A DNA stretch of 29,739 bases from an uncultured Nitrososphaerota archaeon (GTDB taxonomy: Archaea > Asgardarchaeota > Njordarchaeia > Njordarchaeales > Njordarchaeaceae). Shown one piece after another: positions 1-29,739 of this stretch; positions within the stretch are counted from its first letter, which is position 1, and every line of letters begins with the position of its first letter. The notes beneath the pieces were generated by a model that worked only from the letters and a program-made list of their open reading frames with translations, searched no databases and was not told where the DNA came from. Made by a program: the position numbers and the translations under genes. The stretch lies in contig CAZFGR010000020.1 in NCBI GenBank assembly GCA_964518475.1, positions 1 to 29,739 on the forward strand. Reading direction: 5' to 3'.

Positions 1-69
1 ATAATACCTATAAAGGCGCCCCCGCCACAAAGTCACGAGAAAGGCGTTAACTGGCGAGAACTAGGCTGA
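1..69 (+). CDS. possible 3' end of a gene entering from outside the window (…IIPIKAPPPQSHEKGVNWRELG*)
   Basis: Frame 1 is open from base 1 to TGA at 67-69 and is followed by AT-rich intergenic sequence; too short to verify. Confidence 0.3.
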   Translation: MIPIKAPPPQSHEKGVNWRELG

Positions 70-175
70 GAGAAGAGATAAATTTGAAACAAAGCCAAAA
101 ACTACAGTCTCTATTATATTGGTTAATTATTTGAAATAAATCTCCCTTAGTCCTAATCTTTTTATAGGTTTTCTC

Positions 176-189
176 TTATATATTATATA
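176..189 (+). promoter_or_regulatory. TATA-box-like element upstream of the K-turn hairpin
   Basis: TTATATATTATATA begins about 25 nt before the GC-rich hairpin at 201-204, which is archaeal TATA-to-start spacing. Confidence 0.35.
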
Positions 190-200
190 TTTTGGTTATT

Positions 201-270
201 GGGTCTGACCCCACGGCTAGAGGGGCTTAACGGAGGTGAGCCCCTATGAGAGTCGTGTGGGTCAGAGACT
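201..270 (+). ncRNA. candidate small structured RNA: long hairpin with a canonical kink-turn (possible L7Ae-binding or H/ACA-like sRNA)
   Basis: Pairing 204-211/259-266 and 212-218/251-257; G.A pairs A219.G250, G220.A249, A221.G248; 3-nt bulge UAU (245-247); C-stem 222-229/237-244; GC-rich island in AT-rich intergenic DNA. Confidence 0.6.
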
Positions 271-304
271 GGAGAATCAAAGATAGACCACCCCCATAAA
301 AACA

Positions 305-1810
305 TCACAATTTTTTAATGATACTCATAGCTTTGTGCCATTTAGATAACTGTTTCTCTTTCTTTGGTTCGAAAATTTTCTCGATTTCTGGCTTTTTATG
401 TATATTCTTTATTTCTCTTTTTTCTAGTCCTCCTTTCGTCAGAAGAAAGACTCCTCTTGATGTTCCTTCCAGGTTTTTTACTCGTATTATTCTCTTGCCC
501 GAGAAGTCAGCGATTGCTTGTAACATATAATCGTTTCTTGAAGCATTACCGTCAGCAATTATTTCCTTTATTTCTATCTTAGTAATTTCTTCAAGGATTT
601 TAATAACTTCGCTACATCTGAAGGCTATACCCTCAAGTAGCGCTTTAATTACATCTTCTTTTTTAGTTGCTCTTGTTATGCCGTATATTAATCCCTTAGC
701 ATTAGGGTTCCAGTAGGGTGTGCCTAGACCTGCTAAGGCTGGGATAAAAATAGTGTCTTCAGAAACTGATTTTTCTGCTTTGATCGAGGCTTCTTCAGGG
801 GACTTAATCAAGCCTATACTCACTAGCCAGTCTATTGCTGATCCGGTGCTTTGAATTATTCCTTCCAAGAGGTAGCGTACTGTTTTTCCGACCTTTAACG
901 CAACTAGGGGATAAGTACCGAGCCTAGCTGGTTGAGGAGTTTCCCCTACGTTAATATCTATAAATGTTCCCGTACCATTCGTCATCTTTACAGTGCCTTT
1001 TCTTAATCCACCAGCAGAGAACAGGGATGCTTGCTGATCCGCTATTACTGCTGTTAGAGGAGCACCGTCTAGAATTGTTATTTCCCCGAAATACCCCATA
1101 TTATCGATGAGTTTTGGCAGGATACTCTTCGGTATACCTAGCATTTTTGTTAGTCTATCGCTCCATTTCATGAAGAATGGGTCGAATAACCCAGTAGCAC
1201 TAGCGTTTGTATAATCAGTTGCGTGAATTCCAATCATTTTCCATATTATCCAAGAATCTATCGTACCGAATGCTAACTCTCCATTCTTTGCACGCTTATA
1301 AATATCCTCTATATTCTCGAAGAGCCACTTTAAGTGAATTATGGGTTGATTAGGACCGAGTTTGAAGTTAGCTAGAGTTAGGAGGTAAAGGATTCTTTTA
1401 TTTCGAGAATGTTTTACTACTAGAGAAATCGTTTTACCAAGTGTTCTAGCGAATTTTAGCAATAATTGTTTATTGTATTTCTCTGCTATATCTATTGCTC
1501 TCGTATCCTGCCATGTGATCATATTGTAAAGAGGCTCTCCCGTTGATCTATCCCACACTATAGTGGAGGCTCTCTGGTTAGCCAGCCCAACAGCTAGTGG
1601 TTTACCGAATTCGTTATAGATCTCCATAATCACATCTCTAACCATTTCCCATAATTTCTCAGGATCTTGCTCCACCCAACCAGGTGATGGGAATCTAACT
1701 GGTGCACTTTTCTCAACTTTCTTAAGAATCTCTTCGTTAGGAGAATACGCGAAAGCCTTAACGGTTGTTGTGCCGACGTCCAATACGAGATAATACGTCA
1801 TTTTATACAT
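305..1810 (-). CDS. glpK: FGGY-family glycerol kinase-like protein (GK5-like subfamily)
   Basis: LDVGTT, PGWVEQDP, NQRASTIVWD, WQDTR, FGTIDSW, TDYTNASATG, DQQASL, GTGTF and LEGIAF motifs; basic/hydrophobic insert after WQDTR and ADQQ/GTGTFxDIN/YPL signatures recall GK5. Alternative start ATG at 1801. Confidence 0.88.
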   Translation of the reverse strand: MYKMTYYLVLDVGTTTVKAFAYSPNEEILKKVEKSAPVRFPSPGWVEQDPEKLWEMVRDVIMEIYNEFGKPLAVGLANQRASTIVWDRSTGEPLYNMITWQDTRAIDIAEKYNKQLLLKFARTLGKTISLVVKHSRNKRILYLLTLANFKLGPNQPIIHLKWLFENIEDIYKRAKNGELAFGTIDSWIIWKMIGIHATDYTNASATGLFDPFFMKWSDRLTKMLGIPKSILPKLIDNMGYFGEITILDGAPLTAVIADQQASLFSAGGLRKGTVKMTNGTGTFIDINVGETPQPARLGTYPLVALKVGKTVRYLLEGIIQSTGSAIDWLVSIGLIKSPEEASIKAEKSVSEDTIFIPALAGLGTPYWNPNAKGLIYGITRATKKEDVIKALLEGIAFRCSEVIKILEEITKIEIKEIIADGNASRNDYMLQAIADFSGKRIIRVKNLEGTSRGVFLLTKGGLEKREIKNIHKKPEIEKIFEPKKEKQLSKWHKAMSIIKKL

Positions 1811-1814
1811 CCCT

Positions 1815-2960
1815 CTACTTAATTATTTCTGTCAGAAACTCTACAATATCATAAGCTTTTCCACCAACTAGTTCTAGGCCCTTCTTTGCGGAGGGAGATG
1901 CCGTTACTATGATGTCTGACTCTTCTAGTAATTCAGTAAGTCTTTCTCTGTTAATGTTCTCCAGAAGCGCTGGATCAATCCAGTAAAGAGGATTGAGAAT
2001 ACCAGCGTAGAATGTGTTTTCTCCATGCCTCATAGGTAATTTTAGTTCTAGCCCTGGGATTTTTGAAAGAATTTTAACAAGAATATCCTCTTTCTTAAGC
2101 CCTATGGCGAGTTTAGGAGGTTCATGGATAGTTACTGTTTCATGTTTTTCGGAGAAGTTTACTACGTTTAGTCTTTCTTCTAATATTTCTGTGATGTGTT
2201 TTACTGGTGGCTTTACATTCACTTTAAATCGTGGATAAATCACTCTGTAGGTATAGACACATTCGGGACATAGGGAAACGATAGCTTTCGGCTTATAACT
2301 ATTTATTATCTGGGAGTTCTCAATAGCTATTTTAGTGAATGTTTTATCATCACCAATTTCATAAAGCAAATAGCCACAGCACATTTCCTCAGGAATTACG
2401 AAGGGTTTGAAGCCAAGACGCTCTAAAAGATTTACTGCTTTATTAATTAATTCTGGATAAAAACTCCTTGTTATACAGTCCTGTAGAAGTAATACCTCAC
2501 CGCCCTGGGGGTATTGGTTAAATTTCTTTTCGATTTTCCCAAATGGATTTCTATTATCTACTATTTTATTATATAATGTCTTGATTTGCTCTGGAACATT
2601 CCCACTTTCCAAAGCTCTGTTTCTTAATCCCCTAGTAAGCTCTGAGACTCTAAAATTAAAGAAACAATGAACGTAGCAACCGTCACATGATAGACAATAG
2701 TACAGAGGTTCAATATTCTCAGGCAATAAGTCTAGATGGTTTCTGCTTAGTAGATAACCGATGCGAGATTTCCCGCTTGGCGAAGTAGTCTCTCTGCCAT
2801 CTACGATAGCTACTGGACATGCGTATCGGCACATATTTGGACATAAGGCGCATTTTACAATATCTGGAACCTTTGATTTTTCGAAAAGAATCTTTCTGAG
2901 CGCACTTAGTTTTGTTCTAAAGGAGCTTCCTTTGATAGCTTCGAGTATCCAGCTACCCAT
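1815..2960 (-). CDS. Fe-S oxidoreductase (GlpC/GlcF/HdrD-like; two 4Fe-4S motifs plus CCG domains)
   Basis: CALCPNMCRYACP and CLSCDGCYVHC ferredoxin-type motifs; first CCG domain QDC…CCG…LCPEC; second CCG domain lacks Cys (HEPP…YAG…ASPSA). Confidence 0.88.
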   Translation of the reverse strand: MGSWILEAIKGSSFRTKLSALRKILFEKSKVPDIVKCALCPNMCRYACPVAIVDGRETTSPSGKSRIGYLLSRNHLDLLPENIEPLYYCLSCDGCYVHCFFNFRVSELTRGLRNRALESGNVPEQIKTLYNKIVDNRNPFGKIEKKFNQYPQGGEVLLLQDCITRSFYPELINKAVNLLERLGFKPFVIPEEMCCGYLLYEIGDDKTFTKIAIENSQIINSYKPKAIVSLCPECVYTYRVIYPRFKVNVKPPVKHITEILEERLNVVNFSEKHETVTIHEPPKLAIGLKKEDILVKILSKIPGLELKLPMRHGENTFYAGILNPLYWIDPALLENINRERLTELLEESDIIVTASPSAKKGLELVGGKAYDIVEFLTEIIK

Positions 2961-2962
2961 AT

Positions 2963-4396
2963 TTATACCCCCATATTACCCCTATTTAATATCGCCTTAT
3001 TATCAATTGCTCGCTTTATCTTCTTCAAAATATTCATAGCGGTGTCACCTAGATATTCTTTAATCCATTTAGCTCGCATTCTACCAATACCATGATGATG
3101 ACTAATTGCTCCTCCATGCTTTAGAGTCGCCTCCATGGCCGCCTTCCACACTTTTTCGTAATACTCTGTTGGAGAACTCCCCTTAGGAGGTAGTCCACCA
3201 AAGATGAAGTAGAAGCATACTCCTTGAGAATAGAAGTGCGATGCGTGGGCGTAAGCTATTAGTGTTCCTTCAACACCTCTTATAGCGTTTATCACGTCAT
3301 TATAAAGAGCAACAGCTTTTGACCAGGGAATAGCTACTTCAATCGTATCGATTACTATTCCCAATGGAGCGTATTCTGGTAACTCACGTACATCAAATCT
3401 CTTATCTAACCAGTACTTAACTGGTTCCTCTCCCATAGGTTCGGCATTGCTAAACTCTTCCTCAACTATCTGCTTCTCCGCTTCCACTAATTTTTCATCG
3501 CCTTCAAGTATTATTATTGTCCCGATTTTCCCTTTGGCTTTCTTCTTCATATGGAACCATTTCAGTGTTTCTACTTTGTCATATATTCTAATAACGGCAG
3601 GTCTTGCGCCTCTCCAGAGAATATTTCTAACCGAGTTCAATGCATCTTCAAGTGTTTCGCTAGCAAATGAAATAAAGATTCTCTTTCTAGGATATGGGTG
3701 AATCTTCAAGTACGCTTTCGTTACTATCCCAAATAACCCTTCCGCCTCTATGAATAATTTCTTAAGATCAGGGCCAATAGCTGCTCTTGGGTCAGGTCTC
3801 AATAGGAGGACTTCTCCAGTAGGAAGAACTGCTTCAAGACCTAGTAGCATGTCTTCAATACCCCCATATTTGGTGGAGAATTGGCCAATTGCTTTAGTGC
3901 TTATCCATCCACCGACCGTGGATGCGTATAAGGACTGGGGAAAATGCCCTAGCGTATATCCTTCCTTGTTAAGATATGTTTCGAGAATCATACCGTTGAT
4001 TCCGGCGCCTACTTCAACGTAGAGATCTTCTTTGAAAATTTTTATGTGTCTTAACCTCTTGGTATCGATTACTATTCCTCCATATTCAGGTACCGCTCCA
4101 CCCAAGACCCCTGTGCCGCCTCCGTATGGATATATGGGTATATTGTTTTCATACGCATATTTAACGACTTTAACAACATCCTCCGTGGATTCAGGAAAAA
4201 CAACAATATCAGGAAGAGCTGGCAAACGTCCCTCGAGAAACCATAATAGAGAGATAGGCCAATAATCGTGACTATAGGATACTAGATCAACAAATTTCTT
4301 AGATACTTTTCTTGGACTTAAAATGGTTACGAGATCCTTATAGATCTTATCGATATTTCTCGTCTCTTTCTGAGAAAACACTTCTTTAACCAGCAA
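2963..4396 (-). CDS. FAD-binding oxidoreductase, alkyldihydroxyacetonephosphate synthase-like (VAO/PCMH fold)
   Basis: PDIVVFPESTEDV, PYGGGTGVLGG, GHFPQSLYASTVGGWIST, GQFSTKYGGIED, AHASHFY and C-terminal SHHHGIG (HHH as in AGPS, not the GEHG of GlcD/D-LDH); TTG start with GAGGTGA RBS. Confidence 0.85.
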   Translation of the reverse strand: MLVKEVFSQKETRNIDKIYKDLVTILSPRKVSKKFVDLVSYSHDYWPISLLWFLEGRLPALPDIVVFPESTEDVVKVVKYAYENNIPIYPYGGGTGVLGGAVPEYGGIVIDTKRLRHIKIFKEDLYVEVGAGINGMILETYLNKEGYTLGHFPQSLYASTVGGWISTKAIGQFSTKYGGIEDMLLGLEAVLPTGEVLLLRPDPRAAIGPDLKKLFIEAEGLFGIVTKAYLKIHPYPRKRIFISFASETLEDALNSVRNILWRGARPAVIRIYDKVETLKWFHMKKKAKGKIGTIIILEGDEKLVEAEKQIVEEEFSNAEPMGEEPVKYWLDKRFDVRELPEYAPLGIVIDTIEVAIPWSKAVALYNDVINAIRGVEGTLIAYAHASHFYSQGVCFYFIFGGLPPKGSSPTEYYEKVWKAAMEATLKHGGAISHHHGIGRMRAKWIKEYLGDTAMNILKKIKRAIDNKAILNRGNMGV

Positions 4397-4740
4397 TATT
4401 CACCTCAGAGAAATTTATTTTTCTTATATTACAGTTTATGCTCCTAACTAGCTACTTTGCTTGTATTATCAAAAATTTTTCTAAATGCATGCTCTAAAAA
4501 AGATTCACATGAGCATACAGAGGAGGGCTCTATCACCATATCAACGCTAGATTAGTTTAAGGAACTAGTTATGAGATATGATCTAGATTTCAACGCTAGG
4601 TATATGATAGAGCTCATAAAAGAAAAATAATCAATACAGAGCTTATCCATGATGAAGAAACTTAAGAAATTGCTACACAAATGCCACTAAGGTGAGGCTG
4701 CGATCTCGTTATCCGTATTGATAAGAAGTGAATAGAGGAT

Positions 4741-5175
4741 CTATTCCTTGCTCATTTCCTTCTGGATCTCCGGTGGAATCGGATTCTCTATTATTAATCC
4801 GTATTTTGGTGCTTTCTTTATTATGTCCTTATCATTTGTAACAATTACCGGGATCTTTTTCTCCAAAGCTGTCGCTATCAGAAAGCCATCCCCCAACGGA
4901 ATGTTCTCCACCATAGCTATATCTAGGCCTCTTAGAGAGACTTGAGTGATTTTTAGATGCGTCACAACTAACTTGAGTTTTTTCAATAGATCTTTCCTTG
5001 GCTGAACCTTGTAGTACCAGTAAAGAACATTATATGTTTCTAGTATCGTGATGGGTGTTACATAAACTTCTATTACGCCTCTAATAGCTTTCTCAACTAT
5101 TTGCCATGCGTAAGGGTGGGCGATGTGGTCATCATAAAGAGCATAAGATAGCATATCCGCATCTATTATTCTCAT
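4741..5175 (-). CDS. vapC: PIN-domain ribonuclease, VapC-type toxin
   Basis: Acidic PIN residues IIDAD…ILETY…LGDGFLIATA…IVTND; 144 aa; directly downstream of an AbrB-type gene. Confidence 0.85.
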   Translation of the reverse strand: MRIIDADMLSYALYDDHIAHPYAWQIVEKAIRGVIEVYVTPITILETYNVLYWYYKVQPRKDLLKKLKLVVTHLKITQVSLRGLDIAMVENIPLGDGFLIATALEKKIPVIVTNDKDIIKKAPKYGLIIENPIPPEIQKEMSKE

Positions 5176-5178
5176 CCA

Positions 5179-5430
5179 TTAACCCCAGTACATGTGTTTG
5201 CCTTCTTCGGCATTTGCTTTAATTTTTTTCTTATCCCCGCGAAGTTTGATACTCTTTATCTTGTTAATGATTTCCTCCGCATCCTCTGCTTTCCTTACTA
5301 TTAGCTCTCCCTCCGGAGTCATCTCAATAACCACATTCGTCCCTGGAGGAAAGACCTCTCTGAAGACCCTTGGAATTAATACTCTACCCTTTCTATCTAT
5401 TTTTGAAAATCCCACACCCAAATCCCACAC
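5179..5430 (-). CDS. vapB: AbrB/MazE/SpoVT-family antitoxin (VapB-type)
   Basis: SKIDRKGRVLIPRVFR…PGTNVVIEMTPEGELIVRK swapped-hairpin signature; 3 nt from the PIN gene; true start may be TTG 5421 or GTG 5415. Confidence 0.85.
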   Translation of the reverse strand: MWDLGVGFSKIDRKGRVLIPRVFREVFPPGTNVVIEMTPEGELIVRKAEDAEEIINKIKSIKLRGDKKKIKANAEEGKHMYWG

Positions 5431-5432
5431 CC
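5407..5432. repeat. perfect 13-bp tandem duplication (AAATCCCACACCC x2) spanning the antitoxin start region
   Basis: 5407-5419 is identical to 5420-5432. Confidence 0.8.
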
Positions 5433-5521
5433 CCTACTATTAGGAATATTAGATAGAAAAAGAGTATAAATAGGTTCCGCAAAAGTGTCTTATTAGTAGG
5501 AATATAGTGTTCTAACTTGCC

Positions 5522-6451
5522 TTATTTAATTACTGGAATACTCTTGAGGATATCGTTTATTGATTCTTTTCTTTCAGCGGCCAATCCAGCTACGAACAAA
5601 TCTTTGATCGTTGTCTCCAAGTTCTCACCTTTTATCGGTTCTAATTTGCTGAAATCAATACCAGCTCCAACTTTCTTAATCAGAATTAGGTCTGGTAGGA
5701 AACCCTTGCTGATAATAAGTGTATCGCAAGAAATCTCTTCGATATCGTTGCTATCGTTCTTCATTACCTCTATTCTTTCTAATCTTTTTACTCCATGCAG
5801 TCGTATAACTTGTGCGTAATCTATGATTTCTATATCTTCCCGCTCAATAAATTCCTTGGTATCCTTTCTAATATCTCTATGCTTCTTGTCAGTTACTAGA
5901 TACTTTATATTCGAGCCTAACCCTTTTAAGCGTGTAACAACTTCTTTTACGAGTTCATTGTCTCCGTAGATTACTACATCACGACCAATTCTCTTGTTAA
6001 ATAAATCTACTAGTTTAATAGCTAATAGGGCTGTGAATACTCCTGCTGGCCTACTCCCAACTATCCTGAGATCGTATTGATTTATCTCTTTTCCACCAGT
6101 TGCCAGAACCACCTTTTCAGCATTAACTAAGGTAACTCCTTTGTTGGGATTAACACATATTACCTTAAAACCTTCCTGAAGATCGATCACTGTAGTCTCT
6201 TTCCAGATTTCAACCTCCGCACTTTGCAATTCATTATTTAGATTCATTAGAAGTTCTTGCGGGGCGATCTCTTCTCCAGTGTCTGGATAAGTAATGTTAA
6301 CGTGTCTCAGGTGTCTAAGTATTCCACCTATGGAGGGTTCACGCTCTATTATTAATACATTATCGAATCCATACTCACTAGCTTTTATTCCGAGATAACT
6401 CCCGGCCAATCCAGCACCTACAATGATAAGTTCTTTAGTAATCTCTTCCAT
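5522..6451 (-). CDS. FAD-dependent pyridine nucleotide-disulfide oxidoreductase-like protein, partner subunit of the GlpA-like dehydrogenase
   Basis: IVGAGLAG FAD motif, VVLATGG, GSRPAGVFTA, CDTLIIS, ETTIKDLFVAG; ATG at 6451 follows an AGGTGA RBS overlapping the upstream stop (ORF track starts at GTG 6460). Confidence 0.82.
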   Translation of the reverse strand: MEEITKELIIVGAGLAGSYLGIKASEYGFDNVLIIEREPSIGGILRHLRHVNITYPDTGEEIAPQELLMNLNNELQSAEVEIWKETTVIDLQEGFKVICVNPNKGVTLVNAEKVVLATGGKEINQYDLRIVGSRPAGVFTALLAIKLVDLFNKRIGRDVVIYGDNELVKEVVTRLKGLGSNIKYLVTDKKHRDIRKDTKEFIEREDIEIIDYAQVIRLHGVKRLERIEVMKNDSNDIEEISCDTLIISKGFLPDLILIKKVGAGIDFSKLEPIKGENLETTIKDLFVAGLAAERKESINDILKSIPVIK

Positions 6452-6456
6452 AAAAC

Positions 6457-7902
6457 TCACCTAAAGATCTCTGATCCAGCACCCTTCATCGTGACCTTAT
6501 CTACGGGGATTTTAAGTTCCTCACTAAGAATCCTAATTATCTCTGGTAGACACCGCGATCCCTGGCATCTACCCATGCAAGCATTAGTTCTGAACTTTAT
6601 GGAGTCTATTGTCTTAGCACCTCTTCTTATAGCTTCTCTTATCTCGGCTTCGGAAACATTGTTACAGAGGCATACTACTTTTCCGTATCTAGGATTTTCC
6701 CTTATTGCGTTATCAATTTCGTCAATACTCATATTTGATAATCCTTTGATAGCCTTGCGAACCTCTTTAAAATCGTCTTTTCCAACAAGTTCTAATCCCT
6801 CAGATTGCAGGATTTCTACGATTTTTTTAGCTATGATGTATGATGCGGTTAGACCTGGAGAGAGGATATAAGCAGCGTTTATGAACCCCTTCACCTCTGT
6901 CGGACCTAAAACAAAGTCCCAAGTATCCTCATTAACTGGTCTTACACCAGCATAATACTTCATAACAGCATTTACTGGGAAATCTGGTAAGAGTTCGTGA
7001 AACTTCTTTATGATCATATTTATATCCGATGAATCCACTTCAGTATCTTCTTTTCCCTTAGCTTCAACAAGATTCGGACCCCATATCGGAATCCCATCTG
7101 GGGAAATAGAGATTGCGCCTCCCTTTGTTCTGGGATCCACTCGAAGGGGCATTGGGGCAATTAAATGATTATAATAGTTCTGGAGACCTTGATCAAATAC
7201 CACCATTACTCCTTTACCATGCCACATCTTCCGTTTTCTTATTCCAGCTAATTCCTCTATTTTATCAGAATAAACTCCAGCGGCGTTTATTACAAATTTA
7301 GTCTCAATCCTCCCCTTATCCGTAACTACGGCTTTTATCTCGTTATTTTCTATTTCAAAACCAACAACTTGAGTATTGAGGAGAAAAATTACTCCGTTTT
7401 CAGCGGCATTCTCAGCTAGAGCAATGGCATACTTCACCGGATCCGTTACCCCTGCGGTGGGAACATATATAGCCGCTTTAGCTTTCCTATTCAGCTTGGG
7501 CTCCATCTCGAGAAGCTTCTTCTTCCATATCCACTTAGCATTTATCTTCTTAACAAGACGCAGATACAAATACGCGAAGATCAAGGCAAGAAATTGTACA
7601 AATGATAGCGCCACAATCAGAAGACCTGGCCGCTTAAATGGAATATCGAGCTCCTTAGCCAGTTTTTCAAACTCCTTGTTCCCTTCTAAGCACATCCATT
7701 CCTTATACTTACCTTTATGAGGAACAAAGGGATGTATAACACCCATATTACCCTTGGTGACACCCCACCCAACATCTGGTTCCTTATCTATTGCAACCAC
7801 TTTTAGTCTATATCTAGAGAGCTCTCTTGCAATTGCACAACCTACAACTCCACAACCAATTATAACAACATCAGCTTTTTCCGGCACCTCCTTGGATATC
7901 AT
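6457..7902 (-). CDS. glpA: FAD-dependent oxidoreductase with C-terminal BFD-like [2Fe-2S] domain (glycerol-3-phosphate dehydrogenase GlpA-like, DAO family)
   Basis: IIGCGVVG, TKGNMGVIH, INAAGVYSD, YAGVRP, SPGLTAS; C-terminal CLC…KFRT…MGRCQGSRC; context with a glycerol kinase homolog. Confidence 0.8.
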   Translation of the reverse strand: MISKEVPEKADVVIIGCGVVGCAIARELSRYRLKVVAIDKEPDVGWGVTKGNMGVIHPFVPHKGKYKEWMCLEGNKEFEKLAKELDIPFKRPGLLIVALSFVQFLALIFAYLYLRLVKKINAKWIWKKKLLEMEPKLNRKAKAAIYVPTAGVTDPVKYAIALAENAAENGVIFLLNTQVVGFEIENNEIKAVVTDKGRIETKFVINAAGVYSDKIEELAGIRKRKMWHGKGVMVVFDQGLQNYYNHLIAPMPLRVDPRTKGGAISISPDGIPIWGPNLVEAKGKEDTEVDSSDINMIIKKFHELLPDFPVNAVMKYYAGVRPVNEDTWDFVLGPTEVKGFINAAYILSPGLTASYIIAKKIVEILQSEGLELVGKDDFKEVRKAIKGLSNMSIDEIDNAIRENPRYGKVVCLCNNVSEAEIREAIRRGAKTIDSIKFRTNACMGRCQGSRCLPEIIRILSEELKIPVDKVTMKGAGSEIFR

Positions 7903-8052
7903 TTCATAGCTCCCCGAATAACATGAGTCCTTTGATAAAATCTCTATTACGAGTTTAAAAATGAGCTATATTTATGCCTCAGAGAACCAACGAATTTTTC
8001 TTAAATAGTCCTTTAATGTTTAAAATTCGCCAGTATTGAGTTATGAAGAGGA

Positions 8053-9783
8053 TCAGCCTAGTAATCGTCGAGCCAGAAACTCGGATAATTTTTTAATATC
8101 GTTCTCATTTCTTATTTTGAAAAGCCTTGCTCCTTTTTCCTCTAATTGTATTGCGAGCATATTGTACAGTGTTTCTGCGTGGAGAATATAGAGTTCATGT
8201 CCCTCTTCAAGTAATTGGAGGAGACAGTTCTTGGTTTTCTCCTGATTGTAAATCTCGGAATCTGTTATAAAAAAGACTAGTACTTTTCCTACAGCTTCTT
8301 TTATTAATCTCGTTAAAGCTTTGCATGGGAATTCTGTTCCATTAGCTTGATAGATTCCGATCGTGTTCTCTATTTCTTCATGCTTAGATCCCCATCTACT
8401 AATTATTGCTTTTCCAGAAAAATTCAAGACCGCTACTCTCGCTTTACTCTCCTTCGCATAACTAAGTAAGATATACGCTGTTAAGACTGCTAGGTCAAAT
8501 TTACTGTTTGGTGGATACTTCATCCCAAGTCTTTTCATCATACGTTTTGTTTGTTCGTCTATTCTTTCAAGTCTCCATCCTGGAAAATACCCCATACTTC
8601 CAGAACTATCAATGATTATGAGGATATTATGTTTCGGAACACCACCTTTCTCATCTACACTCCTTAATCCATAATGATCCCATTTGCGGGTCGTTAAATT
8701 GGGTATAAGTAGAGGAAAAGAGGATAACGAGAGGTAAATATCTAGTTTTTCTGGTGGATCAGTTACTTGCCATATTTTTGGAATCCTTACCGCTTCTCCT
8801 TCACGACTAACTCTTTTCTTCGGTGGCTGTTTAAGAAAGTCTTTAGCCCTTAATCGATACCACTGCTTAAGTAGCGGTGACGGATTTTTAATCCCAATAA
8901 CTTTCATAGCTGGTGTAGCCTTTATGATGTCTTTTCCAGTGGCCTCTAAAGCAGCTGTTATTAGTTCTAGCAAATCTGATGAAACCTCCCTCCCATGATA
9001 TCTCATCAACTGGAAAATGTCAGGAACATACGGATTTCGATACAAGATATTTTCTACTACCTTCTCTCTCCCTATAATTATCCGCGAAAACACTGGTTTT
9101 TTACTCTCCGAAAGCACCTTTTTGAGAGCTCTAGAGAAATTCCTTACAGCCTCTGGCCACTTCTCCTTTAAGAAGAATCCAGCCGATTCGAGAGCTTCAT
9201 AAGCTTTTTCACAAGCTTTTACAAAAAACTTATCGATTTTCTCCTTATACTTACTAGGGACTATTTCCTGCTCAGTGATCTTCTCCAATAGTAGGGTAAA
9301 GACCATAACTTTCTTGTTCTTAACAACTCGTTTCCAATCAATGCTCTCATACGATTTTTCAATAAACCATATTGTCTCATCTGGATATCTCTTATGAAGA
9401 TACGCGGTAATAACTAACTCAACGAATAAATTAGCTAAAAATACCCCCGTTTTCTCATCTGTTTCAGAAATAGCAATAGTTAAGATCTTTGTGGCATTAG
9501 CAGCGTCATAGGGACAGACAAGATAATATGCTATGCCACGTCGCCAAATCATTTTTAAGAAACGTGGTAAAGCTCCGTCAATCAATCTCCTCGGAATTCT
9601 AGAAACGTTCAGTTTTAGTACCCAATTCTCCTTATCAACACTAATAATACTCTCTCCCTTACCATTATGCACAATTATTGGTTCTGGAATAGAAGGGAAA
9701 TAAAACTCTGCTAGAACCTCTTTGTACAGTTTCTTAGCAAGTTTTACAAGATTCTCTCCAGCACTCATATCAAGTATCCTCAT
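8053..9783 (-). CDS. von Willebrand factor A (vWA) domain protein, MoxR partner
   Basis: Complete MIDAS: IIIDSSGSM, ANGT, FFITDSE; ATGA overlap with the upstream AAA gene. Confidence 0.85.
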   Translation of the reverse strand: MRILDMSAGENLVKLAKKLYKEVLAEFYFPSIPEPIIVHNGKGESIISVDKENWVLKLNVSRIPRRLIDGALPRFLKMIWRRGIAYYLVCPYDAANATKILTIAISETDEKTGVFLANLFVELVITAYLHKRYPDETIWFIEKSYESIDWKRVVKNKKVMVFTLLLEKITEQEIVPSKYKEKIDKFFVKACEKAYEALESAGFFLKEKWPEAVRNFSRALKKVLSESKKPVFSRIIIGREKVVENILYRNPYVPDIFQLMRYHGREVSSDLLELITAALEATGKDIIKATPAMKVIGIKNPSPLLKQWYRLRAKDFLKQPPKKRVSREGEAVRIPKIWQVTDPPEKLDIYLSLSSFPLLIPNLTTRKWDHYGLRSVDEKGGVPKHNILIIIDSSGSMGYFPGWRLERIDEQTKRMMKRLGMKYPPNSKFDLAVLTAYILLSYAKESKARVAVLNFSGKAIISRWGSKHEEIENTIGIYQANGTEFPCKALTRLIKEAVGKVLVFFITDSEIYNQEKTKNCLLQLLEEGHELYILHAETLYNMLAIQLEEKGARLFKIRNENDIKKLSEFLARRLLG

Positions 9784-11477
9784 GAAATAAGCGCTTTCCT
9801 AAGCTTCTCATGGATTTCTACAACGTTACTAAGCCCATATATGTCTATGTAAACAGGGCACCAGTCCTCGGTTCCAGTTATATGAATATTAACTAGTAGT
9901 CCATTCCCAGTAATAGATACTAGGCCCGGAGAGATTAATATATCATACCTTTTTGGAAAGTTAACGTACTCGCTTAGAACATAAGCAACTGGCTCGATTA
10001 TCTCTCGCCAGCGACCATAAGTAATCTCTATCGTCCTATGATTCTTCCTAATAAGCTTTTCATACACATGCATGAGCCTCTTCATCAATGGGTATGGCAG
10101 ATTTCGTGCCTTAGACAAAACTTCTTTGATCCTAGTCTCACTACCCTCCTCAATAGCATCAATTAGCTCCTTTATCATTACTGGATAATCAGAGTTCACA
10201 ACTACTCTAGCTGTAGGGTAGAGATCCATGGCAACTACGAGATCGCTATCACTGGATTCTTTCAAAGCATTTATTGTTGAAATATCAATATCTCCCAGCA
10301 AAATTTTTTCGAAGCCCTTGTAAAGTGGTAACCGAGCCACAAAGTTCTTTAAAACAGTCTCTACCACTTCTCTAGTAGCCTCGAAAACATTTCCATGAAA
10401 CTTTTCTAGGTATTCTGACTCGAATGTTAACCTATGCCATAGGACGTATGGTGCAATACTAGCTACGATCTCCAATGTTACTTCATCCAGTCCAAGAAGC
10501 CACGCCAGCGCTTTTGAGTATCTTACTAAATCCTGCGATGCTCTAACACTCACAAATGTTAGAACTCTATTACATACAGATTCTCTTGTGTTAAAATGAC
10601 AGCCCTCGCAAATGCTTTTACCTATTTGAAGAAATGCTCCAGTTTCTTTTGGTACTCTCACACATAAAGAAAGAGATTTTGTTAAGATACTTATGAATAA
10701 CTGAGCATCATTAGAAACGGGTATTCGAGAAATCACGTGCCAAAGAACCATTAACTCATTCTTAGACAATAAGGCTGGTACATTATAATCATTCGGTGGG
10801 AAGAGCTTTGTATCAGGCACCTCAGTAAGATTAAGGATTTCGTCAAACTTGGGGGAAACTATAGGAACAGCTAATCCAAATCTATCCAAGAAAGGAAGAC
10901 CTAGAGGGAAAGTTCCTACATCCCTAGGATTTATAGTTGCGTACAAGACATAATTGTCTACTCTATAAACTTCATCAAAATACTTTACTACACCCTCGCT
11001 AAGGAGAGAAAAAATAATATCTTGAGCATTTGGTGGTAATCTATTTATCTCATCAATGATTTTCCAGAAACTTTCAACAAATCTCCGCCACACAATTTCC
11101 TCCTTACCATCTCGGAGAAGCTTAGCTACGTGAAGCCTACCAACCATCTTCTCCTCCGTTATCTCAGGATGCGCACGAATAATTGCTTCCTCGATGGCTT
11201 CTATAGAATCGCCTGTCAATAGTCTTCCCAAGACTTTTACTAAGGTCGTCTTTCCGCCTCCGTATCCACCCACTAGTAGCATTGCGCCCTTGGGGACTAA
11301 AGCATTCAATACACATAAGGTAGCAACTAATGGTAGTTGCCGCTTCTCCCCATTTTTTAGGTACACTTCCAAAACATCACTGTGCACAAATATTTTATTC
11401 TCATTAACGAATTCAATTACTTTCCAAATCTTCCCCCTTAGATTCGCTACTCGGTCACTCGCTTCCATATCATTCAA
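9780..11477 (-). CDS. MoxR-family AAA+ ATPase
   Basis: Walker A GGYGGGKT, Walker B IIDEINR, sensor-1 YATINP, arginine finger FLDRF, sensor-2-like SVRA, WHRL. Confidence 0.9.
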   Translation of the reverse strand: MNDMEASDRVANLRGKIWKVIEFVNENKIFVHSDVLEVYLKNGEKRQLPLVATLCVLNALVPKGAMLLVGGYGGGKTTLVKVLGRLLTGDSIEAIEEAIIRAHPEITEEKMVGRLHVAKLLRDGKEEIVWRRFVESFWKIIDEINRLPPNAQDIIFSLLSEGVVKYFDEVYRVDNYVLYATINPRDVGTFPLGLPFLDRFGLAVPIVSPKFDEILNLTEVPDTKLFPPNDYNVPALLSKNELMVLWHVISRIPVSNDAQLFISILTKSLSLCVRVPKETGAFLQIGKSICEGCHFNTRESVCNRVLTFVSVRASQDLVRYSKALAWLLGLDEVTLEIVASIAPYVLWHRLTFESEYLEKFHGNVFEATREVVETVLKNFVARLPLYKGFEKILLGDIDISTINALKESSDSDLVVAMDLYPTARVVVNSDYPVMIKELIDAIEEGSETRIKEVLSKARNLPYPLMKRLMHVYEKLIRKNHRTIEITYGRWREIIEPVAYVLSEYVNFPKRYDILISPGLVSITGNGLLVNIHITGTEDWCPVYIDIYGLSNVVEIHEKLRKALIS

Positions 11478-12921
11478 CTCTTGCGATCATTCTCTTAAGT
11501 CTCTCAACTTCTTCAGATCCGATAACTCTGGATAGGTTTTCAAGGGCATTGTTAAAAATCTCAGTAAACTCCTTATCACTATAGATTTTAGCAAACATTG
11601 TGGGATGAGATATATTTTTTAATACACTTGATAAAGCAAGGAGGATATTATTATCCTTAGTACTTACCAACATTCTTAGGAATCTTTTTAGGATTTCATC
11701 CTTCCCAAAAATTCTTCTTAAATCAGATACTCTCCCATAAATTGCTAAATTCCATATAGCTTCGAGAGTTTTAGCATAAATCGCTCCTGAAAGAGAATCT
11801 TGTTCTTCTAGAATATCAGCAAGCATAATTATGATTTTCTCGCTGATTCTTCCCCGCTGAATGATGATAGTTAGCGTATCCAATATATCATAAAGACCTA
11901 TAGAAAAAGATTTCAGGTGATATAATTGTTCTCCAATATTCTCTACATCCACTTTATCTATCAATGCCTTTGTAGCCTTTGCGCTGATTTTTATTGCTGC
12001 TTTTTTTAGATCTGCATTCTTAAGAAGACCATAAAGCTCAATTACTTCGTAGGAATTCATTCCCAAAAGGCTTATCAATGACTGGACAGCATTTCCAGGA
12101 GCAATTCCTCCTTTCTCCGAGACAAGGATTTCATGCAACGACAAGACAATAGCGGAAATAGCTACGATAGAGAGCTCTGGATTCCTAAATATTGTCAAGA
12201 ATAGGGACTCAAGCTTATCTCTAGGTACATCATTTAGCCAGCAAAGGATATAGAACGAGGCGAATGCACTAATCTTATCAAAATTATTTCCGATTCTCTC
12301 TAAACTCTCGATAAAGCTTTGAGAAAACTCTTTTGTAAACAGCTTATCCGTGGTTAAGAGTAGAATTCTTAGACCCTCTACTACCTCTACTAACTTTTCA
12401 TCAACACCAGAAAATTCCAGTAGCTCTCTAGCTCTATTCATTATTCGTTGCTTAAACATTTCTAGTCTTTTCCATATCTCCTTACTCTTAGCAATATCTC
12501 TCAATATATCATCTAGTCCAATACCTAGCTCTTCACGAACCTCCTTATTGAGTACTAGTTCCAGCAGTTTTAGTATTTCTCCACTAACTAACTCGTATAT
12601 TTTAAGATCACAGACACGGCCTCTAATTGCTAACGAATTCCTTAACACGATTCTGAAATCAACTAAATAACCCTCCCCACAGTTCTCCTTTAAGAAATTC
12701 ATAAGAAAAGGTAAGGCACTATTCCAGAGCTCCATATTAATCGCTATCTCTGGCAAAAGTGCACATAGTTTTCTTAAGTTTTTTCTGCTCTTTTTAGCAC
12801 TTTCTAGCACCTCGAGTAGTCCCTTTGGATCATCATTGTTTAAAAGTGACAAAATATATTCCTTTGCTTCTCCTAACTTGTCTCTTGATAAAAGCTCTAG
12901 AAAGTACTCCTCGCCACCCAT
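11470..12921 (-). CDS. hypothetical all-helical protein with armadillo/HEAT-like repeats
   Basis: 483-aa ORF rich in L/I/E/K amphipathic helices; ARM-like units ending in EAIWNLA and SVLKNIS; overlaps the AAA gene by 8 nt. Confidence 0.75.
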   Translation of the reverse strand: MGGEEYFLELLSRDKLGEAKEYILSLLNNDDPKGLLEVLESAKKSRKNLRKLCALLPEIAINMELWNSALPFLMNFLKENCGEGYLVDFRIVLRNSLAIRGRVCDLKIYELVSGEILKLLELVLNKEVREELGIGLDDILRDIAKSKEIWKRLEMFKQRIMNRARELLEFSGVDEKLVEVVEGLRILLLTTDKLFTKEFSQSFIESLERIGNNFDKISAFASFYILCWLNDVPRDKLESLFLTIFRNPELSIVAISAIVLSLHEILVSEKGGIAPGNAVQSLISLLGMNSYEVIELYGLLKNADLKKAAIKISAKATKALIDKVDVENIGEQLYHLKSFSIGLYDILDTLTIIIQRGRISEKIIIMLADILEEQDSLSGAIYAKTLEAIWNLAIYGRVSDLRRIFGKDEILKRFLRMLVSTKDNNILLALSSVLKNISHPTMFAKIYSDKEFTEIFNNALENLSRVIGSEEVERLKRMIARVE

Positions 12922-12980
12922 CCCTTACCTACTCCCGTACCTTGCAACGCTGTTATAATGATTTTAACATATTTTGTGCC

Positions 12981-12995
12981 TTAAATATATTTTAA
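12981..12995. promoter_or_regulatory. palindromic AT element, possibly a bidirectional TATA box, in a divergent promoter region
   Basis: TTAAA-TATAT-TTTAA lies between divergent starts at 12921 and 13034. Confidence 0.3.
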
Positions 12996-13033
12996 TAGTG
13001 ATGCTCCGTCAATATGTAAAGAGGTGATGGTTA

Positions 13034-13681
13034 TTGGTCGAGTATATAACTCCTATACGATCAATGGACGAGTTCCTAATCGATTATTCATTAGTATGGT
13101 ATCCAATGAAATTACTAGAATACTCGGTCAATCGAAAAAAGTATAGATTCCTTTTCGATGCTTACCTAGCCAAAAAGATTGGTAAAGATGATGTTTACGT
13201 ACTACTTATCAGAAATCCTAAGAATTTTCAATTTTCTCCTAAAAAACCATTCGAAGGACTCGAATTAAATCATATAGTGACAGGAGAAGAGATTTTGCAA
13301 TCGTTATTAGCCTTTAGGCGCAGAATAGATAAGATAGAGGCAGAGCTTTATGGCGACTTGTTAAGTGATCAGGCAAAACTAGCAATAGGTTCTGGTTTAT
13401 TATTTGTGCCACCTCAGAAACTTAGAGAGTATGATGCTAAGTCACTATATTATTCTTCGATTCTCATGGCAAAAGAAATATTGCGGAAAATTGGTTTCAA
13501 AAAAGGATATGAAACAGCCACTTTATTAGGTGAAAAGAACGTTTATTACCCGCTCCTACTTAGTGCATCCCTAGATGAAGTAATAGAAATAGGACTAACG
13601 AACGAGCCCAGCAGATCCTTAACCGAGCTACTAAAGATAGAAGATGTTAGAAAAATTTTTGTTGAAATACTTAGTAGGTAG
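13034..13681 (+). CDS. hypothetical protein
   Basis: 215-aa ORF; GAGGTGA RBS before the TTG start; native composition; stop abuts the convergent ABC ATPase stop. Confidence 0.75.
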   Translation: MVEYITPIRSMDEFLIDYSLVWYPMKLLEYSVNRKKYRFLFDAYLAKKIGKDDVYVLLIRNPKNFQFSPKKPFEGLELNHIVTGEEILQSLLAFRRRIDKIEAELYGDLLSDQAKLAIGSGLLFVPPQKLREYDAKSLYYSSILMAKEILRKIGFKKGYETATLLGEKNVYYPLLLSASLDEVIEIGLTNEPSRSLTELLKIEDVRKIFVEILSR

Positions 13682-14686
13682 TTATCCACTATACAAGTGG
13701 CATGCAACGAATCTTCCCGGCTCCACCTCAACTAGTTTTGGCACCTCTTTTCTGCACTTATCAAACGCTTTGGGGCATCTTGGCCAGAATCTGCATCCCT
13801 TTGGAATCATTATTGGGGAGGGTATCTCTCCCTTTAAGACCATTCTGCGTTTTCTTCTCGCTTCTTCAGGATCGGGGATTGGAATAGCCGATATTAGAGC
13901 CTGACTATATGGATGCATAGGATCCTCTAACACACTCTCAGATTTTCCTTTCTCCACAATTTTTCCCAGATACATTATAGCTATCCTGTCTGTAAGATAA
14001 GCTGCTGTAGCGAGATCATGCGTAATGTAGAGGAACGATATACCTAGTTTCTCCCTCATCTCTAGCAATAGGTGGAGAATGCCTGCACGAATAGATACGT
14101 CAAGCATCGAGACAGGCTCATCCGCCACGATGAACTCTGGATTAGCTATAACTGCTCTAGCAATCACTACTCTCTGACGTTGACCTCCGCTGAGCTGGTG
14201 AGGATACTTATCAATCATTTCCTCCACGGGTGTTAACTTTACAAGTTCTAGAGCCTTTATTATTCGCTCATCTCTTTCCTCCGGTGATAGGTCAGGTTCT
14301 AGGAATTTAAGTGGTTCCTCTAGGAGTTCTCTAACGCTCATTCGTGGGTTTAAAGCCCCGTATGGATCCTGGTAGATAATCTGTAACTTCTTTCTAAACG
14401 GCCTTAATTCTTTATGAGGTAAGGTTGCTAAGTCAACTTTTCCTCTCCAGATAATTTCTCCCTCATCAGGATCGAGCAGTCGAATCAAAAGTTTTCCAGT
14501 AGTTGTTTTCCCGCTTCCACTCTCTCCAGCAAGTCCAAAGATCTCCTTCTCCTTTATCTCAAATGATATGCCATCAACAGCTCTTACCCATAGTTTTGGT
14601 TTGCGCGTAAGAACGTCCCAGAACGTTCTACGAACCGGGAACCATTTTCTTAAATTTCTTACAGAGAGGAGGACTCCATTAGACAT
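13682..14686 (-). CDS. oppF: oligopeptide/dipeptide ABC transporter ATP-binding subunit
   Basis: GESGSGKTT, QIIYQDPY, LSGGQRQR, ADEPVSMLD, ITHDL, C-terminal GCRFWPRC…C…VACH. Confidence 0.92.
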   Translation of the reverse strand: MSNGVLLSVRNLRKWFPVRRTFWDVLTRKPKLWVRAVDGISFEIKEKEIFGLAGESGSGKTTTGKLLIRLLDPDEGEIIWRGKVDLATLPHKELRPFRKKLQIIYQDPYGALNPRMSVRELLEEPLKFLEPDLSPEERDERIIKALELVKLTPVEEMIDKYPHQLSGGQRQRVVIARAVIANPEFIVADEPVSMLDVSIRAGILHLLLEMREKLGISFLYITHDLATAAYLTDRIAIMYLGKIVEKGKSESVLEDPMHPYSQALISAIPIPDPEEARRKRRMVLKGEIPSPIMIPKGCRFWPRCPKAFDKCRKEVPKLVEVEPGRFVACHLYSG

Positions 14687-14692
14687 TACTAT

Positions 14693-15706
14693 TCAACCCT
14701 CCATAATCACTTTCCATGCTTCTAAGGGCGATATATCTTTTAACTCATCTGCGAAGTGACACCTAACCAAGTGCCCATCTATCTCTGTTGGTTCGGGTAC
14801 GCTTTCTTTACATACGTCCTTAGCGAATGGGCATCGAGGAGCGAATGGACATCCCGGTGGTGGGAATATAAGATTCGGAGGTGCTCCTGGAAGAGAAATT
14901 AGCCTTCTCTCCTTTGCCCTTTTTATCGTTGGTACAGATGCAATAAGCCCCTTAGTATAGGGATGCACAGGCTTCTTGAATACACCGAAAACATCTCCAA
15001 CCTCTACGAGGTATCCAGCATACATAACAGCTACTCTATCAGCGATTTCTGCTATTACTGCCAAGTCATGCGTAATGTATATCATCGATAATCCATATCT
15101 CCTCTTTAACTTGCTCAAAAGATCCAGAATCTGAGCTTGGATAGTAACGTCTAGGGCCGTTGTAGGCTCGTCAGCAATTACAACGGAGGGATTAAGAGCC
15201 AAAGCCATAGCAATAACAACTCGCTGTTTCATTCCACCCGATAACTGATGAGGATAATCCTTAATTCTTGATGGGTCAAGACCCACTTGCAAGAATAGTT
15301 CTCGAACTATTTCATAGGCTTCTTCCCTAGTCACCCTCTCGTGTAACATTAGTACCTCTGCTACCTGGTCACCGACGGGGAAGACTGGGTTCAGTGCATT
15401 CATGGCTCCCTGGAAAATCATTGATATCTTTTTCCACCGTATAGCCCTTAGTAATGCCTCATCCATATTTACTATGTCCTCACCCTCTAGGTATATCTTC
15501 CCGTTAGCTATGTAGCCGTTCTTGGGTAGGAGTCTCATGAGTGATAGTCCCAAGGTTGATTTTCCGCACCCACTTTCTCCCACTAAGCCTAATGTTTCTC
15601 CTCTTTTTAGGGAAAAACTTACATTATTTACAGCCCTGACTTCGCCAAGTCTAGTAACATATCTCACAACAAGGTTTTCCACTCTCAATACTTCGTTCGC
15701 ATTCAT
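14693..15706 (-). CDS. oppD: oligopeptide/dipeptide ABC transporter ATP-binding subunit
   Basis: [50 protein letters not shown]. Confidence 0.92.
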
Positions 15707-15754
15707 ACCCCTACCTCCCTACCTATACCATAAAGCAATTATTTAACAAAAATT

Positions 15755-16060
15755 TTATTCAACTTCCTTACTTTCTTCCTTCCTCATACTTTCTTTAATC
15801 ATCTTAAGTTTTCTCTCCTCCTCCGCCATCTTACTAAGCCGCCTCGCTGCCTCCTTATAGCCCCATAACCTTGCTGATACAACAAAAAGTGCTACCATGG
15901 CTGAAAAAGCGAGAAGGTATAGGTAAAGCGCAACATTATACCACTCAATCATTGAAAAGTAATATCCACCCGCGATTCCCAGGATAAAAAGGATTATTGG
16001 AAGAAGCAATCCCATTATATCGTACTCTGCTTTGTATTCTTTCTTCCCCTCAGTAATCAA
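15755..16060 (-). CDS. small membrane protein (2 TM helices plus charged C-terminal tail)
   Basis: Two hydrophobic stretches; GGTGAG RBS before the TTG start; co-oriented within the ABC operon. Confidence 0.7.
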   Translation of the reverse strand: MITEGKKEYKAEYDIMGLLLPIILFILGIAGGYYFSMIEWYNVALYLYLLAFSAMVALFVVSARLWGYKEAARRLSKMAEEERKLKMIKESMRKEESKEVE

Positions 16061-16074
16061 TTAGGCTCACCAGT

Positions 16075-17370
16075 CTAGTCAAGATAGACCAAGTGCGTTA
16101 GTAATCCAAACGTTGCTATTCCTATAGCAATTACAGTGAATGGCTCAACCCATAGGAAACCAGTCTCGAACTTAGCTAATGAGAGATGCAGAGGAAGGAG
16201 CGTCTTTAGCAGGAAGCCGAATAATGTCACCAGTGCAATTAGCCAGAGGAAACCTACTAATAATTTTATCCGTGAGACATAGGATATATATACGGGCAGT
16301 AGTTTGGATCTTCTAGCAAGCTCGTCTGGAGGTAAGTCGAATCTAATAAATTCCTCCGCACGCATCAGAATCCCTGGAGCCGTCTTTGTAGCCGCGAAGA
16401 TCGTTAAGAAAACTACCAATACAAGCATTATCAGTGCTACAAGAGCATAGATATCAATAGTGATTGCTCTGGAAATGCTTTCACCAAATGTTGTTGTTAC
16501 CTTCAAGAATAGGAAGAATACCCCAACCGTCCCAGTAGTACCTGATAACTTAACGAAACCAGCAATAGGGTATAGCATCATTACGAATGTCATAATGGCA
16601 GAATCGATCCTTAGCTTCCAGGCTGTTCTTAGCCTGTACTTTCTAGTCAGTAGAGGATAATGTACATTAAGTGTTAGGAGAATAGCCGATAGTAGAGCCC
16701 ATAAGAGGAGCCCAGGAGCTACATAGTAGGAGTACTTGAGAGATACCCCTGCTTGTTTTAGTACGGCAAGTGCTGTATAAGCCTTAAAAATTGCAACTTT
16801 AAACTCTCCAACTGTGGAGTATTCTAAGATAAGATTTATCCCCCTCTCAGGAATAGTAATTGCTAATGCTGACGCCTGGCCTAGTGAAAACATGTTAACT
16901 AACAAGCCGTAAATGACGCCTCCCAGTACAGCGAGACTTGATCCTATAATACCCATTAAATCCTTCTTTTCAGAAAATATCCTTATTTTTAACACACCTC
17001 CGTCCGCTAACCCGCTCAGAATGGTTAGTAATGCACCAATGAAACTGACTATTCCTATAGCAAGCGGTAGTGGACTCAAGTAGTAATAGGCAATATTAAA
17101 GAGAATACTAGTCATCATTTGTTCTCCCACACCGTACTGGTAGTCCATCCTCCCAATGATTCTTAGACCACCGAAACCATTCCCAGTGAGTCTTAGGTCG
17201 CCATAAATAACCCCACTTCGGTAGCTAGGAGCTGTAGCTGTTAGTGAAACATTGATCCAAGGAAGAAGCAAGGTGCCCAGTAGTATTAATCCAATAACTA
17301 CATTTAAGAATCCGACAAGAGTGATTTCCCGTCTCCTTATCTTAATTTTAGGTTCAACAATAATACTCAT
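16075..17370 (-). CDS. polytopic membrane protein of unknown function
   Basis: 431 aa with roughly 8-9 hydrophobic segments; GGAGG RBS; ATGA overlap with the upstream gene. Confidence 0.75.
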   Translation of the reverse strand: MSIIVEPKIKIRRREITLVGFLNVVIGLILLGTLLLPWINVSLTATAPSYRSGVIYGDLRLTGNGFGGLRIIGRMDYQYGVGEQMMTSILFNIAYYYLSPLPLAIGIVSFIGALLTILSGLADGGVLKIRIFSEKKDLMGIIGSSLAVLGGVIYGLLVNMFSLGQASALAITIPERGINLILEYSTVGEFKVAIFKAYTALAVLKQAGVSLKYSYYVAPGLLLWALLSAILLTLNVHYPLLTRKYRLRTAWKLRIDSAIMTFVMMLYPIAGFVKLSGTTGTVGVFFLFLKVTTTFGESISRAITIDIYALVALIMLVLVVFLTIFAATKTAPGILMRAEEFIRFDLPPDELARRSKLLPVYISYVSRIKLLVGFLWLIALVTLFGFLLKTLLPLHLSLAKFETGFLWVEPFTVIAIGIATFGLLTHLVYLD

Positions 17371-18176
17371 TTAACAACCCTCCTCTTCTTCCCGCTAAAT
17401 ACTCCTTTCCTCACAAGGATAGCAATTACTACAATAGCTACTATAACACCAGTCACGGCTAGTGTTAACCTATGCTTCGGAATAGCATTAGTATCCTTTA
17501 AACTAATCGATAAAACATACCTTGTACCATAGTAATACCAAGAAGCTCTCAGGTTGAGAACTACTCCAAGGGATTTATCAATAGTTACTATGAATTCCAT
17601 AATGGCTCCTTCAACGTACTCAGCCTTGCCAGTATATAGCTCTGCATATATTACATATCTAACAGTTCCCATTATAATGTCCCAGCTCTCATACACGATC
17701 CCGGGAACCTCTGTTAGCCCCTGCTCCACAAAATTTCTGACCTCCTCGAGATTCTTAACATTGAAGAGAGTAAATACTGAAAGCGGCAAACCATTCAAAC
17801 CATAGGCAGGGTACTCTGGATTGAACAGCACTAGATCTACTAATCCCGCCTTGGGAACCTCCTTGGACACAACTGTGACGTTTCTAACCCGCTCAACTTC
17901 TTTGCTAATATCGAATATTACGTGAGAAACATTGGCTGCTACCTTTATGTATTCACCACTATCCTCGTAGCTTAGAATTTCCATTTCCTCATCAATATCC
18001 CAAACTTTCGTACCAGTTATGATCAGTGAGCCCTTCCAGTGGAAATAATAGCCACTTCTAACTCCTAGTGTTTGAGCCTTAACACCAACAACTGTTGTTG
18101 AAATCATAATGCTAACTATTATAACGCCTAGTACTAACCTCTTGATAGTATTGTTCTGAGCACTTTTTAAATTCAT
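17367..18176 (-). CDS. exported, C-terminally membrane-anchored surface protein of unknown function
   Basis: Signal peptide ending VKA-Q, beta-rich middle, C-terminal TM followed by a basic tail. Confidence 0.78.
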   Translation of the reverse strand: MNLKSAQNNTIKRLVLGVIIVSIMISTTVVGVKAQTLGVRSGYYFHWKGSLIITGTKVWDIDEEMEILSYEDSGEYIKVAANVSHVIFDISKEVERVRNVTVVSKEVPKAGLVDLVLFNPEYPAYGLNGLPLSVFTLFNVKNLEEVRNFVEQGLTEVPGIVYESWDIIMGTVRYVIYAELYTGKAEYVEGAIMEFIVTIDKSLGVVLNLRASWYYYGTRYVLSISLKDTNAIPKHRLTLAVTGVIVAIVVIAILVRKGVFSGKKRRVVK

Positions 18177-18299
18177 TCCACGGCACCGCTAGGAGCTAAA
18201 CTACTAACAAAGCACAAAAAAAGAATTTAAAATTTAAGTAAAGACAGCACCATAAGACACACCAGTCAAAGCTATCCGGAGTGATAACTATAAGAAGAG

Positions 18300-18364
18300 A
18301 GAGCTAAAACTCTGCAAAAATAGAGAAAAAGAACCAGAAATAAAGGAAAGAAAAGTTAAAGAGT
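18300..18364 (-). terminator. possible archaeal oligo-U terminator after the substrate-binding protein gene
   Basis: Pyrimidine/T-rich tracts on the minus strand (TTTTCTTTCCTTTATTTCT…TCTTTTTCTCTATTTTT) immediately after the stop. Confidence 0.4.
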
Positions 18365-20353
18365 TTAGGCAGCAGGTCTCCTGCGTAAGAGAACAGCCGC
18401 GACGATGATTACAACGGCGATTACAACAATACTGCCGATGATTAATTCATAGGGAATAGCAGGTCCTGTGACCTCCCTGTAACCGACTATCTTGACACAG
18501 TGCATGATTGTCCAGTAGGTAATTACTGGGATCTCCTGGGCCTTAACGATACCAGCCCACGCGCTAGCGTTGTAAGCACCCACCGTAATAGGCTCTACTG
18601 TGATGATAGCTGGTTGCTCCCAATATAGGATCTCCTGGGCCTTCCAAGCCCACTGCTTGGCCTCGGCCAGTGTTGGAGCGCTAAACATCTTGTCGACATA
18701 CTCGTCATAGGTTTCGTTGAACCATCTATAGATCAAGACGTTGTAGACGTAGTCACTCGTCCAGATTCTTAGGATTGTTGGGATTCTACCCATTGACCAT
18801 CCGAAGTATGTCAGCTGGAACTCTCCACTGAACCAATAATCGATTAATGATCTGAAGTCCATGAACTTGGGCTCAAGTTTAATACCGGCAGCCTCGATGC
18901 TCTCCTCTATAATCGTGTATATTTGCTCCAGGATGGGATCTTCTGTCAGGGCTAGCTCTAGAGTAATGTCTGAGTCAGGATCATTCGGATCCAGCTCATA
19001 GAATGTATCATTGTCAACGTCCTTTAGACCCAGCTCTTCTTCGAGAATTCTTCTAGCTTCTTCTGGGTTAGCATCATAATAGCTTGGGCCCGGTTCCTTA
19101 CCTAGGTACTCTAAGCTCCAGTCATAGAAACCAGGCACTACTGGTAAGTCCACGGGAATTGTCCAGCCCATGTAAATTTCGTCGACTAATCTTCTCTTGT
19201 CAATAGCGAAGGCTAGAGCCCTTCTGAACTTAGCATTCTTTAGTAGTCCATTGGCGACTGTCTGGTTGCAGTTAACACCTACGTGACCGAATGATCTTAC
19301 TAGACCAGTGTCTACCGTATAGCCTTTCTGGAGAAGCTCTGGTACCTTTCTTCCAAACCAGCTACCCTGGATCATATCAATTTCTCCATTAAGGAAGGCG
19401 CTGTATTCATCTTCAGGCTCGGTAATGACTTTGTACACTAGTCTCTTGATGTATGGACCGTGGAGATCTATATAGTCCTGGGTGATTGGTCTCCATTTGA
19501 CTAACTCATTGCCATTCTCATCAATAGCTCTTAGGTAATAGTTGGGGTTCCTCTCTAGGATGAAGTATCCGGCTGTGGTAACGTCTTTACCGGGTTCCCA
19601 CTCTTTTAGATAGAAGGGTCCATAACCAGTTAAAATTGGATCCTGTGGGCTTTTTGCTACGTAGGATCTTATGACATCAGCTGTTAGGTTCCAGTTGGGG
19701 AAGTAGTCATAATCGTCGTCGTCTACGACGCCCCATGAGTTCTCGTCCCCATATATGTGCTTGGGCCAAATCGGTGGCCAGAGAGCAGCCCATGCATAGA
19801 TAATACCCGTGTGCCAAGTGTAGATCTTTACAGTTGTATCATCTACGATTGTACAGTTAATTACTTCCTCCGGGATGTCCGTCCAGTACATATCTGTTAA
19901 GCTCTGGTTGTAGTATAGCCAGTCTAAGAAATCATAGGTGAACTTGACGTCCTCTACGTCCAGTTTCTCACCATCCGTGTAGTAGACATTGTCCCTGATT
20001 TTAACAGTCCATACCCCTATAGAGCCCAATTCGCTATCGTTTACTACCTGGAATACCGGTCTCTCTGCAGCTAGTAGTGGCATATCATTTGCTATGTCTG
20101 TCCAATTGTATGGATGATATACTGTGAAGCTGTCCCATAGCCAGCCTAAGATGTCCCAGTCATAGGCGGTTGCAGTCATTATTGGGTTTAGGGACTCTAC
20201 CCAGTAACCAAGTGCTATTCTTAGCTCACCGTTTACGTCGTAAATTATTTGTTGCTGGGCTTCAGCACTTGGTAAGTTAATATGGGTTGTAGCAGCAATT
20301 GTTGCTTGCAAGAAGAGGAGAACTAGCAAGGCACTAATAATTTTTGACTTCAT
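18365..20353 (-). CDS. oppA: peptide ABC transporter substrate-binding protein (family 5), archaeal C-terminally anchored type
   Basis: Signal peptide, SLNP, YYTDGEKLDVEDVKFTY, GYGPFYLKEW, LERNPNYY, FRRALAFAID, C-terminal TM plus RRR. Confidence 0.9.
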   Translation of the reverse strand: MKSKIISALLVLLFLQATIAATTHINLPSAEAQQQIIYDVNGELRIALGYWVESLNPIMTATAYDWDILGWLWDSFTVYHPYNWTDIANDMPLLAAERPVFQVVNDSELGSIGVWTVKIRDNVYYTDGEKLDVEDVKFTYDFLDWLYYNQSLTDMYWTDIPEEVINCTIVDDTTVKIYTWHTGIIYAWAALWPPIWPKHIYGDENSWGVVDDDDYDYFPNWNLTADVIRSYVAKSPQDPILTGYGPFYLKEWEPGKDVTTAGYFILERNPNYYLRAIDENGNELVKWRPITQDYIDLHGPYIKRLVYKVITEPEDEYSAFLNGEIDMIQGSWFGRKVPELLQKGYTVDTGLVRSFGHVGVNCNQTVANGLLKNAKFRRALAFAIDKRRLVDEIYMGWTIPVDLPVVPGFYDWSLEYLGKEPGPSYYDANPEEARRILEEELGLKDVDNDTFYELDPNDPDSDITLELALTEDPILEQIYTIIEESIEAAGIKLEPKFMDFRSLIDYWFSGEFQLTYFGWSMGRIPTILRIWTSDYVYNVLIYRWFNETYDEYVDKMFSAPTLAEAKQWAWKAQEILYWEQPAIITVEPITVGAYNASAWAGIVKAQEIPVITYWTIMHCVKIVGYREVTGPAIPYELIIGSIVVIAVVIIVAAVLLRRRPAA

Positions 20354-20626
20354 ATCTTTGCACCAAATTATACTTATTTAACAAGTTTGGGTGGAAGTCA
20401 ATTATGTGTTAAACATTCTTGTCTTTTTAAATCTTTTTGAGAAATACCTATTTGCGAGACCATTGTTACATTTTATTCACTACTATTAAGAAAACAATTT
20501 CACTAAATCAACGCACTATAAAATATTTGAATAAAAAAGCATAAAAAATAATTATCGCTATTTTTTCCTTATTAAATTATTACACATGAAAAAATGTTTA
20601 GAAATAAATAAAATGAATAAGAATGC

Positions 20627-23600
20627 TTACTTTTTCCTCAATTTTAGAACCACTACTATCAAAGCAATTAAAACTACTCCGATGATTATGGCTACTATTA
20701 TTGGTGATATTTCTATGCCTTTTTTAGCAACATAGAATAAATAGTCCTCCTCTAATTTGTTGAGGTTTAGATCCTTCGCCTCGATAGATAGTTGTATGCT
20801 GAATGATTTCTTAGAACTTAGGAGATCCGAAACTATAGATTCTGGCACAATGATTTTGAGAACAATTGTTGTTTTGTTTGTTTCTAAAACTTCGATAATT
20901 GTTTCTGTTATATTTGTATTTATTTTCACAAATTTTTTGTTATAAAGAATTCCATAGTCATCCTTTATTGCAATTACTATTGTTAGATTGCCCTTGCTGT
21001 AATATATTGTTGATTCGTTATCGTATTGCGGAATAATTTGTGGTGGATTATTCTCGCTTTTCTCGATGGTGATGAAGGATGCTCTGTGAATCGAGTATCC
21101 ATTATCCAGAGTCCCTTTCACAAAGATGCTTGTGTCACCAGCTACTCTAGTTGTGTGAGAAGCTGTCCAGCTAGTATCTGTTGTTGTGAATTGGAGATCA
21201 ACTTTTCCTATGTAATCTGTTATGTGTCCTTCTATACTGGCGAGTGTAGTGTTTACTTTGATACTTATTTCCTCACCCATTTTTACAGTTTCTGGAGATA
21301 TTGTAAATGTCATTTCTTTCTGGCTTGTCACTAAATCTACGATATTAGTAACAAATTGTCTAACCTCCTTTGTAGAGACAGGGTATAAGCCTCCGAATGC
21401 CCAGTTATCGAAGAGGAAGTTTGTAGCAATTGCAAGTACGAAACCTCCCCTCTCTAAAGCACAGACAGCCGCAACAGGTGAGTTACGGTATTGAGCTATC
21501 GCCATTCCCGCTTCTTTGACTTTTAGCGCTACTCCGTAGAACGGAATTGCTGTGACGTCTCTTGTTAATAAGTGATCACCAATAGTCTCCGCTTTAACAG
21601 TTTCTCCAGGTGGTGTTAGCATATTTTGAGTAAATTCTACTCCAAAATTCTTAGACAATCTGCTCAATTCCGTCATATTGTTAGAGTCTGGCGTCATTCC
21701 AATTAGTATGAGATTTCCACCATTCTTTACATAAGTCACGAAGGCATCAATCTCCTCACTAGTAAACTTTGCTGTATGTATTCCTGTAACAAAGCCTGCC
21801 TTGTCAAACACTTCATAGTACGAAGCTGCGTCAGGCAAGAATACAACATCATATCTCGATAGTATCTCTAGAGTTAGATGTTGCCAGCTGAAATACCAAT
21901 GTTCCACGGATATATTGTTTGACTCAAGCAAAAGGTAGAAATTCTTGTACTGCCCATATTTGAAGTCAACTGTCCAACTAGTATGTTTAAGGTCAAATAA
22001 CCATCTCATCTTTGGTCTGACTAGATAGAACTCCATGGAGACATTGAAAGTATCCGCTTCTGTTGAGAAAATTATCCATCCCCTATAGTAACCTTCTGAT
22101 GTATCTGAAAGAGTAGCGTTGAATTCCCAGAGAGTCGCTGGAGAAATGACATCTATTGTTGTCGGTGAGTAAAGGTTAATAACATCTGAGATATTACCTA
22201 CGAGTTGAATTTGAACTGTTGTATTAACCGTTGCAATTATCGTGAAGTTAAATTCTAGTCTCATTCCCTGGAACAATTTCTTAGCATACGGGAAGAAGAC
22301 ATCTTCATTAGATTTACCAGTAGGAACTCTCATAGGCATTACAAATATTCTTTCGGGTATTGTACTTGTCGCACCTATTGTCGCTTCTAGGAAATCATAA
22401 GCAGCCTCCAAGTCCACAAAGCCAGCTCCAGCCCATAGTTCGTAATATTCAGTATCGCCATAAATTATCGGTCTAGCAGTTTTCATTAATACATACTTTA
22501 TGATCGCTGGCCAGTACTTCTTATCAATACCCGCATTCTTCAAGTATTGAGCTATGAGCGCGGCAGCTCCAGCTATGTGAGGAGATGAGAAAGATGTTCC
22601 CTCTGCTGGATCTCCATAAGGAGGCGTTTCTCCAGACTTCGTGGATATTGGAGCGGCAACGCCCGTAGGAGCAGTTATATCTGGTTTAGCAGTCATTAAT
22701 ATTGTGGGTCCTATTGAGCTGTAACCTACTCTAATCATTGTCCCATTAATATCCGCAGCGGCTACACTAATCGCGTACGGAGAGAATGCTGGAGAACCTA
22801 CACTCATCGTTCTGAACCCGTTATCGCCTTCGTTTCCAGCGGCTACAACTACAGTTGTTCCAGCCTCGACTGCTGCCTTTACAGCTAGGTTTACTGGATC
22901 AAAATAACTGGCTCCTCCTCCTAAGCTCATATTAATTACATCAGCTCCCTGGGAAACACACCATTCTATAGCAGCAATTATGCCAGCAAGAGTAGCATAC
23001 GTTTCTGAGCCAGAGGGGAATACTTTAGCCGATATTATTAAAGCCTCTGGAGCCACTCCAGTCCCTAGGTTTGGATCTCCTTTACCCGCTCCCGCCGCTA
23101 CTCCCGCTACACGTGTACCATGCCACACGCCAATGTATCCATCCGTGGGATCCGTATCATCAACGTCGTAGCCATATTCTTTTTTAACAAAGGATTCCAT
23201 AGCTATTACTTTTCCTTCTAAGTCGGGGTGGTTAGGATCTACTCCAGTATCTATTATCCCTATCTTTATACTGGCTCCTTTATACCCGTTTGCCCAGAAA
23301 GTGTCTGCTCCTATAGCTTTACTACTCTCGAGCGTACTAGTTCTTATTCCCATTACTGGTTTCGTTGCAAGTAAGTGATATCTGCGGTTGTAAAAAATGC
23401 CTACAAGACCTGGTAAGTCGCTAATTCTACTTATCGCATCTTTACTTGTTTTCATGACTATTGCTGGAAACAGATTGTATTTGTGTAAAATATTTGCGTC
23501 ATGTTCTCTGAGATATTGCAATGCGTCACGCATCGATTCCTTATTCTTGAGCCAAAGGATAACCGTAAATTCCTTCTCATCTGTTTCGTAGATCTGGGGA

Positions 23601-23737
23601 TCTACTATGGGTTTCTTTGTGGCATTATCTGTTAATTTAGCTATAGAAGCTTTCACCGCTCCAGTATTCGGATGCGGAAGAAGGAGCATTACTAAAAAAA
23701 TCGCAACAACTAGTGTTCTTAGGAATTTTTTATCCAT
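20627..23737 (-). CDS. membrane-anchored subtilisin-like S8 serine protease with I9 propeptide and a DUF4350/GIFT-like (GATase1-like) domain
   Basis: Catalytic triad IIDTG, HGTRVAG, GTSFSSPHIAG; INMSLGG, AAGNEG; later segment LSRYDVVFLP…FTSEEIDAFVTYVKNGGNLILIG; signal peptide and C-terminal TM. Confidence 0.9.
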   Translation of the reverse strand: MDKKFLRTLVVAIFLVMLLLPHPNTGAVKASIAKLTDNATKKPIVDPQIYETDEKEFTVILWLKNKESMRDALQYLREHDANILHKYNLFPAIVMKTSKDAISRISDLPGLVGIFYNRRYHLLATKPVMGIRTSTLESSKAIGADTFWANGYKGASIKIGIIDTGVDPNHPDLEGKVIAMESFVKKEYGYDVDDTDPTDGYIGVWHGTRVAGVAAGAGKGDPNLGTGVAPEALIISAKVFPSGSETYATLAGIIAAIEWCVSQGADVINMSLGGGASYFDPVNLAVKAAVEAGTTVVVAAGNEGDNGFRTMSVGSPAFSPYAISVAAADINGTMIRVGYSSIGPTILMTAKPDITAPTGVAAPISTKSGETPPYGDPAEGTSFSSPHIAGAAALIAQYLKNAGIDKKYWPAIIKYVLMKTARPIIYGDTEYYELWAGAGFVDLEAAYDFLEATIGATSTIPERIFVMPMRVPTGKSNEDVFFPYAKKLFQGMRLEFNFTIIATVNTTVQIQLVGNISDVINLYSPTTIDVISPATLWEFNATLSDTSEGYYRGWIIFSTEADTFNVSMEFYLVRPKMRWLFDLKHTSWTVDFKYGQYKNFYLLLESNNISVEHWYFSWQHLTLEILSRYDVVFLPDAASYYEVFDKAGFVTGIHTAKFTSEEIDAFVTYVKNGGNLILIGMTPDSNNMTELSRLSKNFGVEFTQNMLTPPGETVKAETIGDHLLTRDVTAIPFYGVALKVKEAGMAIAQYRNSPVAAVCALERGGFVLAIATNFLFDNWAFGGLYPVSTKEVRQFVTNIVDLVTSQKEMTFTISPETVKMGEEISIKVNTTLASIEGHITDYIGKVDLQFTTTDTSWTASHTTRVAGDTSIFVKGTLDNGYSIHRASFITIEKSENNPPQIIPQYDNESTIYYSKGNLTIVIAIKDDYGILYNKKFVKINTNITETIIEVLETNKTTIVLKIIVPESIVSDLLSSKKSFSIQLSIEAKDLNLNKLEEDYLFYVAKKGIEISPIIVAIIIGVVLIALIVVVLKLRKK

Positions 23738-23851
23738 TGATGAGCCCCCTAGCCCTAGCTCATTTTTTGATGGGTCAATATATCTCTAAACAATTCGAAT
23801 TAAAAGTTTTATTTAGTGTAATGCTATTCTCTAGTTTCAAGATTTTAATAG

Positions 23852-25099
23852 GTGATGCGCATTAATTTTGAATACCTTTTCGCTGATAGTAATCGTCTCT
23901 TATTGGTGGATATTGACGAAGATTCTAGAAAGGAATTATTAGTTGTTTTCTCGTACATCATTACATGTTATAAGGGGCGCAAAAAGCTTTGGGAAGTACA
24001 GGTGGAGTCTGAGACTAAACCTAGAGAGCTTCCAAAAACAGAAGATGAGAAACTAATCGAGGAAAGTGCCAGTAGAATAGGGGACGTTATTTCTAAAATT
24101 CTGCCAGTTAGATACAAGGATAGACAATATATCGTGTCTACAAGCATGAATGGTGCCGTGTTCGTAATAGATGCTAAGAGTGGAGGAGTGGTAGAAAGGC
24201 AGGAGTTAGGAATCTATGTGGCGGATATGGTATCAGAAGATGTTAATAATGACGGGTCTGATGAGATCTATCTATTGACAGAGACTGGCGATCTCTACGA
24301 GCTTAGGAAACTGAAGAAATTAAAGAGATTATTCTCCCTAACTAGTGCTGAGGGGGAGGGCCTAGGAATAGGGGATGTTTTAGGAAGTGGTAAAAAAGAA
24401 GTCATCATAAGTACTAGTGATGGTCGGTTAATTATCCTGGATACTCGTGGAAAGAAAATTTATGAAGAGTTTGTATCTAGAGCTCCTATAAAATTCCTAA
24501 AGATAGCTGATATTAACAATGACGGCGTAGCAGAGATAGTATATGGAACAGATCATGGTGAAATAGCACTCTTCTTTGCCAAGAATAACGACTTCAAAAC
24601 AATTCATAAGTTTGAAAACGAGATCGTAACTCTCTCAATTACCGATATCAACAATGATTCATCAGATGAGATCCTTGCCTGCGATTACTATGGAGAATCC
24701 CTTCTCTTTTACCCACAGAGTAATGAGAAAAAAATCATTAAGTCTTCAAGAAGCTTTGAGCGAGATATAGATAATGATAACCACGCCGAGACAATAGAGA
24801 TTTACAGTAAAAGTATCGTAGTAAAGAAAAAGGAATCGACCATCAGAAAGTTTGATAGTCATAGGTGGATCTCCACGGCTACTCTTCTCGATATTAATGA
24901 CGACGGAATGAAGGAAATACTAGTAGGTTCTTTTGATAAGTCAATCTGGGTCTACTCCATAAAAGAGAGAGATCCCATCTATCGAATACCATTTACCGGC
25001 GTTCCATTGTCAATAATTCCCGACGATTATGATGGTGATGGTAAAACTGAACTACTCGTCTTTACTACTGATGGAGTTGTAGAAGTAAAGCTTACTTAA
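23852..25099 (+). CDS. FG-GAP/VCBS-like repeat beta-propeller protein
   Basis: Eight DxxxDGxxE-type loops (DIDEDSRKE, DVNNDGSDE, DVLGSGKKE, DINNDGVAE, DINNDSSDE, DIDNDNHAE, DINDDGMKE, DYDGDGKTE). Confidence 0.85.
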   Translation: MMRINFEYLFADSNRLLLVDIDEDSRKELLVVFSYIITCYKGRKKLWEVQVESETKPRELPKTEDEKLIEESASRIGDVISKILPVRYKDRQYIVSTSMNGAVFVIDAKSGGVVERQELGIYVADMVSEDVNNDGSDEIYLLTETGDLYELRKLKKLKRLFSLTSAEGEGLGIGDVLGSGKKEVIISTSDGRLIILDTRGKKIYEEFVSRAPIKFLKIADINNDGVAEIVYGTDHGEIALFFAKNNDFKTIHKFENEIVTLSITDINNDSSDEILACDYYGESLLFYPQSNEKKIIKSSRSFERDIDNDNHAETIEIYSKSIVVKKKESTIRKFDSHRWISTATLLDINDDGMKEILVGSFDKSIWVYSIKERDPIYRIPFTGVPLSIIPDDYDGDGKTELLVFTTDGVVEVKLT

Positions 25100-25514
25100 T
25101 TAGCTCAAAAATCTCTTCTCCTACCATCCTACCAAGCATACTTATTAGCCCACCTACAACCCCTGTTATAACTGAGAAGATCGGTAATATCAGTCCTGTC
25201 GAGAAAACCACGAATACTGTAGGGAATAAATATCTCGAGCCTAGAGGAAACATTATCAAACCAGTTATTACCGAAGGAACAAATAATGTGAAGAAACCCG
25301 TGTAAAACCAACTCTCATCATCACTGAATATTCCTGCAATAAACGGCGAAACTAGAATAGCGAGCAAACTAAGAATATCGTTTCTAGTCATTAGACCCCA
25401 TATGTACAAGATGCAATATAAGGACAATCCAGAAGCAAGACCGAAAGTAAAGCCTACTCTCCTCCTTAATGCTGTTTTTATGATTTGTCGCATTCTAAAG
25501 CGCCCCAACAGCAT
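25092..25514 (-). CDS. small Gly-rich membrane protein (about 4 TM helices)
   Basis: Hydrophobic 140-aa ORF downstream of oppB; 8-nt convergent overlap with the FG-GAP gene; start may be ATG 25493. Confidence 0.7.
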   Translation of the reverse strand: MLLGRFRMRQIIKTALRRRVGFTFGLASGLSLYCILYIWGLMTRNDILSLLAILVSPFIAGIFSDDESWFYTGFFTLFVPSVITGLIMFPLGSRYLFPTVFVVFSTGLILPIFSVITGVVGGLISMLGRMVGEEIFELIK

Positions 25515-25656
25515 TATCTGAGTTAATTATTTCTAGTCTTAAATATACTCAGAACAGAAAAACATTGCAAACTTTTCATAGGTGGTAAATTCTTCCGACG
25601 TTTCCTAAAAATAGGAAATAGGGAAAAAGAGGTATTTAAAATTAAAAGAGTGAATC

Positions 25657-26697
25657 TTAGTACTTAACTCTCGGATCTAGTAGAGCATATGAAATGTCTG
25701 CTATTATGTTAGCAACTATCGTGGATAAGGCGATGAAATAGAAAGTCATCTCTGCTAACGGATAATTGTCAGCAATTACTGCTTGAACAATTAACTGGCC
25801 TACTCCCGGAATGCTGAAGATCTGCTCCGTCAAAACAGCACCTGTCCATACACCAGCAATAGCCAAGATCACCGAAGTTACTACGGGGAGAATAGCATTT
25901 CTGAAGGCATGTTTATAAAGAACGGTTCTCTCATCCAATCCCTTAGCTCTAGCTGTGAGAATATAATCTTGGGTCATGACATCTACTAACGAGTTTCTCA
26001 TCAAAATAGCCCAGCCACCAAAACCGCCGATTATTAGCGTAATTATCGGCAATGACAACATATACATACTATCAAGGAAGCTTAGGATCGGATCCCGAAT
26101 AGGCGTAGTTGTAGAGTGTAATCCGACACCAGGCCATACCTTTAGGGCATTGATAAACACTATCTTGAAGAGAACTTGGAGCCAGAATACTGGAAGCGCG
26201 TAAAGCATCATTAAAATAGTCATCATTGTAACATCGAACCTGGATCCGGGGTTTGCTCCCATCTTTACTCCTAGCCAAATGCCAATTACAATAGATAAGA
26301 GTACTGCAGGAGTAAGAAGCATCAAGGTAACGGGTAATCTAGCTAGGAGAAGCCTAGTAACATCAACGTTTGGAACTGGTTGTCCTATTGATTTGCCAAA
26401 TTTGAATTGAAGCATATTCGAATAATACTTAGCGAAGTGGTGTAACCACACACCTATTGGCGCATTAATCGAGGGCAAACCCCATTGTCTCTTATAAGCA
26501 ACAATTGTCTGTATAGCCCTAATGGATTCTCTTCCAGTCGGATTATTCATCATTTGGGAAATTCCATAAAGTGTTCCAGGATCGATTCCTATTATAAATA
26601 CGGGAAGCCTAAAGATGAACCAATTAGCTGCTATAACTACCAAAAGTGTTATGAGTCCCGTAAAGACTCGCCTGATCGCATATTCCTTTAAGCCCAT
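25657..26697 (-). CDS. oppB: oligopeptide/dipeptide ABC transporter permease (OppB/DppB type)
   Basis: EYAIRR, FKFGKSI, RLPVTL, PVFWL, QDYILTARAKGL, HAFRNA, EQIFSIPGVG, LDPRVKY. Confidence 0.92.
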   Translation of the reverse strand: MGLKEYAIRRVFTGLITLLVVIAANWFIFRLPVFIIGIDPGTLYGISQMMNNPTGRESIRAIQTIVAYKRQWGLPSINAPIGVWLHHFAKYYSNMLQFKFGKSIGQPVPNVDVTRLLLARLPVTLMLLTPAVLLSIVIGIWLGVKMGANPGSRFDVTMMTILMMLYALPVFWLQVLFKIVFINALKVWPGVGLHSTTTPIRDPILSFLDSMYMLSLPIITLIIGGFGGWAILMRNSLVDVMTQDYILTARAKGLDERTVLYKHAFRNAILPVVTSVILAIAGVWTGAVLTEQIFSIPGVGQLIVQAVIADNYPLAEMTFYFIALSTIVANIIADISYALLDPRVKY

Positions 26698-26763
26698 ACT
26701 CTACACCTCTTTACCAATATCATTATTCAAAGGAAAGTAGTTAGTAAAAAATATTTCCCTAAT

Positions 26764-28443
26764 CTAGTATCCACGGAGCCTTGGACTGTAAATTCTTGTC
26801 AAAGCCTCTGCTATCATATAGAAAGCCATTCCTAAGAGCATTAGGATTAGTCCTGGGAAGAAAACCCACCACCAAGCGATTCCTCCGAAAGCACCTGGGC
26901 TTACACCTCCAGCAGGTTCTCGAATACTACCAACAGATGCCTCGTTGAGAATCTTTCCAATTGAGTTCCACTTGGGTGTGAGTACTCCTAAGAATGTAAG
27001 TCCTGCTTCTGATAGGATGTTACCTACTACACCCGTCATAAGGTACATCATCATTAACGGCCAAACACTCGTCAATATATGCTTCCTCATGATCCATAAG
27101 TCCGATGCACCCACAGCCTTAGCAGCTTCTACGTAAATAGCAGACTTTATTGAAAGAACTTGAGATCTAATAACTCGCGCCATTCCGGCCCAGCCAAATA
27201 TTGTTAACACGAAAATTATTGCCCAGAACGCAGATACTCCCATACTTGTGAATACGTATGCTAGGACAATTAACAGAGGTAATCCAGGCATGACCATGAG
27301 AAAGTCGACTATTCTCATCAGAATTTCATCGATCTTGCCTCCAAAGTATCCAGAAACTATCCCAACAGAGCCTCCTATGAATATTGACCCTAGCGTAGCT
27401 ATTATACCCACTAACAAGGATATCTTTAGACCATCAAAAATCATTGCGAAAAGATCTCTGCCGTAACCATCTGTACCCATTATACCATAATAGTGGCTAT
27501 ACGCCTTAAGGAAAATGTCGTCTAGGTAATATCTTACCCCGGCTCGAGCTAGTCTGTAAGCCTCGTCCAAGACTTGGAACTTAATTACTATTTTGAACAC
27601 TAGCGTGAATCCTGGTTTAAATAGAGCAACTAATACGTCTGGCCTTAGTAGAGGCGTCCTCTCGTTCCAGGTAGTTAGAATAGGAGAACCTCCCTTGAAT
27701 AGTGCTACTCCGTCGTCTGTTATATCCTGTCCCAACGCTAGACCTATTACTCCTTGGCTCTGTAAATAATTGTAAAGCTCAGGAGCTAACATTTCGCGAG
27801 ACATGTTCTCCAGATAAATGTTAAAGTAAGCCTGTACAACATCTCCTTTATATCCATGAGAAGCTAAGCTATCTAATAGGTACGTAGGTAGCCCTCTTAT
27901 ATAAAATCTCGCCTCTAAATCGTGAGGAGGTCTCTGGAAACTCCATTTAAACATCGTCCCTATCGTAACTTTCACGTAAGGATGACTACTATCTAGAGGC
28001 GTAGTGTTTCTATCCACTATTTCTATGTATAGCGATCCCTTTCCAGATTTTGGTGACCCTTCTCCACTAGCCCAGCCATAATTTACCTCAAAGTTCGTTC
28101 CTTTCTCTATTCTCAGAAATATTTTTTGAGGCATTATTTGAGGCACTATTAATTGTTGAAATTCTTCCTGAGACTCAAAATGAGCGTCTGAGAACACTTG
28201 ATCCGGGAAATAGTACTTATCGAAATACTTCATCCAGATCGGAGCTGAGAGGGGTGCATGAACCCTAGCATTAGGATCAAATGGAACATATAGGGGTTCT
28301 GCAAGCGAAAGAATCACTAAAATTGCAAGAAGGATGGTTCCTGCAATACCAAGCTTTTCACGTTTGAAATCGCTTAAAAACTTCTTTAGACCTCTAAATC
28401 TCTCCCTCTTAATAGCGGGCCGAGCATTTGCCATCGTCGTCAA
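26764..28443 (-). CDS. oppC: oligopeptide/dipeptide ABC transporter permease (OppC/DppC type) with a large extracytoplasmic insert
   Basis: GTDGYGRD, SGYFGGKID, WAGMARVIRSQVLS, YVEAAKAVGA, KHIL, EAGLTFLG, WWWVFFPG. Confidence 0.9.
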   Translation of the reverse strand: MTTMANARPAIKRERFRGLKKFLSDFKREKLGIAGTILLAILVILSLAEPLYVPFDPNARVHAPLSAPIWMKYFDKYYFPDQVFSDAHFESQEEFQQLIVPQIMPQKIFLRIEKGTNFEVNYGWASGEGSPKSGKGSLYIEIVDRNTTPLDSSHPYVKVTIGTMFKWSFQRPPHDLEARFYIRGLPTYLLDSLASHGYKGDVVQAYFNIYLENMSREMLAPELYNYLQSQGVIGLALGQDITDDGVALFKGGSPILTTWNERTPLLRPDVLVALFKPGFTLVFKIVIKFQVLDEAYRLARAGVRYYLDDIFLKAYSHYYGIMGTDGYGRDLFAMIFDGLKISLLVGIIATLGSIFIGGSVGIVSGYFGGKIDEILMRIVDFLMVMPGLPLLIVLAYVFTSMGVSAFWAIIFVLTIFGWAGMARVIRSQVLSIKSAIYVEAAKAVGASDLWIMRKHILTSVWPLMMMYLMTGVVGNILSEAGLTFLGVLTPKWNSIGKILNEASVGSIREPAGGVSPGAFGGIAWWWVFFPGLILMLLGMAFYMIAEALTRIYSPRLRGY

Positions 28444-28706
28444 CCTATTCTAATGCTTAGGAAGTAAACTGAATCAAAATCTATTACTATTTGTTACATA
28501 TATTCCATCGCCCAATAATGCTATAAAAAACTTATTTATAATCCCAGAACGCATGAATAATCCAGCCCCTAACAACACATACTTAATGAAAACGGCCTAC
28601 TCACACAATAACAAAACAACCCTCTAAGATGAAAACGTAAGTAGTTATACACCAATTCTCTCATTAATATAAATAGAAAAATAAGGACTATTTTTGGAGA
28701 TTCGCA

Positions 28707-29309
28707 ATGACTTACTCAATAATCGCTATTGATTCTCGAAAAGAGGTATTAGGGATAGCTGTTGCTTCAGGTTCTATCGCTGTCGGTTCGCGTGTTCCAT
28801 GGGTAGAGAGAGGAGTAGGAGCTATAGCTACGCAAGGATATACTAATATCTCATATGGATTTAATGGACTTAAATTGTTGAAGCAAGGCTATTCTCCAGG
28901 AAAAGCTCTTCTAAGTCTCTTAAACAAGGATCCAGAAAGAGAAAAGCGTCAAGTAGGGATAATAGATATCCAAGGTAGAATCGCTGTTCACACAGGTAAG
29001 GAATGTCCAGAGTGGAGAGGGCATTTAATCGGAAAAACATACCTCTTACTAGGCAATTATTTGGTAGGATACGAGGTTCTAAAAGATGCTGAGGAAGCCT
29101 TCAATAGCACAGAAGGTACTCTAGTCCAGAAACTTTTGGAAGCTCTAGTAGCTGGAGAAAAAGCGGGGGGAGACCGTCGAGGAAACCGGTCTGCAGCCAT
29201 TCTTGTTCGAGGAGGAATAGAAATAACAGAGGTCATAGATAACGCCGATAAACCAACACAGAGACTTTACTCCTTATGCAGGAAGAAATACGCCCCCTTA
29301 TTTCAGTAA
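28707..29309 (+). CDS. DUF1028 domain protein (Ntn-hydrolase superfamily)
   Basis: MTYSIIAID…GIAVASGSIAVGSRVPW…GAIATQ…RQVGIID…HTG…GGDRRG.RSAA; TGGAGA RBS-like sequence upstream. Confidence 0.88.
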   Translation: MTYSIIAIDSRKEVLGIAVASGSIAVGSRVPWVERGVGAIATQGYTNISYGFNGLKLLKQGYSPGKALLSLLNKDPEREKRQVGIIDIQGRIAVHTGKECPEWRGHLIGKTYLLLGNYLVGYEVLKDAEEAFNSTEGTLVQKLLEALVAGEKAGGDRRGNRSAAILVRGGIEITEVIDNADKPTQRLYSLCRKKYAPLFQ

Positions 29310-29491
29310 ATTTCTCTAGAAATAACAGTGGTACTTGCACATTAACATCCTTAACAAAACCTTAGCTTGTTTACAAAAAGTTAGTACTTCACCAAAAATC
29401 CGTGAGAAATGGAAAATAAAAAGAGAGAAGATCATTTCTCAGTCAACTTATTTTTATACTTCCCTGATATATAGTAGGGGGCAATGTTTAG

Positions 29492-29739
29492 TTCGGTGCT
29501 GGTTGTTTTGCATATAGCTCCAGCAAGATAAATTATTGCGATGAGTTTGATGAGGACAGGTTAATAGTTACTCCTACCTGGGTTCATCACAAAATATCAT
29601 TCTTGAGAGACAAAGAGGCCCTGGCTAGATTAAAGAAGGAGCACGAGAAACTAGAGCTAGAGTATTCACGATTAAGTGCTATTAGCGATATTCTAAGCAT
29701 CATCGAGGCCAGAAAGAGAATCGAAGAAATCGAGAAGAT
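29492..29739 (+). CDS. partial coiled-coil protein running off the window end; start uncertain
   Basis: Frame is open from 29492 to the end (…DEFDEDRLIVTPTW…LRDKEALARLKKEHEKLELEYSRLSAISDILSIIEARKRIEEIEK); first in-frame canonical start is TTG 29603. Confidence 0.5.

Follow-up and report, generated by a model that had tools for sequence, protein, structure and literature searches.

The window analyzed here, a stretch of 29,739 nucleotides, carries seven co-oriented genes on the minus strand between positions 305 and 7902. From the upstream end, these encode an FngA/GlpA-like FAD dehydrogenase (481 aa; 6457 to 7902), a short FngB-like Pyr_redox flavoprotein (312 aa; 5522 to 6460), a VapBC pair, an AGPS-family VAO-fold flavoprotein (477 aa; 2963 to 4396), a CCG/Fer4_8 Fe-S subunit (381 aa; 1815 to 2960), and a divergent GlpK-paralog FGGY kinase (501 aa; 305 to 1810). 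The five enzyme genes described in an earlier, sequence-only reading of this DNA were thus all present and co-oriented, as judged by Pfam matches that included DAO (6.6e-62) and Fer2_BFD (4.5e-13; a C-terminal BFD [2Fe-2S] domain) in the FngA-like protein, Pyr_redox_2 in the FngB-like protein, FAD_binding_4 and FAD-oxidase_C in the AGPS-family flavoprotein, and CCG and Fer4_8 in the Fe-S subunit. The PIN-domain toxin (VapC; 4741 to 5175) was matched by Pfam PIN (1.5e-10). The product of the gene 3 nt upstream of it (5179 to 5430) had no Pfam match, and we take its opening motif to be that of an AbrB/SpoVT-type, VapB-like antitoxin. This pair, which the earlier reading had left out, is an insertion between the FngB and flavoprotein genes and lies outside the pathway.

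The best solved relatives of the flavoprotein were AGPS structures (PDB 2uuu and 4bby; E value of 1.7e-61), with the nearest lactate dehydrogenase at 2.8e-34, and Foldseek also placed AGPS at the top (E value of 4.6e-33; TM score of 0.83) and mouse D-lactate dehydrogenase second. An ISHHHGIG motif spans residues 431 to 438. The SHHHG loop within it (residues 432 to 436; 3089 to 3103), which the earlier reading had recognized as the motif of alkyl-DHAP synthase, aligned with the His615-617 loop of AGPS in comparisons to 4bby and 2uuu and was invariant across orthologs. Residues R270, S386, Y396, and H433 to H435 were invariant in 13 of 13 orthologs, and AGPS residues Arg419, Tyr578, Thr568 (Ser here), and His615-617 all have conserved equivalents. 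Like AGPS (EC 2.5.1.26; eukaryotic and myxobacterial), the protein has the two-domain VAO fold, and it presumably takes a DHAP-type ketone from a G3P-dehydrogenase-type enzyme. The protein differs from AGPS in being about 145 to 175 residues shorter and lacking the N-terminal part, presumably the site of the AGPS-specific gating element, and in having Pro340 aligned with Dictyostelium Arg447, which is the third catalytic residue there, with an Arg three residues upstream of this proline. An ordinary GlcD/GlcF-type D-lactate or glycolate dehydrogenase beside glycerol genes, oxidizing, for example, D-lactate made from DHAP via methylglyoxal, would be in keeping with the second-best fold match, with TIGR00387 (GlcD) being the top NCBIfam match of the flavoprotein (3.2e-54), and with the matches of the GlcF and GlpC models to the CCG protein. 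However, the GlcD score of 184 was far under the cutoff of 567.9, the lactate dehydrogenase E values were 27 orders of magnitude weaker than that of AGPS, and natural fusions to GlpD and FGGY proteins tie the flavoprotein to a glycerol-phosphate chain. D-2-hydroxyacid enzymes, moreover, have an SGEHG metal-ligand motif rather than SHHHG. We consider this explanation extremely unlikely; judged by sequence and predicted fold, the flavoprotein is AGPS-like and not GlcD-like, as originally proposed.

The Fe-S subunit contains, according to its cysteine pattern and alignments, a ferredoxin-like domain with two [4Fe-4S] sites and one intact CCG domain. It shares with GlcDF and D-lactate dehydrogenase the arrangement of a VAO flavoprotein with a ferredoxin-like/CCG subunit, sometimes fused, but the cysteines of its second CCG domain have been lost in the window's lineage. 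The predicted complex of the flavoprotein and the CCG protein had an ipSAE of 0.93, compared to 0.00 for the best control, and passed a mark that 58 of 80 solved complexes, as well as 2 of 110 mismatched pairs, also reached; at least 95% of contacts agreed between runs, and the partner pLDDT was at least 89. This prediction and the existence of natural AGPS-like/CCG fusions support the suggestion that the Fe-S protein is the probable partner of the flavoprotein. Its N-terminal extension (residues 1 to 35; 2856 to 2960), defined by ortholog alignment, had been described as amphipathic. The extension was present and conserved in archaeal orthologs, although missing from the Bacillota forms and two archaeal forms (L016 and L052), but its amphipathic score was weak. 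Residues 3 to 31 lie within the modeled interface with the flavoprotein, and the extension appears better explained as a docking element than as a membrane anchor. The partnership implies net redox chemistry, which is absent from true AGPS, a redox-neutral, stand-alone enzyme; the window flavoprotein, by contrast, also shares its operon with a kinase. AGPS requires oxidized flavin, and the addition of substrate reduces its flavin (PMC3509576). Because the Actinomycetota forms have no CCG partner, the role of this subunit is not universal.

The kinase scored 373.6 bits against TIGR01311, under the GlpK cutoff of 590. Like GlpK, it has an FGGY fold with catalytic Asp245 and a conserved phosphoryl-acceptor side of the pocket, but it carries NQRAST in place of NQRETT, lacks the SYFS tyrosine motif, and is altered on the distal substrate side of the pocket. 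Of the six residues that bind glycerol, Arg83, Trp103, Asp245, and Phe270 are retained but Glu84 and Tyr135 are missing, in this and all other AGPS-linked kinases, both archaeal and bacterial. The basic and hydrophobic insert noted previously is real. Approximately 40 aa long (about residues 113 to 155; 1346 to 1474), it is cationic (10 Lys plus Arg versus 1 Asp plus Glu) and amphipathic (hydrophobic moment of up to 0.64), was modeled as two helices (residues 116 to 131 and 138 to 146; pLDDT of 85 to 91), and is common to the archaeal syntenic orthologs. A canonical GlpK (731 bits), as well as GlpA and GlpB, is encoded elsewhere in the same genome. That the kinase is a specialized GlpK paralog rather than the housekeeping GlpK is therefore supported. 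Its score under the GlpK cutoff would also suit a module for the breakdown of some other soluble polyol, free or phosphorylated (an erythritol-like C4 or C5 compound), and many FngABC homologs, suggested to act on polyols other than glycerol, adjoin sugar kinases and have no glycerol-related neighbors (Schut et al. 2026, PMC13689815). We regard a soluble polyol as quite unlikely: the kinase is still nearest to GlpK and keeps four of the six glycerol-site residues, the flavoprotein is nearest to a DHAP-binding enzyme, and the neighborhoods examined had no conserved aldolase, sugar isomerase, or sugar transporter.

FngA is paralogous to the catalytic subunit of glycerol-3-phosphate (G3P) dehydrogenase, and none of the NCBIfam models for G3P oxidase or GlpA reached its cutoff. 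The hydrophobic stretch that had been reported in it was confirmed at residues 94 to 117 (7552 to 7623; Kyte-Doolittle 19-residue mean of 2.55 for residues 94 to 112), where canonical FngA and GlpA proteins have an acidic helix. The window FngA lacks the N-terminal BON domain present in most AGPS-linked orthologs (585 to 590 aa), and these BON-type orthologs carry an aromatic, basic insert of approximately 20 aa at the position of the hydrophobic segment. Neither BON domains nor such hydrophobic or aromatic replacements were seen outside the AGPS-linked FngA paralogs. FngB is strongly diverged and short (312 aa versus about 416), is 26% identical to residues 2 to 308 of Njordarchaeum FngB, and has a degraded glycine motif in its second Rossmann fold. 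No remnant of the FngB C-terminal part or of FngC was found within the window, nor was DUF1667 found in the genome (91% complete). The Fng part of the window looks eroded, with FngB truncated, FngC missing, and FngA without BON. The FngABC of Pyrococcus furiosus is an electron-bifurcating, ferredoxin- and NAD-dependent G3P oxidoreductase (PMC13689815). The window resembles that system in its adjacent homologs of FngA (DAO plus BFD) and FngB (Pyr_redox), and relatives of the cluster have all three subunits. The AGPS-linked Fng proteins, however, are paralogs of the canonical, glycerol-linked set, from which they differ by mostly having BON and the amphipathic insert or, in the window, the hydrophobic helix. 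Palaeococcus pacificus has a canonical GlpK-FngABC operon plus a separate AGPS-like cluster.

The neighborhood, together with the inserts shown by the ortholog alignments, proved to be conserved well beyond the window. A cluster of AGPS-like, CCG, FngA, FngB, FngC, and kinase genes keeps its synteny across Njordarchaeota, Thermoplasmatota, Thermofilaceae, Hadarchaeota, Thermoproteota, Theionarchaea, and Thermococci. GlpD-type, AGPS-like, and kinase genes follow one another in that order at approximately 26 loci in Actinomycetota, Binatia, and unclassified bacteria, and Bacillota-type loci have AGPS-like, CCG, and YegS/Rv2252-type lipid kinase genes, likewise in that order. Besides the AGPS-like/CCG fusions, natural fusions join GlpD-type and AGPS-like proteins in either order, AGPS-like and FGGY proteins, and CCG, BON, and FngA. 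Because of this synteny in three prokaryotic groups, the natural fusions, and the passing complex prediction, the kinase, the G3P-dehydrogenase-type enzyme, and the AGPS-like protein can be placed in one pathway, in line with the chain first suggested. The invariant core is the AGPS-family flavoprotein bound to the CCG subunit, followed by the specialized GlpK paralog. The closest relatives of the window module have this triad only and no G3P dehydrogenase. The module's distribution is patchy and accessory, with substrate-type regulators (GntR and AraC) nearby. Neighboring transporters gave no pointer to the substrate.

Taken together, these results are best explained by a conserved accessory module, apart from the ordinary glycerol genes, that acts on a substituted three-carbon glycerol backbone and includes an AGPS-like C1-O cleavage, a reading to which we assign a probability of roughly 45%. 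The substrate is most likely a C1-substituted, probably lipid-derived, glycerol. The kinase would phosphorylate the free primary hydroxyl of this glycerol, whose C1 substituent would most likely be a lipid-derived 1-O-alkyl or 1-acyl group or possibly a phosphodiester-linked group. A G3P-dehydrogenase-type enzyme (FngA here, a GlpD-type enzyme in bacteria, or perhaps, at loci with no such neighbor, the flavoprotein itself) would then oxidize C2 to give a substituted DHAP; since the closest relatives have the triad only, this step has no clear enzyme there. The AGPS-like enzyme may break the C1-O bond and free DHAP by AGPS chemistry, with a tyrosine base, a C1 carbanion, and a flavin N5 adduct, and the Fe-S subunit may move electrons to or from the flavin, either taking up a net oxidation or holding the flavin oxidized, as AGPS chemistry in an anaerobe needs. 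Hints of lipid or membrane come from the kinase, through its cationic amphipathic insert, and from the AGPS-linked FngA proteins, through their BON domains and their hydrophobic or aromatic replacements; the Theionarchaea locus, which has SCP2 and YdjM genes next to it, gives a further such hint.

A flavoprotein-CCG pair acting as a new glycerol-phosphate or DHAP dehydrogenase on an unsubstituted backbone is unlikely, though a VAO flavoprotein with a CCG subunit is a standard dehydrogenase layout (e.g., GlcDF, as in the NCBIfam matches) and the predicted complex, like the fused proteins, speaks for electrons passing between its two members. sn-Glycerol-1-phosphate is the archaeal lipid backbone and also a head group of PG and lipoteichoic acid, and in one version the pair oxidizes this compound, Fng or GlpD takes glycerol-3-phosphate, and the kinase makes one enantiomer or phosphorylates dihydroxyacetone. 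Two dehydrogenase types per cluster would suit two stereoisomers, a pocket without Glu84 and Tyr135 could bind glycerol in another orientation or accommodate a keto substrate, and the triad without G3P dehydrogenase also agrees with this view. The conserved flavoprotein residues, however, are those of AGPS enolate/adduct chemistry on a ketone rather than of alcohol oxidation, the GlpD-type/AGPS-like fusions suggest consecutive rather than parallel steps, and this view offers no explanation for the membrane- and lipid-related features seen in the kinase and the FngA paralogs.

For the substituted-glycerol module, the sequence-only reading had proposed lipid-linked glycerol and the turnover or remodeling of ether lipids in an archaeon. 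Its enzyme chain is supported and an ether-lipid reading is plausible, but alkyl ether is not singled out, with acyl- and phosphodiester-linked glycerols fitting the module equally well. Archaeal diethers cannot serve as substrates, since their C2 position bears an ether and is closed to oxidation. Actinomycetota, Binatia, and Bacillota have the module as well, and a similar operon has been reported in Pseudomonas; archaeal lipid remodeling is therefore unlikely. Thermococcales and other hosts have isoprenoid ethers formed by prenyl transfer, which argues against a true biosynthetic AGPS that supplies alkyl-DHAP for nonisoprenoid ether lipids, with FngAB as alkyl-DHAP reductase and the kinase salvaging alkylglycerol as in eukaryotes. 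The flavoprotein does keep the AGPS catalytic residues, and its orthologs carry the JGI name alkyldihydroxyacetonephosphate synthase; FngAB without FngC has been suggested to run reductively (Schut et al., PMC13689815), and the biosynthetic direction was proposed for the Pseudomonas operon (PMC8151288). However, the AGPS N-terminal part is missing, no DHAP acyltransferase or fatty-acyl reductase was conserved in any neighborhood examined, and the patchy distribution and GntR/AraC regulators better fit catabolism. We judge biosynthesis to be very unlikely.

AGPS-like genes beside glycerol kinases were, as the earlier reading stated, already known without an established function (PMC8151288). 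The GliR-activated operon PA3026-PA3023 of P. aeruginosa encodes an FGGY kinase and a GlpD homolog together with an FAD-binding oxidoreductase proposed as AGPS; a phospholipase C and a YegS lipid kinase are activated along with it, and growth on glycerol was unaffected when it was deleted (PMC8151288). This operon resembles the window in having these three enzyme types together beside housekeeping glp genes, the likeness of PA3026 to the window flavoprotein being judged from that paper's annotation, and differs in its GlpD-type dehydrogenase, its lack of a CCG subunit, and its extra YegS lipid kinase. By analogy, the coactivation may be another hint of lipid. Since Pseudomonas has both kinases, YegS is not a simple substitute for the FGGY kinase. 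Some relatives of the window kinase are named "glycerol kinase 5" in NCBI and UniRef, the link to metazoan GK5 consisting of these database names and one atlas cluster.

The module occupies positions 305-7902 of the window on the minus strand and consists of seven tightly packed genes. The first encodes a FAD dehydrogenase of the FngA/GlpA type with a BFD [2Fe-2S] tail (7902-6457), and it overlaps by 4 nt the gene for a Pyr_redox flavoprotein of 312 aa that resembles FngB (6460-5522). These are followed by an AbrB-type antitoxin of 83 aa (5430-5179) and a PIN toxin (5175-4741) and then, after a 344-nt gap, by a VAO-fold flavoprotein similar to alkylglycerone-phosphate synthase (AGPS; 4396-2963), a CCG/ferredoxin-type Fe-S protein whose gene lies 2 nt further on (2960-1815), and an FGGY kinase (1810-305). 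The five enzymes named in a sequence-only reading, which had proposed a pathway for ether-lipid salvage or breakdown, were all found here, as were the four peculiarities it described, namely an insert in the kinase, a hydrophobic stretch in the FngA homolog, an N-terminal extension on the Fe-S protein, and the SHHHG motif of AGPS in the flavoprotein. The toxin-antitoxin pair did not figure in that description. This VapBC-type pair (4741-5430) lies between the FngB-like and AGPS-like genes, at the site occupied in relatives by the end of FngB and by FngC, and at the Njordarchaeum locus (L002) a different VapBC pair is found just downstream of the kinase gene. Directly upstream of the module (8053-12921), three genes form a unit, with a MoxR-type AAA+ ATPase (AAA_5, AAA_lid_2) in the middle and a large protein without a Pfam match on either side.

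The flavoprotein carries the Pfam domains PF01565 and PF02913 (VAO-type FAD-binding and cap). When it was compared to the PDB with phmmer, Dictyostelium and guinea-pig AGPS scored highest (E values of 1.7e-61 and 2.8e-61) versus 2.8e-34 for the best lactate dehydrogenase (LctD), and a Foldseek search with the structure model (pLDDT 82.8) also placed AGPS first (E value of 4.6e-33, TM 0.83), followed by D-lactate dehydrogenase at approximately 5e-28. The earlier claim of an AGPS-like rather than a GlcD- or lactate dehydrogenase-like enzyme was therefore upheld. The flavoprotein scored 184.3 versus the GlcD cut-off of 567.9 (TIGR00387), and the Fe-S protein scored 36.2 versus the GlcF cut-off of 333 (NF008434). 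Residues Arg419, Thr568, Tyr578, and His615-617 of guinea-pig AGPS align with R270, S386, Y396, and H433-435, which are invariant across 13 orthologs of the flavoprotein. Dictyostelium Arg447 falls opposite Pro340 in the alignment, with Arg337 three residues upstream, and the loop at 338-342 was modelled with low confidence. The alignment to the PDB AGPS starts at query residue 35, equivalent to guinea-pig residue 179, so the N-terminal part of AGPS, where we take its extra gating domain to lie, is not present in the flavoprotein. In AGPS, residues R352, Y508, and R447 are catalytic, the fatty-chain channel is gated by an extra domain, and the flavin must be oxidized (PMC3509576). Judged by alignment and modelled structure, the flavoprotein is a member of the AGPS family, sharing with it the VAO-type fold and the equivalents of Tyr578, Arg419, and His615-617.

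AGPS is a redox-neutral, stand-alone enzyme that exchanges acyl for alkyl on DHAP, whereas the window flavoprotein has a predicted Fe-S partner. The flavoprotein and CCG genes adjoin each other in all 22 archaeal and all 10 Bacillota loci in which both were seen, and in Bacillota the two also occur as a single polypeptide of approximately 890-925 aa. Complex prediction gave an ipSAE of 0.93 in three runs, and the highest of three controls gave 0.00; the mark used is attained by 58 of 80 solved complexes versus 2 of 110 mismatched pairs. Contact agreement between runs was at least 95%, and the partner pLDDT was at least 89. These values support binding between the two proteins as modelled. On the Fe-S side, the predicted interface comprises residues 3-31, from the N-terminal extension, and 35-101, from the domain that holds two [4Fe-4S] sites; on the flavoprotein side, it comprises the N-terminal helices and a loop (334-347) close to the active site. 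The extension is kept in archaeal orthologs and is missing from the Bacillota forms and from two archaeal loci (L016 and L052); a role for it as a membrane anchor was set aside, given its low hydrophobic moment and its place in the predicted interface. The pairing of a flavoprotein with a ferredoxin-like/CCG subunit is also that of GlcD/GlcF, which the window matches in adjacency, in a passing complex model, and in the existence of fusions. In the lineage of the window (1815-2960; also L092, L093, and L005), no cysteine remains in the second CCG domain, although its length is retained, and since this persists across 40-50% sequence divergence it is a stable trait and not recent decay. One cysteine of the first CCG motif is also gone at L092. 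The Fe-S partner, predicted here and fused in relatives, argues for an overall reaction that differs from that of AGPS. The flavoprotein may carry out a net oxidation itself, which would account for the loci of the closest relatives that hold only flavoprotein, CCG protein, and kinase. Alternatively, the Fe-S subunit may hold the flavin oxidized within a reducing cytoplasm, which would account for the Actinomycetota forms that lack this subunit; their hosts are aerobic.

The kinase scored 373.6 bits versus a cut-off of 590.35 for the GlpK equivalog model (TIGR01311). The glycerol site of E. coli GlpK, which we take to consist of Arg83, Glu84, Trp103, Tyr135, Asp245, and Phe270, was compared in solved and canonical GlpKs and in the kinase. 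The positions of Arg83, Trp103, Asp245, and Phe270 are kept, Glu84 is replaced by Ala, and the Tyr135 motif is missing, and these two losses are common to every AGPS-linked kinase examined, archaeal and bacterial. Directly before the Tyr135 position, the archaeal AGPS-linked kinases share an insert of approximately 40 aa, which in the window has 10 basic residues versus 1 acidic residue, a hydrophobic moment of up to 0.64, and two confidently modelled helices. From this pattern we infer a substrate with a glycerol-like phosphoryl-acceptor end and a far end without a free hydroxymethyl. In a tree of the kinases, the archaeal AGPS-linked proteins formed a well-supported clade apart from two canonical GlpKs, with a backbone that lacked resolution. 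Elsewhere in the genome, a second contig encodes a true GlpK (731 bits) beside a lipase-like hydrolase, and a third encodes a canonical GlpA and GlpB pair. By its residues and relationships, the kinase is a specialized GlpK paralog. Some of its relatives carry the name "glycerol kinase 5" in NCBI and UniRef, and archaeal and arthropod members occur together in one atlas cluster, which lends soft support to the likeness to GK5 remarked on earlier. On contig C15 (L088:2701-10477), the canonical GlpK gene has an aminotransferase gene on one side and, on the other, a Hydrolase_4 (monoacylglycerol-lipase-like) gene in convergent orientation; upstream of it are four genes for a sulfhydrogenase-like NiFe hydrogenase.

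In P. furiosus, a trimer of GlpA-like, NOX, and DUF1667 proteins is an electron-bifurcating G3P:NAD/ferredoxin oxidoreductase (Schut, Poole, Adams, PMC13689815). By homology, the dehydrogenase genes of the window are paralogs of these FngABC subunits. Palaeococcus pacificus carries both a canonical GlpK-FngA-FngB-FngC operon at 0.45 Mb and, at 1.53 Mb, a cluster of AGPS-like, CCG, BON-FngA, FngB, FngC, and kinase genes. An N-terminal BON domain together with an aromatic, basic insert of approximately 20 aa was found only in the AGPS-linked FngA paralogs. FngA of the window lacks BON. In the BON-less forms (those of the window and of L016), the insert site is occupied by a hydrophobic helix, in contrast to the acidic helix of canonical FngA and GlpA; the Kyte-Doolittle mean of this segment in the window is 2.55. 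Relatives of the cluster have all three Fng subunits, including a full-length FngB and DUF1667, whereas the window has FngA, a short FngB, and no FngC. Its FngB is 312 versus approximately 416 aa, with some 100 C-terminal residues missing, a degraded glycine motif in the second Rossmann fold, and 26% identity to orthologs, and no DUF1667 was found in the window or in the genome (91% complete). Because a search around the VapBC insertion for remnants of the FngB C terminus or FngC found none, that the insertion caused the truncation is something we only infer. Relatives at 67-74% identity have retained only the AGPS-like, CCG, and kinase genes. We conclude from gene content that in this lineage the triad probably forms the functional core and that the Fng genes here are probably eroding or altered in function.

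We surveyed synteny by tblastn across 80 loci with ORF clustering. The full cluster was found in seven archaeal lineages, with related orders in bacteria, so the neighbourhood is conserved. Approximately 26 loci from Actinomycetota, Binatia, and unclassified bacteria have the order GlpD-type, AGPS-like, kinase (GlpD confirmed by Pfam and NCBIfam at one locus), and Bacillota-type loci have the order GntR, AGPS-like, CCG, YegS/Rv2252-family lipid kinase. The idea that a YegS-type lipid kinase replaces the FGGY kinase in Bacillota is weakened, as Pseudomonas has both. Natural fusions join GlpD-type to AGPS-like (1036 aa), AGPS-like to GlpD-type (1107 aa), and AGPS-like to FGGY kinase (963 aa). 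Since the non-orthologous FngA and GlpD take the equivalent position and fusions occur in both orders, gene organization provides strong evidence for a chain in which the kinase product would pass through a step of the G3P dehydrogenase type to the AGPS-like enzyme.

Our main argument on substrate is that plain glycerol would yield DHAP after two steps and leave the third enzyme idle, which points to a substituted backbone. A lipid is favored by the membrane-type features in the kinase and FngA paralogs, by SCP2 and YdjM genes adjoining the Theionarchaea cluster, by acyl-CoA-synthetase-like genes upstream at two loci, and by the lipid kinases at Bacillota loci. The Theionarchaea locus (L090:16076-20129) has a gene for a YdjM-family membrane hydrolase and two for SCP2 lipid carriers within or beside the cluster, and a weak YdjM match was seen near the triad at L093. 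Transporter genes near the clusters (MFS and ArsB/DASS/CitMHS types by NCBIfam annotation) gave no substrate hint. An ether substituent is chemically attractive by analogy, because AGPS forms that bond; AGPS also swaps the alkyl group, and water can serve as acceptor. The same reasoning accommodates acyl and phosphodiester substituents, which would leave more readily. Remodelling of the archaeon's ether lipids, one option in the sequence-only reading, is unlikely: archaeal diethers are etherified at C2 and so cannot enter the route, and the occurrence of the module in bacteria speaks against a function confined to archaeal membranes. We put at roughly one in four the chance that the module cleaves glycerol ether lipids and is the first route to do so without oxygen. 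In such a route, the GK5-like kinase would phosphorylate 1-O-alkylglycerol, the product would be oxidized to alkyl-DHAP, and the flavo-iron-sulfur enzyme would run the AGPS chemistry backwards, breaking the ether bond to give DHAP and a fatty alcohol.

We know of no ether-lipid degradation route for anoxic sediments or hot springs. In M. tuberculosis, the flavoprotein Rv2251 presumably adjoins the lipid kinase Rv2252 near glpD1, which we treat as a lead only. In the literature we found no characterization of an archaeal cluster of AGPS-like and glycerol kinase genes, of Rv2251/Rv2252, or of anaerobic alkylglycerol cleavage, nor any account of an archaeal version that has a CCG partner and includes FngABC paralogs. 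Metagenome papers have already noted AGPS homologs in prokaryotes, presuming them to be ether-lipid synthases, and the Pseudomonas operon is described, its function unsolved. The O2-requiring alkylglycerol monooxygenase is called the only known alkylglycerol-degrading enzyme (PMC7911779). Counts of prokaryotic "AGPS homologs" in metagenomes currently serve to mark ether-lipid synthesis (PMC11868695). In P. aeruginosa, GliR activates PA3026, PA3025, PA3024, and PA3023 by a factor of more than 40, and the phospholipase C PlcA along with them; the four PA genes encode a FAD oxidoreductase proposed to be AGPS, a GlpD homolog, an FGGY kinase, and a YegS lipid kinase, respectively, and deletion of the operon left growth on glycerol unaffected (PMC8151288). 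By gene content the window has a cluster of this type, with an AGPS-like flavoprotein, a G3P dehydrogenase homolog, and an FGGY kinase besides housekeeping glp genes. If the module does cleave ethers, functions could be assigned to the orphan PA3026-PA3024 operon and to the prokaryotic AGPS homologs, and an ancestry for eukaryotic AGPS and GK5 would be suggested. If these homologs belong to a catabolic chain of kinase, dehydrogenase, and AGPS-like enzyme, inferences of ether-lipid synthesis from metagenomes need revision. The predicted flavoprotein-CCG complex would represent a novel type of flavo-iron-sulfur enzyme that arose from a redox-neutral catalyst, and with the archaeal FngABC paralogs the recently described bifurcating family would gain a second substrate. 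The cultured hosts Palaeococcus pacificus, Thermococcus sp. EP1, and P. aeruginosa make the question directly testable.

At a further locus (L025:5095-7908), a single reading frame of 937 aa joins an entire CCG Fe-S protein to a BON domain and FngA, preceded by acyl-CoA-synthetase-like, GntR, and AGPS-like genes and followed by FngB and DUF1667 genes. The fusion of CCG with FngA hints at a larger complex, and the label of this record, Methylocystaceae, may be a binning error. Proteins of approximately 900-1640 aa (P0243, P0255, and P0246), mostly from Deltaproteobacteria and Elusimicrobiota MAGs, contain two tandem AGPS-like VAO modules, in some with an added GlpD part, and recall GlcD-GlcE pairs.

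Follow-up and report, generated by a model that had tools for sequence, protein, structure and literature searches.

GK5 is the least understood of the animal glycerol kinases. PMC6473107 credits mouse GK5 with glycerol kinase activity in vitro (citing Zhang 2017) and describes hair loss and over-accumulation of skin lipids in mice without GK5. On that account, an earlier note on the DNA analyzed here went too far in treating GK5 as a complete orphan. The animal alkylglycerol kinase is ACAD10, as shown in worms and mice (bioRxiv 10.1101/2025.09.10.675409). Databases already call prokaryotic homologs "glycerol kinase 5," and NCBIfam holds no model dedicated to GK5; GK5 proteins match its GlpK models alone, with scores below or near the cutoffs.

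Among described gene clusters, those closest to the present locus are the Thermococcus-type glycerol cluster and an operon of Pseudomonas aeruginosa. A glycerol-3-phosphate (G3P) dehydrogenase of the GlpTk/NOX/MOX type has been described from Thermococcus-type glycerol clusters (PMC11962113), and the DAO-plus-BFD and Pyr_redox genes of the window (the whole stretch of 29,739 nucleotides analyzed here) match this type and likewise adjoin a glycerol kinase homolog. Unlike the window, the Thermococcus-type clusters as described contain MOX and a canonical glycerol kinase, with no mention of an AGPS-like/CCG pair. The PA3026-PA3025-PA3024 genes of the P. aeruginosa GliR regulon combine, as the window does, an AGPS-like FAD oxidoreductase, a G3P dehydrogenase, and an FGGY kinase, PA3024 being likened to the window gene by enzyme type as described (PMC8151288). 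However, this set is bacterial, its dehydrogenase is of the GlpD type, and no CCG subunit is reported. Its authors propose a role in glycerolipid metabolism and leave the function unresolved; deletion gave no glycerol growth phenotype (PMC8151288). Literature searches on AGPS, archaea, and glycerol kinase, and on Njordarchaeota and glycerol genes, turned up neither the kinase type nor the operon that we report here.

A GK5-type kinase in a putative glycerol cluster

The window, probably from a member of the Njordarchaeota, carries on one strand a kinase gene and, upstream of it, genes for an iron-sulfur protein, an AGPS-like flavoprotein, and a G3P dehydrogenase with its partner subunit (Table 1). 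The kinase very probably belongs to the GK5 subfamily of FGGY kinases. Its open reading frame translates without internal stops, and the database copy starts at Met4 (nucleotide 1801). The Pfam FGGY_N match is split into two stretches, and the score against the GlpK model TIGR01311 (373.6 bits) lies below the cutoff of 590.35, which sets the protein outside canonical GlpK. By the same model, Asgard proteins score 548 bits and amphioxus GK5 scores 442 bits, the window subclade being the most divergent (374 bits); a true GlpK encoded on another contig of the same genome reaches 731 bits. The AF2 model of the window kinase (pLDDT, 94.1) matches GlpK folds at TM scores of 0.87 to 0.90. Compared with the E. 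coli, T. kodakarensis, and T. thermophilus GlpK structures, it has the common fold at about 30 to 35% identity but has about 20 extra residues and lacks the TGL..DPYFS loop, Glu84, and Tyr135.

Table 1. Features of the kinase locus, in nucleotide positions of the window
Feature	Position	Strand	Basis
GK5-type FGGY kinase gene (501 aa)	305..1810	-	FGGY_N and FGGY_C (Pfam); trees
Insert region of the kinase (residues 113-155), replacing the GlpK TGL..DPYFS loop	1346..1474	-	Segment lengths, GK5 alignment, profile test
CCG/4Fe-4S protein, GlpC/GlcF/HdrD type	1815..2960	-	CCG and Fer4_8 (Pfam)
AGPS-like FAD flavoprotein (477 aa)	2963..4396	-	FAD_binding_4 and FAD-oxidase_C
NOX-like pyridine-nucleotide-disulfide oxidoreductase, G3P dehydrogenase partner subunit	5522..6460	-	Pyr_redox_2/3 (Pfam)
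Thermococcus-type (GlpTk) G3P dehydrogenase	6457..7902	-	DAO (210 bits) and Fer2_BFD [2Fe-2S] (Pfam)

The stop codon of the CCG gene lies 4 nt ahead of the kinase start, and the CCG protein has weak NCBIfam matches to LdhH, TfrB, and GlpC. The AGPS-like character of the next gene, proposed in the earlier note, is borne out: the best solved relatives of its product are AGPS structures 2uuu and 4bby (211 bits, versus 122 for LctD), and its IRIYD, CFYF, and SHHHG motifs align with AGPS Arg419, Tyr578 (a column located through the Y578F mutant chain 4bca), and the His615-617 loop, all of which are conserved on a VAO-type FAD fold. The eukaryotic N-terminal domain is missing (477 aa, versus 584 to 658 aa), and the alignment begins at AGPS residues 130 to 179. 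Unlike a stand-alone AGPS, this gene is always followed by the CCG iron-sulfur gene. The G3P dehydrogenase, which has weak NCBIfam matches to G3P oxidase and GlpA, is the sole strong copy in the genome. Its NOX-like partner is shorter than homologs elsewhere (312 versus ~420 aa); in other archaea, such homologs are encoded directly after a gene resembling glpA. No MOX (DUF1667) subunit is encoded in this genome, which is 91% complete. A VapBC-like pair interrupts the glycerol cluster in the window.

Position and homology of the insert

The earlier note had seen an insert after WQDTR (residue 100) in place of the short GlpK segment, and this insert is real. Segment lengths measured from WQD to the K..W helix in 164 family members have a bimodal distribution: 39 to 44 aa in canonical GlpK with TGL..DPYFS, 57 aa in eukaryote and Asgard GK5 (including those of amphioxus, Acanthamoeba, insects, and a tunicate), and 67 aa in most of the remaining GK5-like proteins from archaea and bacteria, with 63 aa in the window kinase. 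Against solved GlpK structures, phmmer broke the alignment in two and left query residues 113 to 159 opposite a T. thermophilus GlpK stretch of about 24 residues. The core of the insert (N113...L151; 39 codons) is encoded exactly by nucleotides 1474 to 1358.

Two helices are predicted in the insert (residues 116 to 131 and 138 to 146), and the AF2 model gives it pLDDT values of 89 to 94. It carries a net charge of about +8 and is strongly basic by comparison with GlpK (+7.7 and +5.1, versus +0.4), and the highest hydrophobic moment of the whole protein falls within it; such a basic amphipathic element may tether the enzyme to the membrane or to a partner. GK5 has its insertion at the identical point and with an equivalent two-helix pattern, and the alignment with amphioxus GK5 crosses the insert with two 3-aa gaps. 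A profile built from 27 eukaryote and Asgard inserts, with the flanks excluded, scored the window insert at 8.0 bits, a value that none of 2,000 shuffles reached (maximum, 7.9), whereas canonical GlpK segments scored at most 1.6 bits. This weak but significant signal indicates that the insert itself is homologous to that of GK5.

Substrate-site residues and family signatures

In solved glycerol kinases, glycerol is coordinated by Glu149 of CtGK, which corresponds to Glu84 of E. coli (PMC7765489). The glycerol-binding residues Glu84 and Tyr135 are missing in all 46 insert-bearing proteins, whereas canonical GlpK proteins have them in 96 and 90 of 110 cases, respectively. In the window kinase, the equivalent positions are Ala81 and Asn154, and the Arg, Asp, Gln, Trp, and Phe ligands of GlpK are present. 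Residues D10, T13, R83, W103, D245, Q246, T267, and F270 (GlpK numbering) are kept, with Arg83, Trp103, Asp245, Gln246, and Phe270 of the glycerol site invariant. There are 25 invariant columns across the 46 homologs, and the window kinase keeps D11, T14, D258, Q259, and the GTG motif (its own numbering). Where GlpK has Phe136, a polar residue (His or Gln) is conserved.

With the insert placed relative to the pocket by alignment, a basic amphipathic helix-turn-helix takes the place of the Tyr135 loop and Ala that of Glu84, and therefore the substrate pocket is predicted to be rebuilt at its far end. As judged from these residues, the family cannot be expected to bind glycerol as GlpK does, Glu84 and the mobile Tyr135 being absent family-wide.

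Outside the insert, the earlier note had named ADQQ, KMTNGTGTFIDIN, and YPLV as marks of GK5. These motifs lie at residues 257, 275, and 300 of the window kinase and correspond to signatures that it shares with GK5 proteins. Signatures of insert bearers include ADQQ, FxD/NxN, and Y/F-P, which the window kinase has as Ala257, Asp285, and Tyr300-Pro301. Pro301 occurs in 46/46 insert bearers versus 9/110 canonical proteins, Asp or Asn at position 285 in 40/46 versus 8/110, and Ala257 in 32/46 versus 9/110.

Conservation of the gene cluster

Linkage of the GK5-type kinase to the AGPS-like/CCG pair was found at 21 of 22 well-flanked archaeal loci and linkage to the G3P dehydrogenase at 16 of the 22, as well as in the window. 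None of the 22 bacterial GK5-type loci has this set of neighbors. AGPS-like/CCG synteny is common to the Asgard proteins that carry the 57-aa insert. Elsewhere, the kinase gene adjoins an alpha/beta-hydrolase gene in Promethearchaeota and a gene for a PlsC-like acyltransferase in Spirochaetota and L007. Of 10 genomes with the cluster, 4 encode no GlpK homolog besides the GK5-like protein; one of these 4 is a complete 3.05-Mb Bathyarchaeota chromosome. Canonical GlpK is kept in the window genome and in at least five other cluster-bearing genomes, which argues for a distinct role of the GK5-type kinase. Many archaea annotated with "glpK" thus carry two distinct kinds of enzyme.

The E. coli pair YgcE/YgcU was considered as an equivalent and set aside: YgcU is AGPS-like (30% identity), but YgcE is a different FGGY kinase (21%) with no insert. 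The AGPS-like neighbor was also considered as a sign of co-ancestry of eukaryotic AGPS and GK5, and this was likewise rejected; the top 120 matches to the Asgard AGPS-like protein were all archaeal or bacterial. In a published phylogeny, eukaryotic AGPS derives from myxobacteria rather than archaea (PMC13012113), and the archaeal operon link is therefore not simply transferable to eukaryotes. The earlier note had offered the operon context as a clue to GK5 function; within archaea, the conserved linkage sustains this idea, but it does not carry over to eukaryotic GK5 in any simple way.

Possible substrates of the kinase

Glycerol is the most likely substrate of the window kinase, and a substituted glycerol is possible. 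We see an even chance that the enzyme phosphorylates free glycerol to G3P as the dedicated kinase of the co-located flavoenzyme unit. This unit would consist of the AGPS-like flavoprotein, the CCG iron-sulfur protein, the Thermococcus-type G3P dehydrogenase, and its NOX-like partner, whose flavoenzymes would oxidize or otherwise handle the triose phosphate product, while the canonical GlpK encoded elsewhere in the genome would serve general glycerol uptake. Glycerol is favored because the G3P dehydrogenase gene is clustered with the kinase gene, because some genomes have this kinase as their sole homolog, because activity is reported for mouse GK5, and because the fold is like that of GlpK. 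The loss of Glu84 and Tyr135, the tighter linkage to the AGPS-like/CCG pair than to the dehydrogenase, and the lipid enzymes encoded nearby in other lineages count against it.

The kinase might instead act at the membrane on a chain-bearing glycerol (a 1-O-alkylglycerol, an acylglycerol, or a lyso-ether lipid) as the first step of lipid processing, which we regard as somewhat unlikely. Along this route, the kinase would yield alkyl-G3P, the G3P dehydrogenase homolog would convert it to alkyl-DHAP, and the AGPS-like enzyme would exchange or cleave the ether, amounting to ether-lipid salvage or oxygen-independent breakdown. The loss of Glu84 and Tyr135 would open the pocket at the end distal to the phosphorylated hydroxyl in all members, the strongly basic insert includes the helix of highest amphipathicity, the neighbor at nearly all the archaeal loci has AGPS catalytic residues, hydrolase and acyltransferase genes adjoin the kinase gene in other lineages, and many genomes have a canonical GlpK as well. 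Nevertheless, the insert is predicted to be ordered and packed into the fold rather than to form a free membrane helix, and AGPS has neither an iron-sulfur partner nor net redox chemistry, so that the CCG partner suggests a dehydrogenase. Mouse GK5 is cited as phosphorylating free glycerol (PMC6473107), the GK5-like gene is the sole glycerol kinase homolog in some complete genomes, and the archaeal neighbors are missing from the bacterial loci. The opened pocket had also suggested that GK5 is the orphan alkylglycerol kinase (EC 2.7.1.93), an idea weakened by the identification of ACAD10, not GK5, as that enzyme in animals, which also tells against a chain-bearing substrate here. A broader form of this reading, in which GK5 kinases, including those of animals, act on glycerol substituted at the far hydroxyl and the archaeal operon is a novel O2-independent route of ether-lipid remodeling or cleavage, appears doubtful to us. 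Were the substituted-glycerol reading true, the conserved archaeal operon would expose the true substrate class of GK5.

We consider it improbable that the substrate is another C3 or C4 compound of the AGPS-like/CCG dehydrogenase (dihydroxyacetone, glyceraldehyde, a glycerate-like compound, or another polyol) or that the product is sn-glycerol-1-phosphate. A pocket that appears rebuilt at its distal end around a conserved catalytic core would accommodate such a change, as would the conserved polar residue at the Phe136 position; the flavoprotein/CCG pair is organized like hydroxy-acid and alcohol dehydrogenases, and the bacterial analogue PA3026-PA3024 can be deleted without a glycerol growth phenotype (PMC8151288). 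However, the nearest relatives by sequence and by structure are all glycerol kinases, five residues of the glycerol site are invariant, and the cluster contains a G3P dehydrogenase gene.

Phylogeny and relation to eukaryotic GK5

The window kinase is 37% identical to amphioxus GK5 over 462 aa and 33% identical to Acanthamoeba GK5, with the insert aligned throughout in both cases. In IQ-TREE trees computed without the insert columns, it falls in a 9-row archaeal subclade (support, 100/99) within a 39-row clade of all GK5 types (88/87), while the genome's own GlpK clusters with E. coli GlpK. The approximately unbiased (AU) test, with groups chosen after inspection of the tree, rejected a grouping of the window subclade with canonical GlpK (P = 0.0075; delta lnL, 76) and did not reject a single clade of all insert bearers (P = 0.44). 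The deep nodes have short branches and support values of 86 to 91%, with incompletely converged bootstraps. The earlier note's proposal of a prokaryotic GK5 relative is thus upheld: the protein groups with named GK5s and does not nest within canonical GlpK, and its insert aligns with theirs.

Ordinary GlpK/GK1 forms the sister group of the GK5 subfamily, which includes animal, amoebozoan, Asgard, and some bacterial members. The clade of 57-aa segments contains named GK5s from Anopheles, Phlebotomus, Styela, Chromosphaera, Branchiostoma, and Acanthamoeba; a 19-row clade (87/94) unites eukaryotes with Promethearchaeota/Lokiarchaeia and one Spirochaetota protein, and the window kinase joins two nodes deeper. 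Promethearchaeota/Lokiarchaeia proteins are 43 to 45% identical to eukaryotic GK5. From these comparisons, the nearest kin of eukaryotic GK5 appear to be Promethearchaeota (Asgard) rather than the window lineage, and the window protein is best placed on a divergent branch of archaeal members. The window gene alone therefore tells little of the origin of GK5, and the earlier note overstated its value as a pointer to an archaeal one. Eukaryotic GK5 and the window kinase have in common the insertion point, a basic two-helix insert, the loss of Glu84 and Tyr135, the ADQQ, GTGxFxDxN, and YP motifs, and a joint clade without the insert columns; eukaryotic GK5 differs in its 57-aa segment (versus 63 aa) and in having no operon, and additional domains occur in some eukaryotic copies (FHA in Acanthamoeba, for example).

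Convergence, with the window kinase a fast-evolving hyperthermophile GlpK that acquired an unrelated lineage-specific insertion, is largely refuted and very improbable. In its favor, no other subclade departs further from the GlpK model than that of the window, the deep nodes are moderately supported, and the archaeal insert is 6 to 10 aa longer than that of GK5. Against these points stand the identical insertion point and two-helix pattern, the significant match to the insert-only profile, the substitutions outside the insert that are also common to GK5, the AU test, the normal GlpK in the same genome, and the AGPS-like/CCG synteny of Asgard 57-aa-insert proteins.

GK5 is reportedly an SREBP binder. 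That the window protein is a noncatalytic regulator or scaffold is nonetheless hardly credible: mammalian glycerol kinase paralogs without kinase activity (GK2/GYKL1) exist (PMC6473107), but every checked phosphoryl-transfer and ATP-site residue is conserved here, and the gene is translationally coupled within an enzyme operon. From its residues, the product of the window gene is predicted to be a catalytically active, ATP-dependent member of the GK5 kinase subfamily. The GK5 type appears to be an ancient prokaryotic subfamily of wide distribution whose substrate pocket has been rebuilt, and its archaeal members make the family testable in microbes by providing proteins that are thermostable and easy to express, together with a conserved operon, with which to probe its substrate and role.

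A GK5-type kinase with a predicted helical insert

The kinase gene (Table) is open throughout and encodes a 501-residue protein with both FGGY domains, an intact kinase of the glycerol kinase 5 (GK5) subfamily in which the distal part of the substrate pocket has been rebuilt. The string quoted in the earlier note was recovered as residues N113 to L151, encoded exactly by nucleotides 1474 to 1358, and the motifs WQDTR, ADQQ, KMTNGTGTFIDIN, and YPLV lie at residues 100, 257, 275, and 300. The top curated family was canonical glycerol kinase (GlpK; TIGR01311), with 373.6 bits, under its cut-off of 590, and alignments with solved glycerol kinases fell into two pieces, residues 113 to 159 standing opposite about 24 GlpK residues. 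Because a bona fide GlpK (731 bits) is present on another contig of the same assembly (121 contigs, 2.33 Mb, 91% complete), the window kinase is a paralog rather than a degenerate GlpK.

Database searches returned real GK5s from amphioxus (P0222) and Acanthamoeba (P0204) and later from Anopheles, Phlebotomus, Styela, and the ichthyosporean Chromosphaera. Prokaryotic homologs are already labeled glycerol kinase 5 in databases, among them proteins from Promethearchaeota, Spirochaetota, and Solincola that carry this name in NCBI or UniRef. The window kinase shares 37% identity with amphioxus GK5 across 462 residues, in an alignment that spans the insert with two 3-residue gaps, and 33% with the kinase domain of the Acanthamoeba protein. 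The Acanthamoeba castellanii protein has 803 residues and an FHA domain in Pfam, and the kinase alignment does not extend into its first ~240 residues.

The stretch from the WQD motif to the K..W helix, measured in 164 sequences, is 39 to 44 residues long in canonical GlpKs with the TGL..DPYFS loop, 57 in all named GK5s and Asgard homologs, 63 in the window kinase, and 67 in most other archaeal and bacterial homologs; the 6 to 10 surplus residues of the archaeal forms fall in the turn joining two helices. A profile made solely from 27 eukaryotic and Asgard inserts matched the window insert with 8.0 bits, a score equaled by none of 2,000 shuffles, and canonical segments reached at most 1.6. The proposal that this archaeal kinase carries the GK5 insert thus holds. 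The insert is strongly basic, with a mean net charge of +7.7 for long forms and +5.1 for 57-residue forms, versus +0.4 in GlpK, and the top hydrophobic moment of the window kinase is in helix 116-131. In a confident AlphaFold2 model built from a 46-sequence alignment (pLDDT 94.1), the insert is predicted to form ordered helices at 116-131 and 138-146 (pLDDT 89 to 94), and the predicted fold resembles GlpK structures (TM 0.87 to 0.90). One Thermofilaceae kinase (P0087, 478 residues) has the insert reduced to a 46-residue segment.

Outside the insert, every insert-bearing protein retains D10, T13, R83, W103, D245, Q246, T267, and F270 (E. coli GlpK numbering). Glu84, by contrast, is Glu in 0 of 46 of them (S, A, N, T, G, or C instead) versus 96 of 110 canonical proteins, and Tyr135 is Tyr in 0 of 46 versus 90 of 110. 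In solved glycerol kinases, these Arg-Glu and Asp-Gln pairs and the Trp/Phe sandwich grip glycerol, and the Tyr shifts upon binding (PMC7765489). The downstream signatures named in the earlier note also stand: the Pro of "YP" occurs in 46/46 insert-bearing versus 9/110 canonical proteins, the Asp/Asn of "FxDxN" in 40/46 versus 8/110, and the Ala of "ADQQ" in 32/46 versus 9/110.

Phylogenetic placement

Insert columns were taken out before every tree, and the FastTree (164 rows) and IQ-TREE (77 rows) topologies were concordant. The window kinase falls in a 9-row archaeal subclade (100/99) with proteins from Nezhaarchaeota, Thermococcus, Methanosuratincola, Thermofilaceae, and Thermoplasmatota, enclosed by a 39-row clade that holds every GK5 type (88/87); E. 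coli GlpK and the genome's own GlpK cluster together. A 19-row group (87/94) unites eukaryotic GK5s with proteins of Promethearchaeota/Lokiarchaeia and a single Spirochaetota protein. The next to join is another group with long inserts (Theionarchaea, Thermoplasmata, Bathyarchaeia, Methanolliviera, and Geothermincolia), after which the window's group attaches, deeper from eukaryotic GK5. Uniting all insert-bearers in one clade was not rejected (p-AU 0.44) and placing the window subclade with canonical GlpK was rejected (delta lnL 76, p-AU 0.0075), in trees with short deep branches and bootstrap values not fully settled, and for groups named post hoc from the tree.

We conclude that the window kinase is a GK5-family member of a divergent archaeal branch and not the nearest kin of eukaryotic GK5. 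The suggested GK5 kinship is thereby upheld, with no nesting in canonical GlpK; the Promethearchaeota/Lokiarchaeia proteins are closer to the eukaryotic enzymes. The closest relatives of the kinase (74, 65, 60, 56, and 48% identity) all come from Njordarchaeota/Njordarchaeales MAGs, as does that of the AGPS-like flavoprotein (79%), which makes this lineage the probable source of the window.

A conserved archaeal flavoenzyme cluster

Table. Genes of the kinase cluster in the window
Feature	Position	Strand	Remarks
G3P dehydrogenase, Thermococcus-type	6457-7902	-	DAO and BFD [2Fe-2S] domains
NOX-like flavoprotein	5522-6460	-	312 aa versus ~420 in homologous clusters
VapBC-like pair	4741-5430	-	PIN-domain protein 4741-5175; AbrB/MraZ-like protein 5179-5430
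AGPS-like flavoprotein	2963-4396	-	best solved relative AGPS
CCG/4Fe-4S protein	1815-2960	-	
GK5-type kinase	305-1810	-	FGGY_N and FGGY_C

The AGPS-like, CCG, and kinase genes are separated by gaps of just 2 and 4 nt. The AGPS-like neighbor described in the earlier note is borne out, as the flavoprotein scores 211 bits against AGPS versus 122 against LctD, and its IRIYD, CFYF, and SHHHG motifs line up with AGPS Arg419, Tyr578, and His615-617. It is without the N-terminal domain of AGPS, and AGPS is without its Fe-S partner. The VapBC-like pair splits the G3P dehydrogenase genes from this trio; the same enzyme genes are contiguous in other archaea. No match to the third G3P dehydrogenase subunit (DUF1667/MOX) turned up in the whole genome, which is 91% complete.

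The window kinase belongs to a conserved archaeal cluster. We surveyed 80 loci from species-representative genomes, and among the 22 archaeal loci where 6.2 kb or more flanks the kinase on both sides, AGPS-like and CCG genes occur at 21 and G3P dehydrogenase at 16, commonly in the order AGPS-like, CCG, GlpA-like, NOX-like, (DUF1667), kinase. The Promethearchaeota 57-residue-type kinase also adjoins AGPS-like and CCG genes. The only well-flanked archaeal locus without AGPS-like, CCG, and GlpA-like neighbors is L069, from a Thermofilaceae MAG, whose kinase (8001-9401; ~481 residues) is 40% identical to that of the window. None of these partner genes was found within 8 kb of the GK5-like gene at 22 bacterial loci (L091 and 21 loci in L045-L082), which are chiefly from Actinomycetota/Geothermincolia; Nitrospirota and Gammaproteobacteria contribute one locus each. 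The bacterial genes surveyed are of the long-insert type, and that of Solincola is solitary, with a TetR regulator and a glyoxalase nearby.

In bacteria, an operon that combines an AGPS-like enzyme, a G3P dehydrogenase, and an FGGY kinase (PA3026-PA3024) has been described, with its function left open (PMC8151288), and a survey of archaeal glycerol clusters covers the GlpTk/NOX/MOX dehydrogenase and omits the GK5-type kinase and the AGPS-like pair (PMC11962113); an archaeal AGPS-like/CCG/GK5-like module did not come up in our targeted literature searches. We therefore regard the window kinase as a well-supported addition to a known subfamily and its operon link with AGPS-like and CCG genes as a useful lead, but not a unique one.

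Likely substrate

We give about an even chance that the window kinase phosphorylates glycerol. Pointing to this substrate are the G3P dehydrogenase gene within the cluster, the conserved residues around the phosphorylated hydroxyl, mouse GK5, cited as active in vitro (PMC6473107), and the GK5-like gene being the sole GlpK homolog in 4 of 10 cluster-bearing genomes, one a complete Bathyarchaeota chromosome. Against plain glycerol speak the family-wide loss of Glu84 and Tyr135, the coexistence of canonical GlpK in this genome and in at least 5 of the 10, and a linkage tighter to the AGPS-like pair than to G3P dehydrogenase. Several 57-residue-type GK5 genes in other lineages, moreover, have lipid-type enzymes as neighbors: in Promethearchaeota (L093/L094, L007), an alpha/beta-hydrolase (Hydrolase_4) downstream or, in L007, a PlsC-like acyltransferase upstream on the opposite strand; in Spirochaetota (L092), a HAD phosphatase on one side and a PlsC-like acyltransferase on the other. 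A chain-bearing glycerol as the substrate is rather unlikely, and another small compound, or a product of the other stereoisomer, is quite improbable.

The canonical GlpK of the genome lies on contig C15 (locus L090, 7926-9449, forward strand). No dehydrogenase adjoins it, and the window's G3P dehydrogenase is the sole strong copy in the genome, so both kinases may feed one dehydrogenase. On its upstream side the canonical gene has an aminotransferase and a set of sulfhydrogenase-like NiFe hydrogenase genes, and on its downstream side a convergent Hydrolase_4 (monoacylglycerol-lipase-like) gene. In one Nezhaarchaeota genome (L004), the GK5-like cluster also has a similar set of hydrogenase genes upstream.
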